DNA from: an uncultured Acidobacteriota bacterium | GTDB taxonomy: Bacteria; Acidobacteriota; Thermoanaerobaculia; Gp7-AA8 | NCBI GenBank assembly: GCA_963741955.1 | Contig: CAVUKB010000001.1 | Location: 384,001 to 448,000, forward strand | DNA length: 64,000 bases | Reading direction: 5' to 3' | Position numbers and translations under genes: made by a program | Notes under the pieces: generated by a model | What the model was told of the DNA's origin: nothing | The model's input: the letters and a program-made list of their open reading frames with translations, nothing else | The model's database searches: none | Shown: positions 1-64,000 of the stretch, one piece after another | Layout: each line of letters starts with the position of its first letter | Numbering within the stretch: the first letter of the stretch is position 1

Positions 1-231
1 TGGCAACTGCTTCAGGTGAAGCACCTTCGGGAACATCCCCTGATCCTGGTCGGGAAGATGTGGGATGGCCTGATCGCATGGATGAACGATACGATGATGA
101 GCCGCGGACTGGTGAGTCCTCCGGACATGGAGATCGTCACGGTCGTGGCGACGGCCGAAGAGGCAATCCCGATCGTCGTCGAAGCATACGAAAGGTTCAA
201 GAAGGAAAATTCGAATGCCCACTCAAGATGA
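1..231 (+). CDS. LOG family (lysine decarboxylase-like) nucleotide-binding protein, 3' part (runs off window start)
   Basis: Frame 1 is open from base 1: WQLLQVKHLREHPLILVGKMWDGLIAWM...IVTVVATAEEA, a typical LOG-family C-terminus. Confidence 0.7.
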   Translation, partial: WQLLQVKHLREHPLILVGKMWDGLIAWMNDTMMSRGLVSPPDMEIVTVVATAEEAIPIVVEAYERFKKENSNAHSR

Positions 232-1294
232 AGTCATGCAGGCGCTGCGCGGCGTCAGATTTCCCGGTCTCTCGCGGGACATCGTCTCATTCGGATTCGT
301 TCGCGACGTCGCGATCGAAGGAACACGGGTCTCGTTCGCGGTGCACTTCCAGACCGAGAACCCCGCGATCGGAGAGCAGATCGCACGCGAAGCGCGTGCA
401 GCGGTGATGGAGCTGCCGGGCGTCAAGGACGTCGAGGTGAAGATCGAGGCGGCTCCTCGGGGCGCATCGCCGGCCGGAATGGGTAGCCAGATGGAGCCGC
501 TCGAGCACGTGAAGTACAAGATCGCCGTCGCGTCGGGGAAGGGAGGAGTCGGAAAATCGACCGTCTCGACCAATCTCGCACTCTCGCTCCGGATGCTCGG
601 CTACCGCGTCGGCCTCCTCGACGCCGACATCTACGGCCCGTCGCAGCAGATGATGCTCGGAATTCACGGACGTCCGCAGATCGACGCAGAGGACGAGAAG
701 ATCGTTCCGATGGAGCGCCACGGAGTGAAGACGATGTCGCTCGGACTGATCACCGATCCCGACACTCCGGTGATCTGGCGCGGACCGATGGTCATGAAGG
801 CGCTCGAGCAGTTCCTGATGGATGTGAAATGGGGAGAGCTCGATTTCATGATCATCGACCTCCCGCCAGGAACCGGCGACGCACAGCTCACCGTCACCCA
901 GCGGGTCCCGCTCTCGGGGGCGATCGTCGTCACCACTCCGCAGGACGTGGCCCTCATCGACGCGCGCAAGGGATTGGCGATGTTCCGGAAAGTCAACGTC
1001 CCGGTGCTCGGGATCGTGGAGAACATGAGCTACTACATCTGCCGGCACTGCGGAGAGCGCGAAGAGATCTTCGGACACGGCGGTGGACGGAAGACCGCCG
1101 AGATGCTGGACGTCCCTTTTCTGGGCGAAGTGCCGGTCGATCCGAAGGTGGTGGTTGGAGGGGACACCGGAGAACCGATCGTGGTGCTCGACCCCGAATC
1201 ACCCGCGACGAAGGCGTTTCTCGAACTGGGGCGCCAGATCGCCGAGGTGATGCAGGCGCACGAGGAGCACGACTCGGGGATCCGCGTCCACTGA
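215..1294 (+). CDS. apbC: Mrp/NBP35 Fe-S cluster carrier ATPase with N-terminal DUF59/MIP18 domain
   Basis: ASGKGGVGKST, DADIYGPS, WRGPM, DLPPGTGD and ENMSxxxCxxC motifs. Confidence 0.95.
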   Translation: MPTQDEVMQALRGVRFPGLSRDIVSFGFVRDVAIEGTRVSFAVHFQTENPAIGEQIAREARAAVMELPGVKDVEVKIEAAPRGASPAGMGSQMEPLEHVKYKIAVASGKGGVGKSTVSTNLALSLRMLGYRVGLLDADIYGPSQQMMLGIHGRPQIDAEDEKIVPMERHGVKTMSLGLITDPDTPVIWRGPMVMKALEQFLMDVKWGELDFMIIDLPPGTGDAQLTVTQRVPLSGAIVVTTPQDVALIDARKGLAMFRKVNVPVLGIVENMSYYICRHCGEREEIFGHGGGRKTAEMLDVPFLGEVPVDPKVVVGGDTGEPIVVLDPESPATKAFLELGRQIAEVMQAHEEHDSGIRVH

Positions 1295-1329
1295 CGATGA
1301 GGGCGAAGCCCCCGCAGGCTTCGAACGTG

Positions 1330-1356
1330 AAGAGGAGGCTCATAGCCTCCTCTTTT
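1330..1356 (+). terminator. Rho-independent terminator after apbC
   Basis: AAGAGGAGGCT-CAT-AGCCTCCTCTT hairpin ending in a T tract. Confidence 0.75.
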
Positions 1357-1505
1357 CGCATTCGCGCGACGGATCGCCGCTTTCGCAACCTCCTTTGATC
1401 GCCAACTTGCGACCCGCCCGTCCCGGCTCACGACGCGCTCCGAAGAACCCGGTTCCGGGCTCCGCCGTCTCAGTGATGAACGTCCACGACTCCAATCCGA
1501 GGTGA

Positions 1506-2057
1506 TTGATGCATGTGACCCGATGGATGGCAATCGTTCTGTTCGTGGCTCTCCCCGTCGCAGCACAGCAGCGCTCGCATCCGGACGCGCCGGTGCAGGA
1601 AGCGCTTCAGGCGGAGCAGAATCTCCGCCAGGCGATGCAGAGGTTCGCGGAGGAGAAGAAGGTGTACCAACGCGATCTTGCGGTCCTGGAGCATCTCGGA
1701 AAGGCTCATGCTGCTCTCGAAGATGCGATGCAGCCTGCGGTTTCTCTCGAAAAGTGTCACGACGAAGTGGAAGAAGCGCGCCGGTTGATCACAGACCCGC
1801 TCCTGTTCGCCGGGGTCCGCCGGGTCAGCGATGAGCTCGAGAGCGCGAGGCGCAGCCCCGGGATGGCGGACTTCGACCGGCTCCGGACCCTCCTTGTTCG
1901 CGAGACGCTGAATCGAGCCCGGGCCATCGTGGCGGAGAACTCACTGCGGGTGCAGAACGAAGTCGCTCAATGGCTCGCGGTCCAGAAGGGGATTGCCGAT
2001 CATCTCCAGGACCTGAACCGCGTCGGAGCGGATAGTCTGCGGAAGTCCCTAAAGTAG
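1506..2057 (+). CDS. Hypothetical secreted helical protein
   Basis: GAGGT RBS, signal peptide (WMAIVLFVALPVAA-QQ), coiled-coil-like body. Confidence 0.7.
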   Translation: MMHVTRWMAIVLFVALPVAAQQRSHPDAPVQEALQAEQNLRQAMQRFAEEKKVYQRDLAVLEHLGKAHAALEDAMQPAVSLEKCHDEVEEARRLITDPLLFAGVRRVSDELESARRSPGMADFDRLRTLLVRETLNRARAIVAENSLRVQNEVAQWLAVQKGIADHLQDLNRVGADSLRKSLK

Positions 2058-2148
2058 ACGTTTGTTGCGCCGGGCGGTGAGCGGATGGCGTGTGGAGAGC
2101 CCTGCGTGGTTCGTATTCCGTCGGCTCGCCAGGACTACAATCGGTGCG

Positions 2149-2670
2149 ATGTCCGTATCGAACGAAGCATCCACCCGCGATCTCGACACTCGCGATGCGA
2201 CGATCGGGAGAGTCCTCGCGTTTTTCGCGGAGATCGGTCTTTCTGCGCGGGAGGGTCCGTTGCCGGAGAAGACGTTCCTCCCCGGCGTGACCATCGACCG
2301 CGGCGCGCTCCTCTTCGACCGCGATGCGCTCGAGTATCCCGGCGATCTCCTGCACGAGGCCGGACACGTCGCCTTCGCGCCGCCCGAGATCCGGGCGACC
2401 CTCACCTCGGAGTCGTCGTTCGAGTTGGGGGAGGAGATTGCGGCGATCGCCTGGTCGTGGGCCGCGCTGGTCCACCTGCGGCTCGATCCGGAGATCGTCT
2501 TCCACGGTGGCGGGTACCGCGGCACCTCGCGTGCCTTCATCGAGAACTTCTCGACCGGCCACTATGCCGGCGTCCCGATGCTGGAGTGGGCGGGAATGAC
2601 GTTCGAGCCGCGCCGCGGGAGGGAGACCCCGGTGAGCTACCCGGCGATGCTCCACTGGCTCCGCCCGTAG
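2149..2670 (+). CDS. Conserved hypothetical protein with HExxH motif (possible metallopeptidase fold)
   Basis: FLPG...YPGDLLHEAGH...GEEIAAIAWSWAA...YPAMLHWLR; TACAAT box 7 nt before ATG 2149. Confidence 0.75.
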   Translation: MSVSNEASTRDLDTRDATIGRVLAFFAEIGLSAREGPLPEKTFLPGVTIDRGALLFDRDALEYPGDLLHEAGHVAFAPPEIRATLTSESSFELGEEIAAIAWSWAALVHLRLDPEIVFHGGGYRGTSRAFIENFSTGHYAGVPMLEWAGMTFEPRRGRETPVSYPAMLHWLRP

Positions 2671-2707
2671 CCCTGCCCGGGTCATCCGCAGGTCGCCCAC
2701 TCGACCG

Positions 2708-2990
2708 ACTCCCAGTGCCATAGGCACGATTGACAGTAGGCGCTCTGCGCCGGAAGCCGGGGACTCCGCGACGGAGACGAATCTCGCTGCCCCTCACGAA
2801 GCCGGGGCCGACGTCGTCGTGGCCGAAGTCTCAAGGACCCCCGCCCCCTCTTCATGCCATGCCGTGCACGGCTCGACGCTCGTCCGAATCATCCGCGCTC
2901 CAAGACTTTGGTACTCGACCCCACGAAGCGCCAATCACGTCCACTCGCGCGACGTTCCCTCTCCCCGTCCGGGGTCATGTCTTGAGCCGG
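2708..2990. repeat. Deleted/diverged copy of the ~341-bp repeat unit
   Basis: CCCAGTGCCATAGGCACGATTGACAGTAG...GGCCGACGTCGTCGTGGCCGAAGTCTCAAGGACCCC matches units at 3.78-5.47 kb with internal deletions. Confidence 0.85.
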
Positions 2991-3030
2991 CGTCCGCGAA
3001 AAGCAGATTCGGCACCGGGTTTCTCGTGCT

Positions 3031-3624
3031 TCACGTTTCTTCGAGCGCAGATTCGTCGCGCTCGGTCAACCGTCGCTCCAGCTCCTCGATCAGGTCGACG
3101 CCCTCGTCGCTTCCGTTCTCGAGGTAGGGAGTCACGAAGCTGATCTCCGAGAGCGTGTGCAGGACCTCCGAGATGCGCCGACTCGCCGTCTCGATGGTCT
3201 GGGAGGTCTGCTGTCCCTTCTCCCGTCGCGAAGCGATCTGCTGGAGAATCTGATTGTTCTGCTGGGCGAGATGCTGTGCCATCAGCGCCATCGCCCGCTG
3301 AAGCGTACGGATTCTCGTCTCGTGCCGCGCGAGCTGCATGTCCAGCTGGTGGGCCTCGTGGAGGGTGTAGCGAAAGCGGCCCCACAGAAAGAGAGCCAGT
3401 GTGGTCAGCACGAATTCCATCAGCAGAATTGGCAGAAAGGGGAAGGAGAACGCCGACCGCCAGAAGCGGTGCTCCAGATCGATCGACACGGCGTCACCGA
3501 TGAAGTAGGCCTCCATTCCCACCAGCCCGAAGTGCAACAGCATGCTGACGGCCGAGGCGAAAACGACCAGCAGGCCGTAACGCCTGCCGACCGCGAGCGT
3601 ACGCGATCTCCTGATCGGTGTCAT
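3031..3624 (-). CDS. Hypothetical membrane protein (2 TM segments plus coiled-coil tail)
   Basis: Two hydrophobic stretches followed by a helical, HisKA-like tail; sits between repeat copies. Confidence 0.7.
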   Translation of the reverse strand: MTPIRRSRTLAVGRRYGLLVVFASAVSMLLHFGLVGMEAYFIGDAVSIDLEHRFWRSAFSFPFLPILLMEFVLTTLALFLWGRFRYTLHEAHQLDMQLARHETRIRTLQRAMALMAQHLAQQNNQILQQIASRREKGQQTSQTIETASRRISEVLHTLSEISFVTPYLENGSDEGVDLIEELERRLTERDESALEET

Positions 3625-3699
3625 GGGGTCATGATCTCACGGTTCGCCGGGCAGAGCTCGACCAAGGGCACGCTCTTCACGCCACGCCTGTCCACGCCG

Positions 3700-5475
3700 C
3701 GGCGCTCGTCCGAACCATCCGTGCTCCCAAACTTTCGGATCCGTCCCCATAAGCGCCACCCATTCCCACTCGGGCGCCTCCCAGTGCCGTAGGCACGATT
3801 GACAGTAGCCCCGGGTGAAGGCGCGGTGCGCCGGAACCCGGGGACTCCGCGACGGAGACGATTCTCGTTGCCCCTCTCGAAGACCCAGGCGGGCGCGACG
3901 CGTGCCTGCGACGACGGAGCCACGGCCCGGAAGCATGTTCTGCACGCGGCGTGACCGCCGGGCCAGCGCCGGGGCCGACGTCGTCGTGGCCGAAGTCTCA
4001 AGGACCCCCGTCCGCTCTTTATGCCATGCCGTGCACGTCTCGACGCTCGTCCGAACCATCCGTGCTCCCAAACTTTCGGATCCATCCCCACGAAGCGCGA
4101 CCCATTCCCACTCGGGCGCCTCCCAGTGCCGTAGGCACGATTGACAGTAGCCCCGGGTGAAGGCGCGGTGCGCCGGAACCCGGGGACTCCGCGACGGAGA
4201 CGATTCTCGTTGCCCCTCTCGAAGACCCAGGCGGGCGCGACGCGTGCCTGCGATGACGGAGCCACGGCCCGGAAGCATGTTCTGCACGCGGCGTGACCGC
4301 CGGGCCAGCGCCGGGGCCGACGTCGTCGTGGCCGAAGTCTCAAGGACCCCCGTCCGCTCTTTATGCCATGCCGTGCACGTCTCGGCGCTCGTCCGAACCA
4401 TCCGTGCTCCCAAACTTTCGGATCCGTCCCCATAAGCGCCACCCATTCCCACTCGGGCGCCTCCCAGTGCCGTAGGCACGATTGACAGTAGCCCCGGGTG
4501 AAGGCGCGGTGCGCCGGAACCCGGGGACTCCGCGACGGAGACGATTCTCGTTGCCCCTCTCGAAGACCCAGGCGGGCGCGACGCGTGCCTGCGATGACGG
4601 AGCCACGGCCCTGAAGAATGTTCTGCACGCGGCGTGACCGCCGGGCCAGCGCCGGGACCGACGTCGTCGTGGGCGAAGTCTCAAGGACCCCCGTCCGCTC
4701 TTTATGCCATGCCGTGCACGTCTCGGCGCTCGTCCGAGCCATCCGTGCTCCCAAACTTTCGGATCCGTCCCCATAAGCGCGACCCATTCCCACTCGCGCG
4801 ACTCCCAGTGCCGTAGGCACGATTGACAGTAGCCCCGGGTGAAGGCGCGGTGCGCCGGAACCCGGGGACTCCGCGACGGAGACGATTCTCGTTGCCCCTC
4901 TCGAAAATCCAGGCGGGCGCGACGCGTGCCTGCGACGACGGAGCCACGGCCCGGAAGCATGTTCTGCACGCGGCGTGACCGCCGAGGCCAACGCCGGGGC
5001 CGACGTCGTCGTGGTCGAAGTCTCAAGGACCCCCGTCCGCTCTTTATGCGATGCCGTGCACGTCTCGACGCTCGTCCGAACCGTCCGCGCTGGAAGACTT
5101 CGGTACTCGACCCCACGAAGCGCCAATCACGCCCACTCGCGCGACGGTCTCCTATTCCCGTCCGGGGTCACGTCTTCAGTCGAAGCGTGCATTCGGGGAG
5201 AGGGAAGGGTGAGGGGCAATACCGAAAGTCAGATCCGACACCGAGGCCACTCGCCCCGTCCGCATAAGCGCCACCCACGCCACACGGGCGACTCCCAGTG
5301 CCGTAGGCACGATTGACAGTAGCCCCGGGTGAAGGCGCGGTGCGCCGGAACCCGGGGACTCCGCGACGGAGACGATTCTCGTTGCCCCTCTCGAAAATCC
5401 AGGCGGGCGCGACGCGTGCCTGCGACGACAGAGACACGGCCCTGAAGAATGTTCTGCACGCGGCGTGACCGCCGG
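3700..5475. repeat. Tandem array of ~341-bp near-identical units, each carrying a REP-like double hairpin
   Basis: Anchor TCCCAGTGCCGTAGGCAC at 3779, 4121, 4462, 4803 and 5293 (spacings 342, 341, 341, 490). Confidence 0.95.
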
Positions 5476-5646
5476 AATCCCCGCCGGGACCGTGAAGCAA
5501 GAGGCGACGAAGAAGTTCCTTGTCGCGTTTCCGAGGCGCCGCATTCGTTTTCCTTCCATGGTCATCCGCGCCTCTCGTCATATCGCCCGAACCCTCCATC
5601 CGGGCTCGTCTCTCGAGTGACTGAATCGAGTCGTTGACCGACCGCG

Positions 5647-6000
5647 CTATGGGAGATTAGGCCGCATCGTCGTCCAAACGACGAGCAGTGACGCCAGCCA
5701 GAAGAGCGTCGCGAGAATTGCCACGGTGCGCAGGAACCGCAAACGGCCTCTCGCCCGCGTGTCATCCACATCCGCGAGAATCCGCAGGCCCTTCTGCGCA
5801 CGCCACCAGGCGACCGGCGCGAGGATGAACCCGAACTTGACGCAGAGAATGAGCCAGCCGGTCGACTGATTCGCCAGGCGTAGCGCTTCCCGCGGAGACG
5901 GCGCCGCTCCCGATCCGTCCGCCACGCGGGGTCCATTGCACGACGGGCAAACGATGCGCCCTCCTGGAATCTCGTTCTCACAATTCGCGCAGATCATCAT
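5647..6000 (-). CDS. Zinc-ribbon plus 2-TM hypothetical protein (possible last cassette gene)
   Basis: CxxC...CxxC at the N-terminus, two hydrophobic segments. Confidence 0.7.
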   Translation of the reverse strand: MMICANCENEIPGGRIVCPSCNGPRVADGSGAAPSPREALRLANQSTGWLILCVKFGFILAPVAWWRAQKGLRILADVDDTRARGRLRFLRTVAILATLFWLASLLVVWTTMRPNLP

Positions 6001-6074
6001 TCCCTCGGCGGACCTTCATGCGGCCCCGCGCGACGAAGATGAAATACCACCGTGATGCACCCGTGCTCGTAGAT

Positions 6075-6400
6075 GTCGTCTCTCTGCGAGTGAGCCGGTC
6101 GTTGCCGATCTACGCCGAGATGCCGGAAGGTGTCGCCTTCGATGCGACAGATCCAGTGGTTGCGACTCTCAGCTCGGGCGAACAGCCCAAAGTGCTTCGT
6201 GTTCGATACCTGAAGGACGCAATGGTCGTAGAAGTGAAGACGGCGAACGGGCGAAGCGGCTGGGTCATGTACGATGGCGACGCCTTCTCCCTCAGCATGT
6301 GCAGACGACGATCGCGTGCCACGTCGAGCCGCCACATCGCGACGAGAACCAGGGCGACGGCCGTAACCACTGCGGTGAGTGTGATAACGAAGTACTTCAT
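6075..6400 (-). pseudogene. Cassette gene whose N-terminal TM segment is on the - strand and whose probable SH3-like body is on the + strand (apparent inversion)
   Basis: - strand from 6400: MKYFVITLTAVVTAVALVLVAMWRLDVARDRR; + strand ~6075-6297: VVSLRVSRSLPIYAEMP...VVATLSSGEQPKVLRVRYLKDAMVVEVKTANGRSGWVMY. Confidence 0.4.
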
Positions 6401-6420
6401 CGATTCGATACCGACGCGCG

Positions 6421-6521
6421 AGATAACACCGCGCGGTTCAGGGGCGCCGTCGACGCGCAGAGCGAAAGCATACCGCGAACGCATCGAAGGCGGCGGCCGC
6501 TGGGTAGGGGCTGAGTTATGC
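6421..6521 (-). other. attC site downstream of hicA
   Basis: - strand GCATAAC (overlaps the hicA stop) ... CAGCGGCCGCCG/CGGCGCCCCTG arms ... GTTATCT. Confidence 0.7.
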
Positions 6522-6707
6522 TCCCGGCCTTGGGATCTCGAGGTCCCGGCAGATCTTCTTCACGAGGTCGTCGAAGATCTCCCGATGACGCGGAACCGAT
6601 GTGACCTTCTATGCCTTTCGGTTTATGTAGATCGTGTGATTTCCACCTTCGCGAAAGAACTCGCAGCCGTGAGATTCGAGGTGTTGGATCAGATCGCGCC
6701 GTTTCAA
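6516..6707 (-). pseudogene. hicA: HicA mRNA interferase toxin with an internal stop codon
   Basis: MKRRDLIQHLESHGCEFFREGGNHTIYINRKA*KVTSVPRHREIFDDLVKKICRDLEIP; in-frame TAG at 6609-6611. Confidence 0.85.
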
Positions 6708-6925
6708 GCGGAGACCTTGATCGGCTCGCGAATGACTTCGGCGTCGTGGATCTCTTCCTCGGCGAGTTCGCGGTTGGCGGCAAGTACCATGCTGATCGCT
6801 TCCGCCAGATTTGCTCGAGCCTCCTCCAACGTCGCACCCTGCGTGTTCGCGCCAGGAAGTTCCTCAGCGAAGGCGATGTATCCGCCCTCTACCGCTCGAA
6901 ACACCGCTGTGAAGTTCACGTCCAT
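6704..6925 (-). CDS. hicB: HicB family antitoxin (short form)
   Basis: GGYIAFAEELPGANTQGATLEEARANLAEAI; stop overlaps the hicA start. Confidence 0.9.
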   Translation of the reverse strand: MDVNFTAVFRAVEGGYIAFAEELPGANTQGATLEEARANLAEAISMVLAANRELAEEEIHDAEVIREPIKVSA

Positions 6926-6944
6926 CACGTTCCTCGTCTCCATT

Positions 6945-7039
6945 TTGGCGCTCAGCCGCGCCAATCGCCCGCGAAAAGGTACCAACCTCGGGACGAGCGC
7001 GTTGCGGTTGAGGTCGGCTGCGGCGGTGAGCTATGCGGC
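6945..7039 (-). other. Degenerate attC-like site
   Basis: - strand GCCGCATAGC (decayed R'' box) ... CAGCCG/CGGCTG arms; R' box not recognisable. Confidence 0.35.
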
Positions 7040-7354
7040 TCGCGCCCTCAAGCCATGCGGAAACCGACCGGTGCGAGAAGCGCATGCCGATGTGCGCGGC
7101 AGGAAAGCGACCGGCCGACCGAATAATGAGAATCACGCTGGATGCCCTCATCGAGATCGGCCGTGCTGGCTACCCATTCATGTCGCTCTTGGTAACCGAA
7201 CCTCAGGATGACCAACAGTCGGCACCGTTCGAACGCGTTGGTTGAAACTTCGTCGACCTTGTTGCCAGCCGAAAGCTCGCGCGAAAGAACCGGCGCGAGA
7301 TGGTCGCAGACCGGCGGAAATTCGTTGTTCATCAACATTACGATCTCGTCCGCC

Positions 7355-7418
7355 GCCTGACGTTCCGGGTCAGCGGGGGGCCGCGCAGCGGACCGTCCAC
7401 TGTAAACGGTTGTCAGGC
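7355..7418 (-). other. Short attC site with GAC/GTC in place of AAC/GTT
   Basis: - strand GCCTGAC AACCGTTTACAGTGGACGGTCCGCTGCGCGGCCCCCCGCTGACCCGGAAC GTCAGGC. Confidence 0.7.
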
Positions 7419-7472
7419 GGCCGCTGACGACCAATTCGTGACGCCAGCCAGCCTCAAGAGAGACGTGCGCGG

Positions 7473-8200
7473 TCAAGAGCCGGCGATGGCGTTCTGACGG
7501 TCGTGCCACTTCGACAGGTTTACGCCTTTCACGAGCAGCCACAGCGCCGTGGAGAGTTCGGCGATGAATGGCGGCATCAGAATCACAGGAAACAACCGGG
7601 GCGCCAGCGCGGGGAAAAGGATCAGCACGGACCTGTTGATGAGGTAGCACACTCCCGCGAGCTGCATGCCGACCCCGAGCACCTTCGGCAGATACCCGGA
7701 GCGAAAGATCAAGTAGCCGAGAGCGATGCACGTCATGCCGAAGAAGATGAGGCCAAGCCCGAAGCCGTAATCGTGCGTTCTGAGCGACACGTACGCGAGC
7801 GCCTGAAGCTGTTGCGGCGTAAAGGCTCTCAGATACTCGGCATCGCCGAGGAGAAACGTGGGGATCAGTAGATTCAGCCTGTTCGCCACGAGCACGGAGG
7901 TCTGGACGAGGTTCGACAGGAGCGCGAAGAGCGCGATGTTGCGGTTCACCGGGCTGAGGAGCACGCAAAACACCAGCATGACGCCGATGTCGCACATGTG
8001 CATGAGGAGGTCGCCGGCGATACCGACGCGCCAGAGAGAAACGGATTGGGTGATGTGGTTCGCGGTGGCGACTGCGTTGCCCGAGACGATGAGCGGCCCT
8101 CTGGCGGAGACCTCCAAAAAATGCCGGCGGGGATGATGATCAGGTACAGCACGCCACCACTTCTCGCGTAGACCTGAGGGGTCGCGAACGAGGCGTTCAT
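7473..8200 (-). pseudogene. DUF4386 family multi-pass membrane protein, frameshifted near 8116-8121
   Basis: MNASFATPQVYARSGGVLYLIII-PAGIF in one frame continues as ...LIVSGNAVATANHI...GLIFFG...RSGYLPKVLG...LWLLVKGV in another; T6 run at the junction. Confidence 0.8.
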
Positions 8201-8247
8201 CGTGTTTCCCCTTGCATGGCCATCCGCCATCGGGGTTTGTGTCGCGT

Positions 8248-8748
8248 CATTCTCGCTCCCATCCACGAGCTAGGAGTCTGCGCGATAGAAACGTCCGTAG
8301 CGAGAAAGCGGAGCGCCGAGGCCAAATTCGTTCGGATTTGAGGTGCGTAGCGGTGGCTACTCGCCGAAAATTCGGACGGATTTGGACCGCTGATCCGCTT
8401 TCGCAGTAGGACGGTTTCTACCGCGCAGACTCCTAGGACCTTCTTGCGCTTCGCGAGTTCGCGCCCGCCGCCTTCAGACCACCTTTCGAGGCCACGGCCG
8501 CTTTCGACGATGGAACGAACGCGATCTCTCAGTTCCGTTGAGATCGGACCGGTATCCCAAGCCGCCTTGGCAAGAGCGAGCCAGAAGACGGGGCCCTCGT
8601 CTACGTCGAGAACCTCTTCAGCGAACTGTTTCGCTAGCGACGTGATGATCGTTTCACGCGACTCCAAGGCGTCGAAACGTCGCATGAACGCGTCGTATAC
8701 ATCAGCCGCGAAATCGTCCGCGAGAACTCCGATGCCCCAAGTACCCAT
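8248..8748 (-). pseudogene. DUF4259-like protein interrupted by the MITE
   Basis: MGTWGIGVLADDFAADV...PVFWLALA...KRKKVL; removing the MITE gives ...KKVLARGWERE*. Confidence 0.7.
8274..8432. mobile_element. 159-bp MITE with terminal inverted repeats and CTAG target duplication
   Basis: CTAG|GAGTCTGCGCGATAGAAACGTCC...GGACGGTTTCTACCGCGCAGACTC|CTAG. Confidence 0.85.
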
Positions 8749-8759
8749 GGCCCCCAACC

Positions 8760-8888
8760 GCCTAACGTCCCTTCACATCAGCCGCTCCGGGCCCAACGAG
8801 TGCGTTGGCGGAACGGCAGATGTGTAGACTGTAGGATTGTAACGCATGGAACGGCGGGGCCGGAGGCGGCTGCATGTGATAGTTAGCC
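8760..8888 (-). other. attC site downstream of mazF
   Basis: - strand GGCTAAC (contains the mazF stop) TATCACATGCAGCCGCCTCCGG...CCGGAGCGGCTGATGTG...GTTAGGC, with extrahelical bases. Confidence 0.9.
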
Positions 8889-9239
8889 GGCCGGGACCAC
8901 GAGCAATGAAGCCCTTCTCAAGATGTCGAGGATGGTGCCGGTCGGGAGCGATGCGATGAACTCTGCTCGACGATCGTGCCAGTCCAGGCTCTTGATTTGA
9001 TCGCTGAGGACGACGCCGTGGACGGGTAGCCCCTCCGGGAGCGCGACCTCAAACGGATAGCCTTTGACCTTGGAGGTGACCGGGCAGCAAACCGCTAGAT
9101 TTGTCTTCGCGTTGTACGAGCGCGGCGAGAGCACCACGGCAGGCCGGCGGCCCGCCTGCTCTCGACCTGCCTGCGGATCGAAACTCAACCAGACGAGATC
9201 ACCGCGCTCGGGGACGTACTTACCACGCTTCGTTGCCAC
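8883..9239 (-). CDS. mazF: MazF/PemK endoribonuclease toxin
   Basis: YVPERGDLVWLSFDPQAGREQAGRRPAVVLSP...CPVTSKVKGYPFEV...DQIKSLDW. Confidence 0.95.
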   Translation of the reverse strand: MATKRGKYVPERGDLVWLSFDPQAGREQAGRRPAVVLSPRSYNAKTNLAVCCPVTSKVKGYPFEVALPEGLPVHGVVLSDQIKSLDWHDRRAEFIASLPTGTILDILRRASLLVVPAG

Positions 9240-9462
9240 GGCTCGCCCCGGTATCAACCTCTTCGTGTCGATTGGTCTTCGTGATGCGAGCCACCAAATC
9301 CTCGAGTTCGAGATCGGGCTCCTTCACGGGGGCGATGATCAGCTTCCCGTTCCGCAGCGAGACATCCACGGCAGAGTTCTCCGACAGGTTCGTCTCTTTT
9401 GCGAACGGCTGGGGAATTCGGACGGCGAGGCTGTTGCCCCATTTCTGCAAACGCGTCTTCAT
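9220..9462 (-). CDS. mazE: MazE/AbrB family antitoxin
   Basis: KWGNSLAVRIP...LEDLVARIT..NRHEEVDTG...GNEAW. Confidence 0.95.
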   Translation of the reverse strand: MKTRLQKWGNSLAVRIPQPFAKETNLSENSAVDVSLRNGKLIIAPVKEPDLELEDLVARITKTNRHEEVDTGASRGNEAW

Positions 9463-9466
9463 GCAC

Positions 9467-9485
9467 GTAGCTACATTGAAGATAC
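9467..9485. promoter_or_regulatory. Imperfect palindrome, probable mazEF autoregulatory operator
   Basis: GTAGCTACATTGAAGATAC immediately upstream of the mazE start. Confidence 0.45.
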
Positions 9486-9511
9486 GTTACATATTCCCGG
9501 ACGCTTCAGCC

Positions 9512-9611
9512 GGCGAACGGTTGCGCTTGAGCCGCGCGACCCGCAGGGAGATTCTACCAAGTTACGCCACGGCCGCCGCGGGGAGCGGCGGCTCGAAGCG
9601 CCAAGTTATGC
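9512..9611 (-). other. attC site downstream of the L,D-transpeptidase gene
   Basis: - strand GCATAAC TTGGCGCTTCGAGCCGC...GCGGCTCAAGCGCAACC GTTCGCC. Confidence 0.9.
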
Positions 9612-9616
9612 GGCAG

Positions 9617-10141
9617 CTAGGGCAGGATTTTGACCGGCGTGCCGTCTGGAACTGCTCGCGCAATCTCTTCGATTTCTGGATCCGTCACGGCGATGCAACC
9701 CTGCGTCCAATCCGCAAGGGTATGCAGCCGGCCAACGAATCCGAGGCCGTTTCTGATTCCGTGAATCATGATGTCTCCTCCAGGACGAACTCCACGGGCT
9801 GCCGCGGCCTTCCCTTGGTTCGGCGTTGGGTAGGAGATCTGCAGTGCGATGTGAAACGCGCTGTCTGTTTTGTGGAAATCGACGACGTATGCGCCTTCTG
9901 GTGTTCGCCCGTCGCCCTCGCGTTCTTTCGGGCCTACCGGATTCGGTCCCAGTGCTACCCGGTATGTGCGGAGTACGTGTCCGCCCTTCATGAGAGAAAG
10001 CGAGCGGTCGGACTTCTTGATCACGATCACGTCTGCCGTTGCACCAGGGGGGAGTGGATCCGCGCGGCGGTTGGCAAGGGTAACCGTGACAGCTACGCCT
10101 ACACACGTGAGGAGCGCCGCTGTGAGAAGTACCCTTTTCAC
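9617..10141 (-). CDS. L,D-transpeptidase (YkuD family)
   Basis: GPKEREGDGRTPEGAY...ISYP...GGDIMIHG...DWTQGCIAV; signal peptide. Confidence 0.92.
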   Translation of the reverse strand: MKRVLLTAALLTCVGVAVTVTLANRRADPLPPGATADVIVIKKSDRSLSLMKGGHVLRTYRVALGPNPVGPKEREGDGRTPEGAYVVDFHKTDSAFHIALQISYPTPNQGKAAAARGVRPGGDIMIHGIRNGLGFVGRLHTLADWTQGCIAVTDPEIEEIARAVPDGTPVKILP

Positions 10142-10160
10142 GAGACCGACTGCCCACGCC

Positions 10161-10263
10161 GCATAACGTACCGCCGTTCAGCCGCCGGGGCACGCCTTGA
10201 GATGGTAGCACGAATGCGAGCGCGACTCGGCGTGCCCCGGTCGGCTGGAACGGTTAGTTAGGT
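10161..10263 (-). other. attC site downstream of brnA
   Basis: - strand ACCTAAC TAACCGTTCCAGCCGACCGGGGCACGCC...GGCGTGCCCCGGCGGCTGAACGG...GTTATGC. Confidence 0.9.
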
Positions 10264-10265
10264 GG

Positions 10266-10490
10266 CTACTTCTTGACAGCGGACAGCGTGGCACGGAGGA
10301 ACTTGTTGACCTTCTCGCTTGAGTCGAATACCTCTGCCACGTCGGGTTCGAGAACGACCAGAACTCCACCGCCGCTCGGTTTCTTAAACTTCTTCGCGAA
10401 ACGGTTGGGTCGAGCATCCGAGAAGTCATACTCGGCGCGTATTTCGTCTGAACTCGGCTTCTTCCGTGAGCTAGTTTTCTTCGTAGGCAT
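10266..10490 (-). CDS. brnA: BrnA-like antitoxin
   Basis: DEIRAEYDFSDARPNRFA...VVLEPDVAEVFDSSEKVNKFLR; directly downstream of brnT. Confidence 0.8.
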   Translation of the reverse strand: MPTKKTSSRKKPSSDEIRAEYDFSDARPNRFAKKFKKPSGGGVLVVLEPDVAEVFDSSEKVNKFLRATLSAVKK

Positions 10491-10740
10491 GGCGTTCTTT
10501 GCGGGTAGCGGGCCTCGAACTGATGATCCGAATGGCCAAACCCCGCTCCACGAATGATACCACCAGGACTCTTCCGGACGCCGACATCCCGAGAATGAGC
10601 TCGCGAGCCTCTTCATCGGAGTGGTCCGGATCAGGCTTGATTCCGGCGTTCGGGTCCGCAAACACTGTGGCAGCCTCGTCGAACGATACCCCGTGCTTTC
10701 GCCGATTGGCCGCGGCCTTGCGGGCATCCCATTCGAAGTA
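10471..10740 (-). pseudogene. brnT: BrnT ribonuclease toxin with no recognisable start codon (5'-truncated)
   Basis: YFEWDARKAAANRRKHGVSFDEAATVFADP...RIISSRPATRKERHAYEE; no ATG/GTG/TTG in frame just upstream of YFEWD. Confidence 0.75.
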
Positions 10741-10814
10741 CGGTTCTTTGCCTTCTGATCCTGAAGGTCGGGGAGGCGCGATAGGCGTGAGGCAGAGTGC
10801 AAGGGCGTCGGATT

Positions 10815-10980
10815 CAAGTTTCGGGGTTGCCCCTCACCCTGACCCTCTCCCCGAAGGGCGGTCCCGACTGAAGACATGACCCCGGACGGGGAGAGAGGAT
10901 GTGTCGCGAGTGGGTATGTGGGCTGCTCGTGGGAACGGCGTGCCGAAGTGTTGGAGCATTGGTGGTTCGGAGCGGTCGTC
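10815..10980. repeat. Inverted, diverged copy of the 5070-5230 segment of the repeat array
   Basis: TTGCCCCTCACCCTGACCCTCTCCCCGAA...CGACTGAAGACATGACCCCGGACGGG is the near reverse complement of 5155-5225. Confidence 0.75.
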
Positions 10981-11116
10981 GGGAGGCGGAACGGGAACGT
11001 GGAAAGAGCGGGCGTGGGTTGTTGAAGTTCGGCCAGAGCGCGACGTGTCGCGGGTGGGAGACACCGATGAGCGAAACCGAGCTGCCTCGCTCGTTGCGTC
11101 CGTGAACGGAAGCGTG

Positions 11117-13372
11117 TCAGTGCCGTACGCCGCGACGCTTCGACTGCGACTCGAGCTCGATGTGCTCCGTGCGTCCGCCGGAGAGTGCGATCGCGAGCGT
11201 GGTCGACCGTCCGCCGACGGTGAAAGTGACGGCACTGCCGCCGTCCTTCACCACCCAGCGTCCCTCGATCGTGACGTGGACCAGAGGCGAGCGGCGTGAC
11301 GGATCGGCGATGGAGAGCTCCGTCGTTCGTGCCGAGCCGGTTCGAAACAGCACCGCAGGTGCGTCGACGGTGAGGCCATCGAACGAGCCCGCCTCCCAGA
11401 AAACGACGCCGGTGGCGCCGGTGCGCTCGTCGCGTGCGGCCGCCGTCGCGCCGTCGTTCGCGAGAACGGTGATGGGCGCATTCTCCGCCCACTGTTGCAT
11501 CTGCGACGCGTCGACGTTCGGGACGATCACGTATTCGGCCGCCCCGTTCACCGGAGCGACGCCGTGCTCGATGGCGATGGTCCGGATGCGGTTGCTCACT
11601 TCTGCGGAGGAATTCGCTCCGGCGAGGAGCGACCAGCTTCCGCTGCGCGTGGCGTCGGTGATCCGTACCGTGGTCGGATGCGGAAAGAAGTAGCCGATCT
11701 TCTCGCCGGCCGCCCACCTCGGAGTCGCATGCTCGCTCTCGGACGCCAGCCCGTCCACGACCAGCGACTGACCGCTGCGCACCGGCCGTTGATCGATCAC
11801 CGTCTCGACCGGGTACTGCGAGGTGTCGCAGATCCCGCTGCCGAGGAAAGCGATCGAATCGTCGAAGAAGATCCACGCCTTGCGCATGGAGAGCGACGTG
11901 CCGGCGGGAGAGAGGATCATCGCTGCGACTCCGTTGCTTCCGTCGTCCGTCCCGCCGACGAAGAGGTCGCTGCCGTAGGCGTATCGGTCGCTCGCGGCAT
12001 CGGGTGCGAGCTCGACGGTGGTCCCGGGGAGGCGCGACCAGTCGAGAGTGGGATAGACGTCGCCCGACGCGTATTCGTCCCCGCTGACCACCAGGTGCAT
12101 CCGGCCGTCGGCCTGCCGCGATCCGAGGAGGTCTTCACCGTTCGTGCGCTCGCCGGAAAGAGTGCGCCACGACAACATCCGTACGGACGCGTACCAGCCG
12201 GGGCGCCTGTGAATGACGTAATCCGAGTCGGCGAAATCGCGATGGCCGGAAGGCCACGCGGGAGTGGTCTGCGCGAGCCCGTCGGCGAGAGCGGCGAGCT
12301 CCGGCGGGAGCGTGCCGTCCCAGGAGCGTAGCATCATCGCCGCGCTTCGCCGGATCTCTTCCTGACGGCTGCCCGGGACGACGGACATCTGCAGCAGCGT
12401 CGCGAGACCGTTCCATCCGTTCATGGAAGGATTGCTGACCTGCCGCCCGAGCGAGGAGGGATCGAAATCGTTGCGGTAGAGAGTCCACTGAAGACTGTCG
12501 GCCACGAAATCCGCGAAGAGAGAAGCGCGCGAGGGCGGCAGGGTGAGCGGAGTGCCGGCCGTGAAGAGGAGAAATCGGGAGACGTCGTATGCGAATGAGC
12601 TTCCGTACGCGCCGGTGTAGAGCTGCGGACCGTGCTGCTGGAACGAGAGATCCGGCTGGATCCCGTCACGCGTCGCGTCGGCTCGGCAGGCCGACCCGAT
12701 GGCATCCGACGCAGCGGAGATGCGCGCGTCGTCGCCGGTCAGCACCCCCAGCATGAGGTGGTTCATCGACGACCAGACGAGGTTCTCACCCTCGAGCACG
12801 GAATAGGAATTCGTCAGCCCGGGGCGTGGGCCGATCCGCGCGCGGAGAACGTCGATCCCTTCCTGCAGAACGGCGGGATCGAGGTCGCTCGCGACGAGGA
12901 CCAGAGCCGGCCCGAGCTCGAGCGATGGGCCGATGGTCCAGAACCACCAGTTGCCGTTGGCCGGAACCGAACCGCCATAGAACGACGGCAGCCCATCCAC
13001 ACACGCCTCGATCCCGGACAGGAGCTGAGGGTCGTGATACCAGATCTGTCCCGGCGTCGCGTAGCCGCGTGCCATGGTCAGGAGCCGCCGGAAGTGATCC
13101 CACGGCGACCAGACGCCGCTCGGGACTTCGGTGTAATCGATGTCGCTCCAGCGCCCGTCGGAACCGAGGAAGCCGGGCGCGGTGATGCGGCGCACCTCGT
13201 TCTCGAGAGCCGATCGCGCGGCGATTGTTCGTTGAGAGATGGGAGAGGCGCCGGCACCGGTGTAATAACCGGTGATCGAATCGCGGATCGGAGTGACGTC
13301 GTTCGCCAGCAGTGGGGTGGAGAGGAGCAGCGAGACGAGAGTGAGAGCGATCGGACGGAGAAACCGGAGCAT
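11117..13372 (-). CDS. Polysaccharide lyase family 8 (hyaluronate/chondroitin/xanthan lyase-like), secreted
   Basis: NWWFWTIG, GENLVW, DGIQPDLSFQQHGPQLYTGAYG, DWSRLPGTT, FVGG motifs; signal peptide. Confidence 0.9.
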   Translation of the reverse strand: MLRFLRPIALTLVSLLLSTPLLANDVTPIRDSITGYYTGAGASPISQRTIAARSALENEVRRITAPGFLGSDGRWSDIDYTEVPSGVWSPWDHFRRLLTMARGYATPGQIWYHDPQLLSGIEACVDGLPSFYGGSVPANGNWWFWTIGPSLELGPALVLVASDLDPAVLQEGIDVLRARIGPRPGLTNSYSVLEGENLVWSSMNHLMLGVLTGDDARISAASDAIGSACRADATRDGIQPDLSFQQHGPQLYTGAYGSSFAYDVSRFLLFTAGTPLTLPPSRASLFADFVADSLQWTLYRNDFDPSSLGRQVSNPSMNGWNGLATLLQMSVVPGSRQEEIRRSAAMMLRSWDGTLPPELAALADGLAQTTPAWPSGHRDFADSDYVIHRRPGWYASVRMLSWRTLSGERTNGEDLLGSRQADGRMHLVVSGDEYASGDVYPTLDWSRLPGTTVELAPDAASDRYAYGSDLFVGGTDDGSNGVAAMILSPAGTSLSMRKAWIFFDDSIAFLGSGICDTSQYPVETVIDQRPVRSGQSLVVDGLASESEHATPRWAAGEKIGYFFPHPTTVRITDATRSGSWSLLAGANSSAEVSNRIRTIAIEHGVAPVNGAAEYVIVPNVDASQMQQWAENAPITVLANDGATAAARDERTGATGVVFWEAGSFDGLTVDAPAVLFRTGSARTTELSIADPSRRSPLVHVTIEGRWVVKDGGSAVTFTVGGRSTTLAIALSGGRTEHIELESQSKRRGVRH

Positions 13373-13425
13373 GATCTGACAGTCCAACCGGAGCCGGGGC
13401 GACGATCATTCCGCGGCGGGAGTCG

Positions 13426-15078
13426 TCACTTCCGGCTGATGGCGAGAAGAGTGACGTCGTCGCCCATCGGCGTCGACCCTGCGTGCGCCAGAGTCGCCTG
13501 CTCAACGCATTCGATGATCGCTGCGGCCCCTTTGCCGTGGAGGGTATTCACACACTCCCGTGCCGCAAGGGAGCCGAACTCCTCTTCCGCTTCGTTCTCC
13601 GCCTCGGTGATGCCGTCGGTGAAAAGGACCAGCGCGTCTCCGGCTCCGAGCGTGATCTCCTGGTTCCGGTACGTGGCCGTCGGGAAGAGACCGACCACCA
13701 TGTCCGTGGTCTTCAGCTCCTCGACCGTGTCGCGGCGCACCACCAGGGGAGGCGTATGCCCTGCGTTCGAGAACTCGATTCTCCCGCTCTGCGGATCGAC
13801 GAGCCCGACCACCATGGTCACGAACTTGGTCGGAGACGTTTTCGGACTGAGGTTCTCGTTGATCTCACGCAGAATCTCCGCCGGAGAGAGATCCTTCTTC
13901 GCGAAGATGTTGAAGCCGGTCGCGACCGCGACGGTGAGGAGAGCGGCGGTGACTCCCTTTCCACTGACGTCGGCGATGGTGAAGTAGATCCGTCCGTCGG
14001 GCCGGGGAACGTAATCGAAGTAGTCGCCGCTCACCGTGCGGAGGGGGCGGTTCACGCCGGCGAATTCCCACCCTTCGACGTCAGGATTCTCCTTCGGGAG
14101 GATTCGCTTCTGGATCGCGTAGGCGGTTCGGAGCTCTTCCTCCATTTTCTCTTTCGCCAGCGCCTGTTCGCGCAGACGCGTCGTCTCGAGCTTGATGGCG
14201 GCGAATCGGGCGATCTGAGCTGCGAGGCGCACGTCGTCCTCGGAAACGCTCTGCTGAGTGAGGATGTAGTCGGCGTAGAGGACGCCGAGGACCGTGTCAT
14301 TGACCAGGAGGGGAGCGCAGAGGACGGAGCGGATGTTCTGTCCCACGATCGATTTGGCCTGTGCGAGATGCTCGTCCGCGCTGACGTCGTAGAACGACAG
14401 GACCTTCTTTTCCAGGACCACTTCGTTGAGGAGAGTCCTGCTGATGGTGAGATCGCCGGAATCGGATGAGTCACGCCGCCTCACCTTCAGAGTGTCGAAC
14501 GAAGCGCGGTCCGGAGTGAGGAGCGCCAGTGCAGCACGCGAAGGTTTCAGAAGGTCCATCACCCGGTCGATGATGAAATCGAAAAGTTCGGAGAGAGGCC
14601 GGTCCTCGATCAGTTCGAGCGCGAGCCGGTTGAGGATCTGCAGGCGCTGGTTGTGGGCGGTTGGCTGGGAGTCGAGCTTGACGATCTCCTGGACCGGAAT
14701 CGAGATGGTGGCCGACGAGATCGCGTCGTTGAGGGCGATGCGGTCTCCGCTGGAGGCCGCGGATCCTTCTTCGAACAGCACGTGGCTGTCGCCGAGGCTG
14801 ATACGGTCTCCGGGACGGAGCATCAGAGGGCGATCGACGCGGCTTCCATTGAGAAACGTCCCGTTGGCACTCCCGCAATCGGTGAGGATCCACGCCCCGT
14901 CGATGAAGGAGATCTCGGCATGCCGCCGGGAGAGGAAGCGGTCCCGGATCGGGATGGTGCAATCGGAGGCGCGGCCCATCGTCGCTCCGGAAGGGGCAAT
15001 GGTATGGCGCGAAGGAGACCCCCCGGGCTGCACCACGGTGATCTCCGCGCTTGGGCGGCCCTTGTCGATGGCAGTCAT
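13426..15078 (-). CDS. FHA-GAF-SpoIIE (PP2C) protein phosphatase
   Basis: GRASDC...SRRHA...DCGSANGTFLNG (FHA); VSGDYFD, ADVSGKG, NAGH, FTDG, DDVT (PP2C). Confidence 0.92.
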   Translation of the reverse strand: MTAIDKGRPSAEITVVQPGGSPSRHTIAPSGATMGRASDCTIPIRDRFLSRRHAEISFIDGAWILTDCGSANGTFLNGSRVDRPLMLRPGDRISLGDSHVLFEEGSAASSGDRIALNDAISSATISIPVQEIVKLDSQPTAHNQRLQILNRLALELIEDRPLSELFDFIIDRVMDLLKPSRAALALLTPDRASFDTLKVRRRDSSDSGDLTISRTLLNEVVLEKKVLSFYDVSADEHLAQAKSIVGQNIRSVLCAPLLVNDTVLGVLYADYILTQQSVSEDDVRLAAQIARFAAIKLETTRLREQALAKEKMEEELRTAYAIQKRILPKENPDVEGWEFAGVNRPLRTVSGDYFDYVPRPDGRIYFTIADVSGKGVTAALLTVAVATGFNIFAKKDLSPAEILREINENLSPKTSPTKFVTMVVGLVDPQSGRIEFSNAGHTPPLVVRRDTVEELKTTDMVVGLFPTATYRNQEITLGAGDALVLFTDGITEAENEAEEEFGSLAARECVNTLHGKGAAAIIECVEQATLAHAGSTPMGDDVTLLAISRK

Positions 15079-15299
15079 GTCGAAAGGGTTATTGTAACTC
15101 TCGACGACACGGAGGGGTAGGGGAGAGAGGCGAGAGGCGAGAGGAGCGAGGCTCGAGACTAGAGGCTCGAGGCTCGGGAGACGGCGGGCGCTGCTCGAAG
15201 CTCGACGTTGGGGGTCCGGGGTAGGGATCGGGGGTCGGGGAAGTCTCGCGTACGCTCGGAAAAGCGACGTACGCCGTTTCGGGCGTTCGTTGAATGAGA

Positions 15300-15500
15300 A
15301 GCCCGAAGGGCGATGCTTCGTATGGCCCCTGCCGTCAGGCAGGGGGTCGGGAAAGAGGTAGAAAGAGAATGTGGAGCCCCCCGTGAGGGGGCGACCCCGC
15401 GTTCTGCGGAAGAAGTGCCGCCCTCCGGGCTCGAACTTCGTCCGAATCGCATGTCCGGGTGCTGACGCACCCGGCTACACGAAGAGACGCCCTTCGGGCT
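15300..15500. repeat. REPIN/MITE-like element made of inverted REP-like double-hairpin units
   Basis: AGCCCGAAGGGCGATGCTTCGTATGGCCCCTGCCGTCAGGCAGGGG ... reverse complement AGCCCGAAGGGCGTCTCTTCGTGTAGCCGGGTGCGTCAGCACCCGG. Confidence 0.7.
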
Positions 15501-15608
15501 GATCTGGTATGCGACGTCGGACGTCTGGAACCTGGTACTCGAGAATTCAGAGCTGAGAAACCTCGCGCTTCTTCCGAGCCTCGAGCCTCGAGCCCCGAGC
15601 CTCGGTCT

Positions 15609-16439
15609 CTAGTAAAACTCGTACGAGTCGACCTTTCCCACCAGCCCGGCGGCATGAGCGCGGTCGAGGAAGAGCCGTACCGCGGCGCGGCCCTTCTCGC
15701 CGTAGTCGACCGTGTAGTCGTTCACGTACATTCCGACGAAGCGGTCGGCACTCGGAGTATCGAGGCCGCGGCCGAAGCTCATCGCATGCTCGAGTGCCTC
15801 CTTGCGGTGGTCGAGCGAGAACTGAATCGACTTCTTGAGGATCGCAGAGACCTTCGCGATCGTCTCTTTGCCGAGAGCGCGGCGTACCACGTTGCCACCG
15901 AGCGGCATGGGAAGGTTCGTTTCTTTCTTCCACCATTCGCCGAGGTCGACCACTTTGTGGAGCCCCTCGCCGGCGTACGTGATCTGTCCCTCGTGGATGA
16001 TCAGCCCCGCTTCGACGCGTCCCTCCTTGACCGCTCCCTGGATCTGGTCGAAGTCCATCACCGTGGTCTCGGCTTTCGGCGCGAAGAGCTTGAGGCCGAG
16101 ATATGCGGAGGTGTTCAACCCCGGGACGGCGACGACCACCCGGTCGAGGTCGGCCGCGGCCATCGGTTTGCGCGAGACGACCAGAGGGCCGTAGCCGTCA
16201 CCGATCGAGGCGCCGCTCGAGAGGAGCGCGTAGCGGTCGGCGATGGAGGGGTACATGGCGAAGGAGATCGCCGTCACGTCGTACACCTCGCTGCGGGCGT
16301 CGATGTTGAGCGACTGGATGTCCTTGAGGTGATGCTCGAACTGGAACTCGCCGCTGTCGATCAGATCCTTCGCGAGAGCGTAGAACATGAAGGCGTCATC
16401 GGCGTCGGGGGAGTGGGCAAGGGTGATCTTCTGTTTCAT
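15609..16439 (-). CDS. mqnD: 1,4-dihydroxy-6-naphthoate synthase (futalosine menaquinone pathway)
   Basis: LAHSPDADDAFMFYAL, GDGYGP, LIIHEGQITY, DLGEWW...LPMPLGGN, FVGMYVND. Confidence 0.9.
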   Translation of the reverse strand: MKQKITLAHSPDADDAFMFYALAKDLIDSGEFQFEHHLKDIQSLNIDARSEVYDVTAISFAMYPSIADRYALLSSGASIGDGYGPLVVSRKPMAAADLDRVVVAVPGLNTSAYLGLKLFAPKAETTVMDFDQIQGAVKEGRVEAGLIIHEGQITYAGEGLHKVVDLGEWWKKETNLPMPLGGNVVRRALGKETIAKVSAILKKSIQFSLDHRKEALEHAMSFGRGLDTPSADRFVGMYVNDYTVDYGEKGRAAVRLFLDRAHAAGLVGKVDSYEFY

Positions 16440-16491
16440 GGCGGCGGGATGATAGCAGGACGTGCGTTGAATGCGAATCAGGGGAGGGGTC

Positions 16492-16670
16492 GAATTTGCG
16501 CGATTTGCGCGATTTGCGCGATTTGAAACGGGCGGGATCGGATCGTCTTCGCACGAGCTCGGGGAATGCGGAATCGCCATCGCGGAACGCTGCAGTCGTA
16601 CGAAGCTCGCGCCATTCGCGCCGTTCGCGCGGATCGCTCCGCTGACGGAAATCGCGCAAATCGCGCAAAT
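16492..16670. repeat. Inverted 9-mer tandem repeats (GATTTGCGC)n ... (GCGCAAATC)n
   Basis: Three copies at ~16494-16524 and complementary copies at ~16649-16670. Confidence 0.7.
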
Positions 16671-16728
16671 GAACCGACTTCCCGCCGCGCTCCGTCCCTC
16701 CGCGCGACTCGTGTTTACGAACCCGGGT

Positions 16729-17442
16729 CTACTCGCTCCACTGGTCGCCGAACAGCATCTTCCCGATCCGCTCTCGAGTCGTCTCCATCAGGTGTTTCTT
16801 GGCCGAGACCGTGAGGCCTGTGGTCTCGATCGGTTCGGAGACGTGCACCGTGACCACTCCCGGGTGGACGGAGAGGCGGGTAGCGGGAAGGACCTCGTAG
16901 GTCCCGTCGATCGCCACCGGGAGGATCGGGAGCTCGGACTTCAGCGCGAGGAGATATGCGCCGCGCTGGAACGGTTTCATTTCTTTCGACCTCGAGCGTC
17001 CTTCCTCCGGAAAGATGACGATCGTGTTTCCCTTCCGGATCCGCTCTCCCGCGAGCTCGAACGCGCGCAGGTTGCGGCTCCGGCGCTTGCGGTCGATCGG
17101 AATGAATCCCGCCGACTTGAGCCCCCAGCCGAAGAGCGGGATCTGGAAGAGGCTCGCCTTGGCCATGAACCGGACGGGCTGCGGAATGGTGGCCAGCAGC
17201 ACCGGGATGTCGAGGTAGCTGTAGTGATTGCCGACGATGATGTAACGCTGCTCGGAGCGGATCCGATCGAGGTTCTCCGAGCGGAGCTCGATCCCTGCCG
17301 CGTTCACGATGCTTCTCGCCCAGAGGCGGATCACGCCGTCGGTTGCCGAGCTCGCGTGAAAAAGGGAAAAGAGGATCACCAATGGCGACGTCACCAGCGT
17401 CGCCACCAGTGCAACCAGACCGACCCATACGATTCGAAGCAT
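16729..17442 (-). CDS. plsC: 1-acyl-sn-glycerol-3-phosphate acyltransferase
   Basis: NHYSYLD, FMAK, IPIDR, IFPEEGRS motifs. Confidence 0.9.
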   Translation of the reverse strand: MLRIVWVGLVALVATLVTSPLVILFSLFHASSATDGVIRLWARSIVNAAGIELRSENLDRIRSEQRYIIVGNHYSYLDIPVLLATIPQPVRFMAKASLFQIPLFGWGLKSAGFIPIDRKRRSRNLRAFELAGERIRKGNTIVIFPEEGRSRSKEMKPFQRGAYLLALKSELPILPVAIDGTYEVLPATRLSVHPGVVTVHVSEPIETTGLTVSAKKHLMETTRERIGKMLFGDQWSE

Positions 17443-17699
17443 GCGGCGCGGGATTGTACCCGATGAAGCAGCAAGTTCGGCGCTGGAGTGGTCCGGCGGT
17501 CGTACATCGCGGCCGGGTGGTCTATCATTCAGATATGGATCGCCGTCCGGGAGCGGCATCTGCTGCCACGCATGCAGTCGGGCGACACGCTGCACGGGGA
17601 ATAGCCGGCCATGGATTACAATCCGGGGATACGGCAACTATCGGTGAGTCTCGGTCTGCGCACTGACCTGCGGAATCCATGCGTGCGAAGGAGCTCGAA

Positions 17700-19538
17700 G
17701 TGTCCGAATCGACGTCGACCGCCGTTCTCGATTCCCCCACCGTGGGGCGTCCGGTATCCGTGAACGATCTGACCATCCACGTGGCCACGGTCAACGGTTC
17801 CGGATCGCAGTCCTCCAACAACGTCCTGATGCGGGCGATCTTCCAGATGGGTGTGCCGGTGAGCGGGAAGAACATGTTCCCTTCGAACATCGCCGGACTC
17901 CCGACCTGGTTCACCATCCGCGCGAATCGCGACGGATGGGTCGCGCGCAAGAAGGAAGTCGATCTGCTGGTGGCGATGAATCCGGCCACGGCGAAGGAGG
18001 ACGTCGAGGCTCTCGAACCTGGAGCGCTCTGCATTTTCGACGAGGCCCTTGCCTGCGAGCGGTACCGCGACGACGTACGTTTCTTCGCCGCTCCGTTCAC
18101 GAAACTGGCGGGGGAGGTGACCGACGATTCGCGTCTTCGGAAGCTTCTCGCCAACATGGTGTACGTCGGAGTGGTCGCGGAGCTGATCGGGATCGAGCGC
18201 GAGGAGGTCGTCCGCGCGATCGGCCGGCAGTTCAGGGACAAGAAGAAGGCGGTCGATCTCAACGTGCAGGCAGTCGACCGCGGCATCGAGTTCGCCCGGG
18301 AGAATCGTTTCCTTCAGAACGCCTTCCGGATCGAGAGGATGAACGCGACCGAGGGGAAGATCATCATCGACGGGAACTCGGCGGCCGCGATCGGCGCGAT
18401 GTTCGGCGGGGTGAGCGTGGTGACCTGGTACCCCATCACTCCGTCGACCTCCCTCTGCGAGTCGCTGATCGATTACATGAAGCGCTACCGGCTGAAGGAG
18501 GGGAAAGCCACCTTCGCCATCGTGCAGGCGGAGGACGAGCTCGCAGCGGTGGGAATGGTCCTCGGTGCGGGATGGGCTGGCGCGCGGTCGATGACCGCGA
18601 CGTCGGGTCCGGGCATCTCGCTGATGTCGGAGTTCGTCGGCCTCGGGTACTACGCCGAGCTCCCGGGTGTGATCTGGGACATCGAGCGGGTCGGACCATC
18701 GACCGGTCTGCCGACCCGCACCGCACAGGGGGATGTCCTCTCGGTCTGGTCCCTCTCTCACGGCGATACGCAGCATCCGGTACTCATTCCCGGCTCCGTC
18801 GCAGAGTGCTTCGATTTCGCGGTGGAAGCGCTGGATCTCGCGGAGATGTTGCAGACCCCCGTCTTCGTCCTCTCCGACCTGGATCTCGGAATGAACAACT
18901 GGATGTCTGACCCCTTCGTCTATCCGGAGAAACCGATCCGGCGTGGGAAGGTGCTCACGAAAGAGCGGCTGGAAGAGCTCGGGGCGAAGTGGGGACGTTA
19001 TCTGGACGTGGATGGTGACGCGGTCCCGTATCGAACCATTCCGGGGACCGATCATCCGATGGCGTCGTACTTCACGCGCGGGTCGGGGCACGACGAGTAC
19101 GCGCGCTACTCCGAAAGGCCGGGCGACTACCGGAAGAACCTCGATCGATTGAGGCGGAAGACCGACACCGCGAAGCAGTACGTTCCGAAGCCGGTGATCC
19201 GGGCGAAGGAGGGGGCCCGGATCGGGATCATCGCATTCGGGTCGAGCGATCTCGCGGTACGGGAGGCGCAGCATCAGCTCGCATCGGAGCACGACCTCCC
19301 GGTCGACTATCTGCGGATCCGCGCGCTCCCGTTCGTCGACGAGGTGCTGGAGTTCGTCACGGCGCACGAACGGGTCTACGTGGTGGAGCAGAACCGCGAT
19401 GGACAGATGGGCGACCTTTTGCGGCTCGCGGCAGGTGAGTTGCAGAACCGCATTCACAAGGTCCTGCACTACGACGGGCTTCCGCTCGATGCCCGGTCGG
19501 TCACCGACGCGGTGGTGCGCGACGAGCAGCAGGTCTGA
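17700..19538 (+). CDS. korA: 2-oxoacid:ferredoxin oxidoreductase alpha subunit (gamma-alpha fusion)
   Basis: ATVNGSGSQS, WYPITPSTS, QAEDELAA, TATSGPG, GPSTGLPT; AAGGAG RBS before GTG 17700. Confidence 0.93.
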   Translation: MSESTSTAVLDSPTVGRPVSVNDLTIHVATVNGSGSQSSNNVLMRAIFQMGVPVSGKNMFPSNIAGLPTWFTIRANRDGWVARKKEVDLLVAMNPATAKEDVEALEPGALCIFDEALACERYRDDVRFFAAPFTKLAGEVTDDSRLRKLLANMVYVGVVAELIGIEREEVVRAIGRQFRDKKKAVDLNVQAVDRGIEFARENRFLQNAFRIERMNATEGKIIIDGNSAAAIGAMFGGVSVVTWYPITPSTSLCESLIDYMKRYRLKEGKATFAIVQAEDELAAVGMVLGAGWAGARSMTATSGPGISLMSEFVGLGYYAELPGVIWDIERVGPSTGLPTRTAQGDVLSVWSLSHGDTQHPVLIPGSVAECFDFAVEALDLAEMLQTPVFVLSDLDLGMNNWMSDPFVYPEKPIRRGKVLTKERLEELGAKWGRYLDVDGDAVPYRTIPGTDHPMASYFTRGSGHDEYARYSERPGDYRKNLDRLRRKTDTAKQYVPKPVIRAKEGARIGIIAFGSSDLAVREAQHQLASEHDLPVDYLRIRALPFVDEVLEFVTAHERVYVVEQNRDGQMGDLLRLAAGELQNRIHKVLHYDGLPLDARSVTDAVVRDEQQV

Positions 19539-19561
19539 ACCGAACCCGAGGAGATCACGAC

Positions 19562-20620
19562 ATGCCGGCAATCGACAGCGTAGTGAAAACGAGGAACGAG
19601 ACGCCGAAGGAGAACCGGCTGGGGCTGAAGGCGCTCGATTACCAGGGAGGCCGCTCGACGCTCTGTGCCGGTTGCGGCCACGACGCGGTGAGCAATCAGA
19701 TCGTCCGCGCCTTTTTCGAGATGGGCGTGGAGCCGGAGAAGGTGATCAAGCTCTCCGGGATCGGTTGCTCGTCGAAGACTCCGGCGTACTTCATCTCCAG
19801 GGCGCATGGATTCAACGCCGTCCACGGCCGGATGCCCGCCGTGGCGACGGGGGCGATGCTGGCGAACAGCACTCTGGTCGGAGTCGGCGTCTCCGGGGAC
19901 GGCGACACCGCGTCGATCGGCGTCGGTCAGTTCATGCACATGATCCGGCGGAACATTCCGCTGATCTACATCGTGGAGAACAACGGCGTGTACGGGCTGA
20001 CCAAGGGTCAGTTCTCCGCCACCGCCGACGAAGGCTCGAAGCTCAAGACCGGAGTGATCAACGATCTCCCGCCGATGGACCTCTGTGCCATCGCGGTGCA
20101 GCTCGGCTGCGGGTTCGTCGCCCGCGGATTCGCGGGCGATCCGAAGCAGATGGTGAACATCCTGAAGGCGGCGGTCGCCCACAACGGCCTCTGTGTGATC
20201 GACGTCGTCTCACCGTGCGTGACGTTCAACAATCACGAAGGATCGACCAAGAGCTATCCGTATGCGAAGGAACACGAAGAGCTGCTGCACCAGATCGGGT
20301 TCGTTCCGGTGTTCGAGCAGATCGAGGTCGAGCTCGAACCGGGTGAGCTGAAGAGAGTGACGATGCACGACGGTTCCACGGTTCTCCTCAAGAGCCTGGA
20401 GGAGGAATACGATCCGTCGGATTCGCTCGCCGCGCTCGGCCGGCTCCATCAGGCGCACGAGGCGGGGGAGGTCCTCACGGGGCTCGTCTATCTGCAGCCG
20501 GAGAAGCCGAGCTTCCTCGATCTTCTCAACCTCACCGAGTCGCCTCTGGCGCACCTCGCTGCGGAGGACGCGCGTCCTCCACGGGAAGCGCTCGACGAGA
20601 TCATGCGCGAGCTGATGTAG
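19562..20620 (+). CDS. korB: 2-oxoacid:ferredoxin oxidoreductase beta subunit
   Basis: CAGCGH, SGIGCSSK, HGR, SGDGD (TPP), NNGVYGLTKGQ, SPCVTFN. Confidence 0.95.
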   Translation: MPAIDSVVKTRNETPKENRLGLKALDYQGGRSTLCAGCGHDAVSNQIVRAFFEMGVEPEKVIKLSGIGCSSKTPAYFISRAHGFNAVHGRMPAVATGAMLANSTLVGVGVSGDGDTASIGVGQFMHMIRRNIPLIYIVENNGVYGLTKGQFSATADEGSKLKTGVINDLPPMDLCAIAVQLGCGFVARGFAGDPKQMVNILKAAVAHNGLCVIDVVSPCVTFNNHEGSTKSYPYAKEHEELLHQIGFVPVFEQIEVELEPGELKRVTMHDGSTVLLKSLEEEYDPSDSLAALGRLHQAHEAGEVLTGLVYLQPEKPSFLDLLNLTESPLAHLAAEDARPPREALDEIMRELM

Positions 20621-20696
20621 AGACGGAGGGGTTTTCGGATTTGTCCGGGAATGGCGGCTTGCGCGAGAGGCGCGAGTGCCGGTTCGCGGATGTAGA

Positions 20697-20857
20697 GGAG
20701 CGCCGGCTTCAAGCCGGCTGCGGTCAGGCCTCCGTGCCTGACCGCGAGGATCTCGGGAGAATCGAGCGATTCTCGCATTGTGCAAGATTGCGGATGAAGG
20801 GCACGGGGTGGCGAGCGCGGGGCGCTCGCCACGAGCCGGCAGAGATGCCGGCGCCCC
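20697..20857. repeat. Inverted REP doublet between convergent genes
   Basis: GGAGCGCCGGCTTCAAGCCGGC ... GCCGGCAGAGATGCCGGCGCCCC. Confidence 0.55.
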
Positions 20858-20878
20858 AGGGCCGGAGATGTTGGCGCG

Positions 20879-21928
20879 CTACGCCACCGCGGATTCGTCG
20901 ATGGTCACCGTGCCGGCGTCGGCGTCGAGCGTTCCGGTCAATCCGAGCGGGAGAGTGATCTTTTTTTCGATGTGACCGAACGCGAATCCGGAGAGTACCG
21001 GAACGCCGAGTGAGCCGAAGTGATCGCGGATCACTTCCTCCTCGCTGAACGACGGCACGCTCTTCGGGACGCACTGGGTGCAGCGTCCCCAGACTACGCC
21101 CTTCACCCGGTCGAACTTGCCGCCCTCCTGGAGCTGGGTCAGCATCCGGTCGATCCGGTACGGCTCTTCGTGGATGTCCTCGAGAAAGAGCAGGCCGCCC
21201 GCGGTGTCGACTTCGTACGGCGTTCCCATCAGGGCGGACATGAGGGTCAGGTTTCCACCGACGATCCGGCCGCTCCCTTTTCCGGAGCGGACGGCGAAGG
21301 TGTGCCACTGCCGGTTCACGAGCTCGGTGTCCTTCCTGGGAGGATTGGAAAGGACCCCGATCGGGGCGTCGGACATGACGGCCTTCTTCAGGTTCTCGAG
21401 CGTGTAGGGCTCGAGAGTCGAATCAGCGACCGGTCCGTGGAACGTGACCAGGCCGGTGCGCTGATGGACTGTGTTGATCAGCGCGGTGATGTCGCTGTAG
21501 CCGATCAGCACCTTCGGGTTGCGCCGGATCAGCTGGTAGTCGAGAAAGGGGAGAATCCGCGGCGTGCCCCACCCCCCGGTGAAGCAGAAGATGCCGTCGA
21601 CTTCGGGGTCGGCGAACATCGCGTTCACGTCCGAGGCGCGGTCGCGGTCGGTTCCCGCGAACGAACCGTAGCGGTCGAACACGTGCGCACCGAATTTCAC
21701 TTTGAATCCGAGTGCCTCGAGCCGTTCCTTCGAGAGGTTGATGTCCTCCGCTTCGAATGAGAGAGAAGCGGGAAGGACGATGCCGACGGTATCGCCTTCT
21801 TTCAGCCGCGGAGGCTTGATCACTCCGCTGCTGCTCTTCGGCTCGACGGCGGGCGCGGGAACCGGGCCGGCGAGCGCTGCGACGGATGCGAGAGCGGTGA
21901 GGCGGGCGAAATCTCGGCGTGTGAACAT
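20879..21928 (-). CDS. ldcA: LD-carboxypeptidase (peptidase S66) with Tat signal
   Basis: TRRDF twin-arginine signal; GYSDITAL, GGNL, FLED, FGH motifs. Confidence 0.92.
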   Translation of the reverse strand: MFTRRDFARLTALASVAALAGPVPAPAVEPKSSSGVIKPPRLKEGDTVGIVLPASLSFEAEDINLSKERLEALGFKVKFGAHVFDRYGSFAGTDRDRASDVNAMFADPEVDGIFCFTGGWGTPRILPFLDYQLIRRNPKVLIGYSDITALINTVHQRTGLVTFHGPVADSTLEPYTLENLKKAVMSDAPIGVLSNPPRKDTELVNRQWHTFAVRSGKGSGRIVGGNLTLMSALMGTPYEVDTAGGLLFLEDIHEEPYRIDRMLTQLQEGGKFDRVKGVVWGRCTQCVPKSVPSFSEEEVIRDHFGSLGVPVLSGFAFGHIEKKITLPLGLTGTLDADAGTVTIDESAVA

Positions 21929-21988
21929 GCGCGAGATTGTAGCGCGGAGGCGACGGGAATTTCGAATTCCGCGAACCGGAGCGGCGCG

Positions 21989-22864
21989 TCAGCGATCGAC
22001 CGGTTCCGCGTGGACGGTGATCACCACGCGGGGAAACGCGCTCCGGATCCGGGCCTTCACCATCTCCGTCAGTTCGTGTGCGCGGTCGAACGAGACTCTC
22101 CGGTCGATTCGGAGCTCGAACTCGATGAAGCGCACTCCGGCGGCGCGACGGGTGCGGAGATCGGCGAAGTCGACCACCTCGGGGTCCGACTCTTCGATCG
22201 AGCGCATCACCGCGGCGAGCTCCGACTCGGGGAGGGAACGATCCATCAGATCGTTGCCCGCGTTCCAGATCAGGTAGATCGAGTTCCAGCCGATCCAGGC
22301 CGCGACGGTGATCCCGAGAATCGAGTCGTAGACCGGATTGCCCGAGTAGCGGACCACGATCAGCGCGATGATCGTCGCTGCGTTGGCCACGAAGTCACTC
22401 GAGTAGTGAAGAGCATCGCTCGCGAGCGCGGAGCTCTCTTCTCTCACCGCGTTCCTTTTCAGGTACGAGGTGATCGCGAAGGTCGCGATCATCGAGCCGA
22501 CCATCGCCGCGACTGCGACGATGGACGCGTCGAGCGGCTCCGGATCGGCGATCCGATGCACCGCGCGCGCGCCGAGATAAAGGCTGCCGGAGAAGAGGAG
22601 CGCTCCCTGGAAGAGCGCCGCGAGATGCTCGGCCTTTCCGTGGCCGAACGGGTGGTCCTCGTCCGGAGGTTTTGCGGCAATGGTCAGGAAGACGAAGTTG
22701 ACGAACGAGGCGAGCATGTCGCCCGCCGAGTCGAGTGCCGACGAGAGGACCGCGATGGAGCCCGACGAGAATCCGACCACCGCCTTGGCCGCGGCGAGGA
22801 GTCCTGCCGCTCCGGCGACATTCAGCGCCACTCTCCGGGACGTTCGTCCCTCTTGGTCCGTCAC
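21989..22864 (-). CDS. Cation diffusion facilitator (FieF-like)
   Basis: SSALDSAGD, PPDEDHPFGHGKAE, SDALHYSSD, ITVHAEP. Confidence 0.92.
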   Translation of the reverse strand: MTDQEGRTSRRVALNVAGAAGLLAAAKAVVGFSSGSIAVLSSALDSAGDMLASFVNFVFLTIAAKPPDEDHPFGHGKAEHLAALFQGALLFSGSLYLGARAVHRIADPEPLDASIVAVAAMVGSMIATFAITSYLKRNAVREESSALASDALHYSSDFVANAATIIALIVVRYSGNPVYDSILGITVAAWIGWNSIYLIWNAGNDLMDRSLPESELAAVMRSIEESDPEVVDFADLRTRRAAGVRFIEFELRIDRRVSFDRAHELTEMVKARIRSAFPRVVITVHAEPVDR

Positions 22865-22964
22865 GGGCTCATCTTATCGGAGGAGGGAGGAGGGAGACCA
22901 GAGGAAAGCGGCGAGCGACGAGCGGCGAGCGAAGAGTGAAGGGGGCGGGGGGCCGGGGGCCGGA

Positions 22965-23120
22965 GCTATTCAGATCCTCGATCCCAGATCCTCGATCTCA
23001 GATGCTATTCAGATCCTCGATCCCAGATCCTCGATCTCAGATGCTATTCAGATCCTCGATCTCAGATCCTAGATCTCAGATGCTTTACAGATCCTCGATC
23101 TCAGATCCTAGATCTCAGAT
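22965..23120. repeat. Four 39-bp tandem repeats built of (A/C)GATCCT-like heptamers
   Basis: GCTATTCAGATCCTCGATC(C/T)CAGATCCT(C/A)GATCTCAGAT at 22965, 23004, 23043 and 23082. Confidence 0.9.
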
Positions 23121-23126
23121 GCTTTT

Positions 23127-23975
23127 CTACTCTTTCATCTCTTTCCGGTACTTCGGATCGAGGGCATCGATCAGGCCGTCGCCGAGGAAGTTCAGCCCCA
23201 TCACCGCGAGCATGATGGCGATGCCGGGATAGATGGCGAGATGGTTGGCGATGCCGAGATAGCGGCGTCCGGCGGTGAGCATGGCGCCCCAGGAGGGAGT
23301 GGGGGGCTGGACGCCGAGGCCGAGAAACGAGAGTGCCGCTTCGGCGAGGATGGCCCCGGCGAGTCCGAGGGTCGCCATGACGATCACCGGATTGATCACA
23401 TTCGGGAGGACGTGGCGCAGAAGAATCCGGTGGGGACGTGCCCCGAGGGCCTTCGCCGCGGTGACGTACTCCATCTCCCGGATTTTCAAGACCTGACCCC
23501 GGGTCAGGCGTGCGTAACCGACCCATCCGATGGTCGCGAGGGCGAGAATGACGTTGTTCAGACTCGGTCCGAGCACTGCCACCAGCGCGATGGCCAGGAG
23601 TATCCCGGGAAACGCCAGCAGAACGTCCGAGAAGCGCATGATGATGGTATCCAGCCATCCCCCGGCGTAACCCGCGAGCGCGCCGAGGAAGATGCCGAGC
23701 GAGGCGGCGAGAAGGACGACGCTGAATCCGACCCGGAGAGAGACCCGGGCCCCCCAGATCACCCGCGAGAGGACGTCCCGACCGAGATCGTCCAGACCGA
23801 GCGGATGGGCGTGAGACGGTCCCTCGAGCCGGAGCCGGGTCTGCTGGACGTCGGGATCGTACGGCGCGATCACCGGAGCGGCGAGTGCCACCACGATCAG
23901 CGCGAGCGTGATCGCTCCGCCGATGGTGAGGGCGAAGTGTCGCGAGAATTTCCGGTAGAGAGTGAGTGCCACCAT
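23127..23975 (-). CDS. dppC: Peptide/nickel ABC transporter permease
   Basis: HPLGLDDLGRDVLSR, EYVTAAKALGA (EAA loop), LSFLGLGVQPPTPSWG. Confidence 0.9.
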   Translation of the reverse strand: MVALTLYRKFSRHFALTIGGAITLALIVVALAAPVIAPYDPDVQQTRLRLEGPSHAHPLGLDDLGRDVLSRVIWGARVSLRVGFSVVLLAASLGIFLGALAGYAGGWLDTIIMRFSDVLLAFPGILLAIALVAVLGPSLNNVILALATIGWVGYARLTRGQVLKIREMEYVTAAKALGARPHRILLRHVLPNVINPVIVMATLGLAGAILAEAALSFLGLGVQPPTPSWGAMLTAGRRYLGIANHLAIYPGIAIMLAVMGLNFLGDGLIDALDPKYRKEMKE

Positions 23976-23976
23976 A

Positions 23977-24900
23977 TCAGTCGTACGAGATCCTCGGGTC
24001 GATGAACCCGTAGACCAGGTCGGTGAGGAGATTCACGATGATGTAGGTCAGAGCAATCACCAGGATCGACGCCTGCACCTGCGGGTAATCGCGTGAGGTG
24101 ATCGACTGGATCAGGAGCCGCCCGAGCCCGGGCCAGGAGAAGATCTGCTCGGTGATGATCGCGCCGGTGAGAAGAGAGCCGAACTGCAGGCCGACGATGG
24201 TGATCACCGGAATCAGGGCGTTCCGCAGCGCGTGCACGAACACCGTCTTGAACCGGCTCACTCCCTTCGCCCGCGCCGTGGTGACGTAGAGCTGGCCCAG
24301 TTCTTCGGCCAGGCTGACGCGGATCATCCGGGTGAGGATGGCCGAAAGGGCGAGCCCCATGGTCAGGGACGGGAGAACGATGGAACGGAAGCCGGCCTCG
24401 CGTCCGGAGACCGGGAACCAGGGCAACTGAATGGCGAAGAGGATGATCAGGAGCGGGCCGAACCAGAAGCTCGGCATGGAGACGCCGATCAGGGCGAAGA
24501 AGCGCGCGACGTTGTCGATCCACGAGTTTCGATAGATCGCCGACGCGATTCCGAGCGGGAATGCGACGAGGAGTGCGACGACCATCCCACCGAACGCGAG
24601 CTCGAGCGTTGCCGGATACCGCTGTCGGATCTGGGTGGAGACTTTCGTGTCGGTTCGGAACGAGCGCCCCAGGTCTCCGTGGAGGAGTCCACCGACGTAG
24701 TTCACGTATTGGGTGAGGAGCGGCTTGTCGAGGCCGAGCTGATGCCGGATCTGCAGGATGTCCTGCGGCCGGGCGTTCTCTCCGGCGATCTGCACGGCGG
24801 GATCGCCGGGGATGAGATGGATCAGCGAGAAGATGAGGGTGATGATCCCGAGGGTGATCGGAATGACCTGAAGTGTTCTTCGGATCAGGAACTGCGTCAT
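23977..24900 (-). CDS. dppB: Peptide/nickel ABC transporter permease
   Basis: IPGDPA, GDLGRS, YVTTARAKG, HALRNA, FSWPGLG, RDYP. Confidence 0.9.
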   Translation of the reverse strand: MTQFLIRRTLQVIPITLGIITLIFSLIHLIPGDPAVQIAGENARPQDILQIRHQLGLDKPLLTQYVNYVGGLLHGDLGRSFRTDTKVSTQIRQRYPATLELAFGGMVVALLVAFPLGIASAIYRNSWIDNVARFFALIGVSMPSFWFGPLLIILFAIQLPWFPVSGREAGFRSIVLPSLTMGLALSAILTRMIRVSLAEELGQLYVTTARAKGVSRFKTVFVHALRNALIPVITIVGLQFGSLLTGAIITEQIFSWPGLGRLLIQSITSRDYPQVQASILVIALTYIIVNLLTDLVYGFIDPRISYD

Positions 24901-25042
24901 CGTGTCGGGCTATCCTATCAAAGCCGAGTGATCAGCAATTCAAGCAGGGTGCCGGGATCGGGGATCGGGGGTCCGGGGTCGGGGATCGGAGGTCAGGGGC
25001 ATGCGCACAAACTTTGAGGAGCGAAATGAAGCCATCGCCCGA

Positions 25043-25133
25043 CGAATGCAGAATGCAGAGTTCAGAATTGAGAATGAAGAAGGGCTGGGGTCGCTTCTCA
25101 GCTCTCAATTCTGCATTTTGCATTCTGCATTCG
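25043..25133. repeat. Inverted heptamer repeats (GAATGCA)n/(TGCATTC)n forming a long hairpin
   Basis: GAATGCAGAATGCAGAGTTCAGAATTGAGA ... TCTCAATTCTGCATTTTGCATTCTGCATTC. Confidence 0.8.
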
Positions 25134-25396
25134 TCCTTGCCGACCCGATTCGCAGGGCTGTGCACTCACGAGAAAGGCAAAAGTTAGTGCGTACGGGGGT
25201 CAGGGGGCTGGAGGCGCGGGGGGGCGGGAAGATTCACACCTGAATGTTGACAGAATAATATTCTTTAGATTAACGATGTATTAGAATTTTATTCTGCATA
25301 TCGTGTATCTCTGCGCATTTGTGATGGGGTATTAATGCTGTAGAGAGAACATTCTTCTCCCTGCTTTCAGCCCCCGGACCCCCGGACCCCCGAGCA

Positions 25397-26173
25397 TCAT
25401 CGCGAGGCGAGCACTTCGCTCAGGAACTCCAGTCCGTGCAACGTCCGCGTTCCGTGCCACGTGAAGAGGTGACCCGGAAACGGGCCGATCACGTTCCACT
25501 CTCCAACTGATCTCATCTCGTCCGCATCCGCAGTGGTGAAGGCATACGGTTCGTCGGGGAGGAACACGATGTCGGGAGTGAGCGCAGCGACCAAGGCGGG
25601 CTCATGGCTGGGGTACCGCAGTTCGTCGCGCAGTACGTTCCGGCCTCCGGCGGCTTCGACGAGACTCGAGACGTACGTGTCGCCGCCGCACCACATCCAG
25701 GGACGTTTCCAGATCGCGCAGGCGAACGTGAAGCTCTCGCGACTCTCCGTCCGCTCGATCTCTTCCCGAATGGCATAGCACCACCGGGCTGCGCGGTCCG
25801 GCACGTGATGGATCGCCCCGAGGCTGCCGATCAGCGAGACGACATCACCGATGCTCTTCGGCTCCGTGACGAAGAGCTTCGTGAATGCCCCGATCGCCTC
25901 CGCATCGCGACGGAGGTTCTCTTCGAGATTCATGTAGACGAGGTCCGGTTCGAGAGCGCGAATCGCCTCGATGTCCGGGTTCTTCGTCCCGCCGACCTTC
26001 GGCAGCGCCTCGACGCGCTCCGCCGGAAAGATGCAGAACCGCGTGACTCCGGCCACGCTCCCTCCGGCGCCGATGTCGAAGAGTGATTCGGTGACCGACG
26101 GGACGAGCGACACCACCCGTCGCGGAGGCGGCTCGTCGGGATCCACGGTGTTGCCGATGAGGTCAGTGATCAT
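25397..26173 (-). CDS. Helical-backbone metal receptor (BtuF-like substrate-binding protein)
   Basis: RVVSLVPSVTESL, VGGTKNPD, NLEEN, PDEPYAF, WHGTR. Confidence 0.85.
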   Translation of the reverse strand: MITDLIGNTVDPDEPPPRRVVSLVPSVTESLFDIGAGGSVAGVTRFCIFPAERVEALPKVGGTKNPDIEAIRALEPDLVYMNLEENLRRDAEAIGAFTKLFVTEPKSIGDVVSLIGSLGAIHHVPDRAARWCYAIREEIERTESRESFTFACAIWKRPWMWCGGDTYVSSLVEAAGGRNVLRDELRYPSHEPALVAALTPDIVFLPDEPYAFTTADADEMRSVGEWNVIGPFPGHLFTWHGTRTLHGLEFLSEVLASR

Positions 26174-26222
26174 GGGAAAAAAGCGTAGCGGAGAGGGATT
26201 TCTCCGGATCGAGCTTCCGGTA

Positions 26223-27620
26223 CTACTCGGGGAAGATCTTCCCCGGATTGAGAATCCCCTCCGGATCGAAGACGTCCTTGATCCGCCGCATCAGAGCGAT
26301 CTCCGCGGAGCCCTGGGTGATCGGAAGGTAATCCTTCTGTACCCACCCGATGCCGTGCTCTCCGGAGACCTGACCCCCGAGCTTCGCAGTGAGTACGAAG
26401 ATCTCACGGATCGCACCGGGAAGGGCGTCGCGCCACTGCTCGTCGCTGACGGTCTTGATGATGTTGCAGTGGATGTTGCCGTCGCCTGCGTGGCCGTAGC
26501 AGATGGTCATCAGGCCGTGCCGCCCGGCGATCTCCTTCACTCCGCGGATCAGCTCCGGAATCCTGTTGCGAGGAACGACGGTGTCCTCTTCCTTGTAGAT
26601 GTTGATCGACTTGACCGCCTCGCCGATGCATCGCCGCAGCGCCCAGATCTCGCGCATGCGCGGCGCGTCCTCTGCCATCAGCACATCCTCGGCTTCTGCC
26701 TCGAAGCACGCTTCACCCATCAGCATCGCTTCGTCGTCCACCCTCTGCTCGCTGTGGCCGTCCGCCTCCAGCAGCAGATGCGCCGCCGCGGCCGAGTTGG
26801 GCCACTCCTTTCCGAGCTGGCGCACTGCGCACATCACCGCGTCCTGCTCCATCAGCTCGCACGCACTCGGCTGGACTCCCCTGGCGAAGATGGCGACCAC
26901 CGCGTTCGCCGCCGCTTCCAGCGAGGAGAAAGAGGCGAGAAGCACCTTGCGGTGAGGGGGCCAGGGGATCAGTTTCATGTACAGCTTGGTCAGGATCGCG
27001 AGCGTACCCTCCGAGCCGACCAGGAGCTGAGTCAGGTTGTACCCGCTCACGTCCTTGTAAAGCTTTCCTCCCGTCCGGATCAGCGAACCGTCCGGGAGAA
27101 CGGCTTCGGCGCCGAGCACGTAGTCCTTCGTCACGCCGTACTTCACCGCACGCGGCCCACCGGCATTCTCGGCGACGTTGCCGCCGAGCGTGCACGAGCC
27201 GCGCGACGCGGGGTCGGGAGGATAGAAGAGGCCCACCTTCTCCACCTCTTCCTGGAACACCTGCGTGATCACTCCCGGCTCGACCACTCCCACCAGATTC
27301 TCCCGGTCGATCTCCACGATCGAGTTCATCCGATGGCAGGAAAAGAGAATCCCGCCGCGCACCGGAAGGGCCCCTCCGCTGAGCCCCGTTCCTCCCGCAC
27401 GCGGAGTGAGCGGAATCCGGTGCTCGTACGCGATGCGGACCATCGCCTGAACCTCTGCAGTCGTGCGGGGAAGCGCCGCAACCTCCGGCATGAAGACGAG
27501 ATCTTCCGTGTAATCCGACGCGAAAGGCCGGAGCTCCTCCGCGCTGGTGACGACCGAATCGTCGCCGAGCGCGTCTCGGAGCTTTGCGATGACTTCGGGA
27601 GTGATGCGGCTCTCGGACAT
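26223..27620 (-). CDS. FAD-linked oxidase (GlcD/D-lactate dehydrogenase-like)
   Basis: GGTGLSGG, YPPDPAS, GSEGTL, GHAGDGNIH, SGEHGIG, DPEGILNPGK. Confidence 0.92.
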   Translation of the reverse strand: MSESRITPEVIAKLRDALGDDSVVTSAEELRPFASDYTEDLVFMPEVAALPRTTAEVQAMVRIAYEHRIPLTPRAGGTGLSGGALPVRGGILFSCHRMNSIVEIDRENLVGVVEPGVITQVFQEEVEKVGLFYPPDPASRGSCTLGGNVAENAGGPRAVKYGVTKDYVLGAEAVLPDGSLIRTGGKLYKDVSGYNLTQLLVGSEGTLAILTKLYMKLIPWPPHRKVLLASFSSLEAAANAVVAIFARGVQPSACELMEQDAVMCAVRQLGKEWPNSAAAAHLLLEADGHSEQRVDDEAMLMGEACFEAEAEDVLMAEDAPRMREIWALRRCIGEAVKSINIYKEEDTVVPRNRIPELIRGVKEIAGRHGLMTICYGHAGDGNIHCNIIKTVSDEQWRDALPGAIREIFVLTAKLGGQVSGEHGIGWVQKDYLPITQGSAEIALMRRIKDVFDPEGILNPGKIFPE

Positions 27621-27630
27621 GCGAGGATTG

Positions 27631-27767
27631 TATCTAGTATCTGGTATGTATTATCTGGTATCTGGGATCCAGGAGCTGAGATCCTGGATGAGCGCAGAGC
27701 TCGGAAGTCGGCTCTCGGCTCTCAGATACCAGATACCAGATACTCGATACTAGATACTAGATACTAG
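27631..27767. repeat. Inverted heptamer repeats (TATCTRG)n/(YAGATAC)n
   Basis: TATCTAGTATCTGG... and CAGATACCAGATACCAGATACTCGATACTAGATACTAGATAC. Confidence 0.8.
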
Positions 27768-29110
27768 ATGCTCTTGAATTTCCAGTTCCGGATGCGGACG
27801 GTCGGGAGGAGCATCCCGCCGAGAAGATTCCACCAGGCTCCGATCACGCGTCGCTCGGCGGTGATGCCGTCCACGTGCGAGAGCGCCTCGAGCATCGATT
27901 GAGTCCAGCGCAGATTCGGGAGTCGCTTCGTGACGCGTCCGTTCTCGATGAGGAATGTGCCGTCGCGCGTCATCCCGGTCATCAGAGCGATCTTCGGATC
28001 GAGAAGTCCGTTCACGTAGTTGAACCGCGTGACCCAGATGCCACGCTCGGTGGTCCCGATCAACTCCTCCCGGGTCGATGACCCTCCCGCCATCACGAGA
28101 TGGAGTGCGCTCCCGTGGTCATCCGATTCCGGTCCGGAGGAGCTCCCGGTCGGTTGCATTCCGAGGCGGTCGGCCATGATCTTGTCGAGCAGCGGCCCGG
28201 CGATCGTCCCCTCTTCGATCAGCGGAACGCGGCGTTTCGCGAGTCCTTCCAGATCGAACGGGAAGGGGAGGAAGTCCGGATCGGTGGCGTCGTCGGCGAG
28301 AGTGACGGAGGGGTGCACCAGCCGGGTTCCGCGCTGGCCCACGAAGAAGGAGGAGCCGTCTTCATAAGCGTTCCCGCAGAACGTGATTCCGTTCATCCAT
28401 TCGAAGACTTCCGCGAGTGCCGCGGGCTCGAGGATGACGTCGATCGAAGCGGCGTCGAACGGCGCCTTGCGGCCGGCGACCAGGGTGGCTTTTTCCGTCG
28501 CTTCGTCGCCGAGGGCGACGATGTCGACGTCGTGCGCACGCCGGCTCGCGCGGGTGGCGAATCCGGAATCGGAGGGAGAGAGCGCGATCACGATTCCGTC
28601 GGCATGGGTGATGGGGGACCAGCGGCGGATTCCGTGACTGTTCCCCACCGCCACCGACCCTGAAGTCGTGCTGTACGAACCGGCGAACTCCACTTTTTTC
28701 GCGGCGCCGGCGTCGAACATCCGTTTGAGGGCTTCAGCCTTCTCGCGCGGAGCGATGGTGGCGGTCGCCTCGTCCCACGTCTCGAGCGGGAGGACGTCTT
28801 CGTTCGAATCGGAAAGCCCCTTGAACTTCGGGACCGGTTCGCTCCGTTCCGCGGCGCTGAGGGCGATCGCGGCGGTACGGCGGATCTCGTCGATGTCGAG
28901 AGAAGTGGTCGAAGCGATGCCGATGCGCCCTCCCGCGACGACTCGTATGGTGAGGGAGCGGGAGCGCTCGGACATGTTCTGGTGCAAGCTCGAGCTGGCG
29001 AACCGGCTGATGTTGCCGTCGGCGGCGATGAGAATCGCGTCGGCCTCGTCTCCTCCGCAGGAGGCGATCGTGGCATCGAGAATCGAGAGCGCCTCGTCCT
29101 GCGACTGCAT
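27764..29110 (-). CDS. tldE: TldE/PmbA family protein
   Basis: RFASSSLHQN, VILEPAA, FDLEG, TGMTRDGTFLIENG; paired with tldD. Confidence 0.85.
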   Translation of the reverse strand: MQSQDEALSILDATIASCGGDEADAILIAADGNISRFASSSLHQNMSERSRSLTIRVVAGGRIGIASTTSLDIDEIRRTAAIALSAAERSEPVPKFKGLSDSNEDVLPLETWDEATATIAPREKAEALKRMFDAGAAKKVEFAGSYSTTSGSVAVGNSHGIRRWSPITHADGIVIALSPSDSGFATRASRRAHDVDIVALGDEATEKATLVAGRKAPFDAASIDVILEPAALAEVFEWMNGITFCGNAYEDGSSFFVGQRGTRLVHPSVTLADDATDPDFLPFPFDLEGLAKRRVPLIEEGTIAGPLLDKIMADRLGMQPTGSSSGPESDDHGSALHLVMAGGSSTREELIGTTERGIWVTRFNYVNGLLDPKIALMTGMTRDGTFLIENGRVTKRLPNLRWTQSMLEALSHVDGITAERRVIGAWWNLLGGMLLPTVRIRNWKFKSI

Positions 29111-30537
29111 CAGAGCATCTCCACGTTGCGAAAGCGGGCAGCCGGTGCGCCGTGCGCGACCCGCATGGTCTGCATCGGATCTCCCTTGCCGCAGTTGGGG
29201 AGACCCCAGATGCGCCAGCTCGCGGCATTGCCGACCGCGTCACAGGAGCCCCAGAACTCGGGAGTCGACCCGGTATAGATCGGATTGCGAACCATCCGGC
29301 CGATGCGGCCGTTCTCGATCTCCCATCCGACCTCGCAGCCGAACTGAAAGTTGAGCCGCACGTCGTCGATGGACCATGATCGGTTCGTGTCGATCATGAT
29401 CCCGCGGCGGGTGCCGGCAATGATCTCTTCGAGCGGAGCCTCACCCGGCTCGAGATTGATGTTGGTCATCCGGATGATCGGGATGCGGTTGGCCGATTCG
29501 GCGCGGACCGTCCCGTTGGACTTCCGTCCGATGACCGGAGCGGTATCCCGTCCGGTGAGATAGTCGACGAAGATGCCGCGGTCGATGAGCGGAAAGCGTT
29601 GCGCCGGGACCCCTTCGTCGTCGAAGCCGAAGGATCCGATCGACTGAGGGACGGTGGCGTCGGCGACGATGGTCACCAGCTCGGAACCGTACCGGTAGGA
29701 GCCGAGCATCGGCGGCTGGAGGAATGACCCCCCGGCCAGTGAGATCTCCATCCCCAGTGCGCGATCGAGCTCGGTCGGATGACCGCAGCTCTCGTGCACC
29801 TGAAGTGCGAGCTGTGACGATCCGATCACGAGGTCGAAGTGGCCGGCCGGGGCCTTCGGTGCGTCGAGAAGGGCGAGAGCTTCGTCGCGGATGCGCCGTC
29901 CGTTCCCGGCCAGGTCGAGATCTTCGACGAACTCCCAGCCGCGAGCCTGGAAGTCGCCGCCGAAAGGGTTCGGGTAGGTCCGCCGCTGAAACTCGTTCCC
30001 TTTCAGCGCGATCACTTCGATTCCGGCGCCCATCTCAGTCGTCGACTGCTCGATGCGGCTCCCCTCGGTGGAGGCGAAGAGCTTCTCCTGCCGGTATGCG
30101 CTGATCTCGCCGAGGACCTGGTGGATGCGGTCGTCGTCCCGGAGCGGCTCGGTCGCCTGCATCAGGTGATCGATCTTCCGGTCGATCGGGATCGACCAGG
30201 GGTCGACGTGATAGAGAGAGCTCCAGCGGGCGCTGTACGAGTCGACCGGACTCAGTCGGACGGGAGAGGTCGCCGCGATGTGACTCGCCGCCGCGACCTC
30301 GAGGGCACGCTCGGCGGTCGCGTTCAACGTCGCGTCGTCGTCCTCGGTGTCCGCCGCGAAGCCCCAGCCGTTTCCGACCAGCACCCGGATACCTATGGCG
30401 CGGGAGACGGTCGAAGAGAGTTGCTCCACGCTGCCGTTACGGACGCGTACGAGCTGTTCGTACGTGACGGTGGAGCGGACGTCGGCATAGCGTGCGCGCT
30501 CGCGAAGACGCCGGAGGAGCGAGTCGAGATCAGGCAT
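29110..30537 (-). CDS. tldD: TldD metalloprotease
   Basis: LQVHESCGHPTELDR (HExxxH), GFDDEG, RMTN, NCGKG. Confidence 0.92.
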   Translation of the reverse strand: MPDLDSLLRRLRERARYADVRSTVTYEQLVRVRNGSVEQLSSTVSRAIGIRVLVGNGWGFAADTEDDDATLNATAERALEVAAASHIAATSPVRLSPVDSYSARWSSLYHVDPWSIPIDRKIDHLMQATEPLRDDDRIHQVLGEISAYRQEKLFASTEGSRIEQSTTEMGAGIEVIALKGNEFQRRTYPNPFGGDFQARGWEFVEDLDLAGNGRRIRDEALALLDAPKAPAGHFDLVIGSSQLALQVHESCGHPTELDRALGMEISLAGGSFLQPPMLGSYRYGSELVTIVADATVPQSIGSFGFDDEGVPAQRFPLIDRGIFVDYLTGRDTAPVIGRKSNGTVRAESANRIPIIRMTNINLEPGEAPLEEIIAGTRRGIMIDTNRSWSIDDVRLNFQFGCEVGWEIENGRIGRMVRNPIYTGSTPEFWGSCDAVGNAASWRIWGLPNCGKGDPMQTMRVAHGAPAARFRNVEML

Positions 30538-30916
30538 CGCGCCTGCCGCCATAGTAATTGCAGCGCGACGAGCAGGTTTCCTCGATGGTCACACGGTAGA
30601 GGCCCGGAAGGTACGAGTGGAGCTGATTCCAGAGCCAGACGGTGAGCGTCTCCGAGGTCGGGTTCTCCAGTCCCTCGATCTCGTTGAGAAGGTAGTGATC
30701 GAGCCGGTCCAGAACCGGCCGCAGGATAGCTTTGAGCTCTCCGAAATCGATCAGCCACCCGGTGTGCGGATCGACCGGACCGCGCACTGCGAGCTCTCCC
30801 CGGAACGAGTGCCCGTGCATGCGGCGGCACTTGTGGGAGTCGGGGAGATTCGGAAGGTAGTGTGCGGCTTCGAAGCGAAAGTCTTTGACAAGCTCGACGA
30901 AATCGTTTTCCATCAT
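30530..30916 (-). CDS. queD: 6-carboxy-5,6,7,8-tetrahydropterin synthase
   Basis: FEAAH...HKCRRMHGHSF...LDHYLLN...LENPTSE...EET. Confidence 0.95.
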   Translation of the reverse strand: MMENDFVELVKDFRFEAAHYLPNLPDSHKCRRMHGHSFRGELAVRGPVDPHTGWLIDFGELKAILRPVLDRLDHYLLNEIEGLENPTSETLTVWLWNQLHSYLPGLYRVTIEETCSSRCNYYGGRRDA

Positions 30917-30968
30917 GAAGTTCCGGATCGGAACCGCCCGCTGCGGGAGAACCGATCGCTCCAAAATA

Positions 30969-30984
30969 GGGCATTGGAATTGCT
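30969..30984 (+). promoter_or_regulatory. Sigma-54 -24/-12 promoter
   Basis: GGGCATTGGAATTGCT (GG-N10-GC). Confidence 0.55.
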
Positions 30985-30997
30985 CTGACAAGGGTGC

Positions 30998-31423
30998 ATG
31001 GCCACCTTGCATGAAATGATGACACACGATAAATCACTCGGCTTTCTGGTTCGGGAGTTGAGCGAGGATCTGTCGACGCTGGTGCGCAGCGAAGTGGCGC
31101 TGGCGAAGATCGAGCTGAAGCAGACTGCGACCGGGCTGGGCATGGTCGCGGCGTTTTTCGGCGTCGCGCTCATGTGTGCGCTCGGGGCGATGGCGTTCTT
31201 CTTCGTTACGGCAGTGCTCCTCCTGGGGCTGGTTCTTCCGTACTGGCTCTCGGCGTTGATCCTCGCAGGGGCACTCCTGCTGATCGCCGCCGGAGTGGCG
31301 CTGGTCGGGGTGAAGAAATTCTCTTCCATCGAATTCGCTCCGAACGATACGATCGAGAATGTGAAAGAGGACGTGAAAACGATCCGCAGCAGCATCAAAC
31401 GATCCGAGGAAGAGAGGTTCTGA
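30998..31423 (+). CDS. Phage holin-like / YqjE family membrane protein
   Basis: SLGFLVRELSEDLSTLVRSEVALAKIEL, 2 TM segments, P..TIENVKEDV. Confidence 0.85.
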   Translation: MATLHEMMTHDKSLGFLVRELSEDLSTLVRSEVALAKIELKQTATGLGMVAAFFGVALMCALGAMAFFFVTAVLLLGLVLPYWLSALILAGALLLIAAGVALVGVKKFSSIEFAPNDTIENVKEDVKTIRSSIKRSEEERF

Positions 31424-31426
31424 TCC

Positions 31427-31714
31427 ATGGCAGCTGCCCACGAGGAAGTCAAGGCTCACATCGAGCACACCATCGAGCGCGCGCGGCAGGGAGTGACCGA
31501 GCACGTGGACGAGATCGACCGGCGGCTCCGGAAGGATCTCGACGTGAACAGGCTCGCGGGCGAGCATGCTCCGCAGCTGATCGCGGCCGGAGTCGGAGTC
31601 GGTTTTCTGTTCGGTTTCGGTGTTCCGAAGGTGCTTCTTCGCACCATCCAGATCGGCGTTCCACTGCTGATCGCGGTCCAGATCGCCCGCAAGCAGCTCG
31701 GCGAGTCCGTCTGA
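31427..31714 (+). CDS. DUF3618-like small membrane-associated protein
   Basis: IERARQGVTEHVDEIDRRL plus hydrophobic C-terminus; follows the holin-like gene. Confidence 0.65.
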   Translation: MAAAHEEVKAHIEHTIERARQGVTEHVDEIDRRLRKDLDVNRLAGEHAPQLIAAGVGVGFLFGFGVPKVLLRTIQIGVPLLIAVQIARKQLGESV

Positions 31715-31735
31715 GTCCTCGCTTCCGTCCGTGCA

Positions 31736-32830
31736 TCAGTCCGACCGCAGCACGTAGTGATTGCCGGGCAGAGCCCTCACCACTCCTTTCATCTCCAGGT
31801 TGAGCAGAGCCTCCGCGAGCTCGGAAGTGGAGCGGCGGTAGACAGCCGCGATCCGGTCGACGTGGATCGGATCGACCATCGACAGAAGAGGGACGATCTC
31901 CCGTTCCGAGGGCGCGAGCTTCAGGGTGGAGGGACCGGAACCGGGCGGGGTCAGGTCAGCAAATTCGTCGAAGACGTCGGCCATCTCGTGCACGAGCTTC
32001 GCCCCGGACTGGATCAGCCGGTGGGTTCCGGCGCTCCCGGCCGAGAAGATCGGTCCCGGTACCGCGAATACCTCGCGCCCCTCGTCGAGGGCGATGCGCG
32101 CGGTGATCAGCGATCCGCTCTTGAGTCCCGCTTCGACCACGATCGTTCCGCGCGACATTCCGGCGATGATCCGGTTGCGGACGGGAAAGTTCCGCGGATG
32201 GGGAGGTGTCGAAGCCGGGAGCTCGGTGAGTACGAGCCCCTCTGCCGCGATCCGGTCGTAGAGGCGACGGTTCGATCGCGGATAGCAGACGTCGATCCCG
32301 GTGCCGAGAACGGCGGCCGTCGTTCCTCCCGCATCCAGCGCGGCTTCGTGAGCGGCGGCGTCGATTCCCGTCGCAAGCCCCGACACCACCACGATTCCGG
32401 CCCGGGCGAGATCGCGCGCCAGCCGCCGGACGACGTTGATTCCATACGGTGACGCACGCCGGGATCCGACCATGGCGATGGCCGGCAGCCGGAGTATGGA
32501 AGGGTCACCGCGGAAGTGAAGCGCGGGGGGAGGGTCGGGAGTCTCTCGCAGAAGGGAAGGGTAGATCTCGTCGGCCAGAGTGAGGGTGCTCTCCCGAAGT
32601 TGCTCGATCCGTTTCCGGAATTCGGGGAGTTGTAACGGATCCTTGACCAGCGCGGCCTCGACACCTGTTACATTCAGAAGCATCGAGATTTCAGTGGAAG
32701 CGGATTTGCAGACCTCGGCGAGAGGATCGAATCTCTCATACAGCAGACGCAATCGGGTCGGGGTCAGAAACGTGAGAAGCGACCAGCCGATCAGCTGATC
32801 ACGGGCAATCCGGACCGTCGTATCCGTCAT
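31736..32830 (-). CDS. dprA: DNA processing protein DprA
   Basis: VGSRRAS, VVSGLATGID, FPVRNRII, VEAGLKSGSLITA. Confidence 0.95.
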   Translation of the reverse strand: MTDTTVRIARDQLIGWSLLTFLTPTRLRLLYERFDPLAEVCKSASTEISMLLNVTGVEAALVKDPLQLPEFRKRIEQLRESTLTLADEIYPSLLRETPDPPPALHFRGDPSILRLPAIAMVGSRRASPYGINVVRRLARDLARAGIVVVSGLATGIDAAAHEAALDAGGTTAAVLGTGIDVCYPRSNRRLYDRIAAEGLVLTELPASTPPHPRNFPVRNRIIAGMSRGTIVVEAGLKSGSLITARIALDEGREVFAVPGPIFSAGSAGTHRLIQSGAKLVHEMADVFDEFADLTPPGSGPSTLKLAPSEREIVPLLSMVDPIHVDRIAAVYRRSTSELAEALLNLEMKGVVRALPGNHYVLRSD

Positions 32831-33000
32831 ATTCGTGGATGACAGGGGGAGGCCGGACAGTCGTTGTTAAGCGGGCTCGAGGCATTATAATCCCCTTGCC
32901 TGAACAGTTGAAGTCCCGTCGAAGCAGACGCGTTGGAATCTGAGATCGCGCTGCTCGGCACGTTGAGAAGCTCACCGTTATCGCCGGAAGGAGACTTCGG

Positions 33001-33720
33001 ATGTCACGTGCTCTTCGCTTCGCCGCGCTCGGGATCTGTTCTCTCCTCTGCGTCAGCGGCTGTTCGCACCGGCTCGATCTGAGCCGACCCTCCACCCAGA
33101 TGCGCGTTGGCGTGGACTTCGCCCGGAAGGATCTGTGGCGAGAAGCGCTGTTTCGTTTCCACCGCGCCAGTGAGCTCGACTCGAACGACGCGATGATCCT
33201 GAACGATCTGGCCGTTGCGTACGAGGCGAACGGCGATTTCGAGAAGGCGAAGGCGACATACGGGAAAGCACTGGAGCTGGATCGCTCCAATCCTTACATC
33301 CAGAAGAATTACAGCCGCTTCGTCGAGTTCTACTCGCGCAGCCTGAAACGGGAAAAGGCGGCGGCGGAAGCGACGCCGGGTTCCGCGAAGACTCCTCCCG
33401 CGGAGAAGACCCCTCCTCCCGCGGAAGCCCCGCCGTCGGGCACACCGCAGGTTCCCCCCGCGACGAGCGCGACGCCCCCCGGAGGTGAAGCGGCGCCTCC
33501 TTCGTCTTCCGCGCCGCCGGCTCCGGTACCGGAAAAGGAGAGCCCTCCCCCGGTGCAGACCCCTCCGCCCCCGGATCAGAGCCCCGAGAATCAACCGCAG
33601 CCGGTGAAACCACCGGCGCAGACCCCTCCGCCTTCTCAGAACCCGCCGCCGGTACCGACTCCTCCGCCCCCTGCGGGCGGGACGCAGAGCTCTTTCACGA
33701 TTCCAGGAGGTGTGGAGTGA
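33001..33720 (+). CDS. TPR lipoprotein with Pro-rich C-terminal tail
   Basis: Lipobox VSGC, TPR-like NDLAVAYEANGDFEKA, low-complexity Pro tail. Confidence 0.8.
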   Translation: MSRALRFAALGICSLLCVSGCSHRLDLSRPSTQMRVGVDFARKDLWREALFRFHRASELDSNDAMILNDLAVAYEANGDFEKAKATYGKALELDRSNPYIQKNYSRFVEFYSRSLKREKAAAEATPGSAKTPPAEKTPPPAEAPPSGTPQVPPATSATPPGGEAAPPSSSAPPAPVPEKESPPPVQTPPPPDQSPENQPQPVKPPAQTPPPSQNPPPVPTPPPPAGGTQSSFTIPGGVE

Positions 33721-34409
33721 TCCGTCGACTGGCAGCCGTCGTTGTTGTCGCTCTCTTCCCGGTGCTCGCGGGTGCGGGCGTGATCGAAGTGACCATGAAG
33801 TTGCCGGTCAAACCCCGGATCAACATAAGCGGGAACGAGAAGGTCGCGATCGCTCCCTTCGTCCTCGTCTCCCATCAGGAGGAGCGCGGCGACGACCGTG
33901 CGGCGCGTGTCGACGTCCAGGCCGAGTTCTCTCGCTTCCTCCACAAGCAGTTGTCGAAATCGACTCAGCTGCGGATCGTCGACGTCGGGACCACCAAGCT
34001 GCCCGGCAACGACATGAAGGAGCTCGAGGCGAACCGTGACTACTGGAAGGAGCTCGGGGCGAAGACCGGCGCCGACATCATCATCTCCGGGGTGATCGAT
34101 TTCGACATCCAGGACAAAGCCGGGTATCGAACCGAGGAGTACGTGTCGCCCGTCGACCAGAGGACGTATTACCGGCAGGTGCTGGTCGAGTCGACCGGAT
34201 TCGTCTTCGACATCGTCTTCGCGGTGTTCGACGCGGACACGGGGGAGAAGCTGGTGGAAGAGAACTTCCGCGACTTCAAACAGTTCGATCAGCGCAATTA
34301 CGACGAGATCCTCGGGCTGTTCGAAAATCTCCGTTCACTCGAAAGCCAGATTCTCGGGATATTCGTGTCCCAGGACACTTCGGCCGCCCGATACCTCTTC
34401 ACCCGATGA
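33717..34409 (+). CDS. Secreted hypothetical protein (CsgG/TolB-N-like)
   Basis: Signal peptide, VAIAPF...ELGAKTGADIIISG. Confidence 0.65.
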   Translation: MIRRLAAVVVVALFPVLAGAGVIEVTMKLPVKPRINISGNEKVAIAPFVLVSHQEERGDDRAARVDVQAEFSRFLHKQLSKSTQLRIVDVGTTKLPGNDMKELEANRDYWKELGAKTGADIIISGVIDFDIQDKAGYRTEEYVSPVDQRTYYRQVLVESTGFVFDIVFAVFDADTGEKLVEENFRDFKQFDQRNYDEILGLFENLRSLESQILGIFVSQDTSAARYLFTR

Positions 34410-34506
34410 GGCGCCGAGCCGCGGAAGTACGGAGTCGCTTCGTCGATCGTCCGCCGGAGACGTCGTCTCGAGTCGCAGTGTGCAGCCAGAACTCATGGAG
34501 GTCCGT

Positions 34507-37464
34507 GTGAAACGCTCGATCGCACTCATCCTGATTTCGCTCGCCATGCTCGCTCTGCCGGGCTCTCTTTTCGCGTTCGGCAAGAACAAGATCGTGTACG
34601 ACGAGTTCGACTGGCGGATCTATCATTCGACTCATTTCGACGTCTATTACTACGACGAAGAGAAACCGTCACTGCAGAAGGTGGTGAACCTCGCCGAGAG
34701 CGCGTACGACGAGCTCTCGAGAAAGTTCAACTTCCAGATCTCGAAGAAGATCCCGATCATCTTCTACGCCACGCATTCCGCGTTCGAGCAGAACAACATC
34801 GAGCTCTCCTTCATCCCGGAAGGTGTCGGCGCTTTCGCCGAACCGGTGAAGGATCGGATGGTGCTTCCGATCGACATGCCGGACGAGAAACTCTATGCCC
34901 TGATCAAACACGAGATGACGCACGTGTTCGAGTACGAGATCCTCTTCCAGGGGAAATTCGCGAAGGAAATGACCAGCCGTCCCCCGACCTGGCTGATGGA
35001 AGGTCTGGCGTCGTTCATGGGATCGGACGAGGATTCCCGCGACCGGATGGTGCTGCGCGATGCGGTGGTCAACGATCAGGTTCCTTCGATCACCCAGGAT
35101 TTCGGTGGATACTTCGCGTACCGCTTCGGCCACGCGGTGTTCCGTTACATCGTGGATCGTTACGGGTGGGACGGGCTGCGTGACTTCATCTACGAATACC
35201 GGAACACGCTCGGCAGCTCTCTCGCCAAGCCTCTGAAGCGAGCCTTCGACGTCACTCCCGAGGAGTTCGACAGCCAGTTCCGCACCTGGCTCCGGAAACA
35301 GTATCTCCCCGCACTGGTGGCGAAGGGGGAGCCGCTCGAATACGGGAAGCCGTTCAAGATCGCGGAAGGCGTCCAGGACCAGGACATGTCACCGGTTCCT
35401 GCACCGTCGGGTGACCTTCTCGCCGCGCTCACGACATACAAAGAGGATGCGGACGTCGGATTGTTCAACGTGCCAGAGCGGAAGCTGCTCCGGAATCTGA
35501 CCCGCGGTTACGCCGATCAGTACGAGTACATCGTGGCCCAGGCGCTCACCACCGGGCCGGTGATGGGGCGTGACGTCGGATTCAGTCCGAACGGGGACCA
35601 GATCGCGGTCTTCGTGAAGAAGGAGCGGGGACGCAGTCTGCTGCTGATCAACGCTCTCTCCGGCGCGATCGAGCGGATCATCCCGATGAAGGGGGTCGAG
35701 CAGCAGCTGAATCCGACCTACTCCCCGGACGGGACGAAGATCGCGTTCCATGCATTCCAGGGAGATCGTGCCGACATTTTCACCTACGACCTGCAGACCG
35801 GTGACATCGCGAACCTGACCAACGACGCGTTCTTCGACGCCGCGCCGGTCTATTCGCCGGACGGAAAGTCGATCGTCTATTCATCGGTAGTGGACGGATA
35901 CGCGAAGCTCTTCCGGATCGACCTGACCGACACGTCGAAGCGGTACCAGCTCACCACCGGCGACTGGAACGACATCGACGCCTGGTTCTCCCCGGACGGG
36001 AAACGGATCTTCTACGCCTCCGATCGACAGACCGGGCGAGCCGCTGCCGTTGCCAGCCAGCTGGCGGAGAGAACGCCGGGAACGAATACGTCGGAAGCGG
36101 AGGAGAAGGCAAACAAGATCGATCCGTCGAACTTCGCCACGTACAACATTTATTCGCTGAATCTCGGCTCCGGAGAAGTGCTCGAATACACCGACGTGGT
36201 CGGCGGCTGCTTCACGCCGGTGGTCTTCACCGGCGAGGGAGGAGAAGAGAAGCTCGTCTTCGCGTCGTATTACAAGCGGCAGTGGCAGCTCTACATCACG
36301 GACACCTCGAAGTCGCTCCGGGTCGCGGAGCGGATCGCCATCCCGTCACAGCCACTCCTGCCCGGAGAGCGTTCGCAGTTCCTTCCGCCGGTCGAAGTCG
36401 CGATCGATCCGGACAAGAGCGAGAACTACGGCGGCCACAAAATGTTCATCGAGGACGTCGAGGTGAACGCCGGCGTCGCTTCCGACCAGACCTTCGTCTC
36501 GCGATCGGTGATCTTCATGAGCGACATGCTCGGCAACCGCCGGCTGGTCGCGGCTCTCGACTCGGTCTCGACTTTTTCGAATTTCGATTTCCTCTACTTC
36601 GACATGACTCACCGCACCAACTGGGGCGTGCGCCTCTTCGACGACCGCACGTTCTTCGTCACCCAGAATCCGGAGCGCGGAAATCTGACCCGGGAGCGGA
36701 CGCTGTACCGGCAGACCGGACTGATCGGGCTGGTCAGCTATCCCTTCGATCGCTATCACCGCGTCGATACCGGAGTGGGCTACATGTTGCGGGACTACTC
36801 CTTCCCGTTCCTTCAGCAGAATCCGGACGGCACCGTCGATCTGAACTTCCTCTCCCGGAGTGACAACTTCCCCCTGGCGACTGCATCCTTCACCGGTGAC
36901 AGCACGCGGTTCAAACAGTTCGGTCCGATCTCCGGAAGGCGCTACGAAGCGAGTACCACCTATGCGCTCGACACGAAAGATGGAGGCGCTCTTTCCAACG
37001 ACTACACCCTCGATTTTCGGCAGTACCTGCAGCTCAGCTCACGCTCTCTTCTCGCCATGCGCGTCTTCGGCGGCTACTCCGAAGGGAACTTCCCGAACTT
37101 CTACTACTTCGGAGGTCTGAATACGCTCAGGGGATACGACTTCCGTTCCTTCGTCGGGAATCGGGCCTTCTTCGGGAACTTCGAATATCGCTTCCCGCTG
37201 ATCGATTACCTGATCAGCCCATACCTTCGTCTGCGGGACATCCGAGGTTCGCTTTTCTTCGACGTCGGGGGGGCGTACTTCAACGGCCAGCCGTTCACGT
37301 TCATGGAGAACCGGCAGCTCCAGGATGCGAAGGCGGCAGTGGGGTACGGGATCTCGTTCGATCTCTTCGGTCTCGAGCTTCACTGGGATTTTGCGAGAAG
37401 AACGGATCTGAAGAATATCGACAACCAATTCAGAACCACGTTCTGGATCGGACCGACATTCTGA
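34507..37464 (+). CDS. Omp85/BamA-family barrel protein with N-terminal HExxH peptidase-like domain and PD40 beta-propeller
   Basis: FGKNKIVY, KHEMTH...WLMEGLA, repeated SPDG, GGLNTLRGY, C-terminal F. Confidence 0.85.
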   Translation: MKRSIALILISLAMLALPGSLFAFGKNKIVYDEFDWRIYHSTHFDVYYYDEEKPSLQKVVNLAESAYDELSRKFNFQISKKIPIIFYATHSAFEQNNIELSFIPEGVGAFAEPVKDRMVLPIDMPDEKLYALIKHEMTHVFEYEILFQGKFAKEMTSRPPTWLMEGLASFMGSDEDSRDRMVLRDAVVNDQVPSITQDFGGYFAYRFGHAVFRYIVDRYGWDGLRDFIYEYRNTLGSSLAKPLKRAFDVTPEEFDSQFRTWLRKQYLPALVAKGEPLEYGKPFKIAEGVQDQDMSPVPAPSGDLLAALTTYKEDADVGLFNVPERKLLRNLTRGYADQYEYIVAQALTTGPVMGRDVGFSPNGDQIAVFVKKERGRSLLLINALSGAIERIIPMKGVEQQLNPTYSPDGTKIAFHAFQGDRADIFTYDLQTGDIANLTNDAFFDAAPVYSPDGKSIVYSSVVDGYAKLFRIDLTDTSKRYQLTTGDWNDIDAWFSPDGKRIFYASDRQTGRAAAVASQLAERTPGTNTSEAEEKANKIDPSNFATYNIYSLNLGSGEVLEYTDVVGGCFTPVVFTGEGGEEKLVFASYYKRQWQLYITDTSKSLRVAERIAIPSQPLLPGERSQFLPPVEVAIDPDKSENYGGHKMFIEDVEVNAGVASDQTFVSRSVIFMSDMLGNRRLVAALDSVSTFSNFDFLYFDMTHRTNWGVRLFDDRTFFVTQNPERGNLTRERTLYRQTGLIGLVSYPFDRYHRVDTGVGYMLRDYSFPFLQQNPDGTVDLNFLSRSDNFPLATASFTGDSTRFKQFGPISGRRYEASTTYALDTKDGGALSNDYTLDFRQYLQLSSRSLLAMRVFGGYSEGNFPNFYYFGGLNTLRGYDFRSFVGNRAFFGNFEYRFPLIDYLISPYLRLRDIRGSLFFDVGGAYFNGQPFTFMENRQLQDAKAAVGYGISFDLFGLELHWDFARRTDLKNIDNQFRTTFWIGPTF

Positions 37465-37634
37465 TCTCCGGAGCCCGCGAATGATTCGTCCGGCCGCGCC
37501 CTCCGGGGCGGCTCGCTCCCGCCTCGGGTTCGCGGTCGCTCGATCGTCCGGTCGTGTATGATTGGGTAAATCGCACGCGATCGAATCGATATCGGGGCGG
37601 ATCCGGTTCCAATGCCGGATCCGGGTGGGTGCGC

Positions 37635-38399
37635 ATGGATCTGCGGATTCTCGGCTGTTTCGGAGGGGCTCTTCCCGGCCACCGGACGACGAACTTTCTC
37701 GTCAACCGGCACACGGCGATCGATGCCGGTGCGCTCGCTCACGCGCTCACGTTCGACGAACAGCGGTCCCTGCGACACGTGCTGATCACTCACGCGCATC
37801 TCGATCACACCGGTGGACTCCCGTTCGTCGTCGACAACGTGTTCGGCCAGCAGGAAAAGCCGCTGGACGTTTACTCGATTTCCCCGGTGATCGAGTCGAT
37901 GAAGCGGCACCTGTTCAACGACGATACCTGGCCGGACTTCTCGAAATTGCCGACCGAGAAGAATCCGGTTCTCCGTTTCCACGAGATCGAGGCAGGGAAG
38001 CCGTTCGAGATCGAGGGAGTGCGCTATACCGCCATACCGGTCAACCACATCGTTCCGTGCGTCGGTTATCTGATCGATGGCGGAGCGTCGTCGGTGCTTT
38101 TCAGCAGCGACACCGGTCCGTGCCCGGCGCTCTACGAGCGCGCGAATGCGGTTCCGAATCTTCGAGCGCTGATCACCGAGGTGTCTTTTCCGAACTCCAT
38201 GCAGGACATCGCGGATCTTTCGCGGCATCTCACTCCGCGAGGTCTGGCTCGGGAGCTCGCGCAACTCGAGCGGCGGGTCGACGTTCTTCTCTACCATCTG
38301 AAGCCGCCGTTCGTCGAGACACTCCACGCCGAGGTTCACGAGCTCGGTCTCGATTTCGTCCGTTGCCTCGATCAGGACGCGACGTATACGTTCGAGTGA
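37635..38399 (+). CDS. 3',5'-cyclic-nucleotide phosphodiesterase (metallo-beta-lactamase fold)
   Basis: ILGCFGG, IDAG, THAHLDH, FNDDTWPDF, EVSFPN, HLTP, HLKP. Confidence 0.88.
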   Translation: MDLRILGCFGGALPGHRTTNFLVNRHTAIDAGALAHALTFDEQRSLRHVLITHAHLDHTGGLPFVVDNVFGQQEKPLDVYSISPVIESMKRHLFNDDTWPDFSKLPTEKNPVLRFHEIEAGKPFEIEGVRYTAIPVNHIVPCVGYLIDGGASSVLFSSDTGPCPALYERANAVPNLRALITEVSFPNSMQDIADLSRHLTPRGLARELAQLERRVDVLLYHLKPPFVETLHAEVHELGLDFVRCLDQDATYTFE

Positions 38400-38516
38400 T
38401 CGGATCGATTCGCTAGACTGAAGTTCCCGGGGGTTTTCGCAGAGAAGTGCTGTGTTTTCTTGAAGATGACCTCGATTTGTATGCAAGAATGTAGCCATGT
38501 AAGTGTGATTACTGCA

Positions 38517-38545
38517 TTGACAGGTGTGAATAGTACTGGCATACT
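38517..38545 (+). promoter_or_regulatory. Sigma-70 promoter of the transposase
   Basis: TTGACA-17 bp-CATACT with extended TG; ATG follows 6 nt later. Confidence 0.6.
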
Positions 38546-38551
38546 GTGGCC

Positions 38552-40258
38552 ATGCACATCGACATCGTGCCGAACCGCAACTCGGCCCCGGCCGTCCTGC
38601 TGCGCGAGTCCTACCGGGTGGGGGCCAAGGTCCGAAAACGCACGCTGGCCAATCTCTCGGCCCTGCCGGCCGATCAGATCGACGCGATTCGCAGAATCTT
38701 GAAGGGCGAGAGGCTCGCCCCGATCGCCGAGCTGTTCGAGATCATTCGATCGGTCCATCACGGTCATGTCGAAGCCGTCCAGATCGCAATCAAGCAACTC
38801 GGCTTCGCTTCGCTCGTTGCATCTCGCTCGTGCCGCGAGCGTGATCTGGTCCTCGCCATGGTGGCGGCTCGTATCCTTGCCCCGCGCAGCAAGCTCAGCA
38901 CCGTGCGGTCATGGCACACCTCGACGATTCCCGAAGTCTTCGGTGTCACCGATGCCGATGAAGACGACCTCTATGGCGCGCTCGATTGGCTGCTTGGCCG
39001 ACAAGACGCAATCGAAAAGAAACTCGCAGCGAGACATCTGCCCAAGGGCGGTCTGGTCCTGTACGACCTGAGCTCGAGCTATTTCGAGGGAGAGAGCTGC
39101 CCGCTCGCCATGCGCGGCCACAACCGGGATGGCAAGAAGGGCAAGCTTCAGGTCAACTACGGACTGCTGACCGACCGCCGTGGGTGCCCCGTAGCAGTGA
39201 GTGTCTTCGATGGCAACACCAGTGACCCCAGGACATTGATGCCTCAGGTCGAGAAACTACAGAAGACCTTCACGATCGAGAAGTTTGTTCTCGTTGGCGA
39301 TCGCGGCATGATCTCGCAGAAGCAAATCGATGATCTCCGTCAGCGAGACGGCATTGATTGGATTACGGCCCTCAGGAGCGTGACGATTCAAAAGCTCGTT
39401 GACGCCGGTCATATCCAGCTCGGGCTGTTCGACACGCGCAATCTTTTCGAGATGACCCATCCCGATTTCCCGGGCGAGCGACTGGTGGCCTGTCGCAATG
39501 CGGATCTGGCCCGGTTGCGCGCGCACAAACGCGAGTCGCTCCTCGAGGCTACGCTCAAGGAATTGGAGAAAGTGCGAGGGATGGTCTCGCACGGCAAGCT
39601 CCAAGGAAAGGACGTCATTGGCGTACGCGTCGGCAAGGTGATCGACAAGTACAAGGTCGCCAAACACATTGTCCTGGACATTCGCGATGACGGGCTTGAC
39701 TTCCACATCGACGCGGACAAGGTGGCGCGCGAGGCTTCCCTCGATGGGCTCTATGTCGTAAGGACCAGCGTGGCCGCCGAGACTCTTGGCACCGACGACG
39801 TCGTGCGCAGTTACAAGCTGCTCAGTCAGGTCGAGCGGGCCTTTCGCTCACTGAAGACTGTCGATCTCCAGGTGCGGCCCATCCGCCACCGGCTCGAGGA
39901 GCGCGTCAAGGCTCACATCTTCCTCTGCATGCTGGCCTACTACGTGGCCTGGCACATGATGGAAGCCTGGCGCCCACTGCTTTTCTCCGACGAGGACCAG
40001 CAGGCAAAAACGAGCCGTGATCCCGTTGCTCCCGCAAAACGATCAGCGAAAGCGCTCGATAAGATCCATTCGAAGGTACTCGACGACGGCACTCCCGCCC
40101 ACAGCTTTCAGACCCTGCTCGCAGACCTGAGCACCATCGTCCGCAACACCGCTCGCCGTCCGGGCGCATCCAACGACGAGTCCACCTTCGACCTCGTCAC
40201 CACCCCAGGCCTAACTCAACAGCGCGCCTTCGATCTGCTCAAGTCCATCCACTTGTAG
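38552..40258 (+). CDS. IS1634 family DDE transposase
   Basis: LLRESYR...RTLANLS, LYDLSSSYFEG, VGDRGM, VERAFRSLK, AHIFLCMLAYYV. Confidence 0.93.
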   Translation: MHIDIVPNRNSAPAVLLRESYRVGAKVRKRTLANLSALPADQIDAIRRILKGERLAPIAELFEIIRSVHHGHVEAVQIAIKQLGFASLVASRSCRERDLVLAMVAARILAPRSKLSTVRSWHTSTIPEVFGVTDADEDDLYGALDWLLGRQDAIEKKLAARHLPKGGLVLYDLSSSYFEGESCPLAMRGHNRDGKKGKLQVNYGLLTDRRGCPVAVSVFDGNTSDPRTLMPQVEKLQKTFTIEKFVLVGDRGMISQKQIDDLRQRDGIDWITALRSVTIQKLVDAGHIQLGLFDTRNLFEMTHPDFPGERLVACRNADLARLRAHKRESLLEATLKELEKVRGMVSHGKLQGKDVIGVRVGKVIDKYKVAKHIVLDIRDDGLDFHIDADKVAREASLDGLYVVRTSVAAETLGTDDVVRSYKLLSQVERAFRSLKTVDLQVRPIRHRLEERVKAHIFLCMLAYYVAWHMMEAWRPLLFSDEDQQAKTSRDPVAPAKRSAKALDKIHSKVLDDGTPAHSFQTLLADLSTIVRNTARRPGASNDESTFDLVTTPGLTQQRAFDLLKSIHL

Positions 40259-40374
40259 ACAGAAGCCTGCACGCATATTCCTGCCTATCTCCCTGAATTT
40301 ACAGCGGATCCTTGCCTATAGCCCCAGGGAACTTCAGGCTAGAGCTAGACCGGCCGCCGTGGCGCCCCGACACA

Positions 40375-41427
40375 TCACGCGGCGCGAGGAGACTTCCGGC
40401 GATCGGCGATCGTCTCCCGCAGATATTTCAGAAGCGCGCGCTCTTCGTTCGACAGCCCGCGCCGTGCCACCGGTCGCGCACGGCGGCTTCGAGGGAGTGT
40501 CTCCACCTCGCGACCGCCCATGAAGTCTTCGAGAAGCCGTGGACAGATGTAAGACGAACGCGAAACCGCAGGAGTGTTGCCCAACAGAGACGCGGTGGCT
40601 TCGATCGCTTTCCTGACCCGCCGCTTCCTCTCCTTCTTCGTCGTTGCCTGTCCCTGCATCGCGAGGGCGATGGAACAGAGGAGCGTGCCGGCCCAGGTTC
40701 GAAAATCCTTTGCGGTGAAGTCCTCGCCGATGGTCTGCTGAATGTACTCGTTGACGTGGCGATCCTTGATGTCGATCATCCGGGACCCTTTCAGATACCG
40801 GAACAGTTCGTCATCCTTCTTGCCGAGCCGTCGAAGCTTCTTCACCAGCCGCGCGACGGCGGGATCGCGGATCGCGCGACGGTGGGGCTTCTTCCACTTT
40901 CCGATGTAGTCGAACAGGACGTCCTCGCCGCTGACGCGAACGTGGTTTTTGCGAACGGTGGTGAGGCCGTAAGTGGACTCGGAGCGTGCGCTTCGATCGT
41001 TTCCGACCCGGAAAAATCCCTGATCGATCAACCGCACGATCGCGGAGAGGACGTGCTCGCGATCGAGATCCTTTCGCCCAAGGTCGCGGCTGACGCGGCG
41101 TCGAAGCTTCGGCAGGGACTCCCCGAAACGGACGATTCGCAGGAACTTCTCCTCGTCTCGTTTCTGCCGGAATCGGGAATGGTACCGATACTGAGTCCGT
41201 CCGCGGGCGTCGATCCCGACTGCCTGAAGAGGGGAGGAGTCGCTCCGCGCGATTCGTACCTCGCGCCACGCGGGCGGGATCCCGAGCTTCCGGATGCGCT
41301 GGAGAGTCTTCTCGTCCTCGACGTCTTTCCCCGACGCCGTGACGTAGTGGAAGTTCGGCTTACTTCCCGTTCGCCGGATTCCGTGCGTGTCGAGATACCA
41401 GCGCCGCCGGACGCCTTTTCGTCCCAT
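40375..41427 (-). CDS. Bacterial type IB DNA topoisomerase
   Basis: IPPAW, GIDARGRTQYRYH, RVGN, TAKDFRTW, LGNTPAVSRSSY. Confidence 0.92.
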   Translation of the reverse strand: MGRKGVRRRWYLDTHGIRRTGSKPNFHYVTASGKDVEDEKTLQRIRKLGIPPAWREVRIARSDSSPLQAVGIDARGRTQYRYHSRFRQKRDEEKFLRIVRFGESLPKLRRRVSRDLGRKDLDREHVLSAIVRLIDQGFFRVGNDRSARSESTYGLTTVRKNHVRVSGEDVLFDYIGKWKKPHRRAIRDPAVARLVKKLRRLGKKDDELFRYLKGSRMIDIKDRHVNEYIQQTIGEDFTAKDFRTWAGTLLCSIALAMQGQATTKKERKRRVRKAIEATASLLGNTPAVSRSSYICPRLLEDFMGGREVETLPRSRRARPVARRGLSNEERALLKYLRETIADRRKSPRAA

Positions 41428-41442
41428 GCCGGGATCACCGGG

Positions 41443-41458
41443 TGCGAGATCGATGCCG
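41443..41458 (-). promoter_or_regulatory. Sigma-54-like promoter
   Basis: CGGCATCGATCTCGCA (GG-N10-GC) 15 nt before the start codon. Confidence 0.45.
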
Positions 41459-41483
41459 CGAAAATGTCGCCTGCGCGACCCCG

Positions 41484-43493
41484 TTACTCCATCTTGAACC
41501 GGATCGGAATGGGCAGCCAGGTCCTCACTTTCTTCCCATCCTTGACGCCGGGAGAGAAACGCGTGCTCCTTACCGCACGGATCGCTGCCTGGTCGAAGCC
41601 GAGCCCCTGCTTGTCCCCGCGGAGGATCATCACGTCCTGGACGTGTCCCGTCTCGGTGATGAGACACGAGAGGATCACCACTCCTTCGATCTTCTGGCGG
41701 GCGGCGAGCGGCGGATAAACAGGACGGATCTCGCTGAGCGCCTGTGGCGTCGTGTCGAGCTCCGTTACGCCGACGAGATCTCCTTCTTTGACTGCGGGCT
41801 GGGGTGGCATCTGCGGCCGGGCGAGAGGAGGCGCGGCCGAGTCTGTCGTCGCGGTCGGCGGCGCTGTGCCGGTCGCGACACTCTCGGTGAGAGGAGGCTG
41901 AGTCGAGCTTCGCGCTTCGAGATTGCTCCGGTCGAGCTCCGCGGCTGATGGAACGGCAGCTTCGCGCTGAGAGGGTGTTTCCGCGCGGGTGTCGGTTGCC
42001 ACCTGGTTGGGAGTCGGAGTGGGAGAGGCCGGCGGCTGGCGTTTCTTCAGCTCTTCGTCGTACTGAGCCTGCAGCTTGAGCACCTCCTGGTTGATGCGGC
42101 GGTTCACCTCTTCTTCGATCGCTTTCTTCTTTGCCGCTTCGACCGCGGCCTCGTCCGGAGCGGAGCTGCTCGTCGGGGGGGCCGTCGATGTCGATGCGGT
42201 CGTCGCGGGAGTGGTGGTGACCACGACCGGTGAGGGGAGGAGGGGCTTCTGGACGGCAGCAGCCTGGAGTGGTTTCGGTTCGAGCGGCGGAGGAGCCTGC
42301 GGCCGGTTGAAGACGGTGAACCAGAGTGTTCCCGCGATCCCGCCGAGGACGAGCACTGCGGCGGCGACGAAGAGGAGGGGACTTTTCTTTCGTGCCGGTT
42401 CGGAGGGTTCAACGGTCGCGAGACTCTCCGGTTCCCCTGGCGCGTCCGCGCTGCTGTGATCGGCACCGTGATCGGCCGCGGAGCTGGCAGCTGCTGCGGC
42501 CGCCGCGGCGATCTCCTCGACATACGGGTGGACATCGACACTCTCTTCCCGCACCCGGTCGGCGGATTCGCTCTCCATCTCCTTTTTCAGAAGGGTGTGG
42601 ACGTAGAACGCGAGGTTGAATGTCGTCGGCGCGTAGTTGCCGCTCTGAATGAGCTTTCCGATCTCGCCTCGGAACGCCGACGGATCCGGGAAGCGATCCT
42701 GCGGCTTCTGCGCGAGCGCCTTCTGGATCATCGTCCGCACCTCGAGTGGCAACAGCGTCGTCTCGCCCATCATGGTCGCATTCGCGATCGTCTTTTCCGC
42801 GACTGCGGCGGGGAGAGGAGCGGGTGGATCTTCGCCGGTGAGGACGAAGTGAAGGAGGGCGCCGAGCGCGTAAACATCCGTCTCCTTCGACGGCTCTCCC
42901 GTCTCGCGTAATTCCGGAGCGAACCAGACACCGATCTCGCGATCGACCTCGGGAACCCGGAGCGAAGTGACCAGTGCGCGACCGAGCTGCTGGCCGGCGG
43001 TGCGCACTTCTCCCTCTTCCGTAATCCAGATGAAGTCGGGAATCAGAGCTCCGTGCACGAGACGGACGCCACGAACCTTGATGTTGCCGACCAGCTCCGC
43101 CGAAGCTGCGGCTTTCTCGACGATCGAAAGTGCCTGGTCAATGGGGATCGGGATCTTCGTTGCGCCGCTCCGCGCCTTCTCCACGATGGTGCGGAGGGAG
43201 CGTCCCCCCGAGTACTCGTGGGCGACGAACGGAATCCCTCCTCCGACGTCGATCACCTGATCGCGGACGATGGTCGTGCCGGTGAGGGCCGGAATGATCT
43301 CACGTGCCGCGGTCGCGGCGCGGATGAACGCCGCCCGATTTCCTCCGGTGAGGCGCCGGAGTGCGATCACCCCACCGAGTGCGTCTCCCTGGAGCTTGCC
43401 GGCGCGCCAGAGCTCTCCCAGGCAATCGGTGTGGAGCTGTTTGAACAGTAGGTAGGAGCCGAAGCGCTCGTAGGGTCTTGCTTTGCCGGGCAT
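41484..43493 (-). CDS. Ser/Thr pseudokinase-TM-TonB C-terminal domain fusion
   Basis: Kinase-like N-terminus (HGALIPDFIWI, WFAPE, DVYALG), one TM segment, Pro-rich linker, TonB_C (YPPLAARQKIEGVV...G.V....FDQAA...F.PG.KDG). Confidence 0.8.
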   Translation of the reverse strand: MPGKARPYERFGSYLLFKQLHTDCLGELWRAGKLQGDALGGVIALRRLTGGNRAAFIRAATAAREIIPALTGTTIVRDQVIDVGGGIPFVAHEYSGGRSLRTIVEKARSGATKIPIPIDQALSIVEKAAASAELVGNIKVRGVRLVHGALIPDFIWITEEGEVRTAGQQLGRALVTSLRVPEVDREIGVWFAPELRETGEPSKETDVYALGALLHFVLTGEDPPAPLPAAVAEKTIANATMMGETTLLPLEVRTMIQKALAQKPQDRFPDPSAFRGEIGKLIQSGNYAPTTFNLAFYVHTLLKKEMESESADRVREESVDVHPYVEEIAAAAAAAASSAADHGADHSSADAPGEPESLATVEPSEPARKKSPLLFVAAAVLVLGGIAGTLWFTVFNRPQAPPPLEPKPLQAAAVQKPLLPSPVVVTTTPATTASTSTAPPTSSSAPDEAAVEAAKKKAIEEEVNRRINQEVLKLQAQYDEELKKRQPPASPTPTPNQVATDTRAETPSQREAAVPSAAELDRSNLEARSSTQPPLTESVATGTAPPTATTDSAAPPLARPQMPPQPAVKEGDLVGVTELDTTPQALSEIRPVYPPLAARQKIEGVVILSCLITETGHVQDVMILRGDKQGLGFDQAAIRAVRSTRFSPGVKDGKKVRTWLPIPIRFKME

Positions 43494-43589
43494 GTGGTCC
43501 TCTCGAGATCACCCGCCTGGGGTTTTCGACGGGGCTCGTTCGTCTGTATGGAATTCCAAAATCAAGCTAGCATCGAGGCACCGACGGAG

Positions 43590-44660
43590 TCAACGATTCG
43601 CGGCGGAACGGCGGTCGCGCCAGAATTTCTTCTGGTGTACGGCGACATTCCGGTTGTGCTCTGCCAGCGTGGTGGCGAAGACGTGGGTGCCATCGTTTCG
43701 CGAGACGAAATAGAGGTACGGCGTGTCGGCCGGGTGCGCGGCTGCCTGCAGAGAAGCCATCCCGGGATTGGCGATCGGACCCGGTGGAAAGCCGTGATAG
43801 CGGTAAGTGTTGTAGGGCGAATCGATCTTCAGGTCGACTCTCCGGATGTCGCCGTTCCACTCCCCGGCGCGTTTGAGCGCATAGATCACCGTCGGGTCGG
43901 CCTGCAGGAGCATGTGTCGCTTCATGCGATTGAGGTAGACCGCTGCGATCAGCGGTCGCTCGGCCGGAATTCGCGCTTCGGTCTCCACGATCGAGGCGAG
44001 GACCACCGTATTGTGAACGTCCATGTCGTTCGAGATGAACGCCAGCTCCGGACCGAAGTGCTTGTGGAAATTCGAGACCATCTCCTGCACGATCGTCTTC
44101 ACCGCGGTCCCCGGTGCGAGCTTGTACGTATCGGGAAAGAGATAACCTTCCAGAGATGTGGCCTGCGGATCGAGGTCCGCGATCAGCTCCGTATCGCCGA
44201 GCTCTTTCTTCCACTCGCTCCGGGTCCCGAAGCCCTCGTGAATCATCAGATCCGTGATCGCGAAGCGGTCCCACCCCTCGGGGATGGTCACGCTCTTGAG
44301 AACCACGTCTCCACGGATCATCTTCGCAATCACTTCCACTGGAGATGATTCTCCGTCGAAACGGTAGACGCCGGCCTTGAGAGACTCTCCGCGGTGGAGG
44401 ATCTTCAGGTAGATCAGGGGGACGAAATCGTCCCGGAGAACACCGGCCTGCTCCAGGGTCCGGAGAATGGTGGCGGTGTTCCAGCCGTGCCGGACTTCGA
44501 CCTGGATGCGATCTCCGGAATACCCTTTGTAGGGAGTGGCCACCGCCCGCCAGATGAAGATTCCTCCCGCCACGGCGAAGAGGAATGCCGCCACGATCAG
44601 AATCAGGATCGACTGGACGTACTTCCGGCAGCCACGTCTGCTGGAACGGCGGGCAGCTAT
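43590..44660 (-). CDS. mltG: Endolytic transglycosylase MltG
   Basis: TIPEG, LEGYLFPDTY, LASIVETE, LQADPT, SPYNTY, PPGPIANPG; start uncertain (ATA 44660 or GTG 44594). Confidence 0.92.
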   Translation of the reverse strand: MAARRSSRRGCRKYVQSILILIVAAFLFAVAGGIFIWRAVATPYKGYSGDRIQVEVRHGWNTATILRTLEQAGVLRDDFVPLIYLKILHRGESLKAGVYRFDGESSPVEVIAKMIRGDVVLKSVTIPEGWDRFAITDLMIHEGFGTRSEWKKELGDTELIADLDPQATSLEGYLFPDTYKLAPGTAVKTIVQEMVSNFHKHFGPELAFISNDMDVHNTVVLASIVETEARIPAERPLIAAVYLNRMKRHMLLQADPTVIYALKRAGEWNGDIRRVDLKIDSPYNTYRYHGFPPGPIANPGMASLQAAAHPADTPYLYFVSRNDGTHVFATTLAEHNRNVAVHQKKFWRDRRSAANR

Positions 44661-45073
44661 GACGCCCTCCCGTTCTGGTCCAGGTAAGCCTGGAGGATCA
44701 CCGCTGCTGCCTCCATGTCGATGCTCATCTTCCTGCGATTGCGCCGTTCTCCGCGTTCCCTCCGGCGCGAGTCCGCCTCGGTCGTCGAATAGGCCTCGTC
44801 CCAGAGAACCACATCCACCCCGGTTTTCTGCCGGATCGCTTCGGCCAGGGCGGCGAACTTTTCTTCGAGCGCCTGGTCCTTCCGCTCTCGTCTCGGGATG
44901 CCCAGCACGATCCGTTCCGCGTCGAGCTCTTCGGCGAGCCGCCGGATCTCTTCGAGCACTCCTTCGAGATCACCGCGATTGTCGATGACCGAATGAGGAG
45001 TGGCCAGAAAGCCGGAAGCACTCACGGCGACGCCGATGCGCCGTGCGCCGAAGTCGATGCCGAGCAGAGACAT
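44657..45073 (-). CDS. ruvX: Holliday junction resolvase-like RuvX/YqgF
   Basis: LGIDFGARRIGVAVS, WDEAYST, IDMEAAAVILQ. Confidence 0.92.
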   Translation of the reverse strand: MSLLGIDFGARRIGVAVSASGFLATPHSVIDNRGDLEGVLEEIRRLAEELDAERIVLGIPRRERKDQALEEKFAALAEAIRQKTGVDVVLWDEAYSTTEADSRRRERGERRNRRKMSIDMEAAAVILQAYLDQNGRAS

Positions 45074-45213
45074 TTCCGCGGTATTCTACCGGCGTCGGAA
45101 CGAAAGGACTCAACTCGCGATCCGGGCCGGGATCAAACTGAGGATCCGTCTGCCGTTCGCGGCGGAGCGGCGGTTGAGTTTAGAATGGGCGACATCGACC
45201 GAGGGGACGATTC

Positions 45214-46371
45214 ATGAAGAACTTCAATCTCGACGCAATCCTCGAGGGAATGCTGAAGGTATCCGAACGCGTCTCGGACCTGAATTTTTCCGTCGGCCGG
45301 CCGCCTCAGGTGGAGGTCGATGGCCAACTCGTGCCGGTCAACTTTCCCGGACTAGCGAGGCTCACCCCTTTCCAGACCGAGATGATCGCGCTTCACATGC
45401 TCCGGAGCGACCGGGACCTGACACGGACGCTCCAGGAGAATGGATCGGTCGACCTCTCGTATTCGATCCCCCAGAAGACGCGCTTCCGGGTGAACATCTT
45501 TTCCCAGCGCGGAACCTACGCCATCGTGCTTCGCGTGATTCCGGAAGGCATCCCCACTCTCGAGGATCTCGGGCTTCCGAAAGAGCTCGCGAATGTTTCC
45601 CACATCAAGAACGGGATCGTCCTGGTCACCGGGCCGACCGGATCGGGGAAGTCGACCACTCTCGCTGCGATCATCAACCAGATCAATCACGAGTTCGCGT
45701 ACCACATCGTGACGATCGAGGATCCGATCGAATACATGCACAAGCATGTGAAGTCGACCGTCAACCAACGCGAAGTCGGCGGAGACACCAAATCGTTCGC
45801 CCTCGCCCTTCGCGCCGCGCTCCGGCAGGCACCGAAGGTGATCCTGATCGGTGAGATGCGTGACGTGGAGACGATCGAGATCGCGATGGAAGCCGCGGAA
45901 ACGGGACACCTGGTGCTCTCGACCCTCCACACCATCGACGCGGCGAAGACCATCGATCGGATCGTCGGAGTCTTCCCGAAAGAACAGGAGCAGCAGATCC
46001 GGACCCGGTTCTCGCAGTCGTTCCGCTACGTCGCTTCGCAGCGGCTGGTCCCGAAGATCGGTGGAGGCCGGGTCGCGGTACTCGAGATCCTCAAGTCGAA
46101 CATGCGCACGCGCGAGTACATCCTGAAGGGGGAGTCCGAAGGACGCTCCCTCACCGAAGCGATGCACGACGGCCAGGTGGACGGGATGCAGACGTTCGAC
46201 GACGAGCTCGAGCGTCTCTACAATGCGCGGGTGATCAGCCACGAAACGGCCATGGTCTACGCCACGAATCCGACGAATCTCGGGTTGCGGATCACGGACG
46301 AGCCCGAGTCCCCCGAGCAGGGTTCCGGCCCCGATGCGGGTCGCGACTCAATGATGTCAATGCTGGAGTAG
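45214..46371 (+). CDS. pilT: PilT/PilU type IV pilus retraction ATPase
   Basis: GPTGSGKSTT, TIEDPIE, QREVG, GEMRD, AETGHLVLSTLHT, GMQTFD. Confidence 0.92.
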   Translation: MKNFNLDAILEGMLKVSERVSDLNFSVGRPPQVEVDGQLVPVNFPGLARLTPFQTEMIALHMLRSDRDLTRTLQENGSVDLSYSIPQKTRFRVNIFSQRGTYAIVLRVIPEGIPTLEDLGLPKELANVSHIKNGIVLVTGPTGSGKSTTLAAIINQINHEFAYHIVTIEDPIEYMHKHVKSTVNQREVGGDTKSFALALRAALRQAPKVILIGEMRDVETIEIAMEAAETGHLVLSTLHTIDAAKTIDRIVGVFPKEQEQQIRTRFSQSFRYVASQRLVPKIGGGRVAVLEILKSNMRTREYILKGESEGRSLTEAMHDGQVDGMQTFDDELERLYNARVISHETAMVYATNPTNLGLRITDEPESPEQGSGPDAGRDSMMSMLE

Positions 46372-46965
46372 GTGATGATCCGACTGGTTTGTACTTCGTG
46401 CAAGAAACCTCTGACCATCGACGAAACGAAGCTTCCGATGAAGGAAGTCGCATTTCCCTGCCCGGCATGCAAGACGAGGCTGACCATAGACCGTCGCGCG
46501 ATGACCGCGGAGAGTGTCGATGCTTCCGCCGGTGCGGCGGCTGCGGCCGTCGGGGTGCCGGAGCACGACGGATTCGGACAGAAAGCTCTGGTGGTCGGCC
46601 GCGACATCCCTCAGGTCACGGAAGCTGCCCGGGCCATCGGATTGGTTCCGACCCACCAGGAGGCTCCCGACTCCGCCCGCGAGTACTATCTGCGCGAGTA
46701 TCCTGCGGTGGTGTTTCTCGTCCCGAATCAGGTCACCCCGCCACCGCTCGCCGAAATGGCTCCCGTCCTCTCCGTCAGTCCTCAGGACCGGCGACGCAGC
46801 TTTTTCATTCTGGTCTCGGACAATTTGAGGACCCTCGACGGGAACGCTGCGTTTCTCTACGGGGTCAACCTGATCGTGGCGCCGAAGGATCTCGCGTCGT
46901 TCGCGCAGATCTATCACGACGCGGAGACGTTCCACCGTCGTCTGTACCAGCACATGGCGGTGTGA
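46372..46965 (+). CDS. Zinc-ribbon (CxxC-CxxC) protein with a degenerate receiver-like domain
   Basis: CTSC...CPAC at the N-terminus; RRRSFFILVSDNLRTLDGNAAF. Confidence 0.7.
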   Translation: MMIRLVCTSCKKPLTIDETKLPMKEVAFPCPACKTRLTIDRRAMTAESVDASAGAAAAAVGVPEHDGFGQKALVVGRDIPQVTEAARAIGLVPTHQEAPDSAREYYLREYPAVVFLVPNQVTPPPLAEMAPVLSVSPQDRRRSFFILVSDNLRTLDGNAAFLYGVNLIVAPKDLASFAQIYHDAETFHRRLYQHMAV

Positions 46966-46984
46966 GTTCGAGACGGAGAACGAC

Positions 46985-47637
46985 TCAGTCGTCTCCGTCC
47001 GTCGCGGCGCGCTCGGCCATCGGGCGCCGGCCCGCAGAGAGCTTTGCCATGCTGAGCTGCAAAGGATCGGCAAGCTGCTGTCTCGCCGGATCGTACGGCT
47101 CGTAGCACGCACGGCAACGCGCCTCGTAGGACGTGTCGCCCACTTCCACCTGCGAGTCCCCCCTGCGATCCGCTGCGAATAATGCGCGGATCCGCCGCAA
47201 CGTACGCAGACCGCATGCATCTTCGACACGATCTCGGCAACCGAAAGGAGAGCAGGCATCGGACCGAATGGACGACGAAGGTAGTCCTGGTCGAGTCCCG
47301 CTGCGATCACCCGGATCCCTGCGTCCGCCAGCTGCATGCAGACTTCGACGATTCCCGCGTCGAAGAACTGGATCTCGTCGATTCCGACGACCTGGACTCC
47401 GATCTCGACGTTCGACAGCAGTTGTTCCGACGTCGGTACCGGGAGAGCCTTGAGCCTCCGGTCGTCACGCGAGACCACTTCCTCGAGACTGAAACGGTCG
47501 TCGATCAGCGGTTTGAAAACCTGGACGCGCTGGCGTGCGATCACGGCACGTCGCAGACGTCGTATCAGCTCCTCCGATTTTCCGGAGAACATACCTCCGG
47601 CAATGATCTCGATCCAGCGATCTCTGTACGAATCCAA
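46985..47637 (-). pseudogene. tdk: Thymidine kinase, frameshifted in a G6 run (possible sequencing error)
   Basis: IEIIAGGMFSGKSEEL, IDEIQFF, AGLDQD, CVRC; the C-terminus VEVGDTSYEARCRACY is in another frame after 47158-47163. Confidence 0.88.
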
Positions 47638-47675
47638 TGGGATCTCCTCCGAGCTTGTTCGCCACAGAATAACAG

Positions 47676-47760
47676 AGGCATCGAGGATCGAGGATCGAGG
47701 ATCTGAAAAGCATCGCGGATCGAGGATCGAGGATCGTGGATCTGAAAAGCTTCGGGGATC
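47676..47760. repeat. (GAGGATC)n heptamer repeats, reverse complement of the 22965-23120 family
   Basis: GAGGATCGAGGATCGAGGATCTGAAAAGCATC and a second similar unit. Confidence 0.8.
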
Positions 47761-47766
47761 GGGAGG

Positions 47767-48045
47767 CAGCCCCGTAGGGGCGATTGACAATAGCCCAGGA
47801 CGCAGTCCTGGGATTCTTGACGCGGAAGACCACCCTTCGGAGACAGCCCCGTAGGGGCGATTGACAATAGCCCAGGACGCAGTCCTGGGGCCGAGGTTCC
47901 TGCGCGGAAGACCACGCTCGGGCAGCCCCGTAGGGGCGATTGACAATAGCCCAGGACGCAGTCCTGGGATTCTTGACGCGGAAGACCGCCCTTCGGAGGC
48001 AGCCCCGTAGGGGCGATTGACAATAGCCCGGGACGCAGTCCCGGG
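47767..48045. repeat. Four direct copies of a 46-bp REP-like double hairpin (BIME-like cluster)
   Basis: CAGCCCCGTAGGGGCGATTGACAATAGCCCAGGACGCAGTCCTGGG at 47767, 47844, 47923 and 48000; linkers 31/33/31 nt and related to each other. Confidence 0.92.
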
Positions 48046-48064
48046 GTCGAGGTTCCTTGCCGTC

Positions 48065-48096
48065 AAAAAAAGAGCCCCCGCGGGGCGGGGGCTCTC
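48065..48096 (-). terminator. Rho-independent terminator of the OmpA-family gene
   Basis: GAGCCCCCG...CGGGGGCTC stem with a T7 tail on the - strand. Confidence 0.85.
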
Positions 48097-48117
48097 AGAA
48101 GGATCGATGCGTGAAGC

Positions 48118-49545
48118 TCAGGGGATCACGAGTTTGATCACCACTCGCCGATTCTTCAGACGACCTTCGGCGGTCGAATTGTCGCCGACGGGTTCCGAAG
48201 TCCCTCGTGCTTCGATCGTGATCCGGGACGGATCGATTCCGTGACGGCTGACCAGGTAGTCACGCACGGCTTCGGCCCGGCGCCGGTCGAGATCGTTGTT
48301 CGGTCCGGTTTTTTCCTGCGTATCGGTGTAGCCGATCACCAGGGCAGTTGCATCCGGCTGCTGCTTCATCCGGAGTGCGACGTCGTCGAGGATCGCCTTG
48401 GCGATATTGGTCAGTCGCGCCGAGCCGGGCTCGAAATGAAGCTCCTCGGTCCGGATCTCCTGCGGCTGCGGGGGTGGTGCGGCAACCGGCGGTGGCGGTG
48501 GTGGAACCGGAGCCGCCTCGGGCGGTGCCGGCGGCGGAGGCACCGGTACGGGCGCAGGCGGTGGCGGAGCTACGGCCGCGAGATGAATCGGCGCGTAGTG
48601 GATGCCGAGAAGTCCACCGTACGGGCAGGAGTTGTTGTTGCTCGCGAGCATGGTGGTATTCGCACGGACTGCCGCGCTCAATCCCCACCCGCTCGTTCCG
48701 AACCAGTGACGAAGGCCGGTCAGGACGTAGACGATGTCGTCCGGCTGACGGTCGCCACCGTCGAACAGAATGGCGTTGACTTCACTGATCCAGTTCGTGG
48801 TGGCCCACCAGCCGAGGGGGACGTTGACCCCGCCGTTCAGCCGCCACTCGTTGGGAAGTGAGACGTCGGACGTATCGAAGCCCGCCGGCATGTCGCTCGC
48901 CGAGCGATCACCGATGATGGCGTACTGGCCACCCAGGCTCCAGATGCCGCTGTTCCAATGCAGCCCGACGCCGTAGTTCGTGTTCCCGTTCGTGATTCCC
49001 TCACCGGCATCACCCGTCTCGGGATCGACGAACATGGAGAGGGCGACCCGCGAACTGTGAGTCGCCGGATCGAGCAGCTGCACCTTCGTCGCGAGGTGGA
49101 GATTCCCCATCCCGTTCACGTCGAACTTGCCGATCTGCGGATATCCGTTGAGGTATCCCGCTTGATCGCCCGCGTTGTTCTTGATCATCTTGTACGGGAG
49201 CGCGGCAGTGACTTCCCACCGGTCCGTCAGACCGTACCCGACCGTAGCCGTGATCCGGTTCTCGTCCACGTCCATGTCGCGGTAGCTGCGCCGGCTCGGA
49301 GGGGCGAGCTCGGGAGCGGGGGCGAGCAGATAATCGAAGTTGTCGTAGTAAATTGAAAAAGACCAGTCGGCACGCTGAAGCGTATCGCCAGTGATTCCGA
49401 CGAAGAGTCCAGTCTCACCCGTGTCCGTCGGCGCGAGCAGGTGAAGCTGATCCTCGTAAGTAATAGTCTGGGCGAACGCCCCCGGCACCAACAGCAAGAA
49501 GCACAAAAGGGGCAGTATCAGACGCTTTGTGGAACGCAAAATCAC
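48118..49545 (-). CDS. OmpA family outer membrane protein (barrel, Pro linker, OmpA_C)
   Basis: Signal peptide; LHFEPGSARL...IGYTD...RRAEAVRDYL...KNRRV. Confidence 0.9.
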   Translation of the reverse strand: MILRSTKRLILPLLCFLLLVPGAFAQTITYEDQLHLLAPTDTGETGLFVGITGDTLQRADWSFSIYYDNFDYLLAPAPELAPPSRRSYRDMDVDENRITATVGYGLTDRWEVTAALPYKMIKNNAGDQAGYLNGYPQIGKFDVNGMGNLHLATKVQLLDPATHSSRVALSMFVDPETGDAGEGITNGNTNYGVGLHWNSGIWSLGGQYAIIGDRSASDMPAGFDTSDVSLPNEWRLNGGVNVPLGWWATTNWISEVNAILFDGGDRQPDDIVYVLTGLRHWFGTSGWGLSAAVRANTTMLASNNNSCPYGGLLGIHYAPIHLAAVAPPPPAPVPVPPPPAPPEAAPVPPPPPPVAAPPPQPQEIRTEELHFEPGSARLTNIAKAILDDVALRMKQQPDATALVIGYTDTQEKTGPNNDLDRRRAEAVRDYLVSRHGIDPSRITIEARGTSEPVGDNSTAEGRLKNRRVVIKLVIP

Positions 49546-49593
49546 ACCTCCTACAAGTCACACTTCGCGGCGTCAATCGCTTGCACCCGGGTT

Positions 49594-49608
49594 ACAATCT
49601 CCGTGCCA
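49594..49608 (-). promoter_or_regulatory. Sigma-54 promoter
   Basis: TGGCACGGAGATTGT. Confidence 0.55.
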
Positions 49609-49733
49609 GCAAATCCCGTTGTGGAGCCGAGCTAAGAAATGACCTCTCAAAAGCTTACCATAGCTCTGGCATGGGAAGCGAAAGGACCTGACCCCATCGG
49701 GTCAGGGCTTGAGTTGGCCTGAAAAGGAGGGAA

Positions 49734-51227
49734 ATGAGCTCCCCACGATCGCGCTCCGTACTGCTCGCTTCGGTACTGATGCTTTTTGTGTCTGCATACC
49801 CGTCTCCCGGCACGGCGGCCGGTGCTCAGGAGCAGACACTGCCGTGTCCCCCCGAGAGCCATCCGGTTCCTTCCCCGGCTCCGGCTCCTCCTCCGGCTCC
49901 CGCAGACCAGCGCCCTCCGCAGCCCTGCACTCCGACGCCACCTGCAGAATCAAACTCCCCCACTCCAGCCGCGGGGGCTCAGCCCTCCGCTCTTCCGCCG
50001 CCCTCGGAACCGGCTCAACTGGAGGGGACTCCCACCGCGGCACCCGAGGCGCCGCAGACCTCCCCCGCGTCTCCTCCGCCTGCGGCCGACGACACCCTCG
50101 CTCCGGTTCGTGAAGAGAAGGATCAGTTCCCGAACCTGAACCTCTATCTGCCGGAAGGCGAAGTCAACCTCCGGGTGCAGAAGCTGATCAAGAACGTTCT
50201 CTTCGAGAGCCAGGTCAATTACAAGTTCGTCGACGGGAGCATCTCGACGTTCCTCCGTTACAAGTACTACGCACGGAATTTCACCTACAAGATCGGCGTG
50301 TTCGATACGATCGATTTTCCCTCGATCGAGCGGGGAAGCCGGAACTTCGATCGAGTCCGCGGGGGCCTCCTTCTGTTCGAGCTGCCGCGCGACTTCAACA
50401 ACCGCTACTACCTCCTCATCCAGCTCGATGGACTCTCGTTCGGCGACGTCGACAATCCCGACAACAACAAGAGCAATCTCTACACGAAACTCGGATATCA
50501 GTACGGAACTCCCTTCGACGAGCGGCTCAACGGCATCGCCGGTGAGACCCGCGGCCGGATAACCCCCGTCCTCACCGCCTACCGTGATATCGGTCCCCAG
50601 AAGCTCGGGCTGGCCGTCGGGATCACGGAAGGACTGAATTCGGTCGGCGGCGATTATCACTACACGAAGCTCGAAGTGGAGGGACTCAAGCGCTTCGATT
50701 TTCGTCCGCTCTCGTCGTTTCTCGTCAGCAGACTTCACTTCGGGACGATGTTGCAGAAGGATCGCGTGCTGCACCCGCCACCCACCGGCGACGGAACCAC
50801 CACGCCGATGCTCGAGTTCTCCGATTTCTCGGTGCCGAGATACGAGGATTTCAAACTCGGGGGGAGAGAGGCGATGAAGGGGGTGAACGACAGGTTCCGA
50901 GGCAGCGACGAAGTTCACCTGAGCGACGAATACTTCGTCCCGCTGTTCCGCGACGTCGACCATCGATTTCTCGGCGCGCACTGGAACGATCTGTATGGCA
51001 TTCTCTACAACGGCGTCGGCACGGTCGGTTTCACGCGCAGTCCACTGCGGCCGACCAGAGACTCGGAGTTCGGGAAGATCGTAGTCGACGGGGGCGTCGG
51101 ATTCGAAGCGGGTCTGACCATTCGCGACTATCAGGTCCTTCTCAGCGCGGTTTACGCGCGCACCATCACCGCGCCTCTCGCCTTCCAGGGAGACCAGTTT
51201 CGCCTTTCGGTGCGCACCGTCCACTGA
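49734..51227 (+). CDS. Outer-membrane beta-barrel protein (Omp85-like, no POTRA) with Pro-rich N-terminus
   Basis: Signal peptide, Pro-rich region, FKLGGREAMKG (Omp85 loop-6-like), alternating beta-strand pattern. Confidence 0.6.
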   Translation: MSSPRSRSVLLASVLMLFVSAYPSPGTAAGAQEQTLPCPPESHPVPSPAPAPPPAPADQRPPQPCTPTPPAESNSPTPAAGAQPSALPPPSEPAQLEGTPTAAPEAPQTSPASPPPAADDTLAPVREEKDQFPNLNLYLPEGEVNLRVQKLIKNVLFESQVNYKFVDGSISTFLRYKYYARNFTYKIGVFDTIDFPSIERGSRNFDRVRGGLLLFELPRDFNNRYYLLIQLDGLSFGDVDNPDNNKSNLYTKLGYQYGTPFDERLNGIAGETRGRITPVLTAYRDIGPQKLGLAVGITEGLNSVGGDYHYTKLEVEGLKRFDFRPLSSFLVSRLHFGTMLQKDRVLHPPPTGDGTTTPMLEFSDFSVPRYEDFKLGGREAMKGVNDRFRGSDEVHLSDEYFVPLFRDVDHRFLGAHWNDLYGILYNGVGTVGFTRSPLRPTRDSEFGKIVVDGGVGFEAGLTIRDYQVLLSAVYARTITAPLAFQGDQFRLSVRTVH

Positions 51228-51257
51228 GACGCGGACAGCTGAGACACGGACGCTGCA

Positions 51258-51752
51258 CTACATCGTGAGATCGAATGTCGCACCGCGGACGCCGTCGACT
51301 CTTCGCACGATGTTGCGTGCGACCTCACGCTGCATGTCGTAGCGGACGTTTCCGGTGACGCTGATCCACCCGTTTCGCGAATCGACCCGGAACTGACATC
51401 CGGCGAGCGAGCGCGATAGATAGAGGGCACGCTCGACGGTCCGCTCGAGTGCCGCGTCGTCGATCGGGGGCACCACGCGGATCATGTTCGCGACTCGTCG
51501 GATGCCCAGACTCTTCAGTACCGAATCCGCTCGCCGGAGCGTCTCCGCATCGGGGACTCGCCCGCGTACGATCACCACTCCGTCCATGCGGACGACACTC
51601 AGCTGTCCGACCGCCACTCCCGCTCGGGCAAGACCGCTGGCGATGATTTCCCCGGTCGGCGAAGCCGCGCGCAGTGGGCCCGGCGAGAGAATGAGAATTG
51701 ATGAGAGCAGCGCGATCCAGATCGCGACGCTTTTGATTGAGCTCGTATTCAT
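51258..51752 (-). CDS. Dual BON domain protein
   Basis: Signal peptide; GVVIVRGRV..., DDAALERTVERAL...VTGNV...VDGVRG. Confidence 0.85.
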   Translation of the reverse strand: MNTSSIKSVAIWIALLSSILILSPGPLRAASPTGEIIASGLARAGVAVGQLSVVRMDGVVIVRGRVPDAETLRRADSVLKSLGIRRVANMIRVVPPIDDAALERTVERALYLSRSLAGCQFRVDSRNGWISVTGNVRYDMQREVARNIVRRVDGVRGATFDLTM

Positions 51753-51766
51753 ACCGTATAGAAGAC

Positions 51767-51781
51767 TCAATCCTCGTGCCA
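51767..51781 (-). promoter_or_regulatory. Sigma-54 promoter
   Basis: TGGCACGAGGATTGA. Confidence 0.55.
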
Positions 51782-51783
51782 TG

Positions 51784-51810
51784 AAAAAGGCGGCGCAAGC
51801 GCCGCCTTTT
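51784..51810. terminator. Bidirectional rho-independent terminator
   Basis: AAAAAGGCGGCG-CAAG-CGCCGCCTTTT. Confidence 0.85.
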
Positions 51811-51836
51811 CAGTAGTTTGCAGGCAGGACCGATAA

Positions 51837-52964
51837 TCAGAACCTGAGAATCGCTCCCACTCCGTCATGCCGGTCCAGCACGGTACCGGCCGGAGCGAAC
51901 GTGACCTCGCCATCCTCGAGCATTGCGGCCGAGATGAACTCCTCGATCAGATCGACCGTCACCACCTGTTCGCCGCAGACCGGGCAGCCGAGGGACATCG
52001 TATGCCCGACGATGCCGCACTTCGGACAGCGCCAGCCTCGCGTCTCGGTTCCCCGGGCCACGAACAGCTCCTCGAGCTTCCGCTGGTTGACCGCGTCGGC
52101 GACACGGCTGATCCCGAACGCACCGCGCCCGTTTCCGCGAGCGTGATTCTCCAGCTCATCCAGCCGCTGGCTGAGAGCTCCGGCCGCACGGTTCCGGATC
52201 AGCGCGTTGCATTCCGAGATGACTTCGGTGATGGTCGCGTTCATGTCCAGACGCAGTGTTCCGAAGATCGACGACTCCACCCGCTTCGGCAGGAAGCTCC
52301 GGAAGTTCGCGACGTTTCGCTCCTGACCCGACAGGATCACTCCACGAACCCGATCCTGTTCACAGATCCGGGTGAGAATCTCTGCGACCTCTTTCTGGTG
52401 CCGGTCGACGTGATCCTGAAAATGCTCCTGCACATGCGCGGCGTTCGCATACTGAGCGCTTCCGCGCGGCTTCTTTCCGCGGGGAAGATCCGGATGCTCC
52501 AGATCGATTTCCCAGAGGATTCGTGCAAGCTCCAGCTCGAACAGCCGGGCGGACTTCGCGTCGATCATCGCCACCGCGATCGGGGGATGATCCTCCTGCA
52601 ACTCGACCAGCTGCCGCAGATGTGGCCGGCTCCCGATGAAGAGACTCGGAGTGACCTGCACGGGCAACTGCAGCGGCAGGAAGAAGTCGCCGTTCGGACC
52701 GTAGAACATTGCTACTCCTCGGGTGCCCGGCTCGAGCTCGCTGTGAAAATACTCTTCGATGCGGCGGATCCCTTTCTCGATCCCACCGTCACCTCCTGCT
52801 TCTGCTCCGAGCGCGTCGCGGATCTTCTGAATCTCGTGTTTGATGAAGAGGCGGATCCGGTCACGCTGTGATTCGTCGTTGCGTTGTGTATCGATGTAGA
52901 GACTCAGAAAGGGACCCTCGGTTTCCTTTCGGTCCGCGAGCTGCCTGATCTGATTCTCGAGCAT
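51837..52964 (-). CDS. Bacterial archaeo-eukaryotic release factor-like protein (baeRF / Vms1-like)
   Basis: FLSLYID, RGVAMF, PHLRQL, DAKSARLF, CxxC...CPVC, GVGAILRF C-terminus. Confidence 0.82.
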   Translation of the reverse strand: MLENQIRQLADRKETEGPFLSLYIDTQRNDESQRDRIRLFIKHEIQKIRDALGAEAGGDGGIEKGIRRIEEYFHSELEPGTRGVAMFYGPNGDFFLPLQLPVQVTPSLFIGSRPHLRQLVELQEDHPPIAVAMIDAKSARLFELELARILWEIDLEHPDLPRGKKPRGSAQYANAAHVQEHFQDHVDRHQKEVAEILTRICEQDRVRGVILSGQERNVANFRSFLPKRVESSIFGTLRLDMNATITEVISECNALIRNRAAGALSQRLDELENHARGNGRGAFGISRVADAVNQRKLEELFVARGTETRGWRCPKCGIVGHTMSLGCPVCGEQVVTVDLIEEFISAAMLEDGEVTFAPAGTVLDRHDGVGAILRF

Positions 52965-52980
52965 GAAAACCTCCTCTCCG

Positions 52981-53133
52981 CTAGATTCGGACTGTACCTG
53001 TGGCGAGTGCATTGCGTTCTGCAAGCGCGTAGCTGTTTTCGCTTTTTCGGTGGTTCTGGACGGCCCAGACGAGGATGACCAGCACGACGAGGAGAATTCC
53101 GATTGCCACGAGGGCTGCAATTCGTCGGAGCAT
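52981..53133 (-). CDS. Small single-TM protein
   Basis: MLRRIAALVAIGILLVVLVILVWAVQ; lies between a sigma-54 box and baeRF. Confidence 0.5.
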   Translation of the reverse strand: MLRRIAALVAIGILLVVLVILVWAVQNHRKSENSYALAERNALATGTVRI

Positions 53134-53155
53134 GTCGAGTGCTGGTGATTTTCGA

Positions 53156-53171
53156 AGCAACGGAGATGCCA
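53156..53171 (-). promoter_or_regulatory. Sigma-54 promoter
   Basis: TGGCATCTCCGTTGCT, near consensus. Confidence 0.65.
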
Positions 53172-53425
53172 CGATCCGTTCGACCTCTCTTCAATCTACG
53201 GCCTCGGAGCGCATCTGAAAAGGGACCGTTGGATATAAATTCGAAGATGTCGGTGGGGAGCCTCGGCGGCGGAAATCCTTGTTTCTCGCGGATCGAGACC
53301 TGCGGAAGAAAGGGAGGTGGCGATGGCCTCGCTCCACGGTCCGTGGAGTCATTCCGTCTCGTGAGAGAATGGAAGGGAGCGGAGCGGTGGTTGTCCCGTT
53401 CCCGGAAGAAAAGTCCGGTCTGTCG

Positions 53426-55228
53426 ATGATGGAGAGCTCGATCGCAGGAACCTCGCGTATTCACGTCCTCGGTGGCGATCTGGTCAATCAGATTGCCGCC
53501 GGTGAGGTCGTGGAGCGTCCGGCGTCCGTGGTCAAGGAACTGGTCGAAAACGCGATCGACGCCGGCGCCGGCATGGTCGACGTCGAGCTCGAGAATGGTG
53601 GGAAGCGGCTGATCCAGATCAGCGACGACGGATGCGGGATGTCATCGGCTGACGCGGCGCTCGCACTCGAACGCCACGCGACCTCGAAGATCGCGCGCTT
53701 CGAGGATCTCCTTTCGGTCGGGACGCTCGGATTCCGGGGCGAAGCGCTCCCATCCATCGCCAGCGTTTCCCGATTCCGACTCGTGACGTGGGACGGACTC
53801 GAGCCGCATGGAGTGGAGATCGACTGCGACACCGGCCGGCCCGAGAGCCGTCCTGCGGCGCGAGACCGCGGCACGACCATCACCGTGCGCGAGCTTTTCG
53901 AGAATGTCCCCGCTCGAAGGAAGTTCCTCAAGAGCGTCGATTCCGAATACCGGGCCATCATCTCGGTCGTCACCTCGTACGCTCTTCCCGCGCCCGATCG
54001 TGCATTCAGGGTCACTCACAACGGGCGGGTCGTTCTGGATCTCCCGGCCGCCGTCACAGCGAGCGAACGAGTCGCACAGATTCTCGGCAGGGACGCGGTT
54101 GAACACCTCGTTCCGATCGATACGACGATCGACGGCTGTCGCGCGAGCGGGTTCGTCACCCGCGGTCTCCGGTACGGAAGCCGGCGCAATCAGTTCTTTT
54201 TCGTCAACGGCCGTCTGGTCAAAGACCGTGTCCTGATGCACGCCGTGACCCGAGCGGTCTCGGCGTTCGATGCGGACGGTCATCCGGCGGTGGTCCTCTT
54301 CCTCTCGCTCGATCCGGATCAGGTCGACGTGAACGTCCACCCTGCGAAAACCGAAGTTCGCTTCCGGAACTCGGGCCTGGTCCACGTGGTGATCGAACAA
54401 TCGGTCAAACGGGCCCTCGGCGGAGCCGAGGAAGGGAAACGCCTCCTTCAACGACCCGAGGCCGGTGCGTCCTTTCCGGAGCGGGAGATCATCCACGACA
54501 GGAACGGGAATGCGATCTCTCCGGCCGGCCTTTTCCCGCCGACGCTCTCCGCAGAGATCCGGACGTCCGCGACGCCGCCGCTCGAGTTGACTCCCCTCTT
54601 TCGGAGGGGCCCCGTCGTACAACCCCCGCGGGAAGAAGCGCCCGTGGATCTCGGTGACCTGCAGGGGAAGGTCATCGGGCAGTACCGATTCAGCTACATC
54701 CTGATCGACATGCCCGGCGGGCTGCGTCTGGTCGACCAGCACGTGGCGCATGAACGAGTGCTGTACGATCGCATCGCAGCGAGGATGAAGGAGGCCATCG
54801 ATTCGCAAACTCTCCTGACCCCGTTCCTGTACGAGACGGGAGCGGCGGAAGCGGGAATCCTCGACTCCCATCTCGAAGAGCTCCGCGCGATCGGTTTCGA
54901 GATCGAGCGTTTTTCCGGCAACAGTTTTGCGGTCTCGTCGATCCCCGTGATTCTCGGACGCGAGACGGTTGCCTCGTTCATCCGCAAGCTGATCGATGCT
55001 TCGATGGACGAACGTCTCTCCCACGTGGCGCACATTCGAGAACGGGTGATCGCGAGTCTCGCCTGTCAGGCGGCGATCAAAGTTCACCGGCCGCTCGGAG
55101 GAACCGAGATGTCGAAGCTGGTGGAAGAGCTTCTCGCATCCTCCAATCCCTACGCCTGTCCCCACGGCCGGCCGATCATCGTCGACATCCGTCATCCGGA
55201 TATCGAGAAACATTTTCATCGGGTGTGA
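53426..55228 (+). CDS. mutL: DNA mismatch repair protein MutL
   Basis: NQIAAGEVVERP, GFRGEAL, DVNVHPAK, DQHVAHER, ACQAAIK, CPHGRP. Confidence 0.97.
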   Translation: MMESSIAGTSRIHVLGGDLVNQIAAGEVVERPASVVKELVENAIDAGAGMVDVELENGGKRLIQISDDGCGMSSADAALALERHATSKIARFEDLLSVGTLGFRGEALPSIASVSRFRLVTWDGLEPHGVEIDCDTGRPESRPAARDRGTTITVRELFENVPARRKFLKSVDSEYRAIISVVTSYALPAPDRAFRVTHNGRVVLDLPAAVTASERVAQILGRDAVEHLVPIDTTIDGCRASGFVTRGLRYGSRRNQFFFVNGRLVKDRVLMHAVTRAVSAFDADGHPAVVLFLSLDPDQVDVNVHPAKTEVRFRNSGLVHVVIEQSVKRALGGAEEGKRLLQRPEAGASFPEREIIHDRNGNAISPAGLFPPTLSAEIRTSATPPLELTPLFRRGPVVQPPREEAPVDLGDLQGKVIGQYRFSYILIDMPGGLRLVDQHVAHERVLYDRIAARMKEAIDSQTLLTPFLYETGAAEAGILDSHLEELRAIGFEIERFSGNSFAVSSIPVILGRETVASFIRKLIDASMDERLSHVAHIRERVIASLACQAAIKVHRPLGGTEMSKLVEELLASSNPYACPHGRPIIVDIRHPDIEKHFHRV

Positions 55229-55659
55229 GACCGTTTCGCGCACTCCTTCGCCTGTTGCCGGTCCGGACGTGGACCGCGCCTCTGCTCGGTCGCGCGGGAG
55301 AGCGCCGCGCCGCGTGGTATTACCGGATCCGCGGCTTCCGGGTCGTCGAACGAAATGCCCGAGTGGGGGAGGGTGAGATCGATCTCATTCTCCGGCGGCG
55401 CCGGCTCTGGGTCTTCGCAGAGGTGAAGAGCCGCCAGGGCGAGAGCTCACGAGAGCCGTGGGAGGCGGTGGACCGCGCCAAACAGCTGCAGGTCATGAAG
55501 CTGGCTGATCGTTGGCTGCGGGCCCGGAAAACGGAACCGCTCGTGGTGCGATTCGACGTGGTCTCCCTCCGCTGGAACGGATGGAGATTCGAGATGAAGG
55601 TATTCGAGGATGCATTCCGTCCTCTTGCAGACCCTCGGGCTCCGTGGCGCTGGAAGTGA
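55225..55659 (+). CDS. yraN: YraN family endonuclease
   Basis: GRAGE...GEIDLI...FAEVKSR...RFDVV. Confidence 0.88.
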   Translation: MRPFRALLRLLPVRTWTAPLLGRAGERRAAWYYRIRGFRVVERNARVGEGEIDLILRRRRLWVFAEVKSRQGESSREPWEAVDRAKQLQVMKLADRWLRARKTEPLVVRFDVVSLRWNGWRFEMKVFEDAFRPLADPRAPWRWK

Positions 55660-55766
55660 CTCTCCGTCACGCATGGCTGTGACTCGGGGGGTGCAAAGCA
55701 CTCCTGTTCCGCCCTACATTGAATTTGGGGACATCGCTGGCCGAACGGGCCAGGGACAGGTGAATC

Positions 55767-56210
55767 ATGAAGACCAGAGAGGTCATGACCCCATATCCAA
55801 CCTGCTGCCGTCCGGACGCCACGCTCGACGACGTCGCGCGGCTGATGGTCGAGAACAACTGCGGCGAAATTCCGATCTGTGAAGAGGGTCGGGTCGTGGG
55901 TGTCGTCACCGACCGGGACATCGTCTGCCGCGTCGTCGCGTGCGGAAAGAACCCCGCAGAAGTCGAAGCGAGAGGCTGTATGAGCTCCCCCGCCGCAACG
56001 ATCGGCGAGCAGGAGCCGCTCGAGAAGGCGATCGGCATCATGCAGGATCTCCGGATCCGGCGGCTTCCGGTGGTGGACAGTTCGGAGAAGATCGTAGGGA
56101 TCGTTTCGCTTTCCGACGTCGCCGAACGGATCGGCGAACGGGAAGTCGGACAGATCGTGTACGAGATCACGCACCAGTTGCATCGGAAGGAGCCGTCGCC
56201 AGTCGGATGA
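55767..56210 (+). CDS. CBS domain protein
   Basis: VMT...CGEIP...GVVTDRDIVCR...IRRLPVVD...GIVSLSD. Confidence 0.9.
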   Translation: MKTREVMTPYPTCCRPDATLDDVARLMVENNCGEIPICEEGRVVGVVTDRDIVCRVVACGKNPAEVEARGCMSSPAATIGEQEPLEKAIGIMQDLRIRRLPVVDSSEKIVGIVSLSDVAERIGEREVGQIVYEITHQLHRKEPSPVG

Positions 56211-56243
56211 ACGACGAGGCGGGCGGCAACCGGAAGGTGAGCC

Positions 56244-56678
56244 ATGAAGAAGGACGACCGATTGATTCGATGGGCAGAGCGTGAAGTGAAGGATGAGAAT
56301 CGCAACGGAATCGACGACGAACTCGAGCCGCCGGAGCCGTCATCCGGAACGAGGGGACGGCTGCAGCTGGGGAGATCCGACGGGGAGCCGCTGACCGGGG
56401 GAGACCCCGACGCGGACTGGGGAGAGGCCGAATCGAGCGGAGAGGAGACGGTGGGAAGCGGGTCGGTGAGTCCGGAGCTCAATGACGTCGAACAGATCGG
56501 AGTGGCTGCGGGAGTCCGCTATTCGGAAGGAGAGATGCTTCGGCCCGGAGAGAAGGAAGAAGATCGCGATCACCGCCGTTGGGAGCTCGATCCTGCTTCG
56601 AGCGAAGATTACGCCGAGCGGCTTCACGAGCATGCAGTCAGCTCGAAAGTACGCAAGTCGCATTTCACCGGAGAGTGA
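56244..56678 (+). CDS. DUF6335-like acidic protein
   Basis: LTGGDPDADW..AESSGEETVG...VEQIGVAAG...RDHRRWELDPASSED. Confidence 0.75.
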   Translation: MKKDDRLIRWAEREVKDENRNGIDDELEPPEPSSGTRGRLQLGRSDGEPLTGGDPDADWGEAESSGEETVGSGSVSPELNDVEQIGVAAGVRYSEGEMLRPGEKEEDRDHRRWELDPASSEDYAERLHEHAVSSKVRKSHFTGE

Positions 56679-56688
56679 AGCGCAAACG

Positions 56689-56713
56689 AAAAGGGACCGC
56701 GGATGCGGTCCCT
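56689..56713 (-). terminator. Terminator downstream of tRNA-Gly
   Basis: GGGACCGC-loop-GCGGTCCC with a T tail on the - strand. Confidence 0.7.
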
Positions 56714-56727
56714 CGATCGTTGTCGGA

Positions 56728-56803
<76 letters not shown>

Positions 56804-56837
56804 GAACTTCTGCGACGGCACGGCTCGCAGGGCGCGT

Positions 56838-56866
56838 AATGTAATCGAGCCGCACCGAGCTGTCAA
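56838..56866 (-). promoter_or_regulatory. Sigma-70 promoter of tRNA-Gly
   Basis: TTGACA-17 bp-TACATT followed by a GC-rich discriminator. Confidence 0.7.
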
Positions 56867-56917
56867 GCGCTGGAAACGGCCCCCGGTCGGGCTCTATTCC
56901 GGCCCCGGCGCTCTCTC

Positions 56918-58276
56918 TCACCCGCCCCGGATCCCGTACGCGTTGAGTTTCCGATAGAGGTTCGACCGCTCGACGCCGAGGGCTTCCGCCGTCCGGCTGA
57001 CATTGCCGCCGAGCTCCTGGAGTTTGCGGAGAATGTAGCGGCGCTCGAACTCTTCGCGAGCCTCCCGGAGCGTCAGACCGGAAGGAATCTCTCTGGCGGC
57101 AACGTGCGACTTTCCGAGCTGCAGATCGGCGGGCTCGATCACGTCTCCTTCGACCAGGATAGTCAGCCGCTCCATCAGGTTCCGCAGCTCGCGAACGTTT
57201 CCGGGCCAGGGATGAGAGCGGAGCGCATGCACTCCCATCGTGGAGATGCGCTTCGGTTTCCGGCCCGTCTCCGCGGCGAATCGCCGCAGAAAGTGTTCTG
57301 CGAGCAGCACCACGTCGTCGCCGCGGTCACGCAGTGGGGGAACTGCGATCGGGATCACGTTCAGCCGGAAGTAGAGGTCTTCCCGGAAGGCGCCCTTCTC
57401 GATCTCTTCCTGCAGCTCTTTGTTCGTCGCTGCGATCACCCGCGTGTCGACGGCGATACTCTGCTGTCCGCCCACCTTCTGGAACATCTGCTCCTGCAGT
57501 ACGCGGAGGAGCTTGGCCTGAGTGCGAAGGCTCATGTCGCCGACCTCGTCGAGGAAGAGGGTGCCGCCGTCCGCGAGCTCGAACTTTCCCTTTCGGTCGT
57601 CGATCGCGCCGGTGAAGGCGCCTTTCCGGTGTCCGAAAAGTTCCGATTCGATGAGCTCCTCCGGGATCGCGGCGCAGTTGACGTCGACGAACGAGCTCTC
57701 CGCGCGCGGCGACTGACGATGGAGAGTGCGTGCGACGATCTCCTTTCCGCTGCCGTTCTCGCCGGTGATCAGCACCCGGCTGTTGGAAGCGCCGGCGCTG
57801 CGGATCTGATTGAGCAGCCGCTGCATCGCGTCGCTCTCTCCGATCAGAAGCTCGTCGACGGTGACCTGCCGGCGAAGATCGCGTATCTGCTGCGTCAGCC
57901 GGTGGTTCGAGAGCGCGTGATTCACGGTGAGGAGGACGCGATCGAGTGAGAGCGGCTTCTCGAGAAAATCGAATGCGCCGAGCCGCGTCGCGCGAACCGC
58001 CGTTTCGATGTTTCCGTGCCCCGAGACGACGATGACCGGCACGGCGAGTCCCGCGGATTTGATGCGCTCGAGAAGTCCGAGACCGTCCATACCCGGAAGC
58101 CATACGTCGAGAAGGATCAGGTCGAAGTCCTCACGGCCGATCCGGGTCAGCCCTTCCTCGGCACTCTCGCAGAGGACGGGCGTATGTCCCTCGTCTTCCA
58201 GGATGCCGGCCAGAGTGGAGCGGATCGACGGTTCGTCGTCGACTACGAGAATTCTTGCCACGGGACTCCTCGTCAT
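56918..58276 (-). CDS. ntrX: Sigma-54-dependent response regulator (NtrX-like)
   Basis: REC domain, [31 protein letters not shown], Fis-type HTH. Confidence 0.88.
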
Positions 58277-60423
58277 GCCGGGAGCTCGATCTCGAACCGA
58301 GTTCCCTGCGGGTGGTTGTCGTGGACGGAGATCCGGCCGTCGTGGTCGGCGATGATGCGGTGCACGATCGCCAGACCGAGGCCGGTCCCCCGTTCCTTGG
58401 TGGAAAAATAGGGGAGGAAGAGTTTGTCCTTCTCCGAATCGGAAACTCCGCGGCCGGAGTCGCTGATCTCGATCAGCAGTCTTCCGGCCTGATGTCGCGC
58501 AGTGAGAACGATCTCTCCCCGGTCAGTCGCATCGATTGCGTTGTCGAGGAGATTGATCAGCGCGCGACGGATCTGCTCCGGATCGACGAGTGAGCGGAGC
58601 TCGGGATCGACTTCCGTCCGTACCTGCACGGCCGGTTTGACCTCGGCGTACAGGTTCGACACCTGATTGAGGATCTCCGCGATGGAAGTCTGCCGGAGAT
58701 GGATCGCGGGCATCCGCGCAAATCTGGAGAACTCTTCCACCATGCGCGCCAGCTGGCCGACCTCGTTGACGATGGTGCGGCATCCTTCGTCGACGATCCG
58801 TGCCGTTTCGGGATCGCCACCCTTGAACCGCCGCGCGATTCGTTCCGCGGAGAGCTGAATGGGGGTGAGAGGATTCTTGATCTCGTGTGCGATTCTCCGC
58901 GCCGCTTCGCTCCACGCCGCGAGCTTCTGCGCCCGGACCAGCTCGGTCGTCTCTTCGATCGCCACGACCCATCCCGCTTCGTCGGTCTCTCCCGCCATCT
59001 TCGCGACTGCAATCTCGGCGTATCGGATCTCACCGCCCCGAACGAACGTGATCTCGCGCGGCCGCGGGAGACGTTCCAGCCGCCGCAGGTAATCCAGAAG
59101 AGAGGTCAGCTCGTCCGTCAGGATCTTCTCGAGGTGCATTCCGATCACCGGTTCCCTGATCCCGAGAATCCGGACTGCGGCGCGATTCATACTCACCACT
59201 TCGTGGCGATCGTTCAACGACAGGATGCCGGTCGACACGCTGTCGAGGACGGTCGAGAGATAGTCTCTCTCTTCGTCCAGGCTTCGGTTCACGCTCTGAA
59301 GCTGAGCGTTCGATTCGGTCAGCGCCGTCCGCTGCGTGTCGAGCTGTTCGGCCATTCGATTGAACGAATCGATCAGCAGTCCGAATTCATCCGAGCCCTG
59401 AATGCTGATCCGGTGGCCGTAATCCCCCTCGGCGAGCGTGCGCGTTCCGGCTGCGAGCGCCTGGATCGGCGTGGTGATCCTCCGGGAAACGAGCATCGCG
59501 GTCCAGAGTGCACCGAACAGGAGGAAGAGAGTGACCGTCAGGAACAGCGAAGACTGCGATGCCTTCAGTGCCGGCCGCTGCGCGTCCAGCCGCTCGAAGT
59601 TCTGCTGGGCGATGATGTTCTCGTCGATCATCCTGCTGATCCGGTCCGGAATGAATACCCCTGCCATCGCCACCAGATGACGCTGCGGCGACTCCCGTAC
59701 GCTGGTCGCCCAGCGGAGCCATTTTCCGTGGGCGCCGACGTCGATCTTCTGCGCCGATCCCTTCTCTGCCACTTCATCGAAGAACCGCGACGGCGGATCC
59801 GAGATCTCCTGGACCGGTGAGCGTGGATCAGCCACCAGCCGTTCCACGACTCCCCCGTTGTAGATTCCGACCAGGTCCACGTTGTGGTAGCGGCGCACGT
59901 GCTCGAGCAGCCGGTCGAGCTGGCCCGTGCCTTGAGAGCGCAGCGAGTCGGCCAGTTCCTCCGATGCCCTTCCTGCCTCGCGCATCGCCCTCTCCTGTGC
60001 CGCTTCTGCAATCCGGTCGCTGTTCTCCAGCAGACGCTGCACCGGCATGTTGAACCACCGGTCGATCGACACCTGCAGCAGGTCGGTGGCCACGAAGAAC
60101 AGGAGGAGGATCGGGACGAGCGAGGTCGCGACGTAAGTGGCGACGAGCTTGGTCCGAAATCCGGATCCGAGGATCCCGCGCTGCCGCTCGAGCAGCAGCT
60201 TGATCAGAGTGCGCAGGAGAACGAAGAGGATCCCGAGGATGAGAATGACATTGATGTTCCAGAGAACGAACAGCAGGAGACGCGAGCTCAGAGCGTCGGG
60301 AGAAAGCTCGTTCGCGCGCTGTACGAAGTAATAAACCAGGCTGGTCGCGATGATGATCAGGAGGGGCACCGCGATGATGATCCGCGGGTCCTTCCGGTAC
60401 TGCAGCAGATCGCGCGGTTTCAT
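58273..60423 (-). CDS. ntrY: Sensor histidine kinase (NtrY-like, HAMP-PAS-HisKA-HATPase)
   Basis: AAWSEAARRIAHEIKNPLTPIQLSAER, NLLDNA, GTGLGL. Confidence 0.88.
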   Translation of the reverse strand: MKPRDLLQYRKDPRIIIAVPLLIIIATSLVYYFVQRANELSPDALSSRLLLFVLWNINVILILGILFVLLRTLIKLLLERQRGILGSGFRTKLVATYVATSLVPILLLFFVATDLLQVSIDRWFNMPVQRLLENSDRIAEAAQERAMREAGRASEELADSLRSQGTGQLDRLLEHVRRYHNVDLVGIYNGGVVERLVADPRSPVQEISDPPSRFFDEVAEKGSAQKIDVGAHGKWLRWATSVRESPQRHLVAMAGVFIPDRISRMIDENIIAQQNFERLDAQRPALKASQSSLFLTVTLFLLFGALWTAMLVSRRITTPIQALAAGTRTLAEGDYGHRISIQGSDEFGLLIDSFNRMAEQLDTQRTALTESNAQLQSVNRSLDEERDYLSTVLDSVSTGILSLNDRHEVVSMNRAAVRILGIREPVIGMHLEKILTDELTSLLDYLRRLERLPRPREITFVRGGEIRYAEIAVAKMAGETDEAGWVVAIEETTELVRAQKLAAWSEAARRIAHEIKNPLTPIQLSAERIARRFKGGDPETARIVDEGCRTIVNEVGQLARMVEEFSRFARMPAIHLRQTSIAEILNQVSNLYAEVKPAVQVRTEVDPELRSLVDPEQIRRALINLLDNAIDATDRGEIVLTARHQAGRLLIEISDSGRGVSDSEKDKLFLPYFSTKERGTGLGLAIVHRIIADHDGRISVHDNHPQGTRFEIELPA

Positions 60424-60986
60424 CGCGAGCCGTGCGCTTCCGCGACCCGGGTCTCACGCCATCGGGTCGAGATGTCGACCGGGATCATGGAGAGGAGAAA
60501 CCCTCGTGCGACGTCGGCCCGAACGCGCACCACGTGCTTCCAGGGGCGGCGGCCGCCGAGGTCGAACAGATCGTGCTCATCGATCGAGGTCATCCGCTGG
60601 CGCAGAGCCGCGAGATCCGTGAGTGTCTCCGAGCGCACCAGCTTGTGATCGCGCCGGTAGTTCAGAAGGTACTCGCGGGTGACGGAGTTGAATGTGACGA
60701 CCACCTGAATCTCCGTCTCGCCGACAGTACTGTCGAACCAGTTCGGCCGCTGCCGGAGAAGCGTGATGTGGTAGGTGAATCCTGTCGGAAGCCCGCTCTG
60801 CAGCGCCTTCTGCAGCTCTGCCCGCTCGAAGCCGTTCTCGAGAGTGAATCGGACCGAGACCCTCCCGTTCTTCGCGCTCGCGGAGAGATGATCGATGTAC
60901 GCGTCGGCCTCAGCGAAAACGGCGGAAGAGGCGAAGAGGAAAAGGAGAGCGACAAAGGCAGGACGAAAAACCCTGGACCGGAGCAT
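60420..60986 (-). CDS. DUF4390 domain protein
   Basis: Signal peptide, ALQSGLPTGFTYHITL; typical position upstream of ntrY. Confidence 0.75.
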   Translation of the reverse strand: MLRSRVFRPAFVALLFLFASSAVFAEADAYIDHLSASAKNGRVSVRFTLENGFERAELQKALQSGLPTGFTYHITLLRQRPNWFDSTVGETEIQVVVTFNSVTREYLLNYRRDHKLVRSETLTDLAALRQRMTSIDEHDLFDLGGRRPWKHVVRVRADVARGFLLSMIPVDISTRWRETRVAEAHGSR

Positions 60987-61070
60987 CGTGTGGCATTTTT
61001 ACCACACTCCGGCTGGCTCGAGAAACTCTTTTTCCTCGGCTGCAGACTCCTCGTCAGGATGGCTGATCGG

Positions 61071-61976
61071 TCAGAACGCTCCGGAGATGGCCGGCTCGGA
61101 TGCAGGGAACGACTGGCGTTCCGGGATCTCGTCTTCGATGGACCAGGCATCCGGGTTGTCGAGGATCGCAGCGACGAGCTGAGCGTGGAGAGCGTGCCCT
61201 GCTTTGTACGCGGTGATGGCGCCTGCCATCGGCCGGCCGAGCAGCACGAGATCGCCGATCAGGTCGAGCACTTTGTGGCGGACGAATTCGTCCCGGAAGC
61301 GGAGCGGTCCGTTCACGACTTTTTCGTCGTCCAGAACCACGCAGTTCTCGATCGATCCGCCGCGGGCGAGACCGACGGCACGAAGCTGTTCGACATCGCG
61401 GAGGAATCCGTACGTCCGGGCAGGCGCAATACGGCGGACGAACTCTTCGCGATCGAGCTCGAAGTGGAAGGTCTCTTTTCCGATCACCTTGTGGGCGAAA
61501 TCGATCCGGTAGCGGATGGAGAGGCGTTCGGCCGGCTCGATCCGGATGCGCTTCTCACCAGATTGGACTTCGATCGGGCGTCTGATCCGGAGAATTCCGA
61601 CCGACCCGGCAAGCTCCCGCGTCCCTGCTGCGTCGAGCAGGTGGACGAACGGAACGGCGCTTCCGTCGAGAATCGGGACTTCGCATCCGTCGATGCGGAT
61701 CTCGAGATCGGTGATGCCGTAAGCAGCGATCGCTGAGAGGAGATGCTCGACCGTACCGATCGATACGTCATCTTTTCCGACCGTCGTCGCATAGTCGAGG
61801 GCGGTGGTCGAAGACTGGAGTGCTGGAATTCGCAGATCGTTCAGGTCGGTCCGGACGAAAACGATTCCGGTGCCCGAAATGGCGGGTCGCAGCTCGAGCC
61901 GGGTGTAAACGCCGGCGTGGAGACTGATCCCTTCGATGGCGACGGAGGTAGCGATGGTTTTTCTCTGGATACGCAT
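61071..61976 (-). CDS. lpxC: UDP-3-O-acyl-N-acetylglucosamine deacetylase
   Basis: QRKTI, TVEHLLSA, EVPILDGSA, IAPARTYGF, RHKVLDLIGD, KAGHALH. Confidence 0.96.
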   Translation of the reverse strand: MRIQRKTIATSVAIEGISLHAGVYTRLELRPAISGTGIVFVRTDLNDLRIPALQSSTTALDYATTVGKDDVSIGTVEHLLSAIAAYGITDLEIRIDGCEVPILDGSAVPFVHLLDAAGTRELAGSVGILRIRRPIEVQSGEKRIRIEPAERLSIRYRIDFAHKVIGKETFHFELDREEFVRRIAPARTYGFLRDVEQLRAVGLARGGSIENCVVLDDEKVVNGPLRFRDEFVRHKVLDLIGDLVLLGRPMAGAITAYKAGHALHAQLVAAILDNPDAWSIEDEIPERQSFPASEPAISGAF

Positions 61977-62005
61977 GTCCCTTCCCCAAAATCCACTCTC
62001 CGTAC

Positions 62006-62021
62006 AGCAGAGTCGATGCCA
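62006..62021 (-). promoter_or_regulatory. Sigma-54 promoter upstream of lpxC
   Basis: TGGCATCGACTCTGCT. Confidence 0.6.
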
Positions 62022-62059
62022 TGAATGGAAACTGGCGAATGGAGCAGTAAACCATTTTG

Positions 62060-62072
62060 AATCAGTAGGTTA
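62060..62072. promoter_or_regulatory. IHF-binding site
   Basis: AATCAGTAGGTTA fits WATCARNNNNTTR, about 40 bp upstream of the sigma-54 box. Confidence 0.5.
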
Positions 62073-62124
62073 CGATTTCGGTCCGTCTGTCGGGCACGAG
62101 GGTGTTGTGTCGTCTTGATGTCAG

Positions 62125-62316
62125 GTGTGTTGTACGGATGCAACACTCCCCTCGAGGGAGAGGACGCCCCGACCCGGGCAGCGGCTCCGGTCTAAAGGAG
62201 GCTCCCGGTTTAATGTGAAGGAGGCTCCCCGGTTGCTCACGCCGTTGGCCCTGATGTCTCGCGCCGTCTCGTCGCGAGACGGTGGAGGGGGCCCTCGAGC
62301 AGCGTAACGCAGCCCA
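62125..62316. ncRNA. Candidate structured non-coding RNA (unassigned)
   Basis: Nested pairings CTCGAGGG/CCCTCGAG, GGGC/GCCC, CGGC/GCCG; CCGTCTCG/CGAGACGG hairpin; duplicated AAGGAGGCTCCC. Confidence 0.3.
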
Positions 62317-62379
62317 CAGGCCCCGATCCGGTTCCGCAGCGGAAGGGAGTGTGAGAATCCGGGTTAGAATGCGCAGCCC

Positions 62380-62853
62380 ATGGCCCGCAAGGAATCAACC
62401 GGAGAAAAGCCGGTCGCGACGAACAGGAAGGCGTACCACGAGTACCACATCCTGTCGAAACACGAGGCCGGTCTTGCGCTCACCGGAACCGAGGTCAAGT
62501 CGCTCCGGGAGGGACGGGCGAACCTGAAGGACAGTTACGTGATCTTCAAGGGGCACGAAGCGTTCCTGTTCGGCGCACACATCTCGCCGTATTCTCACGG
62601 GAACCGCGAAAATCACGACCCCGAGCGGACACGGAAGCTTCTGCTGCACCGCCGGGAGATCGAGAAACTCGCGTCGACGGTTCAGGAGAAGGGGCTGACG
62701 GTCATCCCTCTCCGCTTGTACTTCAAGGGAGGTCTTGCGAAGGCGGAGATCGCAGTGGTCAAAGGGAAGAAGCTCTACGACAAGAGGGAGACGGAGAAGA
62801 AGCGGGAAGCGGATCGGGAGACAGCGGCCGCCATCAAGGAGGGAAGGCGCTGA
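62380..62853 (+). CDS. smpB: SsrA-binding protein
   Basis: ATNRKAYHEY, EAGLALTGTEVKSLR, RTRKLLLHRREI, GKKLYDKR. Confidence 0.97.
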   Translation: MARKESTGEKPVATNRKAYHEYHILSKHEAGLALTGTEVKSLREGRANLKDSYVIFKGHEAFLFGAHISPYSHGNRENHDPERTRKLLLHRREIEKLASTVQEKGLTVIPLRLYFKGGLAKAEIAVVKGKKLYDKRETEKKREADRETAAAIKEGRR

Positions 62854-63072
62854 TCCGCCGCGATCCATCTCCGCAGCAGAGACGAGGAGGCAACCCGGAC
62901 TGGCTGGCTCCCCGTCCGGCCCGATGCTACAATCCGCGCCGCTCGGCCTCCGAGAGCCTCGGGTCGCTTCGTATCGGGTTCCGGCAAGTGTAGTGTTTCG
63001 TGCAGATGCTGCGATCGGTCGGGTCCGGCGTTGACGGTTTCGACCGACTGGGATCTACTTCACATTCAGACC

Positions 63073-63918
63073 ATGGCCTGGTTCAAGAAAGAAAAGAAGC
63101 CGAAGGAGCCGGTGGAGTCGAAGACTCCAATTCCGGAAGGGCTCTGGATCAAGTGCGACGAGTGTCGCGAGATCATCTACAAGAAGGCGGTCGAGGAGAA
63201 TCTGAACGTCTGCCCGAAGTGCGGATTTCACTTCCGCCTGAGCGCGACCGAGCGGTTCAAGCTCCTCTTCGACGATGGTGAGTACCGCGAGTTCGCGACG
63301 GACATCCACTCGAATGACCCTCTGCGGTTCCGCGATACGAAGCGTTACCGCGACCGCCTGAAGGTCTACGAGTCGCGAGTCGGACCTTGGGACGCAGTCC
63401 TCTGTGCAGACGGGAAGCTGGGAGGCATTCCGGTCGTGGTCTGTGCGATGGAGTACGCGTTCATGGGGGGATCGATGGGATCAGTGGTCGGCGAGAAGAT
63501 CACTCTCGCCGCCGAGCGGTGCCTCGAGAAGAAGTGGCCGCTGATCGTCGTCTCCTGCTCGGGTGGCGCGCGGATGCAGGAAGGCATCCTCTCTCTGATG
63601 CAGATGGCGAAGATCTCCGCTGCGCTCGGCCGTCTCGGCGACGCCCGGATTCCCTTCATCTCCCTCCTGACCGATCCGACCACCGGGGGGGTGACCGCTT
63701 CCTACGCGATGCTCGGGGATCTGAACGTCGCCGAGCCGAAGGCGCTGATCGGATTCGCCGGTCCGCGGGTCATCCAGCAGACGATCCGGCAGACTCTCCC
63801 GGAAGGCTTCCAGCGTTCGGAGTTTCTCCTCGAGCACGGGATGATCGACGCGATCGCGCCGCGGTCCGAGCTCAAGAGCGTACTGGCGACGTTCCTCCAT
63901 CATTTCCACTCCGCGTGA
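63073..63918 (+). CDS. accD: Acetyl-CoA carboxylase carboxyltransferase beta subunit
   Basis: GLWIKC..C, FMGGSMGSVVGE, SGGARMQEG, PTTGGV, IGFAGPRVI. Confidence 0.97.
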   Translation: MAWFKKEKKPKEPVESKTPIPEGLWIKCDECREIIYKKAVEENLNVCPKCGFHFRLSATERFKLLFDDGEYREFATDIHSNDPLRFRDTKRYRDRLKVYESRVGPWDAVLCADGKLGGIPVVVCAMEYAFMGGSMGSVVGEKITLAAERCLEKKWPLIVVSCSGGARMQEGILSLMQMAKISAALGRLGDARIPFISLLTDPTTGGVTASYAMLGDLNVAEPKALIGFAGPRVIQQTIRQTLPEGFQRSEFLLEHGMIDAIAPRSELKSVLATFLHHFHSA

Positions 63919-63922
63919 TCGC

Positions 63923-64000
63923 GTGAACCGACAGCTTCGCTACCTCGATTCGCTCCAGGCGAGCGGCATCCGTCCCGGACTTCCGCGGATTCGCGCGGTG
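63923..64000 (+). CDS. folC: Probable FolC N-terminus (runs off window end)
   Basis: MNRQLRYLDSLQASGIRPGLPRI directly after accD (conserved accD-folC order). Confidence 0.65.
   Translation, partial: MNRQLRYLDSLQASGIRPGLPRIRAV

Follow-up and report, generated by a model that had tools for sequence, protein, structure and literature searches.

Strand-specific −10-like boxes in the loops of long attC sites of an integrase-less cassette array and its relatives

Introduction

In the standard model of the integron, gene cassettes are promoterless, attC sites are conserved in structure only, and expression declines with distance from Pc. An array without an integrase gene and without Pc raises the question of how its cassettes could be expressed at all. 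Such an array lies in the window analyzed here, a stretch of 64,000 nucleotides (contig 1, 384001-448000) from an uncultured Acidobacteriota bacterium. The host has been described as a soil-type bacterium. An earlier note on this DNA had proposed that each long attC site carries a −10 box in its loop and doubles as a portable promoter for the following cassette.

Results

An integrase-less cassette array

The integrase-less cassette array (CALIN) spans positions 6421-10760 of the window on the − strand, with five or six attC sites over 4.3 kb. Its one- or two-gene cassettes, separated by attC sites, contain toxin-antitoxin pairs, YkuD, DUF4259, DUF4386 and small ORFs, all co-oriented on the − strand. 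The features are as follows.

10266..10765, − strand: first cassette, BrnT-like toxin (10471-10665 scored; Pfam PF04365, E = 8.4e-14)
10266-10490, − strand: small ORF in the BrnA position of the first cassette, without a Pfam match
10161..10263, − strand: attC_A, 103 nt, behind the BrnT/BrnA-like cassette; R'' AACTAAC/ACCTAAC, R' GTTATGC
10202-10210, − strand: box TGCTACCAT (TGC-TACCAT) in the attC_A loop, 60 nt from box end to the YkuD GTG
9617..10141, − strand: L,D-transpeptidase cassette gene (YkuD domain; Pfam PF03734, E = 1.2e-18)
9512..9611, − strand: attC_B; R'' GCATAAC, R' GTTCGCC; missed by the scanner and delimited by eye
9551-9559, − strand: box TGGTAGAAT (TGG-TAGAAT) in the attC_B loop, 88 nt from box end to the mazE ATG
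8883..9462, − strand: cassette with MazE-like antitoxin (9220-9462) and PemK/MazF-like toxin (8883-9257); Pfam PF04014, PF02452
8760..8888, − strand: attC_C, 129 nt; R'' GGCTAAC, R' GTTAGGC; paralogue of the contig 5 attC at 843969-844098
8836-8841, − strand: box TACAAT in the attC_C loop, read from the sequence
8197-8757, − strand: DUF4259-like ORF (Pfam), split by a palindromic MITE-like insert at 8265-8440
7473-8117, − strand: DUF4386 membrane protein ORF (Pfam)
7355..7419, − strand: attC_D, short, 65 nt; GCCTGAC...GTCAGGC; without a box
~6950-7040, − strand: decayed attC_F, left arm recognizable, R' lost; upstream of a HicB-like ORF
6976-6984, − strand: box TGGTACCTT (TGG-TACCTT) in attC_F, read from the sequence
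6421..6521, − strand: attC_E, 101 nt; R'' GCATAAC, R' GTTATCT; paralogue of the contig 5 attC at 838269-838366
6467-6472, − strand: box TATGCT in the attC_E loop, 66 nt from box end to the ATG at 6400
Contig 5, 845158-845262, outside this array: TGTATAAT attC site

The MITE-like insert at 8265-8440 is supported by repeat copies. A CALIN is said, in the IntegronFinder paper, to be a cluster of at least two attC sites without intI nearby. The sole intI above the cut-off in this genome is on contig 5 (TIGR02249, 466 bits versus a cut-off of 265), where it adjoins at least 25 attC sites of the same type. Further tyrosine recombinase matches on contig 1 are found at 16-17 kb and 292-293 kb, outside 384001-448000. 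In the source genome and five relatives, the integrase gene is co-directional with the cassettes, as in the reverse ("unusual") integron described from Treponema denticola (PMC6557892), a likeness of platform layout alone that says nothing about attC-borne promoters.

Sites A, B, C, and E end in the inverse core sites R'' (RYYYAAC) and R' (GTTRRRY); the exceptions are attC_D, which has GAC/GTC variants, and attC_F, which lacks R'. Of the 25 contig 5 sites listed, 23 agree in the sign of the extrahelical bulge score and the other two score 0. Within the window, E and C share the contig 5 sign and A scores 0. The nonzero scores agree with the CGTT rule. The sites form imperfect palindromes, and the two extrahelical bases of the bottom strand appear as single-base bulges in the top strand's 5' arm (fold pattern ((((((.((((((.((((). 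A loop-blind hairpin scan detected attC_A (−44 kcal/mol), which was oriented by the bulge and CGTT rules. Judged from these sequence features, the attC sites of the array are candidate substrates of an integron integrase.

Our first hairpin scanners were far too permissive in this GC-rich genome, returning 615 matches on each strand of the window and later 5157 genome-wide; we restricted the set to strong duplexes (at most −26 to −33 kcal/mol) located within arrays. Sites B, E, and D of the window were added by hand. Before sites were counted in the source genome, three scanner matches were dropped as not attC. Matches so judged were the MITE palindrome at contig 1, 392286, a 59-nt match lying within the first cassette at contig 5, 851806, and a 123-nt match of low strength at contig 5, 486526. 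No usable consensus emerged when four to six of the window sites were aligned and folded with MAFFT and RNAalifold.

TANNNT is enriched on the cassette strand of long attC loops

The five strings that the earlier note had reported are exactly in place on the − strand, each within the middle, largely unpaired stretch of an attC site (A, B, C, and E intact, F decayed), and three of them carry the extended TGn as claimed (A, B, and F). Under the fixed definition of the central region used for counting, the attC_F box falls outside because attC_F has lost its right arm. All four intact long sites have TANNNT on the top (−) strand, and only C has it on the bottom strand. Among long attC sites of the source genome, TANNNT occurs on the cassette (top) strand in 24 of 27, a count that takes in the hand-added B and E (scanner-found sites alone, 22/25), versus 3 of 27 on the bottom strand. 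Mononucleotide shuffles gave 6.4 ± 2.1, and 0 of 5000 shuffles reached 24. In this genome the two strands differ, and the strand-specific excess over shuffled loops that the note had named as a check is seen. In the same sites TGNTANNNT has 8 occurrences versus 0, with 0.44 expected. Three long attC sites and all short attC sites of this genome are boxless.

In the family set, comprising 42 long sites in three genomes, TANNNT was found on the top strand of 37 and the bottom strand of 6 (9.3 ± 2.6 expected), and it ranks first of 64 XYNNNZ gapped patterns (z = 10.7), although these counts overstate independence because sites within one genome are related by descent. One relative, G216, has TACAAT, TATAAT, TACCAT, or TATACT in 11 of 11 sites. 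Within the hexamer T1, A2, and T6 are kept, with variation at positions 3-5, in the flanks, in the register, and in the spacing to R' (32-70 nt).

The boxes might have no function, having been inherited from a few ancestral attC sites that multiplied in these genomes or reflecting loop composition. Descent is visible in the paralogues C/843969 and E/838269, in two duplicated contig 5 pairs, and in the 11 G216 sites; the top-strand loops are indeed T-rich (T 0.23, A 0.12). The earlier note's description of the loops as otherwise unrelated is correct only in part: C and E have these contig 5 paralogues, and A, B, and F share TGsTA...TCTC. Yet the enrichment persists when the family set is collapsed to 25 dissimilar loops (20 top, 3 bottom, 5.7 ± 2.0 expected, z = 7.1), and the hexamer is retained even in loops that cannot otherwise be aligned. 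Composition is rejected both by the composition-preserving shuffles and by a conditional test on TA dinucleotides of the loop: on the top strand 42 of 64 have T at +5 (T frequency 0.22, p ~1e-13), compared with 7 of 64 on the bottom. The TANNNT pattern in long attC loops is far beyond chance, and we regard an absence of function as very improbable.

The boxes resemble −10 elements of the host

Upstream of the attC boxes, G-T-G is enriched at −4 to −2. The complete TGn precedes 3 of the 5 boxes in the window, 9 of the 37 in the family set, and 7 of 20 when only dissimilar sites are considered; in another 7 of the 37 family boxes the TG is off by one base. For comparison, TANNNT occurs in 26 of 43 host tRNA upstream regions in the sense direction versus 6 in antisense. 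Fifteen tRNA upstream regions have a TTGACA-like −35, and 6 of 16 boxes without a −35 carry TGn, for example, gtgcTACAATcccgcg. A host −10 matrix gave medians of 4.4 for the attC top strand, −0.4 for the bottom strand, and 0.7 for random windows. Measured against random genomic windows, just 7 of 27 attC loops score above the 95th percentile, and every attC loop is well under the tRNA promoters (median 12.1).

When a −35 hexamer was sought 16-18 nt upstream of all 37 family boxes, the best TTGACA match was at most 3/6. A two-hexamer consensus promoter scan of positions 5500-11500 returned 0 sites, as would be expected of a scan that needs both hexamers when the attC boxes lack a −35. The L'' box (TTGCAC/TTGCAG) was considered as a −35 and rejected for the source genome, where the spacing is ~36 nt. 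In short sites of another family, the spacing does fit a −35 supplied by L''. Inspection by eye also led us to drop the ideas that the box is a stop codon, a start codon, or an IHF site; a stop is missing from many of the hexamers, and a start from all of them. These comparisons support the view that the attC boxes look like the organism's own −10 elements, including its TGn forms without a −35. Of the proposal that attC is a portable promoter, what stands is that the boxes are real, strand-specific, host-like, and face the next cassette; what weakens it is the missing −35 and the moderate matrix score.

The box is specific to a few lineages

The earlier note had suggested testing for TANNNT enrichment in Acidobacteriota attC loops. 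A generalization to the phylum was rejected: outside the family TANNNT is depleted if anything (15 observed versus 25.4 expected; rank 51 of 64), and most other Acidobacteriota arrays have no box (0/17, 0/10, 0/5, and others). In relatives, we counted sites with an absolute orientation score of at least 3 on the majority strand, at loci with at least two such sites; locus L080 was left out because it overlaps L025/L026. The box recurs in a few unrelated arrays, for example, that of an Aquabacterium MAG (9/10). This recurrence in unrelated lineages with different attC types (9 of 10 sites in L121, 3 of 3 in L148, and 3 of 4 in L101) also argues against functionless inheritance. The attC-loop box is a lineage-specific feature.

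Placement of the box in the hairpin

In predicted folds, the box lies mostly in the unpaired loop, with a mean of 4.85 of 6 bases unpaired and 6 of 6 in attC_A. Such a position, in the variable terminal structure of the hairpin, would suit a feature of the recombination site acting at the DNA level, in hairpin folding, in resisting or recruiting single-strand binding proteins, or in contact with a clade integrase or host factor, the −10 likeness then being coincidental. In favor of this reading, the box is all-or-none between lineages, which differ in integrase and attC type, and loop features are reported to influence attC strand choice (PMC5027507, PMC2727003). However, it is the bottom strand that recombines, whereas a known signal is legible in the motif on the top one. 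The loop position of the box and its distance to R' vary by ~40 nt, with register shifts between paralogues, and the short attC sites of the same arrays have no box, though they serve the same integrase. A DNA-level role also leaves the upstream TG enrichment and the host −10 match unexplained, and we consider it unlikely.

Alternatively, the signal could act in the sense RNA, with the UAnnnU loop as a processing or nuclease entry site or as an influence on translation of the next cassette. Strand specificity is as compatible with an RNA role as with a promoter, the predicted hairpin leaves the box single-stranded, and, according to one review (PMC8876359), attC hairpins within mRNA influence how downstream cassettes are translated. 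Nevertheless, the fixed T1, A2, and T6, the free positions 3-5, and the TGn one base upstream form the recognition signature of a sigma-70 −10 element; there is no start codon or Shine-Dalgarno-like element beside the box, and Rfam gave zero family matches within the array. We know of no RNA element with the T1/A2/T6 plus TGn signature, and an RNA-level role appears quite unlikely.

Discussion

On balance we think it probable, if not strongly so, that weak extended −10 promoters inside attC drive the next cassette. In this proposed mechanism, the long (~100-nt) attC sites of the family would present (G)TGn-TAnnnT on the coding strand of the unpaired variable loop, without a −35, and the housekeeping sigma factor would take the box as a weak −10-only promoter. 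RNA polymerase would initiate at the attC boxes, a step that we infer, starting in the 3' arm of attC and continuing through R' into the next cassette, with leaders of ~50-120 nt. In most cases the ORF that follows lies on the strand of the box and begins 56-137 nt beyond it.

Crossover takes place at G|TT of R' (PMC11014356). The boxes are located 32-70 nt upstream of this point, inside the attC of the preceding cassette, and are therefore part of the upstream cassette; shuffling would re-pair them with new downstream genes, as the earlier note had supposed. The box would travel with the upstream cassette, so that each cassette would bring a promoter for whatever follows, and arrays distant from Pc, or without Pc like that of the window, may still be expressible. 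The claim of expression without Pc and attI suits the window array, which has no Pc, but not the genome as a whole, since the complete integron on contig 5 has a Pc-like promoter.

A broader version is more tentative: the long-attC class may have evolved a built-in extended −10 in its variable loop, each cassette carrying the promoter of its downstream neighbor. Expression of arrays and orphan CALINs would then proceed one cassette at a time, independently of Pc. Promoter strength could then depend on hairpin extrusion or supercoiling because the box is non-template strand in an unpaired loop. The scope of this version is the Thermoanaerobaculia-like family together with Aquabacterium, delta-proteobacterial, Chloroflexia, and Coriobacteriia MAGs.

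Our literature search found no paper describing −10-like boxes in attC loops. To call this an undescribed system, as the earlier note did, is nonetheless too strong, and the attC-loop box is a variant of internal integron promoters. Cassette-borne promoters covered by one review include PcmlA, PqacE, PqnrVC, and those of ereA and toxin-antitoxin cassettes (PMC8876359). Like these, promoters within the array would free expression from distance to Pc; but those cases, as the review presents them, are individual and sit in the 5' untranslated region of the cassette served, whereas here the box occupies the loop of the attC that ends the upstream cassette on its 3' side, would serve the neighbor, and is found in nearly every long attC of a lineage.

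In Vibrio sp. DAT722, a sigma-70-type promoter bridges an attC junction, and the authors noted that rearrangement could re-pair its parts with cassettes (Michael and Labbate 2010, PMC2945992). According to that account, attC supplies the −35 and the downstream cassette an array-unique −10; here attC supplies the −10, with TGn and without a −35. Gene-less promoter cassettes are described from Vibrionaceae superintegrons in a paper that also states that transcription is not terminated by attC sites (Blanco et al. 2024, PMC11014356). Superintegron transcription starts are described as scattered, with no common element reported in the extracts available (PMC11551772, PMC11014356); in the latter source they are discussed as possibly spurious AT-driven transcription, and no conserved attC-loop element is reported in those extracts. 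PeSL (promoter-early stem-loop) elements are mobile regulatory cassettes of T4-type phages in which a promoter is likewise coupled to a stem-loop that is a gene-shuffling site and forms mini-circles (Arbiol et al. 2010, PMC2839356). As described there, they pair strong full phage promoters with adjacent terminator hairpins and exchange homologously, unlike the IntI-type attC sites here, in which the box is inside the hairpin loop.

A conserved strand-specific −10 in the recombination site would explain expression of distal cassettes and CALINs in some lineages. All known attC sites could be screened with a simple rule, TGn-TAnnnT in the loop of the top strand. If the promoter reading is true, shuffling would move promoters along with genes. 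Extrusion-dependent promoter strength, if it holds, would couple expression to the same state of the DNA in which recombination can take place.

A cassette array and a distant integrase

On the minus strand of the window, positions 6421 to 10760 hold small genes in a row, and between them stand imperfect palindromes with the ends ...TAAC and GTTA.... These palindromes have all the sequence features of integron attC sites: R'' and R' core sites, a variable central loop, and two single-base bulges in the coding-strand 5' arm, complementary to the extrahelical bases of the bottom strand. The cassettes carry the following genes:

Minus strand, BrnT-like protein and small partner ORF
Minus strand, YkuD L,D-transpeptidase
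Minus strand, MazE/MazF
Minus strand, DUF4259-like ORF
Minus strand, DUF4386 membrane protein
Minus strand, two ORFs with no Pfam match
Minus strand, HicB/HicA-like pair

The hicA-like ORF (6520-6720, minus strand) has an in-frame TAG near 6612, and the Pfam match of the brnT-like ORF (10665-10765, minus strand) starts at profile position 23, with no obvious start codon found; both toxin genes may have decayed. The DUF4259-like ORF is split by a MITE-like palindrome of about 170 bp (8265-8440). This element has 139 genome matches by blastn at 80% or more of its length, and fewer copies than that because a palindrome is counted on both strands. The array is bordered upstream, next to a PL8 lyase gene, by an 81-nt hairpin-rich unit (10825-10905, and also at about 2947-3000). 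The repeat family to which this unit belongs is both dispersed and in tandem, and has 95 genome matches. The hairpin scan also returned a tandem repeat of at least four units, each of about 341 bp (about 3800-5200). The Acido-Lenti-1 RNA motif (RF01687; 44.8-46.8 bits, spacing 77-79 nt) occurs four times in tandem at 47768-48045 on the minus strand.

The one integron integrase of the genome is encoded on a different contig, contig 5 (852424-853368; TIGR02249, 466 bits against a cut-off of 265), so the array in the window is a cluster without an integrase (CALIN). Next to the integrase lie 25 or more attC sites that share the type of those in the array (contig 5, 827243-851042). Among named records, its best IntI relatives are Acidobacteriota MAGs. 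The contig 5 integron is of the "reverse" type, with intI in the same direction as the cassettes (852193-853368; 6193-7398 in the sampled locus L030). This co-directional layout is also found in genomes G070, G276, G286, G349, and G129, and G036 has the classical divergent layout. A Pc-like TTCTCA-17-TACAAT is present at the 3' end of the contig 5 intI, followed by GTTAGGG, which may be the attI crossover.

A strand-specific hexamer in the loops of long attC sites

The earlier note had placed five -10-like strings in the attC loops of the array, and all five were exact on re-reading of the window. They fall in the central part of the long sites A, B, C, and E or of the decayed site F; the short site D has none. 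We refer to a TANNNT hexamer in the variable loop as the box, and to the cassette-coding and opposite strands as top and bottom. The scanner detected sites from their two arms alone (AAC...GTT, at most two R''/R' mismatches, and a duplex energy threshold for 30-nt arms), and the strand was called from arm features only, namely the bulge side and the C before GTT, so that the loop had no influence on detection or orientation. For the central region, 28 nt were trimmed from either end of the site. Long sites, of at least 95 nt, numbered 27 in the source genome (25 from the scanner, B and E added by hand), for example:

Contig 5, 845158-845262, long attC with TGTATAAT
Contig 5, 848392-848493, long attC without a box

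TANNNT is present on the coding strand of 24 of the 27 sites and on the opposite strand of three. Shuffled loops gave 6.4 ± 2.1, and none of 5000 shuffles reached 24, which bears out the proposed strand-specific enrichment. Without the hand-added sites the top-strand count is 22/25. The motif TGNTANNNT occurs eight times on top and never on bottom (expected 0.44). When the related genomes G070 and G216 of the same family were included, 37 of 42 long sites had TANNNT on top and six on bottom (expected 9.3 ± 2.6), and the pattern ranked first among 64 XYNNNZ patterns (z = 10.7). T at position +5 after a loop TA, a test independent of TA content, was found in 42/64 cases on top (T frequency 0.22) and 7/64 on bottom. 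Collapsing the family to 25 loops with less than 25% of 6-mers in common left 20 on top and three on bottom (expected 5.7 ± 2.0, z = 7.1). Set beside this collapsed sample, simple inheritance of a box that has no function seems very improbable.

The box is all-or-none by lineage

An integron integrase match above the cut-off was detected in 124 of 401 genomes of the phylum sample, a tally that takes in three unpublished genomes, of which the other results are independent. From 54 loci around intI in other Acidobacteriota families, 21 passed the counting filter and supplied 94 long attC sites. In these (loci L015-L080) TANNNT is depleted, not enriched, with 15 on top against 25.4 ± 4.0 expected and three on bottom against 13.4 ± 3.2, and whole arrays lack the box (0/17, 0/10, and 0/5). 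The enrichment, which the note had proposed to test in Acidobacteriota, thus held within the family and failed in the other families sampled. A possible cause of the depletion is that stray promoters, or TA, are avoided.

Of a cross-phylum sample of 80 named records, 20 loci with 75 long sites passed the filter. TANNNT was found on top in 28 and on bottom in seven (expected 18.5 ± 3.2; 8/2000 shuffles reached 28), an excess due to a few nearly all-positive arrays:

L121, NZ_JBGAGA010000064.1, Aquabacterium sp. MAG, box in 9/10
L148, delta-proteobacterial MAG, box in 3/3
L101, Coriobacteriia MAG, box in 3/4
L083, Chloroflexia MAG, box in 4/7

The ten attC sites of L121 (126-129 nt) have three loop subtypes. 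In nine of them the apex of the hairpin holds TATCAT, TATCTT, TATCGT, or TATTGT on the top strand; there are no bottom-strand boxes. L134 has the box in 0/15 sites, and other cross-phylum arrays likewise have none. The box is all-or-none by lineage, neither general in Acidobacteriota nor restricted to them.

Short attC sites of 72-77 nt in another Acidobacteriota family (L054, L055, L056, and L064, from G134, G268, G391, and G359) show a different arrangement: an L'' box TTGCAG and, after exactly 17 nt, an apical-loop NATNNT in 8/15, with the extended -10 element TGn in five of the eight. Judged by its motifs, this is a complete promoter-like layout within a minimal attC.

Anatomy of the box and comparison with host promoters

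With T1, A2, and T6 invariant by the choice of anchoring, the hexamers are TACAAT (10), TATACT (6), TACCAT (5), TATAAT (2), and various others. The flanks are informative: positions -4, -3, and -2 are enriched in G, T, and G, respectively, so that TGn is present in 7/20 dissimilar sites, and the hexamer is followed by a T/C-rich stretch and then a G-rich arm. No match to TTGACA above 3/6 was found at 16-18 nt in any of the 37 boxes. The distance from the box end to the GTT of R' is mostly 32-42 nt, 50-52 nt in some sites, and about 70 nt where the attC is of the 130-nt type. Among 11 near-identical sites of G216, the TACAAT forms are offset by 2 nt in register from the TACCAT/TATACT forms. Single-strand folding predicts a largely unpaired box (mean 4.85 of 6 bases), wholly so in 13 of 20. 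An alternative that we consider unlikely is that the box serves the recombination hairpin itself, at the level of DNA. Most downstream ORFs share the strand of the box and in most cassettes start 56-137 nt past it (60, 88, and 66 nt at A, B, and E). That the box acts in the sense RNA is an explanation to which we give slightly less credence still.

For comparison, host promoters were inferred from the sequence upstream of 43 of the 53 tRNA genes, where TANNNT at -70 to -5 is found in sense orientation at 26 genes and in antisense orientation at six. Fifteen boxes have a TTGACA-like -35 at 16-18 nt. TGn accompanies 2/16 boxes with a -35 and 6/16 without, the latter 15-35 nt before the tRNA, e.g., gtgcTACAATcccgcg and ctgcTAACATgcgcg. 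The organism therefore appears to use both promoter classes, and the attC boxes appear to resemble the class that lacks a -35. On a host -10 matrix built from 15 clear tRNA -10 regions, the median score of the attC loops is 4.4 for the top strand and -0.4 for the bottom strand, and that of random genomic windows is 0.7. Only 7/27 loops exceed the random 95th percentile, and all are far under the training promoters (median 12.1); if the attC boxes are promoters, they would be weak.

A predicted promoter carried by the upstream cassette

We somewhat favor the reading of the box as a predicted -10-only (extended -10) promoter, with part of the probability assigned to none of the readings considered. 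A promoter of this kind best fits the combination of which positions are conserved, a TG that stands one base upstream, a strand bias strictly toward the next gene, free placement within the loop, and resemblance to host -10 regions. Crossover takes place at the G|TT of R' (PMC11014356), and the box is therefore part of the upstream cassette.

Our literature search, covering passages and abstracts, found no description of a promoter within attC, although other parts of these papers could mention loop motifs. In the passages retrieved, a 2022 review assigns the promoters that cassettes carry to their 5' UTRs (PMC8876359), and a single promoter across an attC junction, with the -35 in attC, is described by Michael and Labbate (2010; PMC2945992). 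For one cassette that has no gene, Blanco et al. (2024) located a start "even within the attC", and they discuss spurious transcription (PMC11014356). A parallel is offered by the PeSLs of T4-type phages, in which, according to the abstract, promoters are coupled to shuffling stem-loops (PMC2839356).

The sequence observation of the earlier note is confirmed and extended, and its interpretation, in which the box would drive whatever cassette comes next as a portable promoter, is plausible but unproven. The attC boxes would represent a lineage-specific variation on internal integron promoters.
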